Part shown: positions 1 to 64,000 of the stretch, one piece after another
How the letters are laid out: every line of letters starts with the position of its first letter
Position numbering within the stretch: position 1 is the first letter of the stretch
Assembly: GCF_000142905.1 (NCBI RefSeq)
Contig: NW_013657669.1
Location: 434,001-498,000, forward strand
Source: Thecamonas trahens ATCC 50062
Lineage: Eukaryota > Protista > Apusomonadida
Direction of reading: 5' to 3'
DNA: 64,000 bases
Translations under genes and position numbers: made by a program
Notes under the pieces: model-generated
What the model was told of the DNA's origin: nothing
Database searches by the model: none
The model's input: only the letters and a program-made list of their open reading frames with translations

Positions 1-2727
1 GCTGCCTGCCGAGCCGAACCGGATTCACGCTCGGCTGCAGGAGGCAATTCTACGTGTCCTCTGCAATGTGTGCCTCTCTTCCAATCCCAACATTGAGCTC
101 CTGGTTGCTGCGCCAGAGACCGTTGCCGCGGTGGTGCACTCGCTCTCGTCGCCGGTCGAGCGGGTGGTAGCTCAAGCGGCGCGGCTGGCTGGTGAGGTCT
201 CAATTGTCGAGAATGGAGCGCGGACGCTGCAACACAGCGCTGCGGTCGAGCCGCTCTTCCGAGTCGCGTGCTGGAACGTCGAGGGCTCGACGACGTATCA
301 GGCCTCGGCGCGAGTCTCAGCCGTCATTGCGTTGGCCAACTTGGCCAAGTCATCGATTGTGGTGGCACACCTTGGCGAGCTGGTGGCAGAGGCGCCGCTG
401 GCGGTGGCAGACCTGGCGCACGGCGCCGGACTTGCCGGCATTGCCGCGCGCAAGCTCGCAGGCAAGCTCGACCTTGACCTTGGCGTGGCGCCGGTCCTGC
501 ACGAGTCGGCCAAGCGTCCGGCGACGCCCGAGGTGACGGCGCAGTCGGGCGGGCGGCTGACGCTTGCGGCGCCGGACAAGCTTCTCGACCCCGCCAAGGC
601 TGCCGTGATCATTGACTCTGCGGTAGCCGTCGAGTCATGGATGGCAACGTCAGAGACGGAGCTCAACGTGTCGACCGGCGACGTGATTGCCGTCTACGAC
701 GCCACCCATCCCGAGTGGTGGTATGCGCGGGTCGGCGGCGTCACCGGCTTTGTGCCCTGCTTTTGCCTCGAAACGGTGAGCGCCGGCATGCGCAAGACCA
801 CGTCGGCGACGCTTGACAAGGCGGCACGACTGGCGCGGCTCTCGACGGCGCCGGCCGACGAAGTGGTGATGACACTCGAGGAAGAGGGCGTCCGCATGGG
901 CTACCTCAAACTGCAGTCGACGTCGGTGCTCAAGTCGTGGATCCGGCACTTTGCGGTGTTAGAGGCCGGCAAGCTTGCAATCTACAAGACCGTCCACGAC
1001 CCGGTGCCGGTCTTTGAGCTCGACGTTCAGGTGGTCAACGTCAAGAACGCGTCCGATCTCACCTTTGAGATGATTGCGCCAGATAAGCGGTATTTGTTCC
1101 AGGGCGAGACGCAAGCTGAGGTGACGGCGTGGGTGGCCGCGATTCGGGACGCGACAGCGTCACAGCTCCGCAACGTCACGTCGGTCGGGAAGACTGGCAC
1201 GCTCAAACGGGTCCATTCCAAGACGAAGTCACAGATCAACCAGCTCATAGCTAACATCTGGAAGCTGCCGGGCAACTCAGTCTGCGCCGACTGCTTCAAC
1301 ACCAAGCCAGACTGGTGCTCGATCAACCTCGGCATTTTGGTCTGCATCGAGTGCTCGGGCTTGCACCGCTCGCTCGGCACGTCGATTTCCAAGGTTCGGT
1401 CGCTCAAGCTAGACGACCTGGTGCCGTATGTGGAAGAGTACATGCAGGCGATCGGTAACGAGGCTGCCAACTCGATCCTCGAGGCCTGGCCGTCGCGGGT
1501 CATCCGCTACAAGCCGTCAGACCCGTCGCTTGCCGGCATGCGTAACCAGTACATCAAGTACAAGTACGTAGAGAAGCGGTTGTTGGCCAAGGGCACCGAG
1601 ACTGACCCGGATAAGCTCGGCGCAGCGCTGCGTGCGTCCATCGCCGCAGGCTCGCACATGGGCATCCTCGCTGCACTCGCCGCCGGCGCCGCCGTCGACT
1701 GGCTCCCGCCCGACAAGCCGGGCGCCATCGGCTCGGTCGCGTATGCGCTCGAGACCCAGGCGCCGCGGGTAGTTGTCACCGCGCTCGTGCTCAATAACGC
1801 CGACATCAACTCGGTCTCGCCCAAGTCGGGCGGCACGCCCGCCCACGACGCCGTCCTCGCCGAACGCTCGGACGTGCTGGAGATTCTGATGGACAACAAC
1901 GCCGACATCAAGACACCCAACGCTGAGGGCCAGACCGTACTGCAGCTCGCCGAGGCGCTCAACGCCACCCGTTGCATCACTATCCTCCGTGGTGAGACAG
2001 CTAGCCCGAGCGAGTGTGAGGCGTCGGGGTCGGCGGCCGGCTCCTCGCCGCCGCCACCGACCAGCGAAAACGTCCGCGTCATGTCGGTCACCTCGCTCCC
2101 ACCTGCGCCGCCGGCAGGTGCCAACGATAACTACGAAGATTTGCTTGCCCTCATCGAAGACGATGCTCTCCCGCCACCGCCGCCGGACATGCTCGCGGCC
2201 GACTCGGCACCACCCAAGCCTGCCGGGAGGACCAAGCCGGCGCGGGTGGGCGGCGGGCGACGCGGCTCTGGCCCACCGCCGCCGCTCTCGCAGGGTGCCG
2301 CCGCCGCTAGCTCGCCTGGCGAGGATTCGGGCGCAGCCTTTGCCACCCGTCGGCCAACCGCCAAGAAGCTCCCGCCACCAGCAGTCGACGTCTCGGGCAG
2401 TGACAACTCGCTTGGCGAGGTCCAGCCCATCGTGCCCGGTCGGAATGCAGTCGCCAAGCCGCCGCGCAAGCCGACTGGCACCAAGCCGACCACGCCCAAG
2501 CCGCGCAAGCCGACAGCTACCAAGCCGACCACGCCCAAGCCGACCACGCCCAAGCCGGCGTCACCCAGCCGCGCAAGCCGACAGCTACCAAGCCGACCAC
2601 GCCCAAGCCGACCACGCCCAAGCCGGCGTCACCCAAGCCACGCAAGCCAACTGGCGTCAAGCCGGCGTCGCCCAAGCCTGCCAAGCCCGCAGCCGCCAAG
2701 CCAGTGGCCGCGGCTAGTTGCGCATAA
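1..2727 (+). CDS. ArfGAP protein (helical/ARM-like N-terminus, SH3, PH, ArfGAP zinc finger, ankyrin repeats, Pro/Lys-rich tail); 5' end lies outside the window
   Basis: Frame is open from the window start. SH3 (ELNVSTGDVIAV..EWWYARVGGVTGFVP), PH (GYLKLQ..W..YLFQGET..WVAAI), ArfGAP CADC-x16-CIECSGLHRSLG with the Arg finger, ankyrin TPAHDAV. One missing A at ~2567 interrupts the KPxxP repeat; the repaired frame stops at TAA 2725-2727 (unrepaired ORF runs to 2782). Confidence 0.88.
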
Positions 2728-2851
2728 AGTATCAAACGTGGTCGTACCCCCCCTCGCCCGTCGGCGCAAGCTTTTCCTTTAGCGCTGTAAAGTATCAAAC
2801 GTGGTCGTACCCCCCCTCGCCCGTCGGCGCAAGCTTTTCCATTAGCGCTGT
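2726..2851. repeat. 63-bp tandem duplication (2 copies, 1 mismatch)
   Basis: aaagtatcaaacgtggtcgtaccccccctcgcccgtcggcgcaagcttttcc(t/a)ttagcgctgt at 2726-2788 and 2789-2851. Confidence 0.95.
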
Positions 2852-2921
2852 TGAATTGGAACAAAGTCGAGGTCGAGTTCGAGGCATCGCAAGAGCTCAC
2901 TCCCTCTCGCCTCCCGCATCT

Positions 2922-5231
2922 ATGGCGACGGCACCGCAACGGATCAACCTCACCCTCAACTCGGCGTATGCGCCGCACTGGGGTGCGCGCGAGGGCGTAC
3001 GCGAGCTAGTGCAGAACTGGTACGACGGCGTCCGTGGCGCGGCCGAGGCGGCGGGAGCAGCAACAGCAGGTGAGCGAAGTAGGCCCGCAAAGGCAGCGAC
3101 CTCATTTGCGCCGCATGGTGTGACCTTTCATCGGAGCCGCAGCAGCGATGGTGGGACGGCGGTAGCGGTTGTCGATGGGAATGGATCGCTGGTGGGGTAT
3201 GTGGCGTATGATGCCGATGCCTGCATGCTGGTGCTCGCCAACGAGGCGGCGGCGGGTCTGGGGCGGGCAGTTCTGCTGATGGGCTCGTCGTCCAAGGTCG
3301 ACGACGCGGCTGCGGTTGGACAGTTTGGTGAGGGCCTCAAAGTCGGTGCCATAGCCCTACTGCGCGAGGGTAAGCAGATCCGGCTGGAGACAGGCGCCGG
3401 CGAGGCGTGGGCCTTTGAGCTCGTTCGCGATGAAAACTTTGGCTCGGCCACCGTGCTCTCGCTGGCTGTGCTGGAGACCACGGGTGTTCCGCCGATGCCC
3501 GAGAGTATTGCCGAGCGCGGGAGAGTGAGCGCATCGGGGGTGGTGGCTGTCTTGGAAGGGCTGGCACCCAACGAGTGGGCGGAGTTTGAGGGTGACTTTC
3601 TGTTCCTGTCTCCGCCCAGCGATGCCAGCGGCTACTGTGCGACTCGCGATGGGACGCTGCTGCTTGAGGAGCGCCACCGCGGCAAGCTGTATGTCAAGGG
3701 CTTTTGGGTGGCGGACATGGCCGACGAAGGCCTACAGACTGGAGCCGACTTTCCGGCGCTGGCCCTCGATCGCGAGCGGCGTGCAGCAGCAAAGCGGGCT
3801 GATGTCGAGTATGCGATGGCCAATCTGTGGGTTCAGGCCATTGCACACGAGCCCGGGCTTGTGCCACGGTTCTACGACTTGCTCTGCTCGTCGCAGATTA
3901 CTGCCGACATTGCCAAAGTTCACTGGTACATGACCGATGAGGCGCTGGCCGCGGTGGCGGCGGCTTTCTTTGACAACAACGGTGCCAACGCGTTTCCCGT
4001 GGCGGCCACGCCGTCAGCCCGCAAGAACATCGCATCAGTCGAGGAGGTGCTTGGTAAGAGCGCGGTGGTGTGCAACGAGGTGCTTGCATCGCTCCTCGCC
4101 TCGTCCCCTGCTATCGGCAAGCTGGAGGACGCGCTCGCCGGCGCGCGCCGACGGTCGCACACCGAGGTTGCGATTGCAAGTCTTGGCCGCGCTGCCCGCA
4201 ACGCGTTCTACGCCTTTTGCGCTGTTCTTGATGGCCTCGCGAGTGACATGAGTGTTGGCAACTTGTCGGCGCGACGGATGTGGCCAACGTCAGGCTCGCT
4301 AAGGCTCGTCGCCTTTTCGACGCCGACAACACTTGTTGCCTTTGACGACGAGACGCAGACGTACCGAATGGCGGCATCACTGTTTCGCCGGCCAGCTCCA
4401 GCATCAGTTGTGTGTGCGGAAGCGCTTGCGGCTGTTGTCCGCGAGGTCTGCGACTCGCCCAGCATTGTCCCTGATGGCGTTCTGGCGGTCCTCGCGCGCA
4501 GGTGCATTTCGAGCCGTGACAGCGACGACGGCGGGGCAAGCAGTGTTGGCAGTGAGCGTGCTGCGGCGCTGGAAGCTCAGCTGGAGGCACGCGAGGCCGA
4601 GCTAGAACAGCTCTGCGAGGAGGTAGCCGAGGCTAAGACTTCGCCAGCAGGTGTGGCGCAGGTGGCCGAGCTCGAGGCGCGGGTGGCTCGGCTGACCGAC
4701 GAGCTGGCCAAGGCCAAAACGGTCTCGTCGCTTGGCCTCCGCAACATCGCCGCGCTGCAGAAGCAGAACAACGAGCTTGGCGATGCACACGAGGCTGTCA
4801 AGCGAGACCTCCGCGCGCGTGAGCAGACCGTGATCCAGCTCAGCCTCCAGCTGGGCGAACTACAGAGCAGTCGACGGCGCGAGGGCCAGGCATTGGCCAA
4901 TCTCACCGGTAGCGCCACCGAGAAGGCCAGCGACATTGTTGGCGGGTTGAGCATGGATGAGCTTGAGGCGATGATCGACGGGCGCGAGCAGGAGCTGGCC
5001 ATGCTTCGGCGCGAGGCGCGTCGGCGCGCAAACGCAGCACGGCGTGAGCTGCAGCATGCGCTTGAGGTTGCGCAGGCCGGGTGCATGTGTGTGGTGTGCA
5101 TGGATGCGCCGGCTCGGTGCGTGGTGCTCCCGTGCCGGCACCTGAACACGTGCGGCGGGTGCGTGCAGCAACTGGAGCGGTGTCCGGTCTGCCGCGGGCC
5201 CATTGGCGAGGTGGTTGAGGTGGTGGGGTGA
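2922..5231 (+). CDS. GHKL-type ATPase domain + coiled coil + C-terminal C3HC4 RING finger
   Basis: N-box RELVQNWYDG, G2-like GQFGEGLKVG, long heptad region, CVVCMD..VVLPCRHLNTCGGC..CPVCR. First ATG at 2922. Confidence 0.8.
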   Translation: MATAPQRINLTLNSAYAPHWGAREGVRELVQNWYDGVRGAAEAAGAATAGERSRPAKAATSFAPHGVTFHRSRSSDGGTAVAVVDGNGSLVGYVAYDADACMLVLANEAAAGLGRAVLLMGSSSKVDDAAAVGQFGEGLKVGAIALLREGKQIRLETGAGEAWAFELVRDENFGSATVLSLAVLETTGVPPMPESIAERGRVSASGVVAVLEGLAPNEWAEFEGDFLFLSPPSDASGYCATRDGTLLLEERHRGKLYVKGFWVADMADEGLQTGADFPALALDRERRAAAKRADVEYAMANLWVQAIAHEPGLVPRFYDLLCSSQITADIAKVHWYMTDEALAAVAAAFFDNNGANAFPVAATPSARKNIASVEEVLGKSAVVCNEVLASLLASSPAIGKLEDALAGARRRSHTEVAIASLGRAARNAFYAFCAVLDGLASDMSVGNLSARRMWPTSGSLRLVAFSTPTTLVAFDDETQTYRMAASLFRRPAPASVVCAEALAAVVREVCDSPSIVPDGVLAVLARRCISSRDSDDGGASSVGSERAAALEAQLEAREAELEQLCEEVAEAKTSPAGVAQVAELEARVARLTDELAKAKTVSSLGLRNIAALQKQNNELGDAHEAVKRDLRAREQTVIQLSLQLGELQSSRRREGQALANLTGSATEKASDIVGGLSMDELEAMIDGREQELAMLRREARRRANAARRELQHALEVAQAGCMCVVCMDAPARCVVLPCRHLNTCGGCVQQLERCPVCRGPIGEVVEVVG

Positions 5232-5233
5232 GC

Positions 5234-6275
5234 TCAGCGAGTGTCGACGGTCGAAAACGGGTTGACCATGACGACCGGCTCGGCAAAGTCGTCGTCGTCG
5301 AGCGAGGAGAGTTCGAGCACAAACGGATTAGCAGACGAGTTCGAGACTGCAGTCGAGGTTCGCGAGATCGAGAGCGAGCTGAGCGGGCGACCAAGGTCGG
5401 CGTCGTCATCGTCAGAGGCGGCCCAAGGGTTGAGCAGGACATTGAGCTCTGTCTCAGTCGCACGCTCCTGTGGCGCGTCGGACTTGAGAATGTTGTCCGA
5501 GATCCAAAAAGTGATGATGTTGAGGAAGAGTGGGGCAACGAGCATGACGACAATGAGCTCGGTGTGTGGGTGGTTGAGAAAGGGCGTGAGGAAGAAGCGT
5601 GCGATGGCCTCGAGAATGCCTGCCACCGGATACATAAGCAGGCCCATGATGAGCTTGACAAGGACGACGATGACCTGCCAGACGCCGAGCTGCATGGCCC
5701 AGGCCTTGGCCGACGGCGGGCGGCCGTACTTGCCGGAGCGCAGGTACTCGTACGGCGAGAATTGGCCGACAATGTGTGCGTCGATGAAGAAGCGCTCAAA
5801 CGCGGTGAGAAAGGCCCAGCAGAGGGCAACACCAAGGGTGGCGTCGAGAAAGATGAGGATAAAGTAGCCGAGGCAGGCATCGTGCGAGGTGTAGAGCCAT
5901 GCGACAAAGACGTTGAGAAAGTGCCACGAGATCGAGGTGATGCCCTGCTTGCCTGTGTCAAACAGCCAGATCTGTGTCTCCACGGATGGACGAGTGAGTG
6001 CCACGAGTGCCACGAGTGCGATGGCGAGTGGTGCCTGCCACAATGGGTCTGTGCGTCGACGTGTGCATCTCCCTCCCTCCCATGGGCCTTGTCTGGTGCC
6101 ACGCGCGTCCTCTACCCCTCTCCCCGCATCCTCCCCCTCCCTTGTGCCATACCTTGGTGCTCCGTCGGTGCTCCTCCCGCCGCCACTTGACAAAGAGGGT
6201 GGCAAAAGCCACAGCCATGAGGGCAAGCTGGACCTCCTTGCCAAAGTCGTCCATCATCTGGCATCCCTCGCCCAT
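5234..6275 (-). CDS. STIMATE: STIMATE/TMEM110-family membrane protein (exons 6275-6153 and 5971-5234)
   Basis: Splicing intron 6152-5972 (GTATGG..CAG) gives AVAFATLFVKWRREEHRRSTK|IWLFDTGKQ..CLGYFILIFLDATLG..LRSGKYG..ELIVVMLVAPLFLNIITFWISDNILK, the family signature. Confidence 0.85.
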
Positions 6276-6286
6276 GCTGGAGGTGG

Positions 6287-6328
6287 TGGGGTGGGGGTGG
6301 GGGTGGGGGTGGGGGTGGGGGTGGGGTG
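6287..6328. repeat. (GGGGGT)n microsatellite upstream of STIMATE ATG
   Basis: About 7 direct copies of ggggtg/gggggt. Confidence 0.9.
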
Positions 6329-6452
6329 AGTGGGGTGTGACCTGCGCTGAGTGTGCAAAGTGCTCGCGCTCGCGCTAGCAATGTTTTGACTCGTTTGGCG
6401 CGAGCAGGTTATCGGCAAGGCTGGGCATGTGTGTATTCGCTCGCGAAAGGGG

Positions 6453-6484
<32 letters not shown>

Positions 6485-6512
6485 ACAGGGAAACGGCTGG
6501 GATCGACTGATG

Positions 6513-8457
6513 TCAAGCACTCGCACCGGCGGCCGCTGGCTCGCGGATGGCGTTGTTGCAGCGCCAGTCGCCGGAGCAGAGGTTGCAGTGAGAGACATTC
6601 GGCACACAGTCGGGACATGGTGGGCAGTCACAGTTGGCATCGCAGTATGTTGAGCACGATCGGCATGGCCATGGGCCGAGGCACGCCACGCAGCCCTCCC
6701 AGCCGCAACCGGGGCAGCCGCGCCCGGCTGTGCATACATGTCGAGATTGTGGATGTGAGTAGGGGCAAAGTGGGTGTGGGGAGTCGGAGGTGAGGGAGCA
6801 GAGGGGAAGCGGGGCAAAACGTACGATTGAGATGATGGCAGCGGTGGCCTCTGTAGTGGACCCAGCGCATGCCGCAGCCGGGCGAGGGACAAAGCTTGGA
6901 GGTCGATTCGATGTAGTCGCGGGTGGCGTCATCAGTGCCGTGGGCGGCGGCAGCCCACTCGGCGCAGGTCATGTCGGGATGGTCAACCGAGCAACCGTAG
7001 CACCAGCTCGCGTCGCAGTAGAGACACTCCATCCGGGTAGTCGGATCGGTCTCGCAGCCGTTGTCGAGGACCAAGAGGCCGCCACACGCCGGATTAATGC
7101 AGTACGTCCGCTGAGCGAGCGGGATGGCAGCGATGTCGTTGAAGCGAATAAACTTGTCGTACTCGTCGCGGGAGAGAGCCTCGCCGTGCGGTAGAACCCG
7201 AGTTGAGAGGCGAAGCAGGTTGTGGACCGATTCAGCGGCAACCACCGACGGGCACCGCGTCTCGCCATCAATGCATGGGCACTGCAGAGGGAACTGCTCA
7301 TTGACGTCGCCGAGGGCAACGCGGACGATGGCAATCGAGCAATTGACGCACATCAGGTGGCCGCACTCGCCAAGGCCGAGCAGCTCGCTTGCATCGTAGT
7401 CGACAAAGCAGACCGAGCACGTGAGCTCGGTGACAATGGCGGTCAGCTGCGCCGGCTCGCGGCAGTTGTTGCAGATCTCGCCATTGTCGTCGCGAAAGGT
7501 CCGGGCGCAAGTCATGCAAAGAAAGGCGTGTCCGCACGGGTAGTTGAGCGCGTTGGCCGGCGCGTCGAGGCAGAGGACACAGGTTGGGCGGGCTTTGCGG
7601 GCGGCAGCTGCCGCTACAGCGGCAGCAGCACGAGCGGCATCGGCGGGAGACGCCGCCGCGGCATCGTCGGCAAACGACGGTCCGACCATGGCAAACTCGA
7701 GCGAGAGTGCGCCCTGTGGTGCAACCGAGGCCTTGAACACGCCACCGCCGTCCGGCGGTGGGCCCAGCTCGCGGCGGAGGGCCCAGATCGGAAACTGACT
7801 GTCGAGCGCCATGGTGTGGGCGTAGACCTCGACGGCAGGAATAGCGATGTAGCCCATGAGCAGGTCAGTCCGTCCGCGCTCCCAGTCGTACATGTAGATC
7901 TCAACAAAGTCGTTGGGCGAGTTGATGGCAAAGTAGAAGGTTTCGTCCCACTCGGGCGTTTGTGAGTTCTTGCAAGTCGCAGTCTTTGCAAACACCTGCA
8001 GCCGGTCACGCTTGTCGAGACGAGCCGGATCAACAGCAGCAGTCGCCGGACTGCAGATACGAACGAGGCAATATGGATCGCCCTTACGAAAGGTGTCCAT
8101 CTTCCGCAGGCCCGATGCTGACACAATGCGCATGCCGATGTAGCGCGGGAGCGGGCGCGGATCGGCGTAGGTCGTCGATCGAGTCGAATGGCAGATGAAG
8201 AACGGCTTGCCATGGTCCGAATACCGCACCTCCCAGCCCTCGGGCAGCGGATCAGCTTCTGTGATGGGTCGCCGCTCCAGCGGATTGTCGTCGCGAGCGA
8301 GCGTCGTTCTCCGGAAGGCGATGAACTTGGAGAGCGAGTAGAGCTGTGGGAGGAGTGAGTGGCAGAGAAGGGAGGAGGGGAGGGGAGAGGGGAGGGAGAG
8401 AGGAGAGCGTACGTTTTCAAGACGGCCAAAGCTGGCCTGAGTCGGGTCGGCGGCCAT
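6513..8457 (-). CDS. WW + C2 + RING + RBR (RING1-IBR-RING2) E3 ubiquitin ligase with Cys-rich tail; introns 8412-8344 and 6824-6728
   Basis: WW LPEGWEVRYSDHGKPFFICHSTRSTTYADPR; C2 DPYCLV..PEWDETF..YDWE; RING CVLC..PCGHAFLCMTC; RING1 CSVC..CGHLMCVNC; IBR YCINPAC..CLYC..WCYGC..H. Splicing restores RING2 CPSPGC..GHRCHHLN|PGRGCPGC..CVAC. Confidence 0.85.
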
Positions 8458-8780
8458 GGCCGTGGCGGGTGTGTGGGGTGGGGTGCTGGAGGGTGGAACG
8501 GCTGGGTGCACCTGTGTCGGTTGTGGGAAGGGGGGGGGGGGGGGGGGGGCTGGCAATGGGCGGAGGGGTGCGCAAAGGGGATGGCGACGATGTGTGCGTG
8601 GATGTGACTGGATACTGTGGAAAAGGCTTTGGCTTGCTCTGCTGCTCTACTGTTCTGCGTGGTGGGGCGAATGAAGGTGGTGGCGCATGCGATCATCGAG
8701 CCCATGATCCAACCAGGAGCTGCTCGGCGCGCGTACAAGCGTCCACGCGCACACGCGCACACGCCACTCTCCTCGCCATC

Positions 8781-9893
8781 ATGCTCAACAAACTTCCAAC
8801 CGAGCTCATCCAGCTCATCGCGGCATTCTTGCTGGACGCGGCCGATCATGTTGCCCTCGCCACTACATGCGCCCGTTGCCACACCGCGCTCCTTGTCGAC
8901 TCATACTCGGTCGCGCTTGCCCACGTCAAGACGGGCTACGCCAACTGCGTCGCCCATCGACTTTGGAGAGGGGCAGAGCTTGCGCTGCGGCACACCACGC
9001 TTCCGCGTGCATCACGCCGTGAGGTGGATCCGGCCCTGTTAGTCCCTATCTTTCATCGCCCAGAGCCAGACTCGCCTGACTGGCGCGCGCTCGTTACCCG
9101 GCTGGCCGAGATGGACATAGTGGCCAAGTCTCTGGCCATGCCGGGAAACATCTACACAGCGATGCCGCAGCCGCGGCCCGACTACATTGGTCCTGCGGCG
9201 CTTGCAGCTTCCTGTGGCATTATGCCGCTGACGAGAGAGCTTCTGCCTAGGCACGATGCGGCGCAGGCATCGCTCGTCCTGTACATCCTGGCTTTTGCCG
9301 GTCAGACGAGCACCGTGGAAGCTATGATCCATGAGCTAACCGAGAGCTTGCTGCCAGAGCCAGGCAACATTGCCCTCCAGGCCGCCGCTGCAGGCGGTGT
9401 CCTTCACACGGTATATGTTCTCCTTGCTCGTGACGACGTCGATCCTGCAGCCAATGATAGCTACGCCATCCGCATGGCATGCGCCCGCGGCCACGCCGAG
9501 GTTGTTGCCGCCCTACTCGCCGACAAACGCGCCGATCCGTCTTCCGGGTGCAATCACGCGCTTCGATGGGCCGCTTGCCGCGGATACGCTTCCATTGTCA
9601 CCCTCCTCCTTGCCGATCCGCGCGTCAATCCCGCGGCATGTAGTCAGTTTGCCATCCGACAGGCCTCCCGCCGCGGCCATGCCTCTGTCGTCGGACTCCT
9701 CCTTGCCGACAACCGTGTCAATCCGGCTGCCAACAACAACGAGTCGCTCTGCTGGGCAGCGCGAAACGGTCATGAAAGCGTCGTACATCTCCTCCTTGCC
9801 GATGCCCGAGTCAACCCGGTCGACAAGAGCGCGGTGGCCGATGCAGCCCGTGCCAATCGACGGAGCCTCCGCCTGCTCTTCAACCATCGGTAG
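8781..9893 (+). CDS. F-box-like + ankyrin-repeat protein
   Basis: MLNKLPTELIQLIAAFL F-box start; about 5 ankyrin repeats (A..GH..VV..LL.D.R.NP). Confidence 0.85.
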   Translation: MLNKLPTELIQLIAAFLLDAADHVALATTCARCHTALLVDSYSVALAHVKTGYANCVAHRLWRGAELALRHTTLPRASRREVDPALLVPIFHRPEPDSPDWRALVTRLAEMDIVAKSLAMPGNIYTAMPQPRPDYIGPAALAASCGIMPLTRELLPRHDAAQASLVLYILAFAGQTSTVEAMIHELTESLLPEPGNIALQAAAAGGVLHTVYVLLARDDVDPAANDSYAIRMACARGHAEVVAALLADKRADPSSGCNHALRWAACRGYASIVTLLLADPRVNPAACSQFAIRQASRRGHASVVGLLLADNRVNPAANNNESLCWAARNGHESVVHLLLADARVNPVDKSAVADAARANRRSLRLLFNHR

Positions 9894-9996
9894 AACCACT
9901 CCAAGCACTGACAAAACACTCTGCGCCGCCCCACTCTTTCCCAACTCTTTTAGCAGCCAGATGCTCGTGCCTTTGTCGATAGAAAAACGCGCCACA

Positions 9997-11712
9997 TCAA
10001 TGGCCGCCAAACGCAAGGCCGGCGCGCCCGGTTTGGGTAACAAAGTGGACGAGGTCGTGGACGCAGACGGCGGTGACCGAGGTGCCATCGGGGCCGAGGA
10101 TGCCAAACTTGCTGGTGATCCACTCAAACTCGGCATGGCTCAGCCGGATGTGCAGCCGATGGAGAGCCTGTCGGAGTGTCGGGAGTGGGAGCGCGTCGTC
10201 GGCGGTGTACTCGAGAATTGTAGACAGGAGCTTGGCCGACTTGACATAGAGCTTGGCGACCGCAGACTTGATGGTTGGTGTGTCAAAGACCTGCGGGGTG
10301 TCGTCCGACTCAATCGGTGCGTCGTTGAGGACGGCAAGGTGCCGTGCAGCCTCTTCGGCGGCCACTGGGTCCTCCTCGCCAAGGAACTGGCAGAACTGCC
10401 GGTAATCGATGCCGTCGCCAACGCCAAAGGTGGCGGCGATCTCCTGGATCTGTGCTGGCGTCGGCCGGATGTAGTGCCGCCCGAGGACAGTGAGAACGTC
10501 GTCGAGCGAGACCGTGCCGGATCGGTCCGCGTCGAGCTCGAGAAAGCTTTCAGCGACGTGCCCATGTGCCTCGTAAACAATCTCGCGGAGGAGGTCAAGG
10601 ACCGGGACATCGACTGAAAGGACGCATGGCGCCACCGCGGCGGTGGGTACCTGTCCACGGAACGCGCGCGCCACCTCAGGCTCGACCACCGCAGGGTCCA
10701 TCAGCTCGCGTCCGCGGGTCGTCACGTGCCGCACAAAGTCGAGGTATGCCACCTGCGGATTGTCGCCTGAGGTGTCATCAGCAAAGGTCGAGAGCACAAA
10801 CTCGAGTTCCGATTCGGGCAGCGGGACCGAGGTCAGGACCGAGTCGATGGCGGCGACGAGCTGCGAGAACGGAATCGTCCGCGCAAATGCAGTGTCGCGG
10901 GCAATACACTCGTTGAGCAGCGCTTCGCGGACCGCAAACAGCCGGGCCACCAGCGAGTCGTCGTGCGCCACATCGCTCGGCAGACTCCAGGTCAGCGGAT
11001 CCTGCACAAACCGCACAAACTCGTTGTAGTCGATGCGCCCGCTCCCTCGCATGTCATGCTGCCGCATCAGCGCTGCCAGCTGCTCCTCGTCCAGCTCCAG
11101 GCCGAGACTCGCCAGCCCGTTCGCAAACTCGCGGTAGGAGAGCGTGCCGTTGCGCGAGACGTCAAGCTCCAGGAACATGTCACGGATGTGCTCGTGTCGC
11201 GCATACAGCTTGGTCACCACCAGCTCGTGCAGCCGGGCCATCTCCCGCTCGTTCCGCCCCGACGGATGCCGCGGCCGGATCGTCTTGTCGCGCTTGCCCA
11301 GCACCTCAGCCAGCCGGTTGATGTCAATGTACCCACGATGGGTAAAGGTTTGCGAAAGAAAGCTGTGCGCCGCGTCGCCGATGTGAACGCCCAGCGAGGC
11401 GCATACCTCCAGAAAGTCCGAGTACATCACCCGCCCGTTCCCAAACTCGTCGTACCTCCGCAACCGCTCGATAAGCTCGTCCTGCACCGGGCCAAATGCC
11501 TCCTGCATCGCAAGCGGAAGCGTCGGTCTGCAATGTGGTCCCTTCTGCCGTCAGTTACCGCCACACACCTGCCGGTGCTCCCTCCTTTCGCGCCCGAGCC
11601 ATTCGGCCGTCGCCATGAAGCGCGCATGACCATGCCGCGTGTAGGTGAGGGGATAGGAGCGGGAGAGAGGAGGGGGGGGAAGGGGGGAGGGAGAGGATAC
11701 GTACTCGTCCAT
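9997..11712 (-). CDS. Multi-EF-hand calcium-binding protein (probable tiny first exon at 11712-11705)
   Basis: EF loops DEFGNGRVMYSDF, DVSRNGTLSYREF, DMRGSGRIDYNEF, DADRSGTVSLDD. A plausible GTACGT..CAG intron joins MDE to PTLPLAMQE; start is uncertain (alternative 11508). Confidence 0.8.
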
Positions 11713-11914
11713 GGTGGGTCGCGGGATCTCTGTCAAGTGTTACACAATTGTAGGTGCTGGGTGACCCAGCATGGGTGCGGGTAGTCGGTGGCCGGCAACA
11801 GGCGTCAGCCGACACTGACCCGACATCGCGTCCGTCGACCTTCATTGCTGCCATGGGTGGAGTTCGGGTTAGGCTAGATGAGCGCATGGATTTGGCTCGA
11901 GTTGATCAAAATGG

Positions 11915-14900
11915 CTAAAACTCTGGCTGGTCGACTGGTTGGCCGTCTGGTGGATCAACAGGCGAGTCTGAGTCTGGGTGTGATAAGAACGAGCTTGACA
12001 ACGGCGGATCGGGGTGGGTAAGCTCGACCGTTGCTTCGCCCGACGCGGTGGTGGACACGTGCGACATTGAGATGAGATTGTCAAGCGTGATTTTGCGCTG
12101 GTACGAGCGTGAGAAAGAGACCGAGCGCGACGCATGCGGGCGAGCCGACGCGCGCCTGGACCCTGGAGGTCGCGGTGACGCCAGGTGCTCGCTCAACCGC
12201 TCGCTTGCGCCGCTGACCCTCCGGCGCGACCGTGGCGTTGCGCTTGAGTGGATCACAAATGACGACCTCCGCTTGCGACGGAGCTTGGGCGAGGCTAGGC
12301 CGGATGACTTGAGGGAGGCCACTGAATACGAGTCGGTTGCGATGGCGCTGGCATCCGCCACGACGGCTGTGTCCGAGGTTACTGACTCGAAGCCACTGCT
12401 AATGGCTGGGGGATGACCGACGTGGGTCGATATTGACAACGTTTGCGGCAAGGGCGATGCGTCGGTCGCCGTCTCGCTGAGCTGGCCTGTCACGGGCGCG
12501 AATTTGCGCGCCGCAGGCGCGGCAGCAACTCGGCGGGCAAGACGGGCCTTGCGGATTGTACCGATGCGTCGCTTGAAGCTGGCCTTGCGCCCGTGGCGTG
12601 GGGACGGCGAGAGCGTTCCACAACTGGAAGAATGGTCCAGCTCGCTGCCATCGGGATCCAAGAGGCTGTGGATGTGGGCCAGTGCCAACGTTGCCTCGCC
12701 GTCCATTGTCAACCGCCGCGACCGCATTAGCGCCGACGGCGAACGCTGCCGTTTGGCGCGGCGGTGGGTCGCCGGGTTAAGTGCACACAACGACTGCTCG
12801 TTCTGCAAGGTAGGCGTGGCGAACACGTCGTCGCCATCGTTGCAGGGCGTGGTGGTGGCCACCTCCTGCGAAATCGCCACATGACCTGTCCGTGACATGG
12901 TCGTCGACGAGGTGAGACACGACTCGTCAATGGAGCGATGCAGAGGGAGGTCGCATTCGGAACGTGCTTCTCGTGGTATGTCGTTGAGTGTCACCCGTCG
13001 GGATCGGCGGCCGCGGCGTGCCTGGATGACGCTCACGCTCTGGCTAAGGCTCCGTGAGCGAGTGCATGGTGAGGCCGATTGCGAGCCCGAACCCGAGTCC
13101 AAGCGCCGCTCTGAGCGAACGTCTGCCCGGGTCAGTCCGCGCAGCTTCTTGTTGTACTTGCGGCCTGAGAGCTTCCCAAGCCTTGCCTGGAACAACTCGA
13201 ACCGATGCGAAAGCGCGTCGGCAAAGACGCCAAGACGGTCGACACGGTTTGGCGCAATCGCGGCCACCTCGGCGTCGACCACCACCTGCCCACCGGTACC
13301 CGAGTCACCAACAGTCTGCGCGTATGCCATGGCCTGACCCGAATACGTAAACCGCAGCGTTCGCTCGTCAAAGGTAAGCGTTGGCTGACAGACAGCAATG
13401 CCCATCCGGACCCGCAGGCCGTGCCACAGAGCATCCGGGCTGTCTCTGGCGTCGGAAGGGAGCCGCTTGTCGTGCAGGATCGCCGGCGGCCAGAGTGCAT
13501 CCATCAGGTCGTGTTGGATCTGGACAGCAGCATTCAGCGCGTCCTCGGTGTCCTGGAACGCCACCACATACGAGTCACCCTCGGTCCGGATAACGTACCC
13601 GCGGAACTTGTCCAGTGCTTGCCGGAAAATCCGGTCGTGCTCTTCGATGGCCACCATCATGTCGCTTGAATAACTCTCCCACAGCATCGTTGACGACTGG
13701 ACGTCCGAGATAAGAATGGCGACTCGACCCGATGGCGCAATTGCGGCCTGGCTTGCCTTGCGCATCGCCACGTACTTGCGGCGCGAGTGCTGTCTCTTAC
13801 AGCGCAAGAGCGCAGCGAGGCAGAGAGCCAGCACGACAGCAGAGACTGCCGAGACACCCGTAACAAGGATGGAGAACTGCTTGCGCCTCTTCGCCGCATC
13901 ACTGTCTGTCGATGTGCACGTCGACTGCCCGCCGCACACTCCGCACGCGTCGAGCTCGAGGCCCGAGTTGGGCACCATGTCGCAGCCCGCGCACGACGAC
14001 GAGTTGCCAAAGCACACACCGCACGCATCGACAAACCGGCCCGAGCCAAAGCAGATGCCGCACGCGTCAAGCGCGGCGTTCTCGCCGTAGCAGATCTGGC
14101 ACGCGTCCTTGTCGGCATTCAACCCGCCACACACTCCGCACGAGTCAAGCCCAGCGTTGCCGCCAAAGCACACACCACACGCATCCAGGAACACGTTGGG
14201 TGTGATGCCTGTACTTCCGCCAGTGCACATGCCGCATGCATCAACGAGCGCTGTCCCGCCGCAAACGCCCGCGCAGTCGAAAACAAACTCCGGCCCGAGC
14301 GTCGCATTGCACGACACCACACAGTCACCAGTCCCGTTACACACGCCGCAGGCATCGACAACCGAACCCATGCCGTCGCATCCGCCACAACTCGTGTGGT
14401 CGCCACCGCAAATTCCACACGCATCGATTGACAGCGTCGCATTCGCGCAGCCCTCGCAGCGCTGGAAACACTGGCCACAAAAGTCCTGGTGCATCCGCGG
14501 AGGCCGTCCGGTTGTTCCGCCGACACACACGCCACACTCGTCGATGATCGCACTCCCATTGCATACGCCAGCGCAATCGAAAACGACTGGCGTCGACGTC
14601 GAATTGTCACACGAAGCAAAACATGTATCGACCGCTGAGCCGCCACACACCCCGCAAGCGTCAAAGTGTGCACCGCCTTGCGGAATAGGCACGCCGTCGC
14701 AGCCGAGGCACGATGAGCTATCGCCATTGCACACGCCGCACACATCATTAACAACACCCGAGTTGGGCACACCGTCGCACCCGGCGCACGTCGTGTTGTC
14801 ACCCCATGCAACCCCGCATGCATCCACGCACGCGTCGTCACCAAAGCACATCCCACAGGCGTCGATGTCCGAGTTGTCGCCAAAGCACACGCCGCAGCTG

Positions 14901-15056
14901 TCCTTGTCCGCATTTGGCACCCGCCCAGTTCCGGGCCCGGCGCACACAGAGCAGTCATCGTAGGCTGCTGGTGGCGGACAAGGCGGAAGTGGTGGCGGTG
15001 GTGGTGATGGCGGCGGTGGCGGTGATGGCGGCGGCGATGGCGGCGGCGGCGGCGAT

Positions 15057-15087
<31 letters not shown>

Positions 15088-17778
15088 GCGCAACAACGCA
15101 CGTGCTGCCGATCAGCTGCATTCCCATGTTGCACGATGTGCAGTTGGAGGCAGTCTGTGAGCATTCGGCACATGGCGCATCACAGGATGCGCATACTGCG
15201 GTGGTCGACACTGCGTATCGGCCCGGCGGGCACGCCCAGCACGATGAAAGGTCATCTGTCAGGGCGTAGCCCTCGAAGCACATTGTGCACGACCCCGAAC
15301 CAACGCCACACGTGCCGCTTCCCGGCGATGAACAGAATGTTCGCTCATCGCACGCCGTGCCAGTCCACCCGGGTGCACACGGTCCCGAGCACGGGGCGTT
15401 CGGCTCAAAGCTCGGAGCCAGAGCGCAAGCAGCCGGCCCGTGATGACACGCATCGCTTGCGCCACAGCCATTTGCAAGGCCAGTCGTAGAGGAGGAGCCC
15501 TCGCAGAGAACGTCCGGCTGGCAGCTGAGGCCGTAGTTGGAACAGACCGCCGAGGCATCAAAGCCGACCGAACCCATTGTGGTGAAATGGATGGCGGCGG
15601 TCGGCGCAGTGCCGGTGGCGGTATTGGTGGTGATGAGGCTAGAGACCACATCCGAGCCGGCAGCAGGTGCAGTGGCAAAAATGGCGCCACCGTGGACGGC
15701 GGTATTGTTGGCGATTGTGGTGTCGACGAGTTTGAACATGCCGCCGCCACCGACCGCCATGCCGCCGCCGTTCCCCATGGCTGCTGCATTGCCGATGACG
15801 GTACAGCGGCTTGAAGTCACATTCGTGGATGTGGTGTGCACGCCGCCGCCGTCGCCGCTGCCTGCGACGTTGCTGGTGATGGAGAGGTCGACAAGCAGAG
15901 TCGGAGCAGCCGTGGCACCAAAGCCAAGACCGCCCCCGACGATGCCGGCCGAGTTGTGCGAGATGGTTGAGCTCGAAAGGACGACCGGGCCGGAAGCGTA
16001 GAGTGCGCCGCCAGCGTCAGCAGCCGAATTGAATACAAAGCTTAGGTCAGCAGCATCCAGTGACGACGCCGTGCCGACGCCGAGCACGGCACCGCCGTGA
16101 GTAGCCGTCGCCGAGTTGGCGGAAAAGTCACCACCTGTCGCTACTAGGATATGGCGATAAGCAATCGCGCCACCGGCGTGGGCCGAGTTGCTGGCAAACG
16201 TAGACGGGAGCGGACCAAGCGAGGCGGAGGCAAGCAGGCCAAGATCAATGGCGCCACCGGTCGATCCGGGTGCGTTGGCAACATTACTTGTGAACGATGA
16301 GTCCGAGACAGCAAGCGAGGGCGCGCCGAGGGGGGCGGCAGCGATCTGGTTCGCAACAGCGACAGCACCGCCGGTCGCAGCTGCAAAGTTGGACGAAAAC
16401 GAGGCAGACGTCAGTGTGGCGCGCGCGCCATCACCAACATGCACGGCGCCGCCGTGCGCAGCAGCGACGTTGCTTACGAGTGAGGCGCCGAGTACATGAC
16501 ACACGGCACTACACGCAAGGGCGCCGCCGGAGCCGGAGCCACCGGCTGCCGTATTGTGCGAGAGAACGGCGCCTCCGTGAACGTCGATGCGGGGAGCGGC
16601 AGCTGCTCCTCCGGGCCCGGCCGTGGCAGTGTTGAATGTCAAATACGAAGCGCCAGAAACGACAATCCAGGCTGTCGCTGAGCCATGTACGCACGCGCCG
16701 CCGCTGGGGGCGGCATTGTTCGATGCATTGGTGGCCAAAAGGGTGAGGTTCCCGATCCCTGCCGCGTAGACAGCGCCTCCAGTTGTGGTGGCGAGGTTTG
16801 CAGAAAAGGACACAGCGGTGGCGATGAGCGGACCCGAAGTGTAGATAGCGCCACCGCTGCCGCCCAACGCCGAATTGGCTTCAAAGACTGAGGTCGAGAT
16901 CGAGTGAGCCGAGCCACCGGTGAGGACGATCGCGCCGCCATCGGCGGCGGCCGAGTTGTTGACAAAGGTCGAAGCGGCGACGACAACGTCACAACCGGTG
17001 ACAGCAAGCGCTCCACCGGCCGAGCCTGTGTTGCCGTCAAAGATCGAGTCAGTGACGGTGAGCGAGCATGACGAGGTGGACGCCGAGCTGACGGCAACAG
17101 CGCCCGGGCCGCTTGCGCCGCGAATGTCAACGGCGTCGAGCACGACCACAAACGATGACGAAGAGTGTGGGGCGTTGAGCTCCAGGACCGGTGCGGGTGC
17201 GGCGCCGGTTCTCTGTGATGAGACTCTCCGCCACGTTAGCTGGACTGACATCACAGAGGCTGCCGAGGCGACGGTGACGAGTGAGTGGGCGCTGAGGCCA
17301 TCCGCGGCGACATCCTCGACAAGGACGGTGGTGGACGAATCGGCGACGATGACATCAAAGACAGCGTCGTCAAAAGCGAGCGTAGCGGCTGCAGTCGGAG
17401 CGGCAAAGGTGAGATCGCGAACCATGAAGACTTGGTTGAGGGTTTGCGAGGTGATGCGGAACAGCGGCCCGCGACCTGAGCGGTCCTGGCCGACGCCACA
17501 CGAGAAGACGACCACGTCGCCGGGGTTTTGGCACGAAACATGAAGCTGGGGCTCGGCGAGTTGACGGATATTGTGGTAATGGAGCATGTCTCCTGGTCGT
17601 AAGTCCCGGCCTGGAAGCAGATGGAGATCGGCGAGCTGGCCGAGGTCACCGTCGTTGACGCCAGGAAGAGGCTCAGCTGTGACAGAGCCGTCCCGCCCGG
17701 GGAGACCACGTGGTCACAGCCATGGGCGGAACATGCCACCAGAGCCAAGACGAGGCAGGCCAAGGCCCCAGGTGACAT
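11915..17778 (-). CDS. Single-pass receptor-type class III nucleotide cyclase (signal peptide, GGA(I/V)/FxxN beta-helix repeats, EGF/furin-like, SPPPP linker, DxCGxCxG repeats, TM, cyclase); frameshift at ~17527
   Basis: MSPGALACLVLALVACSAHG signal in the upstream frame joins the 1890-aa ORF if one A is added (RAK|NPGDVV). TM ILVTGVSAVSAVVLALCLAALL. Cyclase motifs ISDVQSSTMLWE, RTEGDSYVVAF, GLRVRMGI, GGQVVV. Confidence 0.88.
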
Positions 17779-17997
17779 ACGTGGGAGAGTGGGGTGGAGC
17801 GAGAGTGCGGCTTGTTGCGGTAGAGTCAATGGAGGGCTTGCGTATCGAGGGCTATGCGGTTGTGGAGGGCTGTCTCAGCAAAGGTGCCAGAAATGGGAGA
17901 AATAAGTGCCCAAAGGGAATCAGTCAAACCGAGGAAGGGATTGGCAGGTTCCGACTCTCGGGTGAGTGTTGGACTTGGGAGCACAGGTGAGCCGCCA

Positions 17998-18022
<25 letters not shown>
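17998..18022. repeat. (GA)n microsatellite in the divergent intergenic region
   Basis: Direct dinucleotide run. Confidence 0.9.
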
Positions 18023-18028
<6 letters not shown>

Positions 18029-18368
18029 TAAGAAGCGCTGGAAGAGATGGAACGAGATGAATGCGAGCTGCCGGAGCGTGCCTGGACAGGGAGCACTGGG
18101 ACAGGCTGCGTTGCGGGTAGTTTTCGACCAGAGCGGGACAGGGCAAATTGGCGAACGAGGATGCCCCTCCCCTGGTGAAACAAATTGTACTAAAAAGTCT
18201 CTTTGGATGCCCTTTTGCCGGGACGGAAGGGAGAGCCAAGGTTGGCGCCAATGGCGCAGGGGAGCGCGACGGGCTGCTGGAGCCCGTTGAGGGCGGAGGT
18301 GGTGAGTAGCGCGAAAGGCCACCACACTCGGCGCGAAAGCGAAGGACAAGAGTGGGCACAAAGAGCGG

Positions 18369-21300
18369 ATGCAGCACACGCCTGACCGGTTCCGGGCTCC
18401 GCTGCGAACGCCATCGGCGCATGCCACCCGGGCTGCGCGGGAGCGGCGGACGCGGGTGCGGGCGCTGTCGAGCCAGGCCGAGACACGGTCGGCGCGGCTG
18501 ACGGCGGCTTCGGGAAGGCTAGTGACGAACAGAGGTGGAGGGGGCTCGCGGAGCAGTGGGCAGGGTGCAAGGGGGGGCAGGGGTGGCTTTCCGTTGTCGC
18601 CCATGCCGCCGCTCCGTCCGTTTGGCTCGGCGCTCGATAGCAGCTCGTTTGCGTCGCGGCGGGCGACGGTGCGGGCGGCGAGCCCGCCTCGGGCTGGCGA
18701 GTGGCGCAAGCCACGAACGACGACGACAACGTCGTCACTGGCTATGATCTCGCTCTCATTGGACGAGCCGCGGGCATCGCCACTGATGGGCGCGACCAGT
18801 GGTGCGCGAGCAAGAGCGCGGACGCGCGGCGCGCTGTCGAGCGTGGCGATCAGCTCGCCGTCGCCGCTGCTTTCAGATGCGTTTCTCTCGGGTGCGCTGC
18901 GGCGGCAGCCGTGGCCAGCACGGGTGACAGCGCCCGATGCTGAGCCTGCCGCGCTTCCAAGTGACGATGCGGGCGATCCGTACGAGTATGTGTATGAGTA
19001 CTCGGGCGACGGGGCGGCAGAAGTGCCCGAAGTTGTGGTCCTTGCGAGCACCCACGACGGCGTAGAGCGGACAGTTTCAAGCTTGTCGATGCGGTCTGAC
19101 GACGGATCAGCAATGACCGCGGTGGAGAACGAGCGGAAGCGAAGCATGCCGTCGCGGACTGGCTCGTTGTCGTCGGTCCAGCTGGCGGACGGGCGGTCAG
19201 GCAAGCCGTCGCGACTTGCGCGTGACGCGCTGGCGGTCTCGGCCTCGCCACGGGCGATTTCAGACTCGTCGTCTGGCTCGACACCGTATGCCGACGACGA
19301 GTGTGGGGTGAGCGGCGATGGGGTGAGCATGTCTGCGGTGTCGACGCCGCGGGTGGTGCGATCGCCATCGCGGTCGCTGGAGCGCGATCGCATCGAGGCT
19401 CTCGAAGGTAAGCTCGAGCTTCCGTTGTTTCGGTCTGGAAGCAGTTTAGGGCTTCGCCGCGGACGCTCCGACTCTTTGGCAGTGCTACCAGGATCACACG
19501 AAGAAGAGCAGCTTCTCTCTGCTGCTTCGTTTGCGGCGTCGTCGGAGCAGGCGTTCCGATCATCGCCGCCAACCGCGGTGCGGCCTAAAACGGACGCATC
19601 GCGGCCGACTTCGCCGCTGGGACGGTCGGCGTCGGCGTCGGCCCTACCGTCGCCCAAGGCACAAATGGAATCGGGGCTCGGGCCTGGACCTGCGTCCGCG
19701 CCTGCGCCGCCGCCGCTGCCTCCGCCGCAGCTTATGGCGAGCTCCGAGTCCGGGTGGACGCTGGCTGTGCGGCGGGCGCTGCAGCACCGGTTGTGGATAT
19801 GGATCATGGCGTTTCTTGCGCTGTATGCAATTGTCATCGACGACGTGCTTGTAGTGGCTGCGGTGGGCGGTGATGACGTGGGCAAGGGCATTGTGCTTGG
19901 CGCCCAAATTGTGTCCGTGGTGGTGGGGCTAGTGTTTTGTGGCGAGCTGGCGGCGCGGGCGAGCGCGCTACGCGGCAGCTATGTGGTGTCACTTGAGTTT
20001 GCGGCCGACGTAGCGGTGGTGGTCTCGTTTGTGCCCGAGGTTGCGTCGCTCATTGCTGGCGAGGACGTGGTGGCGCTGGCGCTTGTGGGGCGGACGTCGC
20101 TGCCAGAGCTACAAGCGGGAGCGGCGGCGCGTGGGGCTGCGGCGATTTTGCGGGTCGTTCGGCTCGTGCGTGTGCTCAAACTGCGAGTCCTGTTTGCAGC
20201 AGTGACGGCATCGACGCTGACAGCGATTGCCAACGCGCTGTCGGATCCCTCGTCAGGCGGCGAGGCGTCGGCGATTGTGGTGCTGACGGGCGAGGGCAGC
20301 GAGAGCGGATCCGGGTCGTCGGACGCGTCGCGGGCAACGCATCGGCTTGTGGAGCGCGCCGGCATCCAGATATCTGTGGCGCTGGTTGTCCTCATTGCGG
20401 CGGTGCTCTGCCTCGTCCATGGGGCCAACCTCTCGCTGGAGGGCTCGCTCTCTGCTGTGGGCGACGCACATGCTGTGGCCGGACTGGAGCAGCTCACGCT
20501 TGCGGTGAGCGGGGCAAGCTCGGCGTCCGGGTACGCGCGTGCGGTAGATGCGTATGTGGCGAGGTTTGCGGGCTCGGGCTCAGGCTCGGGGGCGGCGGCT
20601 GCGGGCTTTTCGCTCGCGCCGCGCCTCTTGGTGGTGAGTGTGGACGGCCGGCTGCTGGCGGGGAGTAGCCAGAAGGTGTCCCCGCTGCGGGAGCTGTTCG
20701 TAGAGGCTGTGGGTGTGGGTGGCGGGCGGGCGTACTTTGACGTCTCGACGGCAGAGCGGGTCAAGGCCGGAACGCACTTGCTTCTGCTTTTGGTCTTCCT
20801 CGGCTTTCTCACCGGCATCAACCGAAGCCTCGCATTGTATGCCGAGCGGCTGGTGACCGAGGCGATTGCGCGGATCTCACTCATTATCTACCACCTGACC
20901 CGGCACTGGCAGCACAAGCAAGACGCACTGACAGCGTCAGCTGACAACCTCGCAGGACGGTCCAAGAGCAAGGCGCCGCTGGTGCTGCGGCAGGTGATTG
21001 CCTCGATCGAGCAGGCTGCAGACGAGCAAGCGTCGACGTCGGTCGATCTGCGGGCCAAGTCGCGGTTGGCAACGGTGAAGGAGAATCGGCTGTCTGCGGC
21101 GCTGGCGGTGACGAACCGCGAGCTGGCGCGGGCGAACCCCAAGTTCTGGTATCCTCCGGCGCCGGTCTTTCCGATTGGCGTCCTCGACGAGCGGTTCCTC
21201 CGACTGACGGTGGACTCGCGTGGGATGAAGGTGGTCGACGCCGGTGCCAAGTTTGCGCTGGTGGCATACCTGACATCGCCGCGGCACAAAGATCGCGAGT

Positions 21301-22568
21301 ATGAGCGTGCGTTTCTCACCACGTTCCGACTCTTCATGGAGCCGGCGGAGCTTGTCGATCTGCTCATCCTCGAGTTTTGCTTTCTCCCGGACCAGAGCGA
21401 GGTGGCCGCGGTCGACTTTGACTTTGAGGACTGGGAGGTGTCCGAGCAGACGCCCAAGCAGACTCGGGTCATTCTGGTTGTGGAGAAGTGGCTGCGGCTA
21501 GCGTTTGAGCGCGACTTTGTGCCGGACACGCCACAGAGCGAGAGCGCCAGTGGAAGCCTGAGCGACTCGGACAACACGAGCAGCAGGAGCAGCGTGGCCA
21601 GCCGGGCGAGCGGAGATACGAGTCGGTCTGAGGCGATGGAACGCCTCACGCACTTTCTTTCGCTGCTGGTGGCGTCGTCGCGGCACGCGGCGGCGGCGCG
21701 GATCGGGACCTGGGTAGAGAAGCAGCTCAAGGGGCTCAACGACGGTGAGGCCTCCCCAAGCAAGGGCAGCCTGGGCACGCCACGATCACCAGCGCCGGTG
21801 GGCAACTTGTCGGTGAGCGTGGACGTCGACAGCGTGTCTGTGGTCGAGCTCGGGCGGCAGCTCTGCTTGGTGGAGCACAAGCTGTATTCTGCGATCAAGC
21901 CGTTTGAGCTTGTAGTGAGCTCGGGCAAGGTCAAGGGCCGGGCCGGGGTGGGCACTGCAGCACTCAAGGCCTCTTTCGACCACTTTAACAAGGTCGGGCT
22001 CTTTGTGCAGGCGGCAATCGTGTATGCGCCGACGGCCAAGGCGCGGTTGGCGCGGCTGCGCAAGTTCATCGAGCTCCTCTCGTTCTTCATCGAGGAGCAC
22101 AACTACAACGGGGTGATGGAGGTGCTCGGGGGGCTCTCGTCGGTGGCGGTTGCGCGGCTCAAGCGGCTGTGGAGCAAGCTCGACTCGAGCTCCGCCGAGA
22201 CGTTCAACTCGATCAAGACCATCATGTCGGCGTCCAAGTCGTACAAGTCGTACCGGTCGCTGGTAGGCTCGCTCGACGAGGCCACGCCTGTCGTTCCGTT
22301 CCTCGGCGTCTACCTCTCGGACCTGGTGTTCCTCCTGCAGGGCAACGACGGCGAGACCGACGACGGCCTCGTTGCCTTTCAGCGCTCGTACCACTTGACG
22401 GGAGCGGTGACGGCTGCACTGCGGTGGCAGAGCAATCGGTACTCGTTCATCAAAGTGCCCACGATTTCCCGGGTCTGGAACGTGGATGCGCAGGATTTGG
22501 ACGTGTCCGAGGATGCACTGTACGAGGCATCGCTTGTGCTTGAGCCGCGGCAGGCTCGGCGGCGGTGA
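18369..22568 (+). CDS. Polytopic membrane protein with voltage-sensor-like module fused to RasGEF (REM + CDC25)
   Basis: Ser/Arg-rich N-terminus, hydrophobic helices from ~19780 to 20880 including ILRVVRLVRVLKLR; REM FLTTFRLFMEPAELVDLL; CDC25 ELGRQLCLVEHKLY..FNKV..NYNGVMEVLGGL..VARLKRLW..VPFLGVYLSDLVFL..GN. Confidence 0.9.
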   Translation: MQHTPDRFRAPLRTPSAHATRAARERRTRVRALSSQAETRSARLTAASGRLVTNRGGGGSRSSGQGARGGRGGFPLSPMPPLRPFGSALDSSSFASRRATVRAASPPRAGEWRKPRTTTTTSSLAMISLSLDEPRASPLMGATSGARARARTRGALSSVAISSPSPLLSDAFLSGALRRQPWPARVTAPDAEPAALPSDDAGDPYEYVYEYSGDGAAEVPEVVVLASTHDGVERTVSSLSMRSDDGSAMTAVENERKRSMPSRTGSLSSVQLADGRSGKPSRLARDALAVSASPRAISDSSSGSTPYADDECGVSGDGVSMSAVSTPRVVRSPSRSLERDRIEALEGKLELPLFRSGSSLGLRRGRSDSLAVLPGSHEEEQLLSAASFAASSEQAFRSSPPTAVRPKTDASRPTSPLGRSASASALPSPKAQMESGLGPGPASAPAPPPLPPPQLMASSESGWTLAVRRALQHRLWIWIMAFLALYAIVIDDVLVVAAVGGDDVGKGIVLGAQIVSVVVGLVFCGELAARASALRGSYVVSLEFAADVAVVVSFVPEVASLIAGEDVVALALVGRTSLPELQAGAAARGAAAILRVVRLVRVLKLRVLFAAVTASTLTAIANALSDPSSGGEASAIVVLTGEGSESGSGSSDASRATHRLVERAGIQISVALVVLIAAVLCLVHGANLSLEGSLSAVGDAHAVAGLEQLTLAVSGASSASGYARAVDAYVARFAGSGSGSGAAAAGFSLAPRLLVVSVDGRLLAGSSQKVSPLRELFVEAVGVGGGRAYFDVSTAERVKAGTHLLLLLVFLGFLTGINRSLALYAERLVTEAIARISLIIYHLTRHWQHKQDALTASADNLAGRSKSKAPLVLRQVIASIEQAADEQASTSVDLRAKSRLATVKENRLSAALAVTNRELARANPKFWYPPAPVFPIGVLDERFLRLTVDSRGMKVVDAGAKFALVAYLTSPRHKDREYERAFLTTFRLFMEPAELVDLLILEFCFLPDQSEVAAVDFDFEDWEVSEQTPKQTRVILVVEKWLRLAFERDFVPDTPQSESASGSLSDSDNTSSRSSVASRASGDTSRSEAMERLTHFLSLLVASSRHAAAARIGTWVEKQLKGLNDGEASPSKGSLGTPRSPAPVGNLSVSVDVDSVSVVELGRQLCLVEHKLYSAIKPFELVVSSGKVKGRAGVGTAALKASFDHFNKVGLFVQAAIVYAPTAKARLARLRKFIELLSFFIEEHNYNGVMEVLGGLSSVAVARLKRLWSKLDSSSAETFNSIKTIMSASKSYKSYRSLVGSLDEATPVVPFLGVYLSDLVFLLQGNDGETDDGLVAFQRSYHLTGAVTAALRWQSNRYSFIKVPTISRVWNVDAQDLDVSEDALYEASLVLEPRQARRR

Positions 22569-22641
22569 CGGGCTCGGTTTGCGGTGGCATTAACAGAAAT
22601 CGACACCTGTCTGTACGCAGTAGCAGAGCGTGGCAGAAGGA

Positions 22642-23688
22642 ATGTCTGCTGGCGAGGGAGAGTACCGGCATGTGCTTGTGGCGTACGACCGGAGCAGCCA
22701 TGCCCATGAGGCACTGGTGTACTATGTGAAGACTTTGTGTATGTATTGAGGAGGGGGAGGGGGGGGGGGGGGGGGGAGGAGGAGGGGGAGGGGGAGGGGA
22801 CGACTTATGCATGGACGGTGGCTGGGTGTGGTCGGGACAATCGGGACGGTGCCAGTCAACGAGGCGTCGGATCGGATTTCACTGGTGACAGTGGCCAAGA
22901 AGGATTCGGATGAAGAGGCGGCACGTATGGCACTGGCGCAGGGGCGGGCGACGTTGGTGGAGCTGGGCGTGGGCGAGGAGAGTATCGAGGACGATGTGCT
23001 GGCGACTGGGGCGGTGGCGGAGGCTGTGGTCGAGGCTGCCGAGGCAAGGGCCTGCGATCTGCTGGTGGTTGGCGCGCGCGGGCGCGGCAAGGTCGCGCGG
23101 TTCTTCCTCGGCTCTGTCTCGACGTATGTGGTGTATCACGCGAGCGCGCCTGTGCTTGTAGTCAAGTCTGGTGTGGTGGCACGCCTCCGTGAGGAGCATC
23201 CCGAGTGGGGGCCCAAGGTGGCGGAGAGCACCTCGATCCTTTGTTGTCTGGATGGGTCGGCTGCGGCGGATGCGGCATTCAATGCAGCGCTGGTGGCTGC
23301 GCGCGGGCGCGAGGTCATTCTCTTTACGGTTGTCGAGCCGATGCGCGAGGTGCCCGGCGACTCGGGCGAGGAGGGCAGCAGCGAGGTCCGCGAAGTCCTC
23401 CTCTCCATCCACCAGCGCAAGCTCGATGCCGCCGAGGCGCTGCTGAAGCAGTACGAGGAACGCGCGCGTGACATCACCGACTCGGTCAAGGCGTACGTTG
23501 CCGTCGGTGATGCGCGTGACATGGTCACACGCACTGTCGACGCTGCCGCTACCGACATCATCACCCTCGGCGCCTCGGGCAAGACCGGTGAGAACGTGCC
23601 GCTCACCATCGGCTCAGTCGCCACCCACGTTCTACATGCCGTCAACGTCTCGGCTGTCCTCATCTGCCAGCCGACGCGACAGGAGTAA
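22642..23688 (+). CDS. Tandem universal stress protein (Usp-Usp); intron 22739-22855
   Basis: Exon 1 MSAGEGEYRHVLVAYDRSSHAHEAL splices (GTATGT..CAG) in frame to the ORF with DLLVVGARGRG..FLGSVS and a second domain ILCCLDGS..IITLGASG..IGSVA. Confidence 0.88.
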
Positions 23689-23708
23689 AGGAGCCAGTAC
23701 GAGGCGGG

Positions 23709-25640
23709 CTAGCAAAAGTCGTCGTCGTCATCCGACGAGAGCACAATCAGATTGGCGTCGTCGTCGGGGAGAATTGGCTTGGCCGAGAGGAGCCGAGCAG
23801 CCTTGGTCGGGCGCTCGCCGGCAGCAGTGCCGGCTGGGCGCTTGTGGGAGGAGGATGGCTGCTGCGCAGCGGGGGCGGGTGGGAGTGGCTGTGAAGTGGC
23901 TGGGTGAAGTGATGCAACTGGTCGAGGCGGGGCAGTGGTGGGAGTCGGCCGGCCGCTCCGCAGAGCCACCAGCGTCGGGTGGTCGTTGATGACAGGGACC
24001 GGCGCAGAGCAGGCGGCGTCAGCAAAGACAATGCCGACGGCGTTGAAGTACACAGTGTCAAGCAGGCCGTCGTCATCGTCATCGTCATCATCATCGTCCG
24101 AGGCCGAGCCCGAGCCCGAGCCCGGGCCGGGGGTGGTCGCACAAGCAGCCGGCAGGTTGAGCGATGGCGCGAGTGCCGGGTCGGCGGTGAGGTCGAGGAG
24201 TAGGCGCATGAGCGGATCGACGGCAAGGTTCTCGACAGGAAGGTCGACCTTGCACACCGCGCACCGCCACTGATTGGCGACGCCGTTCATGGCGAGGTAG
24301 GATTCGAGATCGTAGGCCTGAAAGTGGCGGCAGGCGCGGCCGCGGACCGGTGTGGTCATGCGGGTGAAGGAGAGCGGACAGGTGAGGGCGACCGGAAGCG
24401 AGTCCTGGGTCACGCCCGACGAGGCCGACGAGACAAAGATGTCCATGATGGCGCCAAAAGCGGCATGGAGGTCCATCCAGGGGCGGGCGTGGACGATGTG
24501 AGCGGCGAGCATGCGCTGCGAAATGGTCCGCTTGGCAAGGACTGTGTAGAGGTAGCCGCAGGTGCAGTGCTGGCTCGAGATGGTGATGGTGTTGGAGGCG
24601 CGGAGGTGCGGAAGAAGATCGAGCTCGGCCGCGCCAGCAGCAGCGGTCTCGAGCCAGTGCCCGTTGACGGCGACGGCGATGTCAGCGCCGGGCGGCCAGG
24701 TGTGGATGCGCTTGGCGTCACGCCGATGGTAGGCGCGGAGGACAATGGAGAAGACCGGATCGTCGCCACGGGCGGTGAGCGCGGCGTTGGCCTGGCGCAG
24801 GATGTTGAGCGAAGTCGACGGCGCAATGGTGATGGTGTAAGTTGCCGACGAGCCAGCGCGCGAGTGCCGAAGGTCGATGGGCGCAAGGAGCGGCGGTGCG
24901 ATGCAAGTGGAGAAGACCGAGCCGTTGCAGTACTCGCGGGTCGTGTCGCTGTAGGGCTGGACGACGCGAAGGAGGGCGTCGACGTTGGTCGGCGTCACCC
25001 GCGAGGCAAACGGGATGTCCAGGAACAGGCCCTCGTACAGCGTGCCGGACTCGATGCTGAAAGGCGCCTGGCGGAGCTTGGCCATCGCCGATGGCGGCGT
25101 CTCTGCGCCGACCTCCCAGCCGAGCGGAAGCCGCGGCGAGTGCCTTGCCTCTTCGGCTTGACGCCACCAGGCGGCAGCGGCGGCAGCAGCCGCCTCGCGA
25201 GCAGTGCTGATTGGTGGCGGACGGGGGCGGGCGGAGGCGACGGTTGTTGAGCTTGATGCCTCCGTCGATCCGGCAGGAGCGGCGACCGAGGCAAAGGCGG
25301 CGGCGATGTTGTCGAGTTCCTTGGACTGCTTGGCGCCGAGGAGCGGGCGGAGGCGGGCAGAGGCGAGATCCGAGATGAGCGGAAGCGAGGCGAGGGAGGG
25401 AGACGACGGTGGGAGGAGGACAGCGGCCTTGGCCAGGGCCTGGAGTGCGGCAACGAGTGCCATGTGGATCTTGCGCTTGCGTACGGTGGCCAGGTCGTCG
25501 AGGAGCGGTGAGGCGAGGACGCGGGCCAGGTCGGCAAAGGCCGAGGAGGGGTCACCGCCTCCACCCTCGACAGTCGCAGCCCGCGCCGCCTGCTTGGCTG
25601 CCCTGAGGCGGGCAAAGACCTCGCCGACCGGGTCGCCCAT
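23709..25640 (-). CDS. SP-RING (MIZ) zinc-finger SUMO E3 ligase, ZMIZ/PIAS-like
   Basis: VALTCPLSFTRMTTPVRGRACRHFQAYD..WRCAVC; ZMIZ-like TWP..VNG..NTITI..CTCGYLY; C-terminal SIM-like LIVLSSDDDDD. ATG 25640; the longer ORF start lies in a tandem repeat. Confidence 0.85.
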   Translation of the reverse strand: MGDPVGEVFARLRAAKQAARAATVEGGGGDPSSAFADLARVLASPLLDDLATVRKRKIHMALVAALQALAKAAVLLPPSSPSLASLPLISDLASARLRPLLGAKQSKELDNIAAAFASVAAPAGSTEASSSTTVASARPRPPPISTAREAAAAAAAAWWRQAEEARHSPRLPLGWEVGAETPPSAMAKLRQAPFSIESGTLYEGLFLDIPFASRVTPTNVDALLRVVQPYSDTTREYCNGSVFSTCIAPPLLAPIDLRHSRAGSSATYTITIAPSTSLNILRQANAALTARGDDPVFSIVLRAYHRRDAKRIHTWPPGADIAVAVNGHWLETAAAGAAELDLLPHLRASNTITISSQHCTCGYLYTVLAKRTISQRMLAAHIVHARPWMDLHAAFGAIMDIFVSSASSGVTQDSLPVALTCPLSFTRMTTPVRGRACRHFQAYDLESYLAMNGVANQWRCAVCKVDLPVENLAVDPLMRLLLDLTADPALAPSLNLPAACATTPGPGSGSGSASDDDDDDDDDDGLLDTVYFNAVGIVFADAACSAPVPVINDHPTLVALRSGRPTPTTAPPRPVASLHPATSQPLPPAPAAQQPSSSHKRPAGTAAGERPTKAARLLSAKPILPDDDANLIVLSSDDDDDFC

Positions 25641-25744
25641 AGTGTGGCCTGGGGTGGAGTGGGGTGGAGTGGAAGTGCTGGCTGTCTTGGCGAGGAGGGG
25701 GGGAGAGGGGGGGTACCAGCGAGCACAAGCAAGGAGGGCCGCCA

Positions 25745-25968
25745 CCACCGACTGCCACCATCGACTGCCACCATCGACTGCCACCATCGACTGCCACCAT
25801 CGACTGCCACCATCGACTGCCACCATCGACTGCCACCATCGACTGCCACCATCGACTGCCACCATCGACTGCCACCATCGACTGCCGCCACCAACCACCA
25901 TCAACCACCACCAACCACCACCAACCACCACCAACCACCATCAACCACCATCAACCACCATCAACCAC
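25745..25968. repeat. Compound minisatellite: ~10 x 13-bp CGACTGCCACCAT followed by ~8 x 10-bp CACCA(A/T)CAAC-type units
   Basis: Direct inspection of the tandem units. Confidence 0.95.
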
Positions 25969-26118
25969 TGGCATGTTGGCATAATGCTATGTCGTCGACT
26001 GGCATTCGGACGAAGATGGGTACGGAATGACCGGCGACAGACACCACCAACTGGTGACTGCCACAGAGGACGACAGCCGCAGAGGTCGACACCCGACTCT
26101 CCACACCAGAACAACCAA

Positions 26119-26262
26119 ATGCTGTACCTCGTGACGTCGACTCTGTACAACACGTTCCTCCGCCAGACAGGCGTGCGCAAGCAGAACGCTGCTGCTTACG
26201 GCCCCTCCAAGACCCGGATGAAGTTCGACTCTGGGGCGTGCGACTTTGAGACCGATGGTTAA
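26119..26262 (+). CDS. Possible microprotein or terminal exon (47 aa)
   Basis: MLYLVTSTLYNTFLRQTGVRKQ..ETDG* with strong GC3 codon bias; upstream GTACGG donor and CAG acceptor. Confidence 0.3.
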   Translation: MLYLVTSTLYNTFLRQTGVRKQNAAAYGPSKTRMKFDSGACDFETDG

Positions 26263-27033
26263 GCCCGAGAGAGCCGAGGGAGCCGAGGGAGCCGAGGGAG
26301 CCGACGACGGGCTGGGCTTCCCTCCCCCCCCCACCCCCACCCCCACCTACCCCCTGGTTGGTGGTAGAGGGGGGGGGGAGGGGGGGAAAGAGGTTCCGGT
26401 GGCACTGTTCGCCATGGCTGCCTTCTGCTGTTACCTCTGCTCTGTCCTCTTGCTCTCGCCGCTTGCCATGGCCGTCCCTGGTGGTGCGGTAAACTCGGGA
26501 TGAACACTCTGTCGAACACACTTGTTGGAGAGGGGAAGGTGAAGGGGGGATGGGGTGCGCATAGCGTATAGAGCGTGTGTACACAGGGGATACAGATGGG
26601 GATGGGGGGAGGAAGGGGAGGAGAGGACAGATCGGGATATGGTCAGTGGATGTAGACGTGGGATGTAGGTTGTGGGCGATGAGCATGGAGGGGGGGGGGG
26701 GGGGGGGGGAGGGGGGTTGCGCCCAGAGAGACAGGCAAGGCGTGGCTGGGACCTGATGATGTAGAGGCCACCGCTGGTGGTGCTGTAGCTAGCTATGGAC
26801 ATGGTAGTTATGGTAGTTCGAGTGATCAGCACCCCTCCGCACCAGTGTTGATGGATGTGATGGCTGCGATCTCGGCCATCGTCACGATCATGGCTACCTA
26901 CCATCTCCATACAATAGCCATCGCCATGACCATCACCCATCCCCACCACCATCGCCATCCCCACCCACACCACCCACACCCATCCCCACACCCACACACC
27001 CACACACACACCCCTCTCTCCCACACAACCACC

Positions 27034-28365
27034 ATGTCATCGACAAGAGGCAGGGAGAGGACGATCCGCCATGCGGCCGTGGTGGTCATGGGCGATGTGG
27101 GCCACTCGCCACGGATGCAGTATCACGCGTGCTCGCTAGCGCAGCTGCCGTCGTCGCCGAGAGTCTCGCTGGTCGGCTACGCCGAGAGCCCGCTGCCTGC
27201 CGCTGTAGCGGCGGTGACCGACACGGTGGCGCTGGGCGTCTTCCCGCGACTCCCACGGTGGCTCTTCCCGCTCTACGCCCCGTTCAAGGTGGTATACATG
27301 GCGTGGGTCCTCTTCTACGCCCTTGCCTTCCGCCTCGCCTCGCCCCCGGACATCCTCCTTGTCCAGAACCCGCCCTCGGTTCCTGTTCTCGCCGTCTGCT
27401 GGCTCTACACTGCCCTCATCGCCCGCTCCTGCCGCCTCGTCGTCGACTGGCACAACTTTGGCTACACTATCCTCGCCTACTCGCTGCCGCGCCCGCTGCG
27501 ATGGGTCGCCTCGCTCGCTGCGGCCTACGAGCGCTTCTTTGGCTCGCGCGCCTCGGCGCATCTCGCCGTCACCCGCGCCATGGCCGCATGGCTCGAGGCA
27601 AACTGGGGCATCGCGCCTGTTGTCCTGTACGACCGCCCGCCTAACCAGTTTGTCCGCCTCTCTCCTGACGAGCGCCTCGCCTTTATCGCCCGCCTCCCAG
27701 AGCTCATCGATGGCTTTGACCCGGCCGCCGCCGCCCTCCTCGCTCCCAACCGCCCGGCCTTTCTCGTCTCGTCCACCTCGTGGACACCCGACGAGGACTT
27801 TTCCATCCTCCTCGAGGCCATGGTCGCCTACAATGCGCTGGTGGAGGCCCAGAACCCAGACTCGGCCCGTGCTCTCCCGGATGTTGTCCTGGTCATCACC
27901 GGCCGTGGCCCGCTCAAGGCCCACTACGAAGCCGCCATCGCCGACCTCGGCCTCGCCCACGTCTCCATCTTCACCGCATTTCTCCCCATCGCCGACTACC
28001 CGCGCATCCTCGGCGCCGCAGATCTCGGCATATCTCTCCACACCAGCTCGTCCGGCCTCGACCTGCCCATCAAGATCATCGACGCCTTTGGCGCCGGCCT
28101 CCCCGTCGCCGCCGTCAACTTTCCCTGCCTCCACGAGCTCGTCGTCGACGGCTACAACGGCGTCGTCTTTGACTCGGCACCGGACCTCGCTGCCGCGCTC
28201 TCGGGCCTCTTTGCCGGCTTCCCGCGCTCGACCAAGGCGCTGGAGAACCTCGCCGACGGCGCCGCTGCCTTTCAGTCGCTGCGGTGGGACGAGAACTGGA
28301 ACACGGTTGCCCGCCCGCTGATGGTCGGCAACGACGCCCCGGTCGTGTATCGCAAGCGCGAGTAG
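27034..28365 (+). CDS. ALG1: Chitobiosyldiphosphodolichol beta-1,4-mannosyltransferase
   Basis: VMGDVGHSPRMQYHA, LVQNPPSVP, DWHNFGY, SSTSWTPDEDF, ADLGISLHTSSSGLDLP. Confidence 0.96.
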   Translation: MSSTRGRERTIRHAAVVVMGDVGHSPRMQYHACSLAQLPSSPRVSLVGYAESPLPAAVAAVTDTVALGVFPRLPRWLFPLYAPFKVVYMAWVLFYALAFRLASPPDILLVQNPPSVPVLAVCWLYTALIARSCRLVVDWHNFGYTILAYSLPRPLRWVASLAAAYERFFGSRASAHLAVTRAMAAWLEANWGIAPVVLYDRPPNQFVRLSPDERLAFIARLPELIDGFDPAAAALLAPNRPAFLVSSTSWTPDEDFSILLEAMVAYNALVEAQNPDSARALPDVVLVITGRGPLKAHYEAAIADLGLAHVSIFTAFLPIADYPRILGAADLGISLHTSSSGLDLPIKIIDAFGAGLPVAAVNFPCLHELVVDGYNGVVFDSAPDLAAALSGLFAGFPRSTKALENLADGAAAFQSLRWDENWNTVARPLMVGNDAPVVYRKRE

Positions 28366-28398
28366 TAGCTGCGCTCCCGCTGTGTTTAGGTTGTTGCT

Positions 28399-30485
28399 TT
28401 ACCGCTTGCGCGAGGCGTTGAGGGCGAGGTAGGAAAGGATGAGGAAGAGAGCCATGAAGACGCCGAGGATGCCCGAGTTGAAACCGATGTTTCCGTCCTC
28501 CTCGGCCTCGAACAGGTCAAGGACGGCCTGCCCGTTGGGAACAGGGCAGGTACCGTTGATGGCCTCGGAGGCGTCGCAGGTAAAGGTGAGGCCCTTGAGC
28601 TCGTTGATGAGCACGCCGTTAAAGGCGTACTTCATGAACGAAAAGTAGCGCAGCCAGCGGATGCCGACCCAGATCGACTCGGGCTTGACGAGGAACGAGG
28701 CAAAGAGGGTCGACGGGAGGACAATGCCCGGAGCAAGCGCGTTGGCGGCATCCGAATCGCCGGTCGCCGCAGAGAGGAGGAGACCGAGCCAAGTGCCAAA
28801 GAGCGAGAGCTGGTATGCAAAGCCGGTAAAGATAAGGAACTTGTCGAGCTCGGCCTGCAAGCCGACCATAAAGTAGACCTGGAAGACGTACAGGGCGATG
28901 TAGGCGGCCTGGAACGGCAGATCGGCGATGACCTTGGCGGCGAGGTACGTGACGGTGCTGTAGAGGCCGTCCTGTGACTCGCGCATGAACACCGCCCGCT
29001 CTGGGATGAACAGCGTCACTGCCGCATGCATACCAGAGAAGACAAGCATGATGGTGACGAGGAAGATGAGGCCGGCGCGGTCGAGACCACCAGTCTGTCC
29101 GCGGTCGATCTGGTACCAGATGGCAGCAATGAGGAAGCCGAGAATGATCATCTGTCCGGCGCGGGCCCAAGAGGCCTGCTTGTTGCGGACCTGGAGCATG
29201 ATGTTGCGCTTGACGAGCTGCGCGAGCTTGACGATCGGCGACGGGCGGTGGCCCTTAAACTCGTCGAGTTGGAGCGATCCAGCCTGCGAGAGCGAGGCCG
29301 ACGACGAGTCCGGGAGGCCCATGCCGGCTGCGCGCGCCGCGGCAGTGATGGCCTGGATGCGCGCGAGCGACGAGGAGGCCGAGGTAGACGCCGACGACGA
29401 GCCGCTGTGAGCCGTCTCGTCGTCGCCCGGCACCAGCGCCGTGCGTGAGAGGAGCTCGATGATAAAGTCAGCCGGGTTGAGTCCGCGCGGGCATTCGTAG
29501 CCGACGTCCCCAGGAAGGGGAGGAGGCCGGTGACCTTGCCCGAGTACGCGACCTGGCCGCCGGCAAGTGCCATGACGTTGTCGAAGATGTGCAGCATCTC
29601 GTTGGAGGCCTGCGAAATCGAGGCCAGGATGGTCATGTTGTTCTTCTTGGCGAGCTTGCGGAGGTTGACGATGACGGTCTCGGCAGTGGCGGCGTCGAGG
29701 CCTGCGGTGGGATCGTCGACGTACAGGATCTGCGGAGCGGTGATGAGCGACTGGGCAATGTTGGCCCGCTTCCGCTCGCCACCGGAGAGGCCGCGCTTGA
29801 GGCCCGGGACGCCGACGAGGGTGTCGCCGACCTTGGCGATGCCAAGGGAGTTGAGAACTGACTCGACGCGTGCGCCCCGATCCTCGGCCGACATGGTCGA
29901 CGGGAGCGAGAGACGGGCGAGGAAGTGCAGGTTCTCGCGTGGCGTCGAGTCGGAGAGCATGATGTCTTCCTGCTGGACATAGCCCGAGATGGCCATGACG
30001 TCCGACGGATCAAGCTCCATGCCGTTGTACAGCACCGAGCCGGACGACTCGAGCGCCGACGGAAGACGACCGGCGAGGACGTCGAGGAGGAGCGACTTGC
30101 CCGACGACGACGGGCCGAGGAGCATGGTGAGCTCGCCCGGAACAAGCTTCAGCGAGACATTGTCGAGGAGGACGATCTCATCCGTGCCAGGCCGGCCGCG
30201 GCACTTGTCAAGCAGCGACTTTTTGGCCGGGACCTTGACGGTGATGTTGGAGGCCTCGATGATGACACCGGCGGCACCGCCCGACTCGGCGTCGTAGCCG
30301 TAGCCGGCGGAGTCGGTCGATGAGGGTGAGCTTGATGACGACGACGAGGCCGATGAATCTGTTGACGAGACAGAGGTTGCGGTGTCGAGCGCAATGGCTC
30401 TGCTGGTGTAGCTTGACGACGACGTCGACGACTCTTGCTGCTCCATGACTACGCCGGCAGCGGACGGGGTGATACGAATGGGCAT
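28399..30485 (-). CDS. ABCG half-transporter A (NBD-TMD) with degenerate Walker B/H-loop; frameshift at 29508-29511
   Basis: Walker A GPSSSGKS, Q-loop YVQQED, signature LSGGERKR, YVDDPTAGLD, SISQ. Adding one G restores GYECPRGLNPADFII and joins the 6-TM ABC2 domain (ERAVFMRES..GLYS). Confidence 0.9.
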
Positions 30486-30965
30486 AGATTTGCCTGTCTA
30501 CAGCGCGATCGCACGAGAGAGGATGTTGCAACTACGTACAAGGCAAGCACGAGCGAGTGCGCTGTGTTTTATCGCGCGCGGCGTACGCGTCGTGGCAATC
30601 TGGCCGAAAATCGCCGGTGCGGCGGTCCGCTATTCGCCGACTTGGCCGCTCCTCACTCTTAGCCGTCTCTCTCACCATAGACTCTCTGCAAGACCGCATA
30701 CGCTGGTAAGTACGTACAAAGCAGTATGTGCTATCTAGGCGGGAGAAGATAATGCATGTAGGGTCATGCGTAGCACCTGTGGGGGCCGCCGACATATTTC
30801 GCCGAGTAGTGCCGCAAGCTCACTCCAATCAACTCAATGTGCACAACTTGAAACCGTCAAAACCTCAACTATGTGGAGCTGCAAGTCCCGCGCCGTGCGG
30901 GGCATACCGCAATCGCTTGTGTGTGACCGAGTACCCACAAGCCAAGACTCTTCTTTTTATACATC

Positions 30966-32909
30966 ATGTCCAACTCGGTACCGGAATCGTCATCGATGCC
31001 GACATCTTCGTCGGCATCCAACTTGACACCTTCCGACTCGTACACGTTTGTGACAGCTGGGCCGAGCGATGAGAGCGACGAGGAGATCGTGCTCGAGTTT
31101 AACAACATCAAGGTGTGGGTGGAGAACTTCAAGGCGACCAAGGCCGATGGCTCGACCGAGGTCATCAAGCGGCGCGACATTCTCCGCGGCGTGTCAGGCA
31201 AGGTCGAGTCGGGCCAGATGACGATGCTGATGGGGGCGAGTGGGGCGGGCAAGACCACGCTGTTCAACGTCCTTGCCGGGCGGGCGCACACGGTCGAGTC
31301 CTCGGGCTCGATCTTGGTCAATGGAAAGCACTTTGGCCTCGCCGAGTTCCAGGAGATCTCGGCGTACGTGACGCAGGACGCGACGTTCCTCAACTCGATG
31401 ACACCGGACGACATTCTGGGCTTCCGCGCCAACATGCTCCTTCCGTACTCGATGTCTGCCGAGGAAAAGCAGGCACGGGTTGACGACGTCATCGAGCTGC
31501 TCGGCCTGGAGGAGGTGCGCAACGTGCGGCTCGGCGAGCCGGGCGTCTCAGCGCGTGGCCTCAACTTTGTCCAGCGCAAGAAGCTCAACATCGCGGCAGC
31601 GCTGCTGGTCAAGCCGCGGATCCTGTTTGTGGACGAGCCGACGACCGGCCTGGACGCCGCGATGGCCAAGTCGGTCATGCTCTCGCTGCAGCGGGTGGCC
31701 AACTCGCGGAAGCTCGTCGTCTTCTGCACCATTCATCAGCCGTCGGTCTTTGTGTACAACCTCTTTGACCAGGCGCTCATCATGGCGCTGGGACAGATTG
31801 CGTACTCGGGCTCGGTCGACAACATTGTGCCCCACCTCGACAAGCTCGGCTACGAGTGCGACGAGTTCAAGAACCCAGCGGACCACGTGATCCAGGTGCT
31901 CGACTCGCGTGACGGCGACGAGAAGCGGGTTCAGAAGCTTATCGATGCATACCACGCCGACGCCTCGTCGTCGTCGTCGTATGCCGGGCCCAGCGAAGTT
32001 GTTGCCGAGATCAACGACGACGGTGCGCCGATGACGCTTCCGTGGTACGGGCGGATGTATCAGCTGACGAAGCGTGCGCTCAAGGTGACGCTGTACAACG
32101 ACAAGGCGCTCAAGGCGTCTGTGGGCCAGGCCATTGTCTTTGGCATCCTCATCGGCATCATCTACTCGCTCGACAACTCACAGGCCGGCGCGACTGATCG
32201 CGTCGGGCTGCTCTTCCTCACCACGACCAACGCAATCTTCCTCTCGCTGCAGGGCTCGGTCTTTGTGCTCATCGCCGAGCGTGCGGTCTTCCTCCGCGAG
32301 GTGGCTGACGGCATCTACTCGATGCCTGCCTACCTGGTGAGCAAGGTGGCGTCGGATCTTCCGTTCCAGGTCCTGTACCAGTTCCTCTTCTCGGTCATCG
32401 TCTACTTTACCACCGGCCTGCAGCAGTCGCTCGGTCGGTTCCTCATCTTTGTTCTTGTCCAGTCGCTCGTGGCACTCGTCGGCTCGAACCTCGGCCTCGT
32501 CCTTTCGGCCTTTACCGGCGACGCGGCGACGTCGACCGCGCTCGCGCCGGTCATCATCGTTCCGTCGATGATGACGGCCGGTGTGCTCATCTCGACTGAG
32601 GCCATCCCGGTCTTCCTCCGCTGGCTCAAGCACGTCTCGATCCTCCGCTACGCCTTTACCGCCCTCCTCCTCAACGAGGCCGAGGACGCGCTCGTCTTCC
32701 ATTGCACGCCCGAGCTGCAGCTGCCCAACGGCCTCTGCCCCATCAACACTGGCAACGAGCTCATCGCCCAGCGCAATGCCAACCAGGAGCCGACCGGCAT
32801 CTGGTCGCGGGTCTTTATCCTCGTCGGCTATTACGTCTTTACCGTCGTTGTTGCCTACCTCGGCCTCCTCTTCTCTGTCCGCAACCAGCGGAAGACCAAG
32901 CGGTCCTGA
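30966..32909 (+). CDS. ABCG half-transporter B (NBD-TMD) with degenerate signature motif
   Basis: GASGAGKTT, YVTQD, signature LNFVQRKK, FVDEPTTGLD, TIHQPS, NPADH, ERAVFLRE, 6 TM. Confidence 0.93.
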   Translation: MSNSVPESSSMPTSSSASNLTPSDSYTFVTAGPSDESDEEIVLEFNNIKVWVENFKATKADGSTEVIKRRDILRGVSGKVESGQMTMLMGASGAGKTTLFNVLAGRAHTVESSGSILVNGKHFGLAEFQEISAYVTQDATFLNSMTPDDILGFRANMLLPYSMSAEEKQARVDDVIELLGLEEVRNVRLGEPGVSARGLNFVQRKKLNIAAALLVKPRILFVDEPTTGLDAAMAKSVMLSLQRVANSRKLVVFCTIHQPSVFVYNLFDQALIMALGQIAYSGSVDNIVPHLDKLGYECDEFKNPADHVIQVLDSRDGDEKRVQKLIDAYHADASSSSSYAGPSEVVAEINDDGAPMTLPWYGRMYQLTKRALKVTLYNDKALKASVGQAIVFGILIGIIYSLDNSQAGATDRVGLLFLTTTNAIFLSLQGSVFVLIAERAVFLREVADGIYSMPAYLVSKVASDLPFQVLYQFLFSVIVYFTTGLQQSLGRFLIFVLVQSLVALVGSNLGLVLSAFTGDAATSTALAPVIIVPSMMTAGVLISTEAIPVFLRWLKHVSILRYAFTALLLNEAEDALVFHCTPELQLPNGLCPINTGNELIAQRNANQEPTGIWSRVFILVGYYVFTVVVAYLGLLFSVRNQRKTKRS

Positions 32910-33182
32910 GCGCTGCCCATCGGTACGGTTGTTGGGGCGCGTTGTTGCGCGCCGGAGTGCACTTCAAAAATGAATCACATCGCAGCACGGGCGGGAGGCT
33001 GTACACGAGCGCCACGCTCGCTAGGGTGGGAGAGCTCAGTTGCGGCGACATATGACTGCAGTGGGGCCTGGTGGTTGCTGCAGTGGGGCTTCACTGCTGG
33101 TCTTTGGTTTGACGACAACCAGAACTGCCGAGCCGCCGCACGAGTAATGTGATCTTCGGTTTTTCATTTTCGATCTAAAGGG

Positions 33183-34225
33183 TCAGCTCCGGTAAGACGC
33201 AGAGGAGAGGTAAGTGTAGGACGACGATGACGGTGACGAGAGCGAGGAAAGCGTACACCCGTTCAGGACCGCATGAGCGCGGTCAAGCTGGGCGTGATAG
33301 CCACCGGTCCGACGGCGGTAGTGCGAGTGAGCGAGAGCGACGCGGCCGATCTCCATGAGCTCGTAGACCTGGTGCGGCGCGAGCTGGGGCTCAACGTGGC
33401 GGTGGATTGCTAGAGCGACGTCGGCGAGGCGGTCAACCATGTCAGGCGCATTAGTGGCGGCGTATGCCCACTCGCTGGTTGAGATGTTGTCGCCAAATGA
33501 GGCGCGAAAGGTAGCAATGGCAGTGAGGAGGACGGCGAGGAGGACGCTGATGACGGCCAGCCACGCGAGCTGCAGCCACGGCAGGCTCTGGCGGCAAGTG
33601 TAGCAGCAGCTTCCGAGACATACAGGTGGCGAGACGCTGCACGTGCTGGCCGAGGCGCAGCTGATGATGCCGTGGCAATGAGGGCCCATCCGGCCAGCAG
33701 TCCGAGCGCAGCGGCGGCACGGATTGTGTGCTGCAGCCACTGGGTCTTGCCGCGGGCGGCAAAGACTCGGCAGCAGGCGCAAGATGCCTCGGGCAGATCG
33801 CCGACAGCCTGCAGCTCGAGCGCAAACCGGTACCAGACGTGGCTGGTTACGGCGCGCGGCGCGTCTGCAAAGCGCAGGATGAGGGTGGCGGCACGGCGGG
33901 TATTGGCCACGGCAGCACGGTGGAGGGCGGCGGCGCGAGAAACTAGCAGCTGCGCAAGAAGCGCCGCGAACGAGAGGAGAGCAATGAGGACGATGCGCGG
34001 TAGGAAGAGCCAATCGTCGGCGCGCGCAGCCCAGTATGCGGGCGAGACCAGAACCCGGGTGTCCGCGCAAGCGGCGGCGTCAACAGGGGCACACAGCCGC
34101 TCAAACGCGTTGTCGTCGGCAAACGAGGAGAGAATAGCCAACGCGAGCTGGAGGCCGAGCACACCGAGCGCCAATCTCAGAACAAAGACCAGGCCTGCGG
34201 CGGATGGCACCGATGCGGCGTCCAT
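33183..34225 (-). CDS. Uncharacterised multi-pass membrane protein, apparent frameshift at ~33590
   Basis: Three hydrophobic segments in ORF 33410-34306 continue into LPWLQLAWLAVISVLLAVLL of ORF 33183-34070. Confidence 0.5.
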
Positions 34226-34363
34226 GGCGCGAGTGGAGAGTGAGAGCGAGAGCCGAGTGACCGGCACAGACCGCAACTCACCCGCCCTTCCCTGCTCACC
34301 AGCCAAGAGTCAGGTGGTCCCACACCCACTCGAGACCAAGCCTAAAGCCCGGCTACTGCTGCC

Positions 34364-34364
34364 G

Positions 34365-34410
<46 letters not shown>
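34364..34410. repeat. (GCTGTC)n microsatellite
   Basis: About 7 direct copies. Confidence 0.9.
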
Positions 34411-34654
34411 CGGCCGAGCCGAGTTGAGCCGAGTCGAGTCACGTCGGCCACATCCGCTGTCGTCACTCGAGTGGCGATGAGACATTCGCCGAGTCGCCTT
34501 CCCTCCCTCTCCCTCCGTCTCCTCCCCCCTTTCCGACTCGAGACGAGTCGAGGGATGAGCGGACGGACGGACGGACGGACGGGCACTCCACTGGCAGCGG
34601 TCACTGGCTGGCGAGGGAAGGAGAGGGAAGGAGGGCGTCGAGCAAGGTGGTCGC

Positions 34655-35292
34655 ATGGCTGCCAGTGGGGAGAAGAAGGATGTGAAGGTGGTGGGGGTGT
34701 GCTGGCGGTGGAGACGGTTGAGCTGCTGGACGAGGTGAGCGAGCACCTGGCGGTCATCGAGGCCGCGGGCAGCACTGCGAGGCTGATCGGTCAGTGGCTG
34801 GTTGGCGACGATGCTGCGGTCTTTGACGAGGTCTTACCCGAGGCTAGCGGCCGGCATGCGGTGCGGCGGGCGCTGGCGTCGGCGGTGGCGGATGCCATGT
34901 CGACGCGCGAGCGGGTCGCCAACTTCGGAACCGCACTCGAGGCTGCCGGCATCGGCCCTGTAGCGCGCCGCGGCGCAGAGGCAGCGCTTCGCGCGCTCTA
35001 CGCACTTCCGCCCGACTACGCGTGGCCGATGGGAAGCGAGCTGAGCCACCAAAGGTGGCGGCTCGATGTGGCTGAGATCGGCGGGCACAGCCTCCGCGCG
35101 CGTCCCCGGCGACACGCCTCGACGCGGTGCCGCCATTGTGGGAGGCCGCGACCATGCCGAATCCACGAGGGCGAGGATGATGCCACAGGGAAGGGGGCGA
35201 GAGCCCGCGGCGTGCGCAAGACGACGTCCAAGACTGCGGACAAGACCTCGTCGGCCGGGGTCCGGAAGGCGCTACGCTCCGGCCGACCATGA
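34655..35292 (+). CDS. Hypothetical protein, possibly COMM-domain-like; apparent frameshift at G run 34693-34697
   Basis: MAASGEKKDVKVVG joins the helical VETVELLDEVSEHL.. region if one G is added; contains WRLDV, like the COMM signature; 3' end uncertain. Confidence 0.35.
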
Positions 35293-36587
35293 ATGAACAT
35301 GCGCGGCCGACCATGCCCAGACCACTGCAACGGCCGAACAGGCAGCCGACGAGAGCCAGTGGAGCTGCACACCGCTCGGGGCGATGGCGAGTAGCGCAGT
35401 GTTGGCCAGCGAGCCAAAGCCCTTGGCTGACCGGCCGCCAACGGCGTCAATCCACGGCTTGACCGCGAGTTTGACCTCGGGCCGAGCCTGGACGTAGATG
35501 AGCTCTTTGGCGGGCGTGTTGAGTGCATACTTGCAGGTCTTGAGGACGACGACGGCGAAAGCGAGGGCGAGGACCGGTGAGCTCGCCAGGGCAACTGCCC
35601 ACACCACCGCCATGGCCACCAGCGGAAAGGCGAGGAGCGCCGTGCGGAGGCCGACCGCGCGGACAATCGGGCCGGGCCCGGCGAGCGAGACGGCCAGCGT
35701 GGCCACATTGATGACGGTCCCTACGCTAGCCACAAATGCGGCCATTGCCGCGGGCGTCTCGTATGCCGCGCTCGCCGCCATCTTCATGCGGATGTCGATA
35801 AAAGGACGAGGACGTCCGAGGCACACGAGATGATGGTCATGTGTGCAATGAACGAGCCGTAAGTGGCAAGCAGCTCGAGCGCGCCTGGGTTCCTTTTGCC
35901 TGCACCAGCAGCAGCAGCAGCGGCAGCGCGGGCGTGCGCCCTCCCGTCCTCCTCGGACGTCTCGGATGCGGTGTCGGAGGCGCGGAGCTCGTCGAGGTTC
36001 TCTGCGGCGAGCGATGCCGGCGATGCGGCGAGAGCGGCGAGCGCCGACGCAGTGCCGGCAATCGCTGCCGCGCCGCCAGCGGCTACCAGCACGCTTGGGC
36101 TTTGGTAGGCGTCTGCAAGGCAGGAGGCGGCGTACGATGCGGCGAGCGCACCGAGTTGCTGGGTGACGGTCAGGCGCGGGTAGACGACTAGCGCCTTTTC
36201 GGCGTGTATGCCACATGAAATGCACGACCACATCATGGTGACTGTCAGCGAGCCGACCGATTCAATGAGGGCGTAGGCAGCGTAGGCAGCGGCGAGCGAG
36301 CCGGTGGCTGCGGCCGGGACGAGGACGAGAGCGAGAGCGGAGAAGATGGCGATCTGCGCAGCTGCGACGACGGCGACAAGGCGGGAGAGGGATAGCGACG
36401 AAACGCCGGTGTTGTACAGATGTAGTACCGGGAAGAGGAAGGCCATAGTGCAGAGCTTGGCCTGCGGCTCGCGGGTCACCCCGCCGTCGACGCCCATGAG
36501 GACGGCGACCTTGAGAGGGCGGACGAGCCAGTACGCCGCCACCGTTCCCGCCAGCGCACCACCCCACAACACATACCGCCACTGCAT
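35272..36587 (-). CDS. NTT/TLC-family (ATP:ADP antiporter-like) MFS transporter; frameshift at 35800-35803
   Basis: AYWLVRPLK, ESVGSLTVTMMWS, A..VYP....QQLGA, KYALNTPAKELIY....EVK...KPWIDAVGGRSAKGFGS; many TM helices. One extra T joins the two ORFs. Confidence 0.8.
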
Positions 36588-36734
36588 GCTCACCTGACCT
36601 GAGCTGGTGGTGGATGGGGTTGGGTGGTGAGCTGGGAGAAGGCGAGGGCGAGAAGCAGATGGCGGCGAGGGCGGGACGGGGCGAGTTGGCGATGCGGTGC
36701 GATGTGGTGCGATGCGGTGCGATGTGGTGTGATC

Positions 36735-36858
36735 TGTGTGTGTATGTGTGTGTATGTGTGTGATCTGTGTGTGTATGTGTGTGTATGTGTGTATGTATGT
36801 ATGTATGTATGTGTGTATGTATGTATGTGTATGTGTATGTGTGTGTGTGTGTGTGTAT
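36735..36858. repeat. (TG/TATG)n microsatellite followed by a poly-C tract
   Basis: Direct inspection. Confidence 0.9.
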
Positions 36859-36930
36859 CTCCCTCCCCCTCCCCCCCCCCCCCCCCTCCCCCCCGCACAG
36901 ATTCTCCTCCCACTCGTCTCCCACGTCACC

Positions 36931-37386
36931 ATGGGTATACTCACACACACACGTGTGCTGTTTGCACAGGCTGGCGTTCTCGGTCTCTTTGCCGCTGTGG
37001 CTCTGGTCGCTCCGCTGGTGGTCCTCGATGCAGCCGTGCCTGCTGCAACAGGCAAGGCTCAGGCGCTGCGGACGGGCGTGGCGTCGGACGTGGTCATGCT
37101 GTTGGGCGGAGCAGGTGGCCTTGCTGCGGCTGCACTCTCTGCTGCACTTGCTCGTCATGTCCGATACGACGTGGTTACCCGTGGCGAGGTCTCGGCTGTC
37201 TGCGCCGCCGCCTGGCTCGCCACAGCTGTCGTCGCCATGCTCTTCACTGCCTCGGGGAGATGGCACCTCTCAGCCATGATGCTCCTCCTCACCATCTCCA
37301 CCCTCATGTCGGCTCTCTTTTCCATGCTCGCTGTCAATGACCTCTCCACCGTCGCACGCTTCAACTCGCGATCTTATCCAGACTAA
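36931..37386 (+). CDS. Small 4-TM membrane protein of unknown function
   Basis: ATG 36931; four hydrophobic segments in 151 aa. Confidence 0.6.
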   Translation: MGILTHTRVLFAQAGVLGLFAAVALVAPLVVLDAAVPAATGKAQALRTGVASDVVMLLGGAGGLAAAALSAALARHVRYDVVTRGEVSAVCAAAWLATAVVAMLFTASGRWHLSAMMLLLTISTLMSALFSMLAVNDLSTVARFNSRSYPD

Positions 37387-37709
37387 TCGGCTGTCTGCAC
37401 CAGCTGCTGGCCCTAACCCCGCACACTCCCACCCGGCTCACCCTTTGCCAACTGCGGCTACTGTGGCCGTAACCAACTTCCTCCCAATCTCCCCCATACC
37501 TCGCCTCACCATCCCAACCCCCAACCCTTCTCCTAAACTCAATAGCCATCTCCATCGCCACCCCCATACATCCACCATCAGCCCCCGTTTCCACACTGCC
37601 CGCCCTCCCTCCCTCCCCACGCGTCGTCCCGTCACTTCTGCCGGAAGAAACTGCCGCTGCCACCGCTCTCTCGCTCCCGCTCCCGCACTCGACCCGCCAC
37701 CCACGGGCA

Positions 37710-40700
37710 ATGTCGGTGCCCGAGTCTGCCATTGTGGACATCCTCACCTCGCCAATCTACCGGTCTGTCTCGTCCAAGGCTGCTGCACTGGCTCACCTCT
37801 TTGCCTCGTCTGCTGCTCCGCTCTCGGCTGCTCTTGCTGCCACCCAGGCTGACCATGCCGCTGCGCAGGCGTCCTTCACTCGCCTGCTGGCCGCGCTCGA
37901 CCACGATCCGTCCATGCTGTCTCGCGCTGCCTCCGCCTCGCCACCCCGCCGGCCGCGCCAACCTCTGGCCTCGCCGCTTGCTGGACTCGCGCCACTGCCA
38001 CCCATCGCAGCATCGCTGTCGACACCTGCGCTGTCGCCGTCGTCATCGCCATCGCCGCCACGTCGGCTGGCCTCTCTGTCGCTGCCGCCAGGCACTCCAC
38101 CACACAGTCTCAGCCCGAGAGCAAGATATGCGTCGCTGGCATCTCGCTCTCCGTCGCGGGTCCGTACAGGATCGACTGCTGCGTCGCCAGAGCCGTCACT
38201 GACTCTTTCGCTGCAGGCAACGCCTGCGATGGGTGCAGCGCGCTGCAGTGAGCTGGTTGCCCGTCCGCGAGCCGGTGTTGAGCTGCGGCTGGGTGATGGG
38301 AGCGACGGCTCGGGTTCGTCGGGCCTGCATCTGCTGGTCATGGCGTTGCTGGCTTCGGACCAGGCGGCACTGGCGCTGCTGGCGGCACAAGACTGTGGCG
38401 TCTTTGACGTTGTCACCTACTACTCTGGTGGCCTGCACCTCGATTCGCGCGCATATGAGGGCCGGATGGACCGACTCCCTGTCGAGACCGTCTTTGACAA
38501 AATCTTTTACGACGCGGTCGTCTCATCGGCGCTCGACGGCAAGACGATTGAGGCGCTCTCGCACCAGCTCGACACGGTCTCACCCGTTCGCGCCCTGCTC
38601 AAGGCCGCAGGCCTCGCGGTGACCTCCAAGTACGAGGTGCTCTCGCCGGGCGCGCGAGCCCGGTTTGCCACCTCGGCACAGTCGCTGGCGCCGCACTGCG
38701 TTCCGGTGATCGTGCACGGCAAGGCCGAGGGTCCGCGGACCGAGGCCAGCATCACATACACCAACGTCAAGGTGCGGTTCCATGCCGGCGCGGTTGATGT
38801 GGCGCTCGCCGACGGCGACGACGCCGTCCACCCGCTCCATGGCGTCATCATCGCCCTTGTCGCGTCTGATGCTGCCCAGCTCGACGAGTGTGGCCGCATG
38901 CTCTCGCTCCCGGTGGGGACCGCGACAGTGACCGTCTCGGCACCGCTTGTCCGCGACGGCGCATCGGGCATGCTCGAGCTGGCGCGGGTCCGGACCGAGC
39001 TTGCTCTCGAGTTCAAGGCAGAGACCAAGGACAACGAGGCGATGCTCCGGCTGCTCCGCGGCGAGGTGCTCAAGCGGTCGCCTGTCCGGCTCGTCCTCGC
39101 GGCTGCTGGCGTGGCGCTCACTGATGTGTGGACGTTGACTGAGAGCACTTCGTCGATGGTCGGCAGTGGGCTGGCGGTCGGCGGACCGGCCGCGGGCATT
39201 GCCGCCGCGTACGACCCTTTCTCCATCGCCGACGCCGAGACCCGGCGGCGTATCCATGCTGCGTTTGTCAAGTGCGACTCGGACGGCTCATCGTTTATCG
39301 ACCGCTCCGAGTTTCGCCAGCTCGCGTACATGATGGGCGTTCTACTGACCGAGAGCGAGCTCGACGCCGCGCTGGCCGCCATCGACCTCGACAACGACGC
39401 GCAGATCTCCGAGGCCGAGTTTGCCAAGTGGTGGCTGGCCGGCATGCCCGGCTTTGGCGCGGCTGGCCCCGACGAGTCCGGCCTCGCTCTTGGCCACCAG
39501 CGCCACACCACGGACGGAAACCTCACTGCGCTCAAGCTCAAGCTCTCGTCGCAGGTCTTCTCCAAGCAATCGTCGTTTGTGCTGCGGTCAGTCCGCTCGG
39601 CGGCGTCCGAGCTCGAGCTCGAGCGGGCCGCTGAGCGCAGAGCCGCCGCGGATGTCAACGACGACATGCTGGGGAGCCATCTGCGGCTGCGCGCCGGGCC
39701 GATGGCCCGCGCGCCACCGGCCTCCCAACGGAGCATGGCCAGTGTTCGCCTTGTCTGCGACGAGAGCGAGGTCGCGCCGCACTGCGGGCCGGATCGCAGC
39801 GAACCGGCTCGCTTTGAGGTTGTGGTCTCGGTTCGGGCCGGGCTGGGGCGAGCTGACGCCGACACCATCGCCGACGAGCTCTGTGAGCTGCTGGCTCTCG
39901 CGCTGCTGCCTGTCGAGGATGTCGACGATCCGCAAGTCACGGTCCGCGACTCGACCGAGGTCTCGTCCGGCCTGGTTCTGGTGGTGAGCATCGGGCTTCC
40001 GGCAACGAAGCAGTCGATGATGGTCCAGATGGTGCTGAAGCAGTTGCAGATCCGTGAGCTGCACGGCGAGGTCGAGTGCTCGCAGCGGCCCGGCGGGCCC
40101 AAGGCCGAACCCGCGGTTGCCGTCACGCTTGACGCAGTTGCGTCAGACATGGCGCTGCATGTCCTGGGCCGGGTTCGCCGCAATGGCGTCGGTGCCACCT
40201 GGATCGGGCCGGTCATCGAGGCACTGCGCCACGCTAGCGTAACCGCCGACATCTCGCTGGCGGCACCAGCCGACCTTGCCGACTGCCTCCCGCTTGGCGA
40301 CGGCGATGACTCGGACAACGAGAGTGATGACGAGAGCGTGGATGAGGGCGAGGGCGAGAGCAACAGGCCGGGTGCGGGCCGGGCCAGTAGCATCCGACAC
40401 CAGCTGCGCAAGCTGCTCAAGGCCAAGAATCTTTGGGCTACACTCGCTGACATGTTAATGCCGTTCTTTGACAAGCTGCACGCAGCTGCAGGTGTCATCG
40501 ACGCCGCTATGAGCTCAACCTCGGACTCGGTCTCGTCCGACGATGACGACGACGGACCAAGCATTGCCGACGCTATGGTCGCCATGCACGAGCGGCTGCA
40601 GGGCCTTGTCGCGGCTCGGTTGGTCATCGGCAAGGGCACCATGCTCGAGGTTACATGCCGCAACTTTGACATCTTTGGTCTCTTCCCGACAGCCTCCACG

Positions 40701-41408
40701 CTGCACGAGTACCGTGTGGCGCGGCGGAATCGGGCATCTGCTGCTGCGAGCACTGTCGCTGCTGACTGCGACGGTGGCGCGGCAAGTGACGACGGCCTGT
40801 ACTGGGGCGAGTTCGGCGTGCGCTCGTTCAAAGTCACGCTCGTCGGCCCGCCCAAGTCTGGCAAGTCGACCTTGGTGGCGGCGCGGACTGCTGCATCGAC
40901 GTGGAGCCGCGCGATGCGCAAAGCCGGGACCGGGGTGGCCGCGGGCGTGAGCCCACCGACCAAGGTCTCGTGCGTTGTCGACGGCGAGCCGGTCTACGCC
41001 CATCTGTGGGAGACGCCCGGGGGGCGGGGCGAAGCTGCGTCAAAGCAGCGGACCATGGCCGCCATCAACACCGACGTGTTTGTTCTCGTGTGCGACGGCA
41101 ACGATGAGGCCTCGCTGCAGGCGGCGCTGGACATGTGGAGCCCACAGCTCGGTCCGGCCCAGGCGAGCGCACCGTTTGTGGTCGCCGCCACCTATGGCGC
41201 CCGGCGCGGACGCAAGGCGATCAACCTGCGACAGGCGCGCAAGGAGGCGCGAACCGCTGGCGCGCTCCACTTTGCCACCGTCGATCTGGACGACTGGCGC
41301 TCGGTGGACGAGCTCTTTGCCCTCGCCACCGAGGTCGCCGTCAACGCCGCCGCCGCTGCCGAGCCGATCTCGCCGGCCTCGCCGATGCTCCCTGCAGCAC
41401 TCCAGTAG
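37710..41408 (+). CDS. Large protein: duplicated unnamed domain + EF-hand pair + C-terminal degenerate Rho/Rab-like GTPase
   Basis: EF loops DSDGSSFIDRSEF and DLDNDAQISEAEF; FKVTLVGPPKSGKSTL, HLWETPG, TDVFVLVCD, VDELF. Confidence 0.8.
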   Translation: MSVPESAIVDILTSPIYRSVSSKAAALAHLFASSAAPLSAALAATQADHAAAQASFTRLLAALDHDPSMLSRAASASPPRRPRQPLASPLAGLAPLPPIAASLSTPALSPSSSPSPPRRLASLSLPPGTPPHSLSPRARYASLASRSPSRVRTGSTAASPEPSLTLSLQATPAMGAARCSELVARPRAGVELRLGDGSDGSGSSGLHLLVMALLASDQAALALLAAQDCGVFDVVTYYSGGLHLDSRAYEGRMDRLPVETVFDKIFYDAVVSSALDGKTIEALSHQLDTVSPVRALLKAAGLAVTSKYEVLSPGARARFATSAQSLAPHCVPVIVHGKAEGPRTEASITYTNVKVRFHAGAVDVALADGDDAVHPLHGVIIALVASDAAQLDECGRMLSLPVGTATVTVSAPLVRDGASGMLELARVRTELALEFKAETKDNEAMLRLLRGEVLKRSPVRLVLAAAGVALTDVWTLTESTSSMVGSGLAVGGPAAGIAAAYDPFSIADAETRRRIHAAFVKCDSDGSSFIDRSEFRQLAYMMGVLLTESELDAALAAIDLDNDAQISEAEFAKWWLAGMPGFGAAGPDESGLALGHQRHTTDGNLTALKLKLSSQVFSKQSSFVLRSVRSAASELELERAAERRAAADVNDDMLGSHLRLRAGPMARAPPASQRSMASVRLVCDESEVAPHCGPDRSEPARFEVVVSVRAGLGRADADTIADELCELLALALLPVEDVDDPQVTVRDSTEVSSGLVLVVSIGLPATKQSMMVQMVLKQLQIRELHGEVECSQRPGGPKAEPAVAVTLDAVASDMALHVLGRVRRNGVGATWIGPVIEALRHASVTADISLAAPADLADCLPLGDGDDSDNESDDESVDEGEGESNRPGAGRASSIRHQLRKLLKAKNLWATLADMLMPFFDKLHAAAGVIDAAMSSTSDSVSSDDDDDGPSIADAMVAMHERLQGLVAARLVIGKGTMLEVTCRNFDIFGLFPTASTLHEYRVARRNRASAAASTVAADCDGGAASDDGLYWGEFGVRSFKVTLVGPPKSGKSTLVAARTAASTWSRAMRKAGTGVAAGVSPPTKVSCVVDGEPVYAHLWETPGGRGEAASKQRTMAAINTDVFVLVCDGNDEASLQAALDMWSPQLGPAQASAPFVVAATYGARRGRKAINLRQARKEARTAGALHFATVDLDDWRSVDELFALATEVAVNAAAAAEPISPASPMLPAALQ

Positions 41409-41616
41409 CTAGCGACGCGCGATGAAGAAAATCTGGGACAGAGTAGGTCGACGGCATTCGAGCGGTGTCCATGGAGTGTGGTTGGCGGCCAGTGGCGAGG
41501 AATGCGTCCCCAGGTCGCCCAGAGCCAGAGCCGACGCCCGAGCACCCAAGGCGCCCCCCTGCTGCTAAGTCAACTCAACCCCTCACTCGAACCACACGAC
41601 TCTTGCGACGCATTCC

Positions 41617-42483
41617 ATGGGCGGAGCGCTGTCGAGTGCGGATGCGCGGGTGCGACTGGAGCGGTACCTTCCGGTATGTACAGTGTTCGGTGTTTGTAGT
41701 GGGGGGGGGGGGGGGAGGTCGGCTCGGGCTGACGACGACAATGGCTCACATCAGGGAGGGAGGGGGCGACCGAGGGGCGAGCAGTTCACAGAGACGGAGC
41801 AAGATGTGCTCAATCACTGCGCGTCGAGTGTGTCCAGGTCGACTGCGCTGGGACTGCTGGGCGGATCGGCGCCGCTGCTGGTGCTGTCGCGCCGGTTTCC
41901 GACCCGAATCAACGTCTTCACCTACATGATCGGAGGTGGGTTCGGGCTCTGGCTCGGCTATCGTGCGGGAGTGAGCTCGTGCGAGGAGCGACTGGCGAGC
42001 AACACGGACTCGGCGTTGCTGGCCGAGCTCAAGGTGCTGATGCAGGAGGCTGCCCCGTCGCGGACCGACTTTCCCTGGCAGTACATCTCGTCCGACGAGT
42101 TGGAGGCCATGCGGGCCGCAGATGTTCGTGAGCCGCCGCGGGCGGTGCGGCGGACCCAGCGCGCGCTCGAGCATGGCGCAGCGGTGGTGGTGGGGAGCGA
42201 ATGGGAGGGCGATGATGGCGAGAGAGATGGCGAGGCTGACGCTAGCGTCCCCGAGCCAGCCACCGTCGCGCATGAGCCAGCCGCACCACAGTTACGGCTG
42301 GTGCCGCAGCGGCGGCTGGAGGACCGGGCCACAAGTCCGTGGAACGACCCGATGCTCACGCCTGACCGCTCTCATGGAGCACCGCCTGTGCAGAAAGTTA
42401 ACGATGCGGGTGGACCTGAAGAGAACTCGTACTATCGGCTGCGCGAGCGGGCACGGCAGCGGAGCAGGGTCGGCGGCGAGTGA
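41617..42483 (+). CDS. OCIA-domain-like membrane protein; in-frame intron 41674-41754
   Basis: TEQDVLNHC..two Gly-rich TM helices..GYRAGVSSCEERL..SALLAELK resembles the OCIAD pattern; GTATGT..CAG 81-nt intron with poly-G. Confidence 0.55.
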   Translation: MGGALSSADARVRLERYLPVCTVFGVCSGGGGGRSARADDDNGSHQGGRGRPRGEQFTETEQDVLNHCASSVSRSTALGLLGGSAPLLVLSRRFPTRINVFTYMIGGGFGLWLGYRAGVSSCEERLASNTDSALLAELKVLMQEAAPSRTDFPWQYISSDELEAMRAADVREPPRAVRRTQRALEHGAAVVVGSEWEGDDGERDGEADASVPEPATVAHEPAAPQLRLVPQRRLEDRATSPWNDPMLTPDRSHGAPPVQKVNDAGGPEENSYYRLRERARQRSRVGGE

Positions 42484-42653
42484 GAACATGCCCCCAAAGT
42501 GCGGTGGCTAGGCGGGAGTGCGAAACCCATTTGGGGGCGGAGAGCAAAATTTCGCTCTCGTACTTGAACTTGCGGCGTGCCACGCTTTTCTTGGTGTGGA
42601 CAGTCACTTGAACGTGACGGTCTGCGCGGGAAGAGCGCTATTTTCGTGTAGAC

Positions 42654-42902
42654 GCTGGGTCCTTGTACGCCCTACAGTCTCCGCTAGGACATCCCCGATG
42701 GGGGACGCCCTCTCGGAGTTAAAAATGCGGAAACCGCAGGAGGCGAGACATCGAACACTGTCACCGCATGCTGGGGAAAGGTGCAGGGACGGCCTAGCTG
42801 AGCGAGGTGGCGTACACTACCGTGCAAATGATCGTCAGGGACTTGAGTCATTTGCCAGGGTCTTGCGGCGGGGACCTGTAGCACTAGCCTAATTCTCTTT
42901 TT
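42654..42902 (+). ncRNA. Candidate structured non-coding RNA (family unassigned)
   Basis: Several nested complementary helices, a 5'/3' closing stem and a terminal TTTTT, inside an unusually long convergent intergenic gap. Confidence 0.45.
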
Positions 42903-43015
42903 GCTCCAGCCACGACCCTCTGGTGAAACAGCCCACACCACCACTGCCGTCGTACCACTACCGTGGTGGGCTGTTTTACCTGGCCAGACGAGCAAACGGG
43001 GACCACACGGTTCAA

Positions 43016-44687
43016 TCAACACTGCGAGAGAGCGAGTATCGGTGGCGGCGACGGAGCGCGCGAGGGCGGCGGCGGAAGAGCGAGGGCGGCGGCCTCGACG
43101 TCGGCCTTGACCCGTTTGAACAGCTTCTTGAACTCAAACATGTCGCCACGGGCGCGCATAAACTCGGCCATCACCCGCTTGGTACCGCCGCGGAAGAGCC
43201 GTACCACGAGCGAGAGCTGGCCGAACCGAGTCGAGTATGTGACGAGGAGGCGGAACTGGTCTGGGATGGGCCGGACGCGGGCGCCGGCGGCCTCGAGCGC
43301 GTCGGCGATGAGGCGGAACAAGGCGACAGCCGGAACGTCGAGCGAGATGCGGGTCATCCGCTCGACCACCTCCTTGAACTCGTTGAGCTGCGTGGCGGCC
43401 GACGGCCCGGCGGTGGCGTAAAGATCGGCGGCGCGGATCGGCTGCGACTGCGCCATTTCGCAGAAGGCGGCCGACGAGGTTGGTGCGGCCTTGACCGCCA
43501 CCGACACGTGCTCGAGCTCGGGCTGCGACATGGCAAACGCCGATGTGGTCCGCGATACCTGCGGGAGTAGCCTCCGCCGCTTGGCTGACGGCGACGGCGA
43601 CGGCGAGGCAACCGTCAGCGCCGCCAGGTGCCGTGTCGGCGACGACGAGACCGGGGCACGCCCGCGCTTGCGCCCGTCGTCGCCATCGCCGGTCAGCCAG
43701 CCACACTGCTGGATCTGCTGGATGGTCGGCCGCTTCTCCGGATCGAGCACAAAGATGGTGCGGAGGAGGGCGAGTGCGGGCGGCGGGAGCGAGGACCACG
43801 GCGCAAAGTCAAAGTTGCCCTCGGTGATGGCCGTGTACTCGAAGCATGCATGCGTCGGCGAGTCCCACGGGAGTTGGCCGGTGAGGAGGACAAAGAGGAC
43901 AGCGCCAACCGACCAGACGTCAGCCGGCGGCCCACGGTACGAGCCGGTCAGCACTTCGGGTGCCACGTACGGCGGCGAGCCGCACCGGGTCGTCAGCACC
44001 CGCTCGCTCCCGTTGTCGTCGAGAAAGTCGGTGGCAAAGCCAAAGTCGGTGATGCGGACGCTGCCTGCCGCGTCGAGCAGGATGTTCTCGGGCTTGATGT
44101 CGCGGTGCGCCACGCCGATCGAGTGCAGATACTCGACGCCGACTAGAAGCTGCGCAAAGTACGCCTTGGCCAGCTCGGAGTGCATGCCCACGTCTGGCTC
44201 GATGCGGTCAAAGAGCTCACCGCCGGCTGCAAGCTCCAGAAATACATACAGGACCTCGGGGTCCGAGTTGACAAACTTGATCATGTGCACCACGTGGGGG
44301 TGGTCGAGCTTGGTGTGGATGAGGAACTCTTGCTGCAGCACAGGATTGGCCTTCATCGCCGCCATCGGAATGATCTTCACCGCCACATACTCGCCGGTGT
44401 GCACATTGCGGGCCGCCTTGACTCTGTGAGGTGTGTGAGTGTGGGTGGGGATAGCTTGCGCTCACTGGCCAAAGTCTGGGGGGGAGGAGGCTGGTGGTCT
44501 GAAAAAGGTCGTGGTCCGAAAAAAGGTCGTACTTTGAGAACTCGCCGACACCGATGGTGTGTTCCAGAATGTAGTCTTCAACTCTGCGGCCGCGCTGTGA
44601 TGATTGCGTGCACTGAGAGAGCTGCGAGAATGCCAGCGTCGGATCGTCGTCCGAGACTGGCGACTCTTCCCGGTCTCGGTAAGCCAT
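43016..44687 (-). CDS. CHK1: Checkpoint kinase 1; intron 44532-44424
   Basis: IGVGEFSK|VK, VAVK, GGELFDRIEPDVGM, HRDIKPENILLD, DFG, SQ sites (MSQPE, QSQP), KA1-type RMTRI and EFMRARGDMFEFKKLF. Confidence 0.93.
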
Positions 44688-45093
44688 GCACGCGTGAGTG
44701 ACGGGGAGGGGGGGGGGGGGGCGGGAGCACTCACGCGGTGGGTGTGGAGGGGGGTGGTGGGGTGTGGTGGGGGGGGCTGAAGGATGAGGGGAGGAGTGTT
44801 GCGTGGAAGGAGAAGTGTTGCGTGGAGTGAAGAGTGTAGAGTGTGGTGTGTGGTGTGTGGTGTGTGGTGTGTATGTGGTGTGTGTGTGGTTAGGGGTGGC
44901 GGTGGTGGTGGGGGCAATGAGTTGGCGTTTGGCGCCAGCGCGAGTTGAAGCCAGCCCCCTGCACGGACAATGCGACTTCCTCCTCCCTCCTCCCCCCCTC
45001 CCCCCCCCCTCCCCCTCCCACGCAAGCAGTATTCCCACACACACACATACTACACACACACACACACATACCTACACACACACACGCGCACTG

Positions 45094-46050
45094 ATGGCCT
45101 CCCCTACCACAGTTGCCGCCGCCTTTGCTTTCGCCTTTCTCACGGCGAGCCTTGCCCTTGCCTCTCCTGGCTCTGGCCAAAGTGCACCTGCACCTGTGCC
45201 GGTCGTCCTCATGCACGGCATTGATGCGACATCGGCGTCGATGGACCACGCCGAGGCGCTGACCAAGAGGCTGCTACCGGGAGTGTTTGTGTACAAGGTC
45301 AAGATCGAGAACGACACCATTCCAGACTCGATCTTTGTCAACATGTCCGGTCAGGTGGCGAGCATGGCCAAGCAGTTCAAGGCCATTCCCCAGCTTGCGG
45401 GCGGCTTTAATCTTCTCTGTGTCTCGCAGGGTGGACAGAACTGCCGCGGCTACATCGAGCTCGTCAACGATCCGCCGGTTAACGCCTTCATCTCCTGGGT
45501 CGCCGTCCAGGGCGGCATCTGGGGCGTACCCAATCTCGGCCCGTTCAACCCACTCGTCGACCACGTGCTCAACACCATCCCCTACAACAGCGAGATCCAG
45601 GCCCACGTCGCGCCGGCCAACTACTGGAAAGACCCCTACAAGCTTGCCGAGTACACTACGCGCTGCACCTGGCTTCCGATGCTCAACAACAACCCTGATG
45701 CCCCGTCGCATCCGGATCCTGCCCGCAAAGCCCGCTTTGCCTCGCTCACCCACCTCGTCGCCCTCTACTCGCACGTCGATACCGTGCTTATCCCCAAGGA
45801 GACCGGCTGGTTCTGGTTCTATGCCGCTGACTCGGCATCGCGTCTCGTCCCGGTCAACGACACTGCGCTCTACCGCGACGACTGGTTCGGTCTGCGCTCG
45901 CTCGACGCCGATGGTCGCATCACCTGGGGCACCACCACCTGCCACCACCAGGACTACTCCTCGCCCTGCTTTGACAACCACTTTGTCAAGTACGTCATCC
46001 CTGTCCTTGCAGCCCCCATGGGCGCCCGATCGCGCGGCGGCTATTTCTAG
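45094..46050 (+). CDS. PPT1: Palmitoyl-protein thioesterase (secreted/lysosomal)
   Basis: Signal peptide, PVVLMHGI, nucleophile VSQGG, QGGIWGVP, NYWKDP, DTVLIP, LY.DD.FGLRSLD..GR. Confidence 0.88.
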   Translation: MASPTTVAAAFAFAFLTASLALASPGSGQSAPAPVPVVLMHGIDATSASMDHAEALTKRLLPGVFVYKVKIENDTIPDSIFVNMSGQVASMAKQFKAIPQLAGGFNLLCVSQGGQNCRGYIELVNDPPVNAFISWVAVQGGIWGVPNLGPFNPLVDHVLNTIPYNSEIQAHVAPANYWKDPYKLAEYTTRCTWLPMLNNNPDAPSHPDPARKARFASLTHLVALYSHVDTVLIPKETGWFWFYAADSASRLVPVNDTALYRDDWFGLRSLDADGRITWGTTTCHHQDYSSPCFDNHFVKYVIPVLAAPMGARSRGGYF

Positions 46051-46417
46051 CCAGCTCTCTGACGAAGGCCACCTGCAACACTTGTTCCTTCACCCACTTG
46101 ACCCCCCCCCCCCCCCCCCCCACCCACGGTGACCACGAGGAGTTAAGTGGAATCTCTGATCTACATACCAGGAGCAGAGGCAAGCCACGACGATTCTGTT
46201 CAACGGCAGAGAGCATAGGCGGGAAGACTCGCAGGTGGGAGAATCCCGATAAATGAACTCACAGGACCACGGGGGCGGCTGAGCTGCCCTCCGCACTGCC
46301 CGATCCCGCCCGCCCCAGAACTCGCACCAGCGCCGAAAAGACGGGGGGCGAGGGGAGCAATATGACTGACCAAAGCAGCGCAAACAGTCCCCGTCTGAAG
46401 CTCTGAGACACTCTTAT

Positions 46418-46517
46418 NNNNNNNNNNNNNNNNNNNNNNNNNNNNNNNNNNNNNNNNNNNNNNNNNNNNNNNNNNNNNNNNNNNNNNNNNNNNNNNNNNN
46501 NNNNNNNNNNNNNNNNN
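46418..46517. other. Assembly gap (100 N)
   Basis: N run. Confidence 1.
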
Positions 46518-46537
46518 CCCCCCCCCCCCCAGCCTCC

Positions 46538-47536
46538 ATGCCCACAAGAGGCAGCCACCTCATAAGACTCCTGCTAGGCACCACCGGTGCGGCGGTGCGG
46601 CTGCTCAGCCCGTCGGCGGCGTCGTCGGCCGCAGCGTCGGCCTCGCGCAAGGCTCTGGTCGCTGGCATGGCCGTCCTCGCAGCCAAGGCCGTGGCGGTTG
46701 CCTGCGTCCACGATGCAGGCCGCGCCGGACGTGACGGTGGCGGCGGCGGTGGAGACGCACTCGCTGAGGATGATAGAGTCCGTGATTCGCTCTGGTACCG
46801 CTTTGTCCGCCTCCTCTACCCTCGCATGGACCGCGCCCTCGCCCAAAGGCAGACGGTGGCCCTCGCCGGATCGTATCTGGCGGGCCTCTACCTCTTGCTG
46901 TGGATCTTTGTCTATGTCTACGCTGCCGGCTCAAACGCTGTCCTCCGCGGCTCGGTCCATCCGGCGCTCCTTCTGGGTCGCGTCGGCTCTACAGCTGGCT
47001 CGCGCTGGACCTCGCTGTGGCGCGGCGGCTGGGCTAGCGTCCGCACCCTCTGGCTCGGCGTCATCCCTGCCATGTGGCTCGCGCTGGTGGCCGCCGAGGA
47101 GAGCCTCATCGCCCGGATGATGTACGGCTACCAAGACGTGCATCTTGTCCCCGCCTCGCGCGCTGCTTGCGACGAGAGCGCCGAGTGCCCAATCTGCCAG
47201 GGTGTGGCTGACGCCGACGTCGGAAAGGTGCTGTACACGTTCTGCGACGTGCCGAGCCATGGCTTCCACTACGAGTGCCTCAACCGCTGGTTCGAGTCCG
47301 GCTCGCCGGCTGCAAGCCGTTGCCCTCTCTGCCGCGGCGGCCTGCGGGTCCTAGGCGTCCACGTCGACTCGTTCGCCTCGCTCCTCGCCCTCCCGCGCTA
47401 CGTCTACGGTCTCGCCGCCCGCGCTGGTCTGACCGCCGCCGGCCTGACTGCCGCCGGTCTCGGTGCCTCGCTCCAGGAGCTGGCTGCTGACTCGGCACTC
47501 CGCAACGTCCGCCTCGGCGCGTGGTTTCCGGCGTAG
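46538..47536 (+). CDS. Membrane RING-H2 E3 ligase
   Basis: Hydrophobic segments and CPIC..C....HGFHYECLNRW..CPLCR; the 5' end abuts the gap. Confidence 0.75.
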   Translation: MPTRGSHLIRLLLGTTGAAVRLLSPSAASSAAASASRKALVAGMAVLAAKAVAVACVHDAGRAGRDGGGGGGDALAEDDRVRDSLWYRFVRLLYPRMDRALAQRQTVALAGSYLAGLYLLLWIFVYVYAAGSNAVLRGSVHPALLLGRVGSTAGSRWTSLWRGGWASVRTLWLGVIPAMWLALVAAEESLIARMMYGYQDVHLVPASRAACDESAECPICQGVADADVGKVLYTFCDVPSHGFHYECLNRWFESGSPAASRCPLCRGGLRVLGVHVDSFASLLALPRYVYGLAARAGLTAAGLTAAGLGASLQELAADSALRNVRLGAWFPA

Positions 47537-47548
47537 CATTGCCGCTCC

Positions 47549-50065
47549 TCACGCCGTCTGCCAGAACCCCGCCCGCCACTTGGCTGCGTGCCGCGCCGCC
47601 GTGGCCGCCCGCTCGCGGCGCGCCTTCTTGGCTGCCGCCTTCTTGACTGCCGCCGCCCGCGCTCGGCGCGCCCTTGGCGACGAGCCTGGCACCAGCGGCG
47701 GAAGCGGGAGCGGCGTCGGCACCTTGCGGGCCTGATTCAGCCGTGGTAGCGACCGCGGCGCCGGCCGTGCCGGCGCCCGACCCCGCCGTCGTCTCCGGGC
47801 GCTGCGGCGACCAGAGCCGGGCGGGCCAGGCGGCGCGAGCAGTCGCGCAGCCACTTGCGCCGGCAGCCTTGGCCCATCGGCCGCACCGGCGACGGTCGCG
47901 GCCTCGTGCAGGATGCGCGCCTCTCGCGCGAGCATTGTGTATCGCATTCGCTGCTGTGCTGCTCGGCGTGCGGTTGCCTCTTCAGACTCGTTCTCCGCCG
48001 CATAGTCGGCTAGCCGGCTCCGGAGCCGGGCTACCTTGAGGTATGCTCGCTGCTGCCTTGCGCAGAGCGAGACAAACGCTGCCTCACGCTGCTTGGCAGT
48101 CAGCGCCGCGTCGGCCCGCTGGATCTTGGCTTGTAGCACGGTTGTCCGCTGCAGCTTGATCGACTCCATCCGCAGCAGCCGCTCGACTTGCTCGCGAGCC
48201 ACCGCCTCAAAGTGGCGCTGCGGCCGGCCTAACCGATCGGTCTCGGCGAGCTTGGAGGCAAGCAGCGCTGAAAAAGCCTCAATCTGCTCGTCGACCCGCC
48301 CGGCCTTCACTGCAGGCAGTTCGACCGACGAGAGTACCAGGAACGCGTCGGCGTCGTAAATGTCGGCCGTGAGCGCATCCTGCGCCCGCGCAAGGTACTT
48401 GCGGAAACACCGCTGGATGGTGGCAGCCGCAGTGTGCGCAATCGGCGAGCCGTGGAGCGACGCAAGGTGTTTGGTGTCCGACAGCTCTCCGCCGCCTTGG
48501 ACTTGGCCCTCGGTCGCCGCCCGCGCCGTTGCCGCCATCAGCAGCCCGTTTTCGCGCGGTGTCTCGGCTGCGTCGACAGAATCAAGCGGCGCAAGCCGGT
48601 AGAGACTCGGATCGTCGTGAAAAACGGCCGATGGGAGGACTGGCACCAGGTAGCCGGCGGTAAGGAGCTGGCAGGCGAGCGTGCTTGCGTGGAAGCGACT
48701 GCTCGCAAACCGCGCCGTTGTCAGCCACGACGCAAGGTGTGCACCGCGAACAGTGTCATGGTGCAACCGCTTGGCGTAGTGATGCGGCGCAGGGCGGAAT
48801 ACGCGCGCGATTTCGGTTGCTAGGTTGCGGAGCTCTAGCGCAGCGAGCGGAGGCATGCTGACTCGCTTGCGCGCCAGAGGGCGCCACCACTCGCGCGGGT
48901 TAACGCTGTACACGCCGTCGTCGACAAAGACAGGCTTGTCAAAGACATGCCGCAGCACGTTCATAGCCATCAAGTTCTGCGCAACAGCATACACAAGCGT
49001 TGCCACCAGTGGCTCGACCGCCCGCGCTGGGACTGCCTCGCTCGGCCACAGCCCCATCGGCGTCATCTGCAGACGCAGGTAGTCGAACGGGCTCGACTCG
49101 CGGTGGGTAGTCCCGCCGCTGCCGGCCAGCGTCGCCACTGCTGCTGCCGCCCGCGTTAGCAGCGCCACCACGTCGCTGCCGCGTACTACCTGGTCCATCC
49201 GCCGGAACGCCACCGTGATTGCCTTGCGCGGCAGCGCGTCGACCAGCGTGTCCGCAAACGTGAGCGAGAGCGCCGACGCCGACACACTCTGAGTGTACAC
49301 CACTCCGGGGTGGGTCGGGGACGGAAGCGCTGCCTGGAGCATGGCCCGTGGCACCAGATCGGGCCCGCTAGTGTTGGGAAAGTACAGATCGCCGTGCGCA
49401 TTCCTCAGCGGGACACACAACCGCTCCGACTCGAGTGGGATCAGGGCGCTATAGACAACCAGTAGATGAGCCATCGCCGCCACCCAGAGCGACTCCTCAA
49501 CGGCAAGATCTTCCGAGTCTGATGCCGGACTAGCCCCCGCCGGCAGGACCGCAGCCTCGCGCGCACTTGCCGCCAGATCCGACACCGAGATGTGCCACGC
49601 GTCGTCGTTTGCATGCAGGTGCGAGATGGCTGCAGCGGGACACTCATGAGCGTGGCGCGGCGTGCTAGCGTGTGCCACCGTCGGATCAGTGCTCCGCAGC
49701 CAGGCGAGCACGTCTGCCGCCGACCACACGCCCGAGTGTGATCCGTAGACGTTGGTGAGGGTCACGGTGGGGAGCTCGGCGAGCATGATAGCAAACAAGC
49801 TCCGCATGTTCCCGACCGTCACCATCGGATGCTGCGGCGGGTTCAGCACCCGATCCCCAGCCTCCTCCTTATCTCCGCCACCCGCAGCGGCCTTCCCGGA
49901 CACGACACCATCGGCACCTGCTCCTTCTCGTCGTCGATGTCGTCGTCGTCGTCGTCGTTGGTGTTGCTCCTGCTGCACAGGACTCGGTCTGAATGGTGGG
50001 TGCGGCTGCTGCCCACTGGTCTCTGTCTTGACCAGCTGGCGCGTGAGGCGGCGAAACAGTCCCAT
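47549..50065 (-). CDS. Multi-DEP-domain + IQ motif + coiled-coil protein
   Basis: DEP-like VRGAHLASWL..ASTLACQLLTAGYL..VFHDDPSLYRL plus two weaker copies (WSAADVLAWL, VRGSDVVALL); IQ AAATIQRCFRKYLAR. First ATG at 50065. Confidence 0.7.
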   Translation of the reverse strand: MGLFRRLTRQLVKTETSGQQPHPPFRPSPVQQEQHQRRRRRRHRRREGAGADGVVSGKAAAGGGDKEEAGDRVLNPPQHPMVTVGNMRSLFAIMLAELPTVTLTNVYGSHSGVWSAADVLAWLRSTDPTVAHASTPRHAHECPAAAISHLHANDDAWHISVSDLAASAREAAVLPAGASPASDSEDLAVEESLWVAAMAHLLVVYSALIPLESERLCVPLRNAHGDLYFPNTSGPDLVPRAMLQAALPSPTHPGVVYTQSVSASALSLTFADTLVDALPRKAITVAFRRMDQVVRGSDVVALLTRAAAAVATLAGSGGTTHRESSPFDYLRLQMTPMGLWPSEAVPARAVEPLVATLVYAVAQNLMAMNVLRHVFDKPVFVDDGVYSVNPREWWRPLARKRVSMPPLAALELRNLATEIARVFRPAPHHYAKRLHHDTVRGAHLASWLTTARFASSRFHASTLACQLLTAGYLVPVLPSAVFHDDPSLYRLAPLDSVDAAETPRENGLLMAATARAATEGQVQGGGELSDTKHLASLHGSPIAHTAAATIQRCFRKYLARAQDALTADIYDADAFLVLSSVELPAVKAGRVDEQIEAFSALLASKLAETDRLGRPQRHFEAVAREQVERLLRMESIKLQRTTVLQAKIQRADAALTAKQREAAFVSLCARQQRAYLKVARLRSRLADYAAENESEEATARRAAQQRMRYTMLAREARILHEAATVAGAADGPRLPAQVAARLLAPPGPPGSGRRSARRRRRGRAPARPAPRSLPRLNQARKVPTPLPLPPLVPGSSPRARRARAAAVKKAAAKKARRERAATAARHAAKWRAGFWQTA

Positions 50066-50435
50066 GCCACGGCTGCTGGCGGTGGAGGGGGGTGGAGGGG
50101 GTGCAGAGGGTGGGGTGTGGTGGCCGTTCACGGGTGGTGATCGATCAGCTGGTGATCGATCTGACGCACCGGGGGGGGGAAGGGGGGGGGGGGGGGGGGG
50201 GGGTTGAGTGGGGCATGGGCCGCATGAGGCTGCTCTGAGTGTTGTTTGCCGCTTGATCCGTGCTGAACAAACCGGTTTGGTGGCAAACAGATGATCCGTG
50301 GTATGGTGGGGTTTCTGTTGCGATCGGGCTCAGATTCGGTTTCGGTTTGGTAGGTCGCGGCTTCGTGAAGGCAAGCCAGCCAGGCGACGGCATACTTGAC
50401 TTGAAGCACCTCGAGCAGTACCAAGACCGACATCG

Positions 50436-51143
50436 ATGAGCGTGGTGGAGAGCCTGCAAGCAGACCTTGCCGAGCTGGAACGGCTGCTCCGACAGAGCGA
50501 GCGGATGGCGGTCCGCGACGTGCTGGAGAGGGAGATGGGGTTGGTTCGCGAGCGGCTGGCGCAGGAGATGGCAGCCTCGGCCGCCGCCAGCGATATCGCC
50601 AACGATGCCGAGGCGGCCCAGAGTGTGCCGATGGAGGTGGCCGATGACGGCGACGCTGTCGTGTGGGAGGCGGTGAACAAGCTGGCGTGGGATCAGGGCG
50701 GGAAGAACGTGACCGTGTACTTGTCCGGCCTTGATGGCCTCGACGAGGTGAGCGAGGAGCAGATCGAGGCCAAGTTCCGGCGCGATGAGGTTGACGTGCG
50801 GGTGTTGGGCCTTGCCGGTGGCCAGCGGCATGTTCGGCTCCGGTTCACTCCAGCCGAGGAGATCACTCCGTCAAAGTGCGCCGTCAAGCGCAAGGCGGGC
50901 GGCAAGATGCGGATTGTCCTCCGCAAGAGCGAGACCAAGCACTGGGTCTCGCTCAAGGCCAAGAGCTCGGGCCTGGGCTCGCTCAAGCCCGGCAAGGCCG
51001 ACGCCGGCGAAGATCCGAGCGCCGCCATCATGAACATGATGCGCAAGATGTACGACGAGGGCGACGACACTATGAAGCAGGCGATCGGCAAGGCGTGGAC
51101 CGAGGCGCGGGCCAAGCAGGGCGCCGGTCCGGCGGTTGAGTAA
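50436..51143 (+). CDS. CACYBP: Calcyclin-binding protein / Siah-interacting protein
   Basis: N-terminal helical hairpin (DLAELERLL), CS domain (AWDQ..VTVYL), SGS domain DPSAAIMNMMRKMYDEGDDTMKQAIGKAW. Confidence 0.9.
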   Translation: MSVVESLQADLAELERLLRQSERMAVRDVLEREMGLVRERLAQEMAASAAASDIANDAEAAQSVPMEVADDGDAVVWEAVNKLAWDQGGKNVTVYLSGLDGLDEVSEEQIEAKFRRDEVDVRVLGLAGGQRHVRLRFTPAEEITPSKCAVKRKAGGKMRIVLRKSETKHWVSLKAKSSGLGSLKPGKADAGEDPSAAIMNMMRKMYDEGDDTMKQAIGKAWTEARAKQGAGPAVE

Positions 51144-51202
51144 AGTCCGAGCCACATGCTTCGTTTATGACACACAGGCAGGTAGATGCACAGGCATGGG
51201 TA

Positions 51203-52114
51203 TCAGCGCTTGACCCACTGCGGGGCTCTGCGGGCCTTGCGGAGGCCGGCAAGCTTGCGCTCGACCATGCGCGGGTCACGGGTCATCATGCCGGCGGCCT
51301 TGAGCGGCTTGCGGAACGCGGGGTCGACAATCTCGAGAGCGCGGCAGATGCCGAGGCGAAGGGCGCCGGCCTGGCCGGTGTGGCCACCGCCCTTGACGGT
51401 GGCGCGGATCTTGAAGGCTCCCAGCTTGCCCAGCAGCCTCAGCGGCTCGATGACGTGGTTGCGGTGATGCATGGCCGGAAAGTAGTCGGCCAGCGGCTTC
51501 GAGTTGACCACCAGCACGTCTGCAGGCTGCGGGGCGGCCGGATGGGCAACAGGCTCGACCCAAACCCGGGCGATCGAGGTCTTGCGACGACCGGTCCCGT
51601 ACGCCCGGCCGAGCGCATCGAGCGTCTTGGCCTTGCGCCGCTCCAGCTGCTCCGACTCGTGGGCAGTCATCTCTGTGGCCTTCTTGGCGTTGGCCGCCAG
51701 CACATGCTCCTGCCACAGATCATCCAGCGGGGGCAGCTCCGGCTCGAGAGCCCCGAGCGGATCAGACAAGTCGTAGCTCGGCAGCGGGGCGTGCGGCAAG
51801 TCGTCCGAGCCGAGGACGTCAATGACTTGGGCAAGGTCGTCAGCCCCAACCTCATCAGCCCCAACCTCATCAGCCTTGCTCTCCTCGCCCGACGTAGAGT
51901 ATGCCATAACAGGCATGGTGTTGTTCATAGACAACGCACCCGCAGCAGAAGCGGCAGAAGCAGTCGCTGTAGCCGTCCGGACCAGCCGAAGACTGGTGGT
52001 AGCGGACTGCGGAGAGGGTGGATGGGGGGGGAGTGAGTCGGGCGGGTCAGCGGGGTGGGAGAGGGGGGGGGGAATGGGGGAAAGGAGGAGGAGCGGTACA
52101 CGTACGCGTAGCAT
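51203..52114 (-). CDS. MRPS9: Mitochondrial ribosomal protein uS9m; in-frame intron 52105-52007
   Basis: GTGRRKTSIARV, GGGHTGQAGALRLGICRAL, TRDPRMVERK..ARRAPQWVKR; presequence-like MLR|SATTSLRLVR. Confidence 0.93.
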   Translation of the reverse strand: MLRVRVPLLLLSPIPPPLSHPADPPDSLPPHPPSPQSATTSLRLVRTATATASAASAAGALSMNNTMPVMAYSTSGEESKADEVGADEVGADDLAQVIDVLGSDDLPHAPLPSYDLSDPLGALEPELPPLDDLWQEHVLAANAKKATEMTAHESEQLERRKAKTLDALGRAYGTGRRKTSIARVWVEPVAHPAAPQPADVLVVNSKPLADYFPAMHHRNHVIEPLRLLGKLGAFKIRATVKGGGHTGQAGALRLGICRALEIVDPAFRKPLKAAGMMTRDPRMVERKLAGLRKARRAPQWVKR

Positions 52115-52276
52115 GTGGTGTATGATGTGGTGGGGGTGAGGAGGGGGAGTGAGGGGTGGGGGTGGTGGCTGTGGTGCGGGTGGAGTGTGGTGACTGCTGT
52201 TGGCTGGGTGGTGGCCGTGGGGCGGGGGCGGGGGGACGGGGGCGAGACGCGTTGGGAGGGCGGAGGGGGGAGGGGG

Positions 52277-52376
<100 letters not shown>

Positions 52377-52754
52377 NNNNNNNNNNNNNNNNNNNNNNNN
52401 NNNNNNNNNNNNNNNNNNNNNNNNNNNNNNNNNNNNNNNNNNNNNNNNNNNNNNNNNNNNNNNNNNNNNNNNNNNNNNNNNNNNNNNNNNNNNNNNNNNN
52501 NNNNNNNNNNNNNNNNNNNNNNNNNNNNNNNNNNNNNNNNNNNNNNNNNNNNNNNNNNNNNNNNNNNNNNNNNNNNNNNNNNNNNNNNNNNNNNNNNNNN
52601 NNNNNNNNNNNNNNNNNNNNNNNNNNNNNNNNNNNNNNNNNNNNNNNNNNNNNNNNNNNNNNNNNNNNNNNNNNNNNNNNNNNNNNNNNNNNNNNNNNNN
52701 NNNNNNNNNNNNNNNNNNNNNNNNNNNNNNNNNNNNNNNNNNNNNNNNNNNNNN
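52377..52754. other. Assembly gap
   Basis: N run. Confidence 1.
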
Positions 52755-53145
52755 GACCCCTACCCTACTAGTCGTGTCCCCCGACCCCTACGTGCCCCCT
52801 CCCCCCCCCCCCTCCCCCCGGCTTGCGCCTCCCCCCCTCCCCGCTGCCCGCCCACCTATCACCAACGGAATCGTCATCGATCATCATCGCTGTGATGCCT
52901 CACATGATCTAAATCTCCTCTCCATCCCCCCCCCCTCCTTCCCCCCTTCCTCCCGGTCCTCCTGGTCCTCCCGGTCCTCCCCCTCTCAAGTCCGTCGTCG
53001 CACCACCGCCACCTGTTCCGCGCGCCTTCACCCCCCCCCTCACCCCCTCACCCCCCCCCTCCCCTATTGCCCACGGTACCCACACCTCACCCACACTCGC
53101 CACACCCACAACTACCACACATTACACACGTTCTGGACCAAGAGC

Positions 53146-53739
53146 ATGTCGTCGCGACGGAGCTCGAACGCGTCGGGCAAGTCGGGCAAGTCGGGCAGGT
53201 CGGGCTTGCTCTCGCCGTCGGTAGTGGGCGGAGCAAGCGGGATGGGATCGAGGAGTTCTTTCGGAGGAAGCCAGTCGGCTGCATCGTCGTTGGCGATGGC
53301 TCTGACGGACGATCAGCTGGCACAGTTTGAAGACGCGTTCTCACTCATGGCCGACGCAAAGTCCAACGTCATCACCCACGATGGCTTGGCCTCGGTCTTT
53401 GACATGCTCGGCCTCGGCGCCAATGATGACGACATCGAGAACATGCTCAACGAGGTGGAGCCGTCAGGCTCGCAGCAACTCTCTTTTGATCAGTTCCTCA
53501 CAATCATGTCCCGCTCGCTCGAGGACAAGAGCTCTGACGACATCCTCTACGCCTCCTTCCAGGTCTTTGACGTCGACGACTCGGGCACCATCAACCTCCA
53601 AGAGTTCCGTGGAGTGCTGGAGATGCTCGGCCAGCAGCTGACCGATGAAGAGTACATCCAGATCATCCGTGGCGCTGACACCGATGCCGACGGCACCATC
53701 GACTTTGAAGAGTACAAGCAGATGCTGAGTCAGGGCTGA
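53146..53739 (+). CDS. Calmodulin/centrin-like EF-hand protein with Ser/Gly-rich N-terminal extension
   Basis: LTDDQLAQFEDAF; N-lobe loops degenerate; C-lobe loops DVDDSGTINLQEF and DTDADGTIDFEEY canonical. Confidence 0.9.
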   Translation: MSSRRSSNASGKSGKSGRSGLLSPSVVGGASGMGSRSSFGGSQSAASSLAMALTDDQLAQFEDAFSLMADAKSNVITHDGLASVFDMLGLGANDDDIENMLNEVEPSGSQQLSFDQFLTIMSRSLEDKSSDDILYASFQVFDVDDSGTINLQEFRGVLEMLGQQLTDEEYIQIIRGADTDADGTIDFEEYKQMLSQG

Positions 53740-54186
53740 TCCGTCTCCTCGATCTCTCTCGCCCTCCTGTCCCCGCATGTGAACTCCAGCTGTTGCTGTC
53801 CGGCAGCCTGGAATCCATCAGATGGTTGAGTCTTTGCTCCCGTCCCAAGCGCCGCACTAGCTGTATCCGCCATGCCTGGTCCGCCGCCCAATGAGTCCAT
53901 CTTCCTTCCCACGCCACCACCCTGCCACGCCACCACCCCGCCACGCCACCACCACGCCACGCCACTAACCCACCGATCCTCTCCCCGCTAACCGATCTCC
54001 CCTCTTCACTAAAGTCCGTACCTCACACGCCACCGGGTTGCCATCCCGTCCGCCTATCGCCTCTCGCCTCTCGCCTCTCGCCTGTCGCCTGTCGCCTGCC
54101 CCCCCCTCCCCCCCCTCCTCCTCCTCCACCACCTCGCTCCCACTCGCACAACACCTCACTCCACCCTCACCCCCCACCGCCCCTCC

Positions 54187-55905
54187 ATGCCACCCACCAT
54201 ACAGACCCTCCTCCGGGTCATCCTCTTTGCTGCTGTCTCTGTGGCTGCTTACATGGCCATGAGCCAGACGGCGTCGTCAACGTCACCCACCAACCCTCCA
54301 TCGCATCATCCGTCGCCCATGTCACACGCAAGACCTCATCCCATCCCGCCACCGGCACCCCCGCCACCATCGCCGCCATCGCCGCCATCCCCGCCATCCC
54401 CGCCATCGCCGCCATCGCCACCTCCTTTTCCGCCTCCGATCCACAACTACGTCGACGAGTTCAAGCTGCGGTTCCCTGCCGAGACCGAGGTATGGTCTCC
54501 GTCGTGGCGAGAGGTGCCTGCTCGGGCCATGGACGGCGGTCTGGCGGGTGATGATCATCGGGTGGAGGTGTGCATGCTGAATGAGTCGTGGACACACTGG
54601 CCGAGGTCGGCGCCCGAGCTGACTCGGCTGCCGGCGTGGTGCCGTGGTGGCTATTCCGATCCGGATCATCCCATGTGCTACTACATGCAGGGCTACGACG
54701 ACATCTGCGCTCCCAGCTGGGTCATCATCGGTACGCTCAAGTCAGGCTCGACCTCGATGTACTCGTACCTGACCAAGCACCCGCAGGTTGAAGTCCGCGG
54801 GCCGATGCACGATAAGGCCAACGACGAGAGTGAGAACAAGGGCGCTCGCGGCGGCGGCGGCGGTCGCAAGGTCAAGCCGGTCAAGTTCAAAGAGGTCGGC
54901 TACTTTAGCCGGCCAGTCCTCAAGCCGCGGCACAAGCAGTACCTCTCGTTCTTTCCACGCATTTCGCCCACTGATGGGCGCTGCACCGGGGAGGGCACCG
55001 TCGGCTACTTTGCCGCGCCATGGGCGCCATACAACCTGCGCCGGCTGCTGCCCAATGCCAAGCTCATTCTCCTCCTCCGCAACCCGATCGACCGCTCGTA
55101 CTCGCGCATCCACCACATTTTCCAGCTTTTCATGTCGCGAAAGACCCCAGAGCCGCGCAAGCCGGACGACGACAGCCCGCCGCCGCCGCCGCCAGCCTCG
55201 CCCATGTACGGCTTTGTCAAGGACAAGGCCGCGTTCATCGACGCCGCCACCTCAGTCGTCTTTGACATGGTTGCCAACGCCACCATGACCATCGTTCAGG
55301 ACTGCCTTGCCGATGCCGCTCACCTCTCGTACTTTCACCTACGCGAGTGCTGGATGCACAAGCATGGCAGTGCGATGGGCGAGGTGACGTCCGCGCTCAT
55401 CGAGCGGGTTAAGAAGGCTCAGGACCGCGAGGCCGGGCCCGAGGTCGAGCGGCCGATCACCCGCGCCGCCGTAGCCGACGCCATCGCCCGCGGCACGCCT
55501 ATGCTCGAGGCCATCCTGCCGGCCATCAACAATGCGTTCAACGTCAAGACGCTCCAGCACTCGGTCTACTATCCGCAGCTCACCCATTGGCTCAAGGCCT
55601 TTCCCCGCCACCAACTGCTTGTCCTCCGCTCCGAGGCCTTCTATGCAGACACGTTCGCTACCATGGACCGTGTCACCGCCTTCCTCGGCCTCACACCGGT
55701 TGACTGGTCGCAGCTCATCTCGGGCGTCAAGTTCAACGTCCTCCGCGACGACTCGGGCATTATCACACTGGTGCAAGAGCCGGCAAAGGCCTCTTCATAC
55801 AACGTCACGGCAAGCGTGCGCCAGCGGCTCGCCAATTTCTTTCGTCCGTACAACGCCATGCTCGCCGAACTGGTCGGCGACCCGGCCATGGCCGAGTGGG
55901 AGTAG
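54187..55905 (+). CDS. Type II membrane PAPS sulfotransferase, HS 3-O-/N-sulfotransferase-like
   Basis: N-terminal TM, Pro-rich stem, 5'PSB IIGTLKSGSTSM..HPQ, KEVGYF, 3'PB LLRNPIDRSYS, L..FFRPYN..L. Confidence 0.88.
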   Translation: MPPTIQTLLRVILFAAVSVAAYMAMSQTASSTSPTNPPSHHPSPMSHARPHPIPPPAPPPPSPPSPPSPPSPPSPPSPPPFPPPIHNYVDEFKLRFPAETEVWSPSWREVPARAMDGGLAGDDHRVEVCMLNESWTHWPRSAPELTRLPAWCRGGYSDPDHPMCYYMQGYDDICAPSWVIIGTLKSGSTSMYSYLTKHPQVEVRGPMHDKANDESENKGARGGGGGRKVKPVKFKEVGYFSRPVLKPRHKQYLSFFPRISPTDGRCTGEGTVGYFAAPWAPYNLRRLLPNAKLILLLRNPIDRSYSRIHHIFQLFMSRKTPEPRKPDDDSPPPPPPASPMYGFVKDKAAFIDAATSVVFDMVANATMTIVQDCLADAAHLSYFHLRECWMHKHGSAMGEVTSALIERVKKAQDREAGPEVERPITRAAVADAIARGTPMLEAILPAINNAFNVKTLQHSVYYPQLTHWLKAFPRHQLLVLRSEAFYADTFATMDRVTAFLGLTPVDWSQLISGVKFNVLRDDSGIITLVQEPAKASSYNVTASVRQRLANFFRPYNAMLAELVGDPAMAEWE

Positions 55906-55926
55906 CCACAGAAGCAAGGTCATGTC

Positions 55927-57423
55927 TCACGCAATGACAGCCTTGACGTACGAGTCACTGCGGATGAGGATGCCCCGCCGCTCGAGCTTGGTCACGTCGC
56001 TTGCCACAAGCAAGTCGTACAGCGAGTTGTCGAGGAGCACGTCGCCGACCTGGGCGCACTCCTCACCAAGATACCCGGCGGCGTCGGCGGCGGCGCCCAC
56101 AGCATCACCCTCGGCTGCGAGCCGGAGAAACTGGCCGTGGGCCATGCCGATGCCGAGCCGGATCTTGTCATGAGTGGCTGTCTGACGCGCGTTGTACTCT
56201 TGCAGCGTGTCCATCATGTCGAGACAGGCGGCGACAGCGGCGTGTGGCGAGAAAAGACCGCCTTGAAATCGTCGCCTTGAGTCTGCAGGATGTCGCCGCC
56301 GTGCCGCCCAAAGATCGGTCGGAGTAGCGCCTGCATCTTGTAGATGAGCGAGAGAAAGTGGACAATGCCATGCGCCTTGACCGTTGCGGTAAAGCCCGAC
56401 ATGTCCGAGACAAACACCACTCCAGTCTCTTCGTACAGCTCGTGGACGTCGGACCGGATCTCGGCACGAGTCGCAGCCTCGCTACTCGCTAGATACGCAC
56501 GGCACATGCTGCGAATCTCCGAGACCGGGCGGTTGTCGCCACTCTTGCTCTCGCCACGCGCTGCAGCCTTTGGCGCGCGCATGGCACCGATGCGCTCGGC
56601 CGACGCCTCCCAGTCGACCACGTGGTACTTGATCTTGACCTTGGAGACCTTGGTCGACTTGGCATGGGTGTGGGTCTTGAGTAGCAATTGTGGGACGACT
56701 GCGGCTGTCACGTCGGCACTCAGCAGAAGCGAGCCGTCCGAGCCCAGCTCCTCAGCGAGCTTGGAGGCCACGTTGACAGCATCGCCGTAGATGTCCGAGG
56801 GGAGAACGAGGCACTTGCCGCAAGTGATGCCCAAGCTCACAGCAATGCAATCTTCGCCAAGCTCAAGCCGCGCGTTGCGCTCGCGGATGTGTGCCATGGC
56901 GCGGACCGCAAACGACACCGCGCCCGCCGGGTGCTGGAAGGCCACAAAGACGAGACCAGCCTCAGCCTTGATCACCCGCCCGCCGTGCGCTGTAGCGGTC
57001 GCCGCCATCAGCTCGCGCATGGCAAAGACCAGCGCAAGCGCATGAACCGGGCCATGCGCCCGATTGATTTCTGCGAGACCGACCATGCGAACAAGGACCA
57101 CCGCAACCTGGCTCTCGTGTTGCTTGGCAATGGTCTCCTCAACCCGCCGAACGCCGCTGCTATCACCGCGAGCAAGCGCCTCCAGCCGCCGCAAGCACAA
57201 CGCCTCCAGCTCGCCCTCCTCATCCTTCTCCACCTCGGGCATAGCGCCATTCCCATCCACAGCCCAGTACATGCCATCCGGTCCACGACGGACCAGCGGC
57301 GGCGGCGACTCTGCCGAGCTGAGGTGATGACCCAGCCAATCCTGATCCCCATCACCACCGCGGTTGCCATCGACAGGGGCATGACCATGGTTGTCCCCAT
57401 GGTCTTTCCCATCGTCACCGTCA

Positions 57424-57463
<40 letters not shown>

Positions 57464-57471
57464 TACCGTTG

Positions 57472-57505
<34 letters not shown>

Positions 57506-57632
57506 ACTCGGACTCGTCCCACCTCTTCCCGCCCGACTCGGCCGAGACCGCATGCATGGCACCGTCGTCGCCAGGGGCTACCCCTGCAGGCTCGCTAGCC
57601 ACGCGACCTTCTTTGGAGGAGCAGCAACCCAT
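55927..57632 (-). CDS. N-acylated tandem class III nucleotide cyclase; frameshift at 56252-56255
   Basis: MGCCSSK start, Asp-rich repeat; domain 1 ..IKAEAG..DIYGDAVNVASKLAEE; domain 2 FVSDMSGFT..QTQGDDF..GIG..DAVG. One extra T joins ORF 55927-56217. Confidence 0.82.
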
Positions 57633-57924
57633 GGGTGGGTGGGGGTGGATGTGAGAGTGAGGTGCAGTGGGAGGTGGCCGAGGTGGCCGAGGTGGCCGGT
57701 TGGTGAGCGTAGTCGCAACGGACACTCGAGGTGGCAGACGGTCGGGGCAGGTGGTGGGGGAGACGGCGCGGCGGTTCAGCCGCTTTACGGTACGGAATAC
57801 GGAATGGACATCTTTGTCCATCGCGCAAGCCGCGGCGCTCCGCGACGCTCCGCAGTCGTCGCAAAGTCCGTGGATTGTTGTAAAAGAGTAGTACAATGTG
57901 TTGATGGCTGCTGTGGCCACTGGT

Positions 57925-58300
57925 GGGCTGCAACAGAAAACAGTCGGCGATGCAGAGATGGACGCCGCACGCGGCGCAAAAGGTCCGCCGTCGCGATCGC
58001 TTACCATGAAGCTTCCGGAAGGCGAGGCAATCACATCGCAGAGCGGCTTGCTGGGGAGTGTGGCGATGATGACGAGCAGCCGCTGCAGAGGTGCGCTTCC
58101 GCTTGCGCGGCGGCGCGGAGCTGGAGGCGTCGGCGCTGGCGGCGAGCGCGTCGATGATAGCCACACGAGTCAAGGCGGGGCGTGGGCTCGTGTCGGCGTA
58201 GAGCGCGTACGCGTTGATGAGCGCGGCGTCCAAAATCCAGTACAGGATGGCGTGCCACCACTTGCGCAGCCACGCCGACCGGCAAGCTCGTCCGTCGCAA
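57925..58300 (-). mobile_element. piggyBac transposase 3' relic
   Basis: RKWWHAILYWILDAALINAYALY (end of the piggyBac DDD domain), NLS-like RKRKR, Cys-rich RCDC..R..TFCAACGVHLCIADCF. No catalytic core or TIRs seen. Confidence 0.75.
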
Positions 58301-58571
58301 GAAGATCCACAACTGATGCTCTCCTTGTCCAACTCTGTCATGCTCTCCTTCCCGGTCGTCGGGGTCGTCAAAAACAAGCTCCACACCGTCCGCGCCCTCC
58401 TCCCGGATCGGCGCCGTACGGCACCTCGCGCGCCTCGCCCATGCTCCCAGGTCGGGCATCCTTCAGGCGGACGCCTGCGTGTCGGCCGCCATGATCGAGT
58501 TGTTCAATTTGAGACGTGCGACAACGCGTCCGAACGACCGTACCGCTAACGGCTAGTGAGTGTTTGGGCGG

Positions 58572-61023
58572 CTACGACGACGACTCGCGCCAAATGTCGG
58601 CTTGAGCGCCGGACCACTTGCGCTCGACGTCGTCAAAGGCGGTAGCGACTTCGCCGCCCCAGATCTCGTGCATGTCGTGGAAGTAGTACATCTCCTGGGC
58701 GAGCGAGTAGCGGGCGAACTCGACGGCGACGCCAAGGTCGATGACGGCCATCGAGTCGTTGGTGATGGCGCTGCGGAGCTTTTGCGGGCCAGTCTTGCCG
58801 CGGGCCTCCATGGAGGCGAGCTTGGCCTTGTTGGTCTCGAGGCGAGCGTTGACGTTGGCTTTGTCCTTCATCGGGGCGCGCGCAGCCTCAAAGGCCTTGA
58901 GCAGGCCGATGCAAAGCTGGTAGTGCTTCCACACGGCGTCGAGGACGCGGGTAAGCTCGTCCTGGGCGTGGTCAGTGAGCGCGGTAGTGAGCTCGCCGAG
59001 CATGCCGGCGGTGGTGGAGAGCGACGAGTTGAAAGGGATCGAGTCAAAGTCGGTCCGCTGCGTTGCTCGCGACGAGAGCGCGCCGCCGAGGGCGGCAAAG
59101 CCGGCGGCCAGCCCGTTGCGGTGGTCGACAATGTCAGTGAGCGCGTTGAGCTGGGCCTCGACATTGGAGGCGAGGATGGCCACCTCGGACTCGGCAGCCG
59201 AGAGCGCCGTGTCCGCGTCGTCGGCCACAAACGACGAGCCGGTCTGCCGGCAGGGATGGAAGTCCTTCTCGGTGTCCATGACCTTGAACAGCTTGCGCTG
59301 CTTCTCAAACCGCTTGGTGTCGAGCTCGCAGAGGAAGAGCCGCATCAGCGGAGCACCCTCGCCCTGCTGGAAAATGGGCCGCCGGAGCACGAGCTCCATA
59401 AACACTTCCAGCCGCCGGCACCGCTCGGCCACAAACTCCTCCTCGAACTTGCCCATTGCCTTCTTCTTGGGCAGCATCGGCACAATCCGGTACGGGAAGA
59501 TGGTGAGCAGCTGCTCGTAGAACCAGAAAAGTCCGAGTACCGCCGCTCCACCGTGTGCGCCTTGGACTTGACCGTCAGCGAGTACACCGTGTGCTTCTTG
59601 AGCTTTCCAGCCTGCAGCTGCTGGACCTCGACCTTGACGTCGTCCGGCGCAAACACCGCCTTGTACGTCGACTCATCCGGCAGGTTGTGTCCGTACACTC
59701 GCGCCCTCGCACCCTCGCGCGACGCCGCCATCGCCGATGACGACGCCCCGCCGTCAAACTCGGGCGGTGGCACCTTCTCCGCGCCCACGCGGTCAAGCTC
59801 GTCCATATCCGGCTCGCGGCCCTGCTGCGAGAGCGAGCAGAGCTTGAGCGCGTTGACCACGGACCGCCGGTTGAGCCGAGAGCACCCGGCCTCGCGCCAG
59901 ACCTGCGCCAGCGTCCCGCGTGTGATCCCAGTCGATTTGAGCAGATCCGTGAAGAGGTCGGCATCAACCCGCCCGCGCGACGTCACCGACTCGAACAGGT
60001 CATCGTACTCGTCCTCGTAGTCGACCGAGAAAATAAGCTCCGTGCGCCGCGTTGCACGCTCGCGCGACCGCGAAATGACGTCATCAAGCCGAGTCCGGGA
60101 ATGAGACCGCGACCGCGACCGTGACCGCGATCGGGACCGCGACCGTGACCGCGACCGACCGCGATCCCGCCGCGCCGACCGCGACCGTGACCGCGACCGC
60201 GATCGTGACCGTGACCGTGACCGCGACCGCTCCTCGCCGTTGAGCCGTGGCAGCGGAATGTCGCCCGGGCGCGAGTGCTTGCGGAGCGTTGAGAGCGAGG
60301 CTGGCGGCGAGCGCTGCTCGAGTGCGATGAGCCGCAGGAGAGTGAAGAACCGCGAGCGGTCGTTGATGCCATCACCCTTGGTGTCTGACGCCGCCCACAG
60401 CTTCTTGAGTCGGGCCTTGGAGACGTTGGCGACGTCAAGAAAGTACTTGCCCAGCGCACGGTTCGAGACGGTCCCATCCGTGCCGGCCATGTCATCAAAC
60501 AGCGCCTGGTAGGCGGCCGAATGGCGACCGAGCTCGGGATCGGACTCCTCGTCAGAAAAGAAAGGATCGTCCGGGCCGTCGCCGCGGCGAGAGCGCTCTC
60601 TTGCGGCGCGGCCGTTTGCCTTTGCCACCAAGTTTGTGCGGTCGGCCGAGTCAAAGGCGGTGGCGCGAGGCCTTCCATCTCCCTCACCGACATGTCGTCG
60701 AGCCGATGGAGAGAGGCCTCATCGCCAGCTTGAGCGAGGGCAATGAGGCGAAGAGCGAGGACAAAGCGCCGAGCCGGAATCGACTCTGCTGCGGCAGCCT
60801 CCTTCCACAGCGCACGCATGTCACTCCGCGAGAGCGAAGAAACATCATCCAGCAACTTGCCGACCTCTGCCATGGCCGTAGCTGCCTTTTCCAGCTCTGC
60901 CACCGGCGCAGACGGCGAGAGCGACTTGCTCTCGCTCCCTCCCACAGACTCCAGTAGAGCCACATAGGCATGGTGATACTTGGACGACGGGTAGAACCGT
61001 CCTCCAGGTCCAGATGAGGCCAT
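58572..61023 (-). CDS. EH-like x3 + RS repeat + PX-BAR sorting nexin (SNX8/Mvp1-like); frameshifts at ~60634 and ~59528
   Basis: Three EH-like units (L..LW..A....F...LRLIAL.Q); PX KHTVY..VERRYSDF|FWFYEQLLTIFPYRIVPMLPKK..RRLEVF; helical BAR region follows. Confidence 0.82.
60105..60230. repeat. (GACCGY)n coding repeat giving an RS-dipeptide tract on the minus strand
   Basis: Translates as RSRSRSRS.. Confidence 0.9.
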
Positions 61024-61473
61024 TCTCCGTCAGTAGAGGTGAGTGAGTGAGTGAGTGTGGAGAGAGAGAGGAGGGGTGGTCAAGTCACGTGTGTAACCGG
61101 TGTGGTTGCGGTGCGTGTGTGCGGTGCGGTGGCTGCCGACGGCTCGCTTTCGCGTGACTGACCGACGACCGGCAACCGACGACCGGTAACTGACGACCGG
61201 CAGCCGACGACTGATGGTGGTCACTGGCTTGCTAGCAGCACACGATTCAGATTGGGCAACCGATAGCTGAATTTAACTTGCAATCGGCGACTGATGATGT
61301 TGAGTTGAGTGCGGTTGCTGGTGTGAGATTGGGGATGGATGGGCGTGTATCCTCCGGCCCGGCCCGTCATTGTATCGGCACGCTGTGCGCAATATGGCTG
61401 CACGCATGCTACTCGGCGGGTTGGGGGTACACCGTTGGATGAGGTAGCTACTTGCGGCAGCTGATCGCAGTTA

Positions 61474-62906
61474 CTACTTGCGGCGGAGGAAGGTGTAGGT
61501 GAGGAGGCCGAGCGCGCCGAGGACAGTGACGCCGCCGGCGACAAACCACATCTGATCGGCCCAGGGCGTGGGCGGACGCGGTGCAGAGGCCGATGCAGAC
61601 TGTTGGGTGACGCCGGGGAGGCACGGCGCGTCGAGGTCCGGAACCGGGATTGCGCCAGGATCGTCCTCGTCAAAGAGGACGAGGACCTCGGAGAACGAGG
61701 TGTCGTCGAACACGTTCTGGGCAAGGTTTGCCGGCGAGACGCCCGCGTTGTCGGCAAGGTCCTTTCGAGCGCCGGCGCGAAGGAGGAGAGCAGCGAGGAC
61801 CGGCGAGTCCATCTGCGCCGCGTACCAGAGCGCGGTCCGTCCGTGGATGTCGCTGGCGTTGACGTCGGCGCCGGCGCGGAGCAGCGATTCGACGATCCGC
61901 GGCGCGAGGCCTTGGGTGGCGAGAATGACTGCCGTAGCCCCAGACGCGTCGAGTGACGACGCCCGCGCCTCGAGCGAGTAGCCACAGTCGATGTAGGCCT
62001 GGACGCCGTCGATGTTGCCGGCCTGCACGTCGGCGATGAACGCGGCCTCGGACTGCTTCATGCGGTCGTCGTGCGGCGAGTCGCCAAACTTGGCCAGCTT
62101 CTCCTTGGCCTTTTGCAGCAGCCGCGCCACGTCCTTGGACGGCGATGCCGACCCTGTCGCACCGTGGAGAGCGATGGCCTGCTCAAAGGCGGTCACCGCC
62201 TCGGCGTACCGCTCCATCCGCAGCAGGGCCTGTCCAGCGCGCACATGCGGGCGGTACCACTCTGACCGCAGCTCGGCCGCGCGCTTGGCGTCATCCAGCG
62301 CATCCTCGAGATGGTTTGTCTTCAGATTGCACATCGATCGGTTCGAGTACAGCACCGCCGCTTCGTCATTGATCTGGATTGCTATCTCAGAAAGGCCACG
62401 GGTGAGTCTGCAAACCGTAAATCCTCCCAGAGGAGAGCAACGTATCGCCTCAAGCGCATCACTAGCTTCAGGCGAGGGCCGTGCATGTTGATAGGCGTGT
62501 GGTGAAGCGAGCTGATACCGGCTGCGTGACAACGCTTCAACTTGGGCTGAGCGAGTTGCGCCAGCGGGCGACCGATGGCCGGCGTGGGCAAGGGCTGGCG
62601 ATGGAGAGGAGGTTATGGATATGACGTACCTTCTGTGTACAGCTTCTTTGCTTCATAGTACTTGCCCTGCACATACAGCTCGCCAGCCTCGGTCTTGAGG
62701 CGGAGCGCGTCCCCGGTGAGGTCGGCGTCCAGCGGACGAGCCGTGGATGGGCTACGCGACGGCGACGGCATGTTGGTTAGTCGAGTGGTGGGCGCTGCGA
62801 TTGGTGCTGGCGGCTCAATTGCGGGGCCCTCGCGAGCATAGCGTCCATCGTCAAGCCTGGTGTGGGTAGCAGGCTGTGATGAACGATGTGGCTCAGATGG
62901 GGTCAT
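61474..62906 (-). CDS. TPR + ankyrin protein with C-terminal tail anchor; intron 62629-62382
   Basis: LKTEAGELYVQGKYYEAKKLYTE|AIQINDEAAVLYSNRSMC (Hop-type TPR), ankyrins GADVN..GRTALWYAA, terminal TM followed by RRK. Start uncertain. Confidence 0.85.
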
Positions 62907-63570
62907 GATCGGGTGGGAATCGGTGGGTAAGGCCGGCAAGGGAGCACCTGGTGGTCACGATCCGGCCGAGTGGAGGTGGCTGGCTGGTCTAGACAAGCGC
63001 GTGCCAACAGGGTCGACATGGCAGTCCATGCTGCGGATGGTGCTCGCTGGGACGCGCCCGTGCTGCTGATTTGCCACCTGCGCCGAGGGCGCGCTTAACA
63101 ATCTCGATCCGGCCGTCGGCGACGATGAGACCACCGCCATCGACGCTCTCCGCCCCGATGCATCCTTGTGGTCGTCTGGAGCCGCACGGTCCGAGTAGCT
63201 CGACATGAGCAACACGTCCATCCGCGAGCTCTCCGCCTCTATTCCAATGATGTCCTCGACAATGACCTCGTCCTGATGGCAGTCAACCCGAGCGTGTGGT
63301 GAGGTAGAGTACCAAGGATCTGAAAGTTTTTCATGGAGTGTCTTTCCCATGCCGGTCATCATTGCGGCATGGTCAACAAACGGCGGTTCACTGCGTGCGG
63401 GTGACTGGGTCGGAGAGACGGGGGGAGGGGGGGGCCGTGACCAGGACCACGAGCAGAACCAATCGGACGGGGGAAGGGCACCACCTTACTCTGGTCATCC
63501 CCCTCGCCCCCTCCACCCACATACACTACCAACCACTTTCCGCTCTGTGACAAGCGTACCATACCATACC

Positions 63571-63695
63571 ATGTCCCTCCCTGCACCGCAAGGAAGTATC
63601 TGTCTAGTGGCTGGCTCGGCCATTCCCGACTTGGCTCAGGCCATTTCTGACTACATCAATGTCCCGCTGCTCGATTGTGTGGTGGGGCGCTTCAA
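63571..63695 (+). CDS. PRPS: Ribose-phosphate pyrophosphokinase, exon 1 (gene continues past the window)
   Basis: ICLVAGSAIPDLAQAISDYINVPL..VVGRF followed by a GTACGT donor at 63696. Confidence 0.75.
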
Positions 63696-63780
63696 GTACG
63701 TGGAGTGGACGAGGAATGGCATGGGGAGAGGGAAGGGGGGGGGGGGGGGGGGGATAGTGTGGGTTGATGCTGATGAACCA

Positions 63781-64000
63781 CCGCACACGGGCTGCATACC
63801 TGCTGATCTGGACTACCGCACACGGGCTGCATACCTGCTGATCTGGACTACCGCACACGGGCTGCATACCTGCTGATCTGGACCACCGCACACGGGCTGC
63901 ATACCTGCTGATCTGGACTACCGCACACGGGCTGCATACCTGATGATCTGGACCACCGCACACGGGCTGCATACCTGCTGATCTGGACCACCGCACACGG
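63781..64000. repeat. 35-bp minisatellite (>6 copies), probably intronic
   Basis: ccgcacacgggctgcatacctg(c/a)tgatctggac(t/c)a starting at 63781, 63816, 63851, 63886, 63921, 63956, 63991. Confidence 0.97.

What the first reader, a model, noticed from the sequence alone, without database searches (positions are those of the whole stretch)
18369..22568. Putative voltage-sensing RasGEF: S4-type membrane module fused to REM-CDC25
Seen: one uninterrupted ORF carries about 6 hydrophobic helices and then a complete REM + CDC25 domain. The helices include S1-like IMAFLALYAIVIDD, S2-like VFCGE, S3-like EFAADV and R-V-V-R-L-V-R-V-L-K at 20151-20180, a basic residue every third position. After a loop come two more TM helices, FDVS before the last one and RLVTEAIARI after it. 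Established: RxxRxxR with acidic S2/S3 countercharges defines voltage sensors, and sensors coupled to enzymes exist (VSP phosphatases; Paramecium/Plasmodium ACalpha channel-cyclases). Inference: the motif order recalls the ACalpha membrane part, so that module seems to have been joined to a Ras exchange factor instead of a cyclase. This would link membrane potential directly to Ras/Rap activation. I know of no description of this architecture. No GYG selectivity filter is visible, so it is more likely a sensor than a channel.
Basis: partly seen in the sequence, partly recalled or inferred. Interest (0 to 1): 0.9.

Follow-up and report, generated by a model that had tools for sequence, protein, structure and literature searches.

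The report
Voltage-sensor-like membrane module fused to RasGEF
One gene of the protist Thecamonas trahens joins a real relative of the voltage-sensor domain of ion channels, with no ion pore, to a Ras-activating enzyme, so membrane voltage may switch on Ras directly, which has not been tested.

Summary
Window 18369-22568(+) is one 1399-codon ORF, Thecamonas trahens AMSG_03106. It has six hydrophobic helices, with RVVRLVRVLK at 20151-20180, followed by full REM and CDC25 domains.

The sensor reading is supported for the family but is weaker for this copy.
- A profile of the membrane module matches Nav1.5, Cav, Hv1 and Kv1.2 voltage sensors (best E=9e-9), with S2 F-x-x-E, S3 Asp and S4 in register.
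- A paralog model superposes on the Ci-VSP sensor (Z 14.6). The window model does so for S1-S3 only (Z 11.3), and its S4 is low-confidence.
- Alone, this copy scores below Pfam's Ion_trans cut-off. It keeps 4-5 of the family's 8-9 S4 charges.

It is not a channel. S5-S6 has no filter motif and encloses a roughly 110-residue α/β loop. That part corresponds to Pfam 38.1 PF26726 "Helical_RasGEFs".

Thecamonas has about ten copies of the module. Seven carry a RasGEF, two a degenerate cyclase and one no output. Marine-metagenome eukaryotes share the GEF fusion. Pigoraptor, and probably apicomplexans, have the cyclase form, which supports the ACα link.

The searched papers describe no voltage-sensor RasGEF. 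Voltage dependence, a single transcript and GEF activity remain untested. First-stage notes on paralogs elsewhere in this genome reached the same reading.

The parts
18369..22568 (+). Whole ORF, 1399 codons plus stop. It is Thecamonas trahens AMSG_03106, a multi-pass membrane RasGEF.
18488..18580 (+). In-frame 93-nt GT-AG intron of the NCBI gene model. It lies in the disordered N-terminus and does not affect the domain architecture.
   Evidence: Contigs of unknown library type cover it unspliced.
18369..19778 (+). N-terminal region of about 470 aa. It is low-complexity (Ser/Ala/Arg/Pro-rich) and presumably cytoplasmic and disordered. The true start codon is not verified.
19779..19859 (+). S1 (aa 471-497), ending in the near-invariant family Asp-Asp (IVIDD).
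19881..19958 (+). S2 (aa 505-530) with F-C-G-E. This is the F-x-x-E charge-transfer-centre motif, aligned to FVLE of Nav1.5.
19977..20048 (+). S3 (aa 537-560) with the conserved Asp of FAADV. The invariant Tyr and Phe of the family lie just before it.
20124..20204 (+). S4 (aa 586-612). R595, R598, R601 and K604 are in register, with R589 upstream. The family's R1, R2 and R4 are replaced by Q, A and A.
   Evidence: The window model has pLDDT 31-38 here.
20205..20342 (+). S4-S5 linker (aa 613-658). It is Gly/Ser-rich, poorly conserved and variable in length among paralogs, unlike the short amphipathic S4-S5 helix of channels.
20343..20423 (+). S5 (aa 659-685), the start of the PF26726-like 'Helical_RasGEFs' part.
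20424..20765 (+). Predicted extracellular loop domain (aa 686-799). It has helices plus four beta-strands and an N-L-S sequon at aa 685-687, and no pore-helix or filter motif.
20766..20840 (+). S6 (aa 800-824).
20841..21236 (+). Juxtamembrane helix (ERLVTEAIARI...) plus a helical linker. The linker contains the motif APLVLRQVIASIE, which aligns with E-x-x-LL-x-ML-x-x-IG. Both GEF-type and cyclase-type relatives share this motif.
21237..21527 (+). REM (RasGEF_N) domain, aa 957-1053.
21846..22385 (+). CDC25-homology (RasGEF) domain, aa 1160-1339. It is closest to RasGRF1, yeast Cdc25 and SOS. The helical-hairpin motif reads LLQGN, where relatives have xEEGN or xEEGT.

Best explanation
AMSG_03106 is a single multi-pass membrane protein. 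A cytoplasmic REM-CDC25 Ras exchange factor hangs from a two-part membrane module.

Part 1 (S1-S4) is a divergent but true homologue of the S4-type voltage-sensor domain.

Part 2 has S5, a folded extracellular loop of about 110 residues, S6 and a conserved juxtamembrane helix with a linker motif. It corresponds to Pfam 38.1 'Helical_RasGEFs' (PF26726). It is not an ion pore. It is the same transducer found in front of cyclase domains in ACα-type proteins.

Proposed mechanism (inferred, not shown): movement of S4 with membrane potential repacks S4 against S5/S6. That shifts the S6-juxtamembrane helix and changes the accessibility or orientation of REM-CDC25 toward membrane-bound Ras/Rap. Membrane potential, possibly together with something sensed by the ecto-loop, would then set Ras-GTP.

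My odds:
- Architecture and VSD homology: about 0.9.
- No pore: about 0.85.
- Real voltage control of GEF activity: about 0.45 in the family, lower (about 0.35) for this charge-depleted copy.
For: Single ORF with REM and CDC25 above the Pfam cut-offs. The CDC25 domain matches RasGRF1 at 4e-30, yeast Cdc25 and SOS.

The family profile (8 sequences) against all PDB sequences hits almost only voltage sensors:
- Nav1.5 at E=9e-9 (best domain 1.6e-5)
- Cav1.2 at 4e-4
- Hv1 at 0.005
- Kv1.2 at 0.02
S1, S2 F-x-x-E, S3 Asp and the S4 arginines align in register.

Sub-threshold Ion_trans hits fall on the same profile region (about 3-124 of 241) in 9 family members, at 11.5-24 bits.

The paralog model (pLDDT 74) gives Ci-VSP VSD at Z=14.6, rmsd 2.7 Å over 128 of 136 residues. 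All top 50 of 48,161 chains contain a VSD or VSD-like S1-S4 bundle. The window model gives Ci-VSP at Z=11.3, rmsd 2.5 Å over 109 residues, and its top 28 are all such chains.

The architecture recurs in 7 Thecamonas paralogs and in 2 proteins from marine metagenomes. The module also occurs with cyclase-type outputs. Those copies form a clade with 100/98 support.

Atlas links aa 650-870 to PF26726 clusters at score 0.95. It also links the whole model to a PF26726 + Guanylate_cyc + Ion_trans cluster, commonest in Apicomplexa, with TM 0.59.

No filter motif is present.
Against: No functional data exist.

For this copy alone, Ion_trans scores 12.2 bits against a cut-off of 25, and phmmer against PDB finds nothing.

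Foldseek E-values are all 0.15 or higher. The VIA Z of 11.3 is below the 13 that the tool warns helical bundles can reach by chance.

S4 of this copy keeps only 4-5 of the family's 8-9 charges and is modelled with pLDDT 31-38. The copy sits on a long branch with skewed composition. Another paralog (C65) has lost almost all sensor charges, so the sensor is not under uniform constraint.

S4 is separated from the enzyme by a disordered linker, two helices and about 130 residues, so coupling is indirect.

In this copy Gln replaces the second Glu of the hairpin EEG(N/T) motif, which I recall as Glu942 of SOS1.

No RNA evidence shows one transcript.
Confidence: 0.55

Rival explanations
1. The VSD is a relic. 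The protein is a receptor-type RasGEF whose real input is the folded extracellular S5-S6 loop, sensing a ligand, ion or contact, as in 2-TM Cache/HAMP receptors. The S1-S4 bundle serves only as a membrane scaffold, or senses lipid or pH rather than voltage.
For: The ecto-loop is the best-modelled part of the paralog (pLDDT 72-93). It is an α/β domain flanked by two TM helices and followed by a long signalling-type helix. Weak shape matches to dCache sensor kinases (TM 0.30) and feature matches to sensor kinase and HAMP clusters (0.77-0.78) appear. This copy has lost several S4 arginines, and the C65 paralog has lost nearly all sensor charges. The S4-S5 linker is long, disordered and unconserved.
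Against: Most family members keep 8-10 basic residues in S4 together with the S2 F-x-x-E, the S3 Asp and the S1 Asp-Asp. That conservation is hard to explain for a mere scaffold. The Cache and HAMP similarities are far below significance. The two inputs need not be exclusive.
Confidence: 0.3
2. It is a 6-TM ion channel of the voltage-gated superfamily with an unconventional pore formed by S5-S6 (or an omega or proton path through the VSD). The RasGEF is a C-terminal appendage.
For: The overall order is S1-S6, and Foldseek lists whole 6-TM channels. The Paramecium ACα relative is reported to carry a K+ conductance (cited in PMC10651576 and PMC12414865). VSD-only proteins such as Hv1 do conduct.
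Against: There is no P-loop or selectivity-filter motif in this protein or in 9 of its 10 relatives. The S5-S6 loop is a folded α/β domain of about 110 residues. There is no short S4-S5 linker helix. The structural matches cover S1-S4 only. The Phytophthora VSD-cyclases likewise lack pore homology (PMC12223298).
Confidence: 0.08
3. The fusion is an annotation or ORF artefact. Two adjacent genes, a membrane protein and a RasGEF, merely share an open frame in a 65% GC genome.
For: There is no RNA evidence. High-GC genomes have long chance ORFs, and many overlapping ORFs are listed. No contig spans the whole ORF.
Against: The same order, with a conserved linker motif, recurs in 7 paralogs at different loci. 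It also recurs as single intronless ORFs on two independent marine metagenome contigs. One contig bridges the S5-S6 loop to REM (20448-21555). NCBI annotates one gene.
Confidence: 0.03

Closest known systems
ACα-type voltage-sensor/channel-like adenylyl cyclases (Paramecium, Tetrahymena, Plasmodium; Weber et al. 2004, as cited in PMC10651576 and PMC12414865) and the Phytophthora VSD-cyclases PPTG_13136/13761 (PMC12223298)
   Same: N-terminal S4-type sensor, followed by further TM helices and a cytoplasmic signalling enzyme. The module here is directly alignable with the cyclase-type Thecamonas paralogs and the Pigoraptor protein, from S1 to the post-S6 linker motif. An Atlas cluster that is commonest in Apicomplexa and carries PF26726 + Guanylate_cyc + Ion_trans matches the model at TM 0.59.
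   Different: The output is REM-CDC25, not a class III cyclase. GEF-linked and cyclase-linked modules fall on opposite sides of a 100/98 branch. I could not align a named ACα sequence directly. No K+ pore loop of the kind reported for ACα is seen.
Voltage-sensing phosphatase (Ci-VSP)
   Same: A VSD controlling a cytoplasmic enzyme without a pore. The Ci-VSP VSD is the best structural match to both models (Z 14.6 and Z 11.3).
   Different: In VSP, S4 joins the enzyme through a short linker. Here two more TM helices, an ecto-domain and about 130 linker residues intervene. The enzyme class is different, and sequence identity is only 13-16%.
RasGRF1 / yeast Cdc25 / SOS (REM-CDC25 Ras exchange factors)
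   Same: A complete REM plus CDC25 pair. Matches are E=4e-30 to RasGRF1, 3e-29 to Cdc25 and 7e-26 to SOS1.
   Different: Those are soluble proteins recruited by DH-PH, IQ or SH3-binding modules. None has an integral membrane sensor. This copy has Gln in place of the second Glu of the hairpin EEG motif.
Pfam 38.1 PF26726 'Helical_RasGEFs' ('RasGEFs all helical domain')
   Same: Residues 650-870 (S5, loop, S6, helix) score 0.93-0.95 against 11 Atlas clusters that carry this family. The clusters come from ciliates, green algae and diatoms.
   Different: The family is missing from the local Pfam copy, so I could not score membership. Its name suggests it was catalogued as a helical domain, not as part of a sensor module. 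I found no paper on it.
SLC9C1 (sNHE) and Hv1, other non-channel uses of a VSD
   Same: An S4-type VSD coupled to something other than a canonical pore. Both appear among the matches.
   Different: They have different partner domains (transporter or none) and no small-GTPase output.

Membership tests
S4-type voltage-sensor domain (Ion_trans S1-S4) | Four TM helices, with basic residues at every third position of the fourth. | tested here: met
   Hydropathy and sequence give R595, R598, R601 and K604 in register, plus R589. Paralogs have 8-10 basic residues.
S4-type voltage-sensor domain (Ion_trans S1-S4) | Charge-transfer centre: aromatic-x-x-Glu in S2 and Asp in S3. | tested here: met
   F-C-G-E in S2 and the Asp of FAADV in S3 align with FVLE and LD of Nav1.5 in the profile alignment.
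S4-type voltage-sensor domain (Ion_trans S1-S4) | Significant sequence similarity to known VSDs. | tested here: inconclusive
   The window protein alone gives Ion_trans 12.2 bits against a cut-off of 25, and phmmer against PDB finds nothing. The family profile that includes it matches Nav1.5 at E=9e-9, and also Cav, Hv1 and Kv1.2. The window module matches paralog L010 at E=3.6e-10.
S4-type voltage-sensor domain (Ion_trans S1-S4) | VSD fold. | tested here: inconclusive
   Window model: Ci-VSP at Z 11.3 and rmsd 2.5 Å over 109 residues, covering S1-S3 only because S4 was trimmed at pLDDT 31-38. Paralog model: Z 14.6 and rmsd 2.7 Å over 128 residues, covering S1-S4, with VSD-type chains throughout the top 50. 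Foldseek E is 0.15 or higher.
S4-type voltage-sensor domain (Ion_trans S1-S4) | Gating-charge movement with voltage. | not testable with these tools
   Needs electrophysiology.
Voltage-gated cation channel (6-TM with pore) | Re-entrant P-loop with a selectivity filter between S5 and S6. | tested here: not met
   There is no G[YFLM]G or TxGxG motif. The loop is a helix-plus-strand domain of about 110 residues.
Voltage-gated cation channel (6-TM with pore) | Short amphipathic S4-S5 linker helix. | tested here: not met
   The linker is about 46 residues, Gly/Ser-rich, with pLDDT under 40. Its length varies from about 25 to 190 residues among paralogs.
RasGEF (REM + CDC25 homology) | Both domains above the curated Pfam thresholds and full length. 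| tested here: met
   RasGEF_N scores 51.8 bits (cut-off 28.3). RasGEF scores 137.8 bits (cut-off 23.1) and covers 1-179 of 181.
RasGEF (REM + CDC25 homology) | Helical-hairpin motif (P-[FY]-LG-x-[YF]L-x-DL...EEG[NT]). | tested here: inconclusive
   The motif is present as PFLGVYLSDLVFLLQGN. Gln replaces the second Glu, which five relatives and RasGRF1 keep. The effect on catalysis is unknown.
RasGEF (REM + CDC25 homology) | Nucleotide-exchange activity on a Ras or Rap GTPase. | not testable with these tools
   Needs a biochemical assay. I did not search the genome for Ras/Rap substrates.
ACα-type sensor-cyclase family | The shared membrane module (VSD + S5-loop-S6 + juxtamembrane helix). | tested here: met
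   The module aligns end to end with the cyclase-type Thecamonas paralogs and with Pigoraptor P0004. An Atlas cluster with PF26726 + Guanylate_cyc + Ion_trans matches at TM 0.59. No named ACα sequence was available for a direct alignment.
ACα-type sensor-cyclase family | Class III cyclase catalytic domain. | tested here: not met
   There is no Guanylate_cyc hit. REM-CDC25 takes its place.
Pfam PF26726 Helical_RasGEFs | Match to the family HMM. | not testable with these tools
   The family is absent from the local Pfam copy. The only evidence is the Atlas feature scores of 0.93-0.95.

The most novel reading that the evidence does not exclude
There is an ancient, widespread eukaryotic family of voltage-sensor-coupled Ras exchange factors (VSD, PF26726 transducer, REM-CDC25). 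It would be sister to the ACα-type voltage-sensor cyclases and would convert membrane potential directly into Ras/Rap-GTP with no channel, Ca2+ or second messenger in between. The family is present in apusomonads and, judging by the Pfam 38.1 domain name and the Atlas clusters, probably in ciliates, green algae and diatoms. This would be a fourth kind of effector under direct S4 control.
Probability: 0.4. Interest if true: 0.85.

Novelty: new variant of a known kind. Interest (0 to 1): 0.7.

Why it matters
[quoted passage not shown] A sensor wired to a RasGEF would add small-GTPase signalling to that list. It would also give protists a one-protein route from membrane potential to Ras-controlled motility or polarity.

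The same sensor and transducer carry either a cyclase or a GEF, with a conserved post-S6 linker motif. This makes the module a natural system for asking how S4 movement is passed to unrelated cytoplasmic enzymes. It could also serve as a template for voltage-controlled GEF tools.

The Thecamonas and Pigoraptor cyclase-type copies extend the VSD-cyclase family beyond the stramenopiles and alveolates to which it was recently thought restricted (PMC12223298).

Tried and rejected
- All three word-indexed protein searches returned only the query or its Thecamonas paralog, probably swamped by low-complexity words. They therefore say nothing about taxonomic range.
- The exhaustive representative search gave only four relatives at E<=1e-3.
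- phmmer of the window module alone against PDB gave only a chance hit.
- Foldseek against PDB listed almost only voltage-gated or TRP-type 6-TM channels and VSDs, but never below E=0.15. I use it as qualitative support only.
- The search for related loci with the family alignment failed because no block was conserved enough.
- PF26726 could not be searched locally and appears in no paper.
- No run is on record as RNA. The four small runs laid on the gene are low-depth contigs of unknown library type. They show no joints and cover the annotated intron unspliced, so they settle neither splicing nor transcript unity.
- Complex prediction on two copies of S5-to-linker gave 'no answer', which is neither support nor evidence against.
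- I considered a K+-channel reading and a gene-fusion artefact and rejected both (see rivals).
- I did not check for Ras/Rap substrates in the genome.
Its fold class, Cache-like or otherwise, is undetermined.

Full report
**What is there**

The window is Thecamonas trahens ATCC 50062 (G000:C11:434001-498000), about 64% GC. The ORF 18369-22568(+) is uninterrupted and 1399 codons long. It equals AMSG_03106, named 'uncharacterized protein' / 'Ras-GEF domain-containing' by its sources. The 1368-aa annotated model differs only by an in-frame 93-nt GT-AG intron at 18488-18580, in the low-complexity N-terminus.

A hydropathy scan finds six hydrophobic helices between aa 471 and 824. Pfam finds RasGEF_N (aa 957-1053, E=1e-13) and a full-length RasGEF/CDC25 domain (aa 1160-1339, E=4.7e-40). 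Ion_trans reaches only 12.2 bits (E=0.1) on aa 513-605. The CDC25 part is closest to RasGRF1 (4e-30), yeast Cdc25 and SOS. A four-charge S4-like run arises in 1.7% of composition-preserving shuffles, so the motif by itself proves little.

**The gene belongs to a family**

Searching the same genome with the membrane part, and then with a family profile, finds about ten copies of the module.
- Seven carry a RasGEF domain downstream; RasGEF_N was also detected in six of them, but not in C32. They are the window copy, C18a, C61 (annotated 'RalGPS1'), C65, C7 (AMSG_01737, with an EF-hand pair inside REM), C32 and C37.
- Two (C53, C18b) carry a degenerate cyclase-type C-terminus.
- One (C43) has an SH3 domain in front and no catalytic output.

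The exhaustive protein search adds four relatives.
- P0002 (1135 aa) and P0003 (1092 aa) have the same module-REM-CDC25 order. Both are encoded as single ORFs on marine metagenome contigs, one from a Tara Oceans run. P0002 is 61% identical to AMSG_01737 over the membrane module.
- P0004 is a Pigoraptor chileana fragment. Its module runs straight into the start of a class III cyclase domain (…FGFCDIRTFTDVTE).
- P0005 is a fragment of the C61 protein; it shares a 90%-identity cluster with P0008, the Thecamonas 'RalGPS1'.

This repeated order at independent loci and in independent assemblies is the main argument that the fusion is real.

**Is S1-S4 a voltage-sensor domain?**

Evidence at the family level:
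- A profile of eight modules searched against all PDB sequences returns almost only voltage sensors: Nav1.5 (E=9e-9, best domain 1.6e-5), Cav1.2 and Cav1.3, Nav1.3, Hv1 (0.005), Kv1.2 (0.02) and NavAb.
- That alignment runs S1 to S4 in register. The family's F-x-x-E in S2 matches FVLE, its FFFxLD in S3 matches WCWLD, and its arginine ladder matches SLRTLRALRPLRAL.
- Nine family members give sub-threshold Ion_trans hits on the same region of the Pfam profile, up to 24 bits against a cut-off of 25.
- An AlphaFold2 model of paralog C18a (11-sequence alignment, pLDDT 74.4; S1-S3 83-91, S4 56-68) was aligned to 48,161 PDB representatives. The Ci-VSP sensor came first (Z 14.6, rmsd 2.7 Å, 128 of 136 residues). 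All 50 listed chains contain a VSD or VSD-like S1-S4 bundle.

Evidence for the window protein itself:
- The model is poorer, with pLDDT 62.6. S1-S3 score 64-88, but S4 and the following linker score only 31-38.
- Its best match is again Ci-VSP (Z 11.3, rmsd 2.5 Å, 109 residues, S1-S3 only), and the top 28 are all VSD-type chains.
- That Z is under the value the tool warns helical bundles can reach by chance, and Foldseek E-values never drop below 0.15.
- The window copy keeps the S1 Asp-Asp, the S2 F-C-G-E and the S3 Asp.
- Where relatives read VARAGRAARASARAARLVRVVRVVK (8-10 basic residues), it reads ELQAGAAARGAAAILRVVRLVRVLK. It has lost R1, R2 and R4 and keeps R589, R595, R598, R601 and K604.
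- It lies on a long branch with skewed composition.

So the domain is a VSD homologue, but this copy is one of the less canonical ones. The C65 paralog has lost almost all sensor charges.

**The second half of the membrane module is not a pore**

- The S4-S5 connection is about 46 residues, Gly/Ser-rich, unconserved and very variable in length among paralogs.
- S5 and S6 enclose about 110 residues. Both models fold these as helices plus four short strands, at pLDDT 72-93 in the paralog.
- There is no G[YF]G or TxGxG motif in the window protein or in 9 of its 10 relatives.
- N-x-S/T sequons are common in the loop, which fits an extracellular position.
- After S6 comes a conserved helix (family GN-x-x-I-x-x-DA-x-RLV; window …YAERLVTEAIARI) and then a linker motif, E-x-x-LL-x-ML-x-x-IG (window APLVLRQVIASIE). 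GEF-type and cyclase-type members share this motif.
- The ESM-Atlas feature search places aa 650-870 at 0.93-0.95 next to eleven clusters carrying Pfam 38.1 PF26726 'Helical_RasGEFs'. The clusters come from ciliates, green algae and diatoms. One cluster combines PF26726 with Ion_trans.
- That family is not in the local Pfam copy and is named in no searchable paper.

Pfam has therefore catalogued this part as a helical domain of RasGEFs. The architecture is probably widespread, but these Atlas links are leads, not alignments.

**Relation to ACα**

- The shape search of the window model against the Atlas finds a cluster carrying PF26726 (95%), Guanylate_cyc (41%) and Ion_trans (27%). It is commonest in Apicomplexa and matches at TM 0.59 over residues 1-401 of the model.
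- The Thecamonas cyclase-type paralogs and Pigoraptor P0004 align with the window module from S1 through the linker motif.
- In a maximum-likelihood tree of eleven modules, the three cyclase-linked ones form one group (100/98) and all GEF-linked ones lie on the other side. One output swap suffices, and it predates the apusomonad-holozoan split.
- The tree is unrooted, so the direction of the swap is unknown.
- I could not obtain a named ACα sequence for a direct alignment.

**How it probably works**

Shown: a VSD-homologous bundle, a non-pore transducer shared with cyclases, and an apparently intact Ras-type GEF sit in one ORF. The topology places the GEF in the cytoplasm.

Inferred: S4 displacement changes the packing of S5/S6, and so the S6-juxtamembrane helix. 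This modulates access of REM-CDC25 to membrane Ras/Rap. The ecto-loop may add a second input.

I put real voltage control at about 0.45 for the family and lower for this copy. The main rival is a receptor-type GEF that uses the ecto-loop, with a relic VSD (0.3). A channel (0.08) and an annotation artefact (0.03) are unlikely.

**Literature**

- A 2023 review lists every VSD protein class then known: channels, sNHE, ACα, VSP and Hv1. It has no GEF (PMC10651576).
- Searches combining RasGEF with voltage sensor, voltage-sensing or Ion_trans gave nothing relevant. A RasGEF evolution paper does not mention transmembrane forms.
- First-stage notes of this scan independently flagged three other VSD-RasGEF paralogs and two VSD-pseudo-cyclases in this genome. 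My paralog search agrees with them.

**Limits**

- No RNA run was available. The four runs that hold the locus are low-depth contigs of unknown type. One contig bridges the S5-S6 loop to REM (20448-21555), and none spans the gene.
- A homodimer prediction gave no answer.
- Ras/Rap substrates were not searched for.

**Verdict**

This is a new variant of a known kind: a VSD-coupled enzyme with a new effector class. The protein is already in databases and the second membrane half is already a Pfam domain, but it has not been described as a voltage-sensor RasGEF.

Noticed in passing
L014:4078-7032 (-) = G000:C53, and L018:2950-5466 (+) = G000:C18: Two Thecamonas paralogs join the same VSD + S5-loop-S6 module to a degenerate cyclase-type domain. 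L014 has only a weak Guanylate_cyc hit (E=0.21) and reads VHCEVPKF where Pigoraptor has FCDIRTF. With Pigoraptor P0004, this puts VSD-cyclase-type proteins outside the stramenopiles and alveolates to which a 2025 paper restricted them.
   Followed up: partly
L020:3448-5433 (+) and P0009 (AMSG_01737, G000:C7); P0002 on L022/L023: One VSD-RasGEF subfamily has an EF-hand pair inserted inside the REM domain. It is conserved at 61% module identity between Thecamonas and a marine-metagenome eukaryote. This could act as a Ca2+-plus-voltage coincidence input.
   Followed up: partly
L017:1711-4179 (+) = G000:C43: This copy of the module has an SH3 domain in front (aa 307-356) and a canonical S4. The ORF stops about 40 residues after S6 with no catalytic output domain. 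The next ORF downstream ends in what looks like a membrane-protein segment and is probably a separate gene.
   Followed up: no
L016:5473-9558 (+) = G000:C65: This VSD-RasGEF paralog has a decayed sensor. S2 Glu is replaced by Gln, S3 Asp by Glu, and most S4 arginines are lost. Its branch is very long (4.7-5.1). Not every copy can be a voltage sensor.
   Followed up: partly
window 11915-17587 (-): The divergent upstream neighbour is a 1890-aa receptor-type class III cyclase. It has repeat-rich, Cys-rich and Pro-rich ectodomain segments and one TM helix. Guanylate_cyc covers aa 1285-1444 (E=1.3e-11).
   Followed up: partly
window 22807-23688 (+) and 23709-25934 (-): Downstream lie a tandem universal-stress-protein gene (Usp, E=1e-31) and a PIAS-like SP-RING/MIZ protein (zf-MIZ, E=3e-17). 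The latter has an odd repeated N-terminal 'GGSRWWQSMVAVD' stretch.
   Followed up: partly
Atlas clusters (no locus); A bacterial (mostly Spirochaetota) cluster of 337-380-aa 'Ion transport protein domain' proteins resembles the whole six-helix module in shape (TM 0.54/0.62 over 281 residues). It may be a prokaryotic relative of the sensor and transducer unit.
   Followed up: no
window 52001-54000: GC content drops to 0.51 here against about 0.64 elsewhere in the window.
   Followed up: no

What the first reader, a model, noticed from the sequence alone, without database searches (positions are those of the whole stretch)
28399..32909. Head-to-head ABCG pair with complementary dead motifs: an ABCG5/G8-style asymmetric heterodimer
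Seen: two ABCG half-transporters diverge across 480 bp (30486-30965). Gene A keeps the signature LSGGE but has the catalytic Glu as Asp (DDPT), the switch His as Ser (SISQ) and an altered Walker A (GPSSSGKS). Gene B keeps Walker A GASGAGKT, DEPT and TIHQ but has signature LNFVQ (31560-31574). Established: each ABC ATP site uses Walker A/B and H-loop of one subunit plus the signature of the other. Vertebrate ABCG5/ABCG8 are head-to-head on a short bidirectional promoter and have one active and one degenerate site. Inference: either homodimer would be crippled, while A+B gives one intact and one dead site. This suggests an obligate, co-regulated heterodimer, possibly a sterol/lipid exporter, that is either anciently related to or convergent with G5/G8.
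Basis: partly seen in the sequence, partly recalled or inferred. Interest (0 to 1): 0.85.

Follow-up and report, generated by a model that had tools for sequence, protein, structure and literature searches.

The report
Divergent asymmetric ABCG half-transporter gene pair
In the protist Thecamonas trahens, two neighbouring back-to-back genes encode half ABC transporters whose ATP-site defects complement each other, so they most likely work only as a pair with one working ATP site, an arrangement that arose independently of the human sterol pump ABCG5/ABCG8.

Summary
The genome is Thecamonas trahens ATCC 50062.

**The two genes**
- Gene A (minus strand, 28399-30485) keeps the signature LSGGE. 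It has Asp for the catalytic Glu (DDPT) and Ser for the H-loop His (SISQ).
- Gene B (plus strand, 30966-32909) keeps Walker A, DEPT and IHQ. Its signature is LNFVQ.
- Their start codons lie 480 bp apart, head-to-head.

**The frameshift in A is an assembly error.** Contigs from the organism's own reads and from an unrelated 2025 estuary metagenome both carry one extra base at 29509. This gives LPFL-E-DVGYECP and an intact 695-aa protein.

**Conservation**
- The same head-to-head pair with the same split of defects occurs at three loci in this genome (C11, C66, C31).
- It also occurs on four kinds of marine metagenome contigs.
- The catalytic position in A-type proteins is D, N, S or G, never E. 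The H-loop position is S or A, never H. Every B-type protein has a degenerate signature.

**Ancestry**
- The A and B clades are each monophyletic, are sisters (support 99), and have mirrored subtrees.
- Both score higher against ABCG1 and ABCG2 than against G5 and G8. An AU test rejects kinship with PDR halves.
- The pair is therefore most likely an obligate asymmetric heterodimer, convergent with G5/G8.
- No tree containing G5/G8 could be built.

The substrate is unknown; a sterol role is unsupported.

The parts
28399..30485 (-). Gene A: A-type half-size ABCG (NBD then TMD). It is 695 aa once the missing base at 29509/29510 is restored by reads. The public model P0121 is 655 aa.
   Evidence: ORFs; Pfam ABC_tran and ABC2_membrane; P0121 is named T. 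trahens ABCG2 on a 571036-bp contig; reads.
29508..29511 (-). Apparent frameshift, which is an assembly error. The reads carry one extra base (T on the + strand, behind 29509). The coding strand then reads ctg gAg gac = L-E-D.
   Evidence: Searches show the frames. table 4 shows the insertion in X1 contig 29060-30179 (0 other letters) and in X2 contig 29480-29843 (depth 11.6). The C66 paralogue reads LPFLEDIGYECP.
30093..30116 (-). A Walker A, GPSSSGKS. The lysine is kept, so ATP binding is probably retained.
29775..29789 (-). A signature LSGGE, canonical and invariant in all A-type relatives.
29706..29729 (-). A Walker B, ILYVDDPT. The catalytic Glu is replaced by Asp. Relatives have D, N, S or G here, never E.
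29610..29624 (-). A H-loop, ASISQ. The switch His is replaced by Ser. Relatives have S or A here, never H.
28597..29223 (-). A transmembrane domain (ABC2_membrane).
   Evidence: residues 96-304 of the TMD piece, E 1e-44.
30486..30965 (.). Shared 480-bp divergent intergenic region, a presumed bidirectional promoter. GC is 55% against about 64% in the surroundings. It has no sequence similarity to the intergenic regions of the other two pairs.
   Evidence: X2 contig 30421-31492 spans it together with both gene starts.
30966..32909 (+). Gene B: B-type half-size ABCG, 647 aa, intact.
   Evidence: P0001 is 100% identical.
31233..31256 (+). B Walker A, GASGAGKT, canonical.
31560..31574 (+). B signature position, LNFVQ, degenerate. 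All B-type relatives are degenerate here (LNFVD, LTFAQ, LNTAA, LSTTQ, LSLAQ, LNVAT).
31620..31643 (+). B Walker B, ILFVDEPT, with the catalytic Glu present.
31728..31739 (+). B H-loop, TIHQ, with the His present.
32058..32678 (+). B transmembrane domain (ABC2_membrane).
   Evidence: residues 365-571, E 2e-43.

Best explanation
Genes A and B encode the two halves of an obligate heterodimeric half-size ABCG (type II) exporter of Thecamonas trahens. They are transcribed divergently from a shared intergenic region of about 480 bp.

In the dimer, one ATP site is built from B's Walker A, Walker B Glu, Q-loop and H-loop His together with A's LSGGE signature. That site is fully consensus and hydrolyses ATP.

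The other site is built from A's Walker A (Lys kept), its Walker B with Asp in place of Glu, and its H-loop with Ser in place of His, together with B's LNFVQ. That site probably still binds ATP but hydrolyses it poorly or not at all. It would act as a structural or regulatory site.

An A-A dimer would lack both catalytic residues at both sites. A B-B dimer would lack the signature at both sites.

The pair arose by duplication of a canonical half-size ABCG in the apusomonad lineage. The two copies then lost complementary motifs. The pair was later copied as a two-gene unit. It is convergent with ABCG5/G8 and with PDR-type full-size ABCGs, not orthologous to them.

Shown here: the sequence features, the intact frames, the conservation, the gene arrangement and the phylogeny. 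Inferred: physical heterodimerisation, asymmetry of hydrolysis, shared promoter use and export direction. The substrate is unknown.
For: 1. Motifs are confirmed at the stated coordinates.
2. Gene A is intact. Two independent read sets insert one base at 29509. The intact C66 paralogue reads LPFLED. dN/dS between A and A' is 0.26.
3. Seven head-to-head A/B loci were found: C11, C66 and C31 in this genome and metagenome contigs L020, L021-23, L024 and L032/33, with 250-680 bp between the genes.
4. Every A-type protein keeps LSGGER and the Walker-A Lys but lacks the Walker-B Glu (D/N/S/G) and the H-loop His (S/A). Every B-type protein keeps Walker A, DE and IHQ but has a degenerate signature. This holds down to 36-45% identity.
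5. In the trees, the A clade has support 100, the B clade 100 and A+B as sisters 99. The nearest outgroup is canonical: the T. trahens C10 gene plus P0176. The A and B subtrees are congruent.
6. RNA-library contigs of run X14 match both genes of the C66 pair.
7. [quoted passage not shown]
Against: - There is no biochemical or structural evidence that A and B bind each other.
- With three A genes and three B genes in one genome, cross-pairing between loci is possible.
- No RNA contig specific to the C11 copy was seen in the two RNA runs laid. The RNA evidence concerns the C66 copy, and Logan contigs cannot show expression level.
- One A-type protein (P0134) and one B-type protein (P0010) sit on contigs whose called neighbours do not show a divergent partner. 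No DNA was available to check.
- ABCG5 and ABCG8 sequences could not be placed in the tree, so convergence rests on bit scores and tree shape.
Confidence: 0.75

Rival explanations
1. Gene A is a decaying pseudogene, and B works alone or with another partner.
For: The assembly shows a one-base frame break at 29508-29511. The public gene model, 655 aa, had to skip it.
Against: Contigs from the organism's own reads (X1: 0 mismatches, 1 gap) and from an unrelated estuary metagenome (X2: depth 11.6) both carry the missing base. dN/dS against the C66 copy is 0.26. The A-type clade is conserved with an invariant signature in at least six 50%-identity clusters.
Confidence: 0.02
2. The pair is an ancient orthologue of ABCG5/ABCG8 (A matching G8, B matching G5), inherited from the common ancestor of apusomonads and opisthokonts.
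For: The arrangement is head-to-head with a short spacer (480 bp here, 374 bp in human; PMC6824678). The logic is the same: B, like G5, has the degenerate signature, and A, like G8, has the degenerate ATPase side. Apusomonads are close relatives of opisthokonts. A' scores slightly higher with G8 than with G5 (223 vs 216 bits), and B slightly higher with G5 than with G8 (187 vs 183 bits).
Against: Both proteins score much higher with ABCG1 and ABCG2 (246-272 bits) than with G5 and G8. A' against B scores 380 bits. A and B are sister clades nested among canonical half-size ABCGs. The defects differ: G8 has lost the Walker-A Lys, whereas A keeps it and has lost the Walker-B Glu and H-loop His (PMC6824678, PMC7756269).
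Confidence: 0.08
3. The pair is the unfused or split counterpart of PDR-type full-size ABCGs (A corresponding to the N-half, B to the C-half).
For: Many full-size hits show the same split. Their N-half has an intact signature but a lost H-loop His and sometimes DSPT or DQPT. Their C-half has a degenerate signature such as LSLSQRKR or ISVEQRKR. P0142 (A-type) has GPPDVGKT and ILLCDSPTDGLD, which resemble the N-halves of P0182 and P0171.
Against: In both trees the N- and C-halves of these proteins form their own clade, far from A+B. The AU test rejects A plus N-halves as one clade (delta lnL 127.7, p 3e-22). No PDR_CDR domain was found in this genome, although the search's controls also found nothing, so that negative is weak.
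Confidence: 0.03
4. A and B do not pair with each other. A is a non-catalytic regulatory or receptor-like ABCG homodimer, and B pairs with a canonical ABCG that supplies a good signature.
For: Half-size ABCGs can use several partners, as insect White does with Scarlet or Brown (my own knowledge). T. trahens has several canonical half-size ABCGs.
Against: This would not explain why adjacency, divergent orientation and complementary defects are kept together in seven loci, nor why the A and B subtrees mirror each other.
Confidence: 0.1

Closest known systems
Human ABCG5/ABCG8 sterol exporter
   Same: Two half-size ABCG genes lie head-to-head with a short spacer. The product is an obligate heterodimer with one consensus and one degenerate ATP site. 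The subunit with the degenerate signature (G5, B) carries the working Walker motifs (PMC6824678).
   Different: Not orthologous by the evidence here. A and B are sisters, and both lie closer to ABCG1 and ABCG2. G8's defect is Walker-A Lys to Arg, whereas A keeps the Lys and has lost the Walker-B Glu and H-loop His. No evidence bears on sterols.
Fungal and protist PDR-type full-size ABCG (Pdr5, Cdr1)
   Same: The distribution of defects is the same. The first NBD has deviant catalytic motifs (the H-loop His is replaced) with a good signature. The second NBD has good catalytic motifs with a degenerate signature (PMC8124828).
   Different: PDRs are single chains of 1200-1500 aa, whereas this is two separate genes. 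Phylogeny and the AU test separate them.
TAP1/TAP2 (ABCB2/B3) and bacterial heterodimers such as TM287/288
   Same: The degenerate-site pattern is the same type: Walker-B Glu to Asp plus a changed H-loop in one subunit, and a changed signature in the other (PMC7756269).
   Different: Those are type I (ABCB-like) exporters with TMD-NBD order and an unrelated membrane fold. This pair has the ABCG NBD-TMD order and the ABC2_membrane fold.
Canonical half-size ABCG homodimers (ABCG2, ABCG1; T. trahens C10 gene)
   Same: These are the closest solved relatives by sequence, at 246-272 bits over the full length. The domain order and fold family are the same.
   Different: Those have all motifs intact and form homodimers with two equivalent sites.

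Membership tests
ABCG subfamily, half-size (NBD-TMD) | N-terminal ABC_tran NBD followed by a C-terminal ABC2_membrane TMD in a protein of about 600-700 aa | tested here: met
   PF00005 then PF01061 in both genes; full-length matches to ABCG1 and ABCG2, E 1e-78 to 1e-80.
Asymmetric ABC heterodimer (one consensus, one degenerate ATP site) | Deviations in the Walker B, H-loop or Walker A of one subunit and in the signature of the other, so that all defects fall in one composite site | tested here: met
   A has DDPT, SISQ and an intact LSGGE. B has LNFVQ and an intact GASGAGKT, DEPT and IHQ. The pattern is conserved in seven pairs.
Asymmetric ABC heterodimer (one consensus, one degenerate ATP site) | The two subunits physically associate and only one site hydrolyses ATP | not testable with these tools
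   Needs co-purification and ATPase assays. Complex prediction was not run because it cannot separate AB from AA or BB.
ABCG5/ABCG8 family (orthology) | Head-to-head gene pair with a short shared spacer | tested here: met
   480 bp here, 374 bp in human (PMC6824678).
ABCG5/ABCG8 family (orthology) | G8-type Walker A (Lys replaced, GSSGCGRAS) paired with a G5-type signature (ISTGE) | tested here: not met
   All A-type proteins keep the Walker-A Lys. The defect lies in Walker B and the H-loop instead.
ABCG5/ABCG8 family (orthology) | Closest sequence kinship to G5 or G8 rather than to other ABCGs | tested here: not met
   G5 and G8 score 183-223 bits against 246-272 bits for ABCG1 and ABCG2. A' against B scores 380 bits. 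No tree containing G5/G8 could be built.
ABCG5/ABCG8 family (orthology) | Sterol export | not testable with these tools
   No substrate evidence.
PDR-type full-size ABCG | Two NBD-TMD halves in one polypeptide | tested here: not met
   Two separate genes on opposite strands.
PDR-type full-size ABCG | A groups with N-halves and B with C-halves in a phylogeny | tested here: not met
   AU test p 3e-22.

The most novel reading that the evidence does not exclude
Apusomonads carry a previously undescribed clade of paired half-size ABCG genes. In this clade a head-to-head asymmetric heterodimer evolved independently of ABCG5/G8 and of PDR transporters. The pair was then propagated as a two-gene cassette: an old duplication gave the C31 pair, and a copy on C66 has its coding regions kept alike, perhaps by gene conversion. 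This would be a third, independent origin of a single-active-site architecture within ABCG. It would also be a natural system for asking why a degenerate site is repeatedly selected.
Probability: 0.7. Interest if true: 0.5.

Novelty: new member of a known kind. Interest (0 to 1): 0.5.

Why it matters
Asymmetric ATP sites are common in ABC transporters, but why they are favoured is unsettled.

Among half-size ABCGs, the textbook case of a divergently transcribed obligate asymmetric heterodimer is ABCG5/G8. This pair is an independent case from a free-living protist close to the root of animals and fungi. It has the same gene arrangement but a different chemical route to the dead site (Walker-B Glu and H-loop His rather than Walker-A Lys).

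That suggests the architecture is a recurrent evolutionary solution rather than a one-off. It also offers several natural variants (D, N, S or G at the catalytic position) for comparative biochemistry.

On the practical side, it corrects a public gene model that was broken by a one-base assembly error.

Tried and rejected
**Pseudogene reading of A.** Rejected by reads, by the intact paralogue and by dN/dS.

**C66 copy as a haplotig of C11.** Rejected. Similarity is confined to the two coding regions. The flanks and the spacer are unrelated.

**PDR-half kinship.** I raised this myself. Both trees and the AU test reject it.

**Getting ABCG5/G8 sequences as tool ids for a joint tree.** This failed.
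- None appeared among the listed hits.
- T. trahens paralogues C56 and C52 were checked as possible G5/G8-like baits, but their best solved relatives are ABCG2.
- PDB bit scores were used as a proxy instead.

**First homologue search with full-length A'.** It was swamped by its serine-rich N-terminus and gave only 13 hits. The exhaustive search without that segment worked.

**PMSF mixture tree on all 93 rows.** It did not finish. I used LG+G4 on 93 rows and the mixture model on 42 rows.

**Shared promoter motifs.** None were found among the three T. trahens spacers. No k-mer of 8 or more is shared by all three.

**Literature.** No paper in the library treats Thecamonas or apusomonad ABCGs.

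**Earlier scan notes.** Nothing was relevant.

- The two pieces were searched apart.
- The intact C66 copy served as proxy.
- In the tree script the pieces were joined with X at the break.
Full report
**Where this is.** The window is contig C11, 434001-498000, of a 28.7-Mb assembly.
- The public model of gene A (P0121) is named 'ATP-binding cassette sub-family G member 2 [Thecamonas trahens ATCC 50062]' and lies on a contig of 571036 bp.
- A paralogue, P0005, carries the same organism name. It lies on a contig of 395032 bp, which is exactly the length of C31.
- The genome is therefore the apusomonad Thecamonas trahens. It has about 64% GC, and these genes have no introns.

**The observation.**
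- Gene B is one ORF, 30966-32909 (+), 647 aa. Gene A lies on the minus strand as two ORFs that overlap in different frames.
- Pfam finds ABC_tran followed by ABC2_membrane in both, which is the reverse (NBD-TMD) order of ABCG half-transporters.
- A and B are paralogues, 39% identical over the NBD and 34% over the TMD.
B has GASGAGKT, LNFVQ at 31560-31574, ILFVDEPT and TIHQ. A has GPSSSGKS, LSGGE, ILYVDDPT and ASISQ.
- The start codons are 480 bp apart.
It still fits GxxxxGK[ST], and most relatives have GPSGSGK[ST].

**The frameshift.** Translating the three frames shows that the NBD frame ends with ...GKVTGLLPFL and the TMD frame starts with DVGYECPRGLNPADF... They are offset by one base in a run of four G at 29508-29511 on the coding strand.

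Logan contigs of four public runs were laid on 28200-33100.
- Contig 29060-30179 of X1 comes from the same organism (DNA, 2010). It has 0 other letters and 1 gap.
- Contig 29480-29843 of X2 comes from an unrelated 2025 estuary metagenome, at depth 11.6.
- Both carry an extra T behind + strand 29509. On the coding strand this gives ctg gAg gac, that is L-E-D.

Further points:
- The X1 contig is unambiguously the C11 copy. It has 0 mismatches over a span in which C11 and C66 differ at 52 places.
- The X2 contig carries only 2 of the 10 C66-type letters in its span.
- The intact paralogue on C66 reads LPFLEDIGYECP at this place.
- Gene A is therefore intact at 695 aa, and the break is an assembly error.
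- dN/dS between A and the C66 copy is 0.26 (dS 0.15).

**More copies in the same genome.** A six-frame search of the genome with B, followed by translation, found two further head-to-head pairs.
- On C66, A' has an uninterrupted frame of 702 aa and B' has 652 aa. The spacer is 496 bp. The motifs are the same as in A and B.
- On C31, B2 (= P0005) has GASGAGKT, LTFAQ, VDEPT and TIHQ. A2 has GPAGSGKT, LSGGE, LLVDNPT and VALSQ. The spacer is about 380-480 bp, depending on which start codon is used.
- A canonical half-size ABCG with every motif intact lies alone on C10.

C66 is not a haplotig of C11. Similarity is limited to the two coding regions (93.1% nt for A, 98.4% for B). It stops at the stop codons and within the first codons. 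The flanks and the spacer are unrelated.

**Copies elsewhere.**
- The B-type relatives P0002-P0008 and P0010 are 36-95% identical to B. All have a degenerate signature and all keep Walker A, DEP and IHQP. The outgroups have VSGGE or ISGGE.
- An exhaustive HMMER search with A', without its serine-rich N-terminus, found A-type relatives P0122, P0123, P0134, P0142 and P0152. All keep LSGGER and the Walker-A Lys.
- In those A-type relatives the catalytic position is D, D, D, S and G respectively. The H-loop position is S or A.

Fetching their contigs showed head-to-head pairs in four further lineages, mostly from Tara Oceans marine metagenomes.

| Contig | A-type | B-type | Spacer |
|---|---|---|---|
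| L020 | P0122 | B-type gene | 676 bp |
| L021-L023 | P0142/P0279 | P0008 | 511 bp |
| L024 | P0123 | partial P0003-like gene | 250 bp |
| L032/L033 | P0152 | P0007-like gene | 518 bp |

Every locus for which DNA could be read shows the divergent arrangement and the same split of defects, seven in all. Two contigs without DNA (P0134, P0010) have called neighbours that do not obviously fit. None of the environmental proteins carries a name.

**Phylogeny.** I built trees of half-domains from several groups:
- the A and B clades;
- other T. trahens ABCGs;
- named half-size ABCGs (White, Scarlet, ABCG1/4, ABCG2-like);
- unnamed canonical half-size hits;
- the N- and C-halves of 24 full-size hits.

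Two models gave the same result: LG+G4 on 93 rows, and LG+C20+F+G4 by PMSF, quick search, on 42 rows.
- The A clade has SH-aLRT support 100, the B clade 100, and A+B as sisters 99.
- The nearest outgroup is canonical: the T. trahens C10 gene plus P0176, at 96-97.
- The A and B subtrees mirror each other: {C11, C66, L020, L024}, {C31, L021} and {L032}.

The A/B duplication and its complementary decay therefore predate these lineages. The pair was later duplicated as a unit, since T. trahens carries two of the sub-clades.

**The PDR lead.** Many full-size hits show the same division of defects between halves. Their N-half has a good signature but no H-loop His, and sometimes DSPT. Their C-half has a degenerate signature such as LSLSQRKR or ISVEQRKR. 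I wrote this down as a hypothesis before building the tree.
- The trees place those N- and C-halves as sisters of each other, far from A+B.
- An AU test rejects A plus N-halves as one clade (delta lnL 127.7, p 3e-22).
- The resemblance is therefore convergent.

**Relation to ABCG5/G8.** The established facts come from two reviews.
- The human genes lie head-to-head, 374 bp apart. G8 has a degenerate Walker A (GSSGCGRAS) and G5 a degenerate signature (ISTGE). Only the site with G5's Walker motifs and G8's signature is needed for transport (PMC6824678).
- The review of degenerate sites notes that the G5/G8 pattern (signature plus Walker-A Lys) differs from the commoner pattern. The commoner pattern is Walker-B Glu, often to Asp, together with an H-loop change, as in TAP1/TAP2 (PMC7756269). 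The pair here has the commoner pattern.

| Query | ABCG1 | ABCG2 | CDR1 | G5 | G8 |
|---|---|---|---|---|---|
| B | 267 | 264 | 246 | 187 | 183 |
| A' | 246 | 272 | 257 | 216 | 223 |

All values are bits against solved structures. A' against B scores 380 bits. I could not obtain G5 or G8 sequences as tool ids, so no joint tree was made. The convergence verdict rests on these scores and on the nesting of A+B among canonical genes. I put ancient orthology at under 10%.

**Expression.**
- Contigs of the RNA library X14 match the C66 copies of both genes. The 386-nt contig on the A NBD shows 10 differences from C11 in a span where C11 and C66 differ at 10 places. The B contig shows 7 of 7.
- A metatranscriptome contig (X10) covers nearly all of a B'-like coding region.
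- No contig specific to the C11 copy was seen in the two RNA runs.
- Logan contigs show presence only, not level or strand.

**Mechanism.** By the established composite-site rule (PMC7756269):
- A+B gives one all-consensus site: B's Walker A, Walker B, Q-loop and H-loop with A's LSGGE.
- A+B also gives one site that collects every defect: A's D-for-E and S-for-H with B's LNFVQ.
- Because A keeps its Walker-A Lys in all relatives, the degenerate site probably still binds ATP.
- A-A would lack the catalytic residues at both sites, and B-B the signature at both.

Heterodimerisation, one-site hydrolysis and shared promoter use are inferences. The substrate is unknown and nothing here points to sterols.

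**Verdict.** It is a new, independently evolved member of a known kind (asymmetric ABC heterodimers), not a relative of G5/G8. No paper in the searchable library deals with it.

Noticed in passing
window 28398-30469 and 31032-32909 versus G000:C66:136968-141532 (L014): The two-gene cassette is duplicated on another contig. Similarity stops exactly at the ends of the coding regions (A 93% nt with dS 0.15; B 98% nt with dS 0.046). The 480/496-bp spacers and the flanks are unalignable. This suggests an old duplication whose coding regions are homogenised by gene conversion, B more recently than A.
   Followed up: partly
window 29509/29510: The public assembly lacks one base here. The public protein model of gene A (P0121, 655 aa) is therefore wrong around this place; the true product is 695 aa.
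   Followed up: yes
window 26845-28365 (+): An ORF of 506 aa with GT4/GT1 glycosyltransferase domains (ALG1-like by my reading) lies just downstream of gene A. It is not part of the duplicated cassette.
   Followed up: no
G000:C20:276085-277749 (L012): Another T. trahens half-size ABCG has a slightly deviant signature (LSSGE) and H-loop (TLHAPS). It sits on a very long branch in the tree (1.5) and may be another non-canonical ABCG.
   Followed up: no
proteins P0171, P0181, P0182 (full-size hits): These unnamed full-size ABCGs have strongly degenerate N-half motifs: Walker A GGPDAGQS or GAPDSGAT without the Lys, and Walker B DSPT or DQPT. Their C-half signatures read IAPHLRKK, VSPEVRKK and LPPHLRKK. 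This is a more extreme asymmetry than in the other PDR-like hits.
   Followed up: partly
L027 2626-4089 (-): Downstream of the environmental B-type gene P0007 lies a partial gene. Its product starts with a Zn2Cys6-like cysteine pattern (CDNNIPCQRCSRRGIAC), a hint about the kind of organism these contigs come from.
   Followed up: no
L015 (G000:C10:76000-85999), upstream part of ORF 5931-8660 (-): A run of N (read as X in translation) sits in the open frame upstream of the canonical C10 ABCG gene. It is a scaffold gap or a masked stretch.
   Followed up: no
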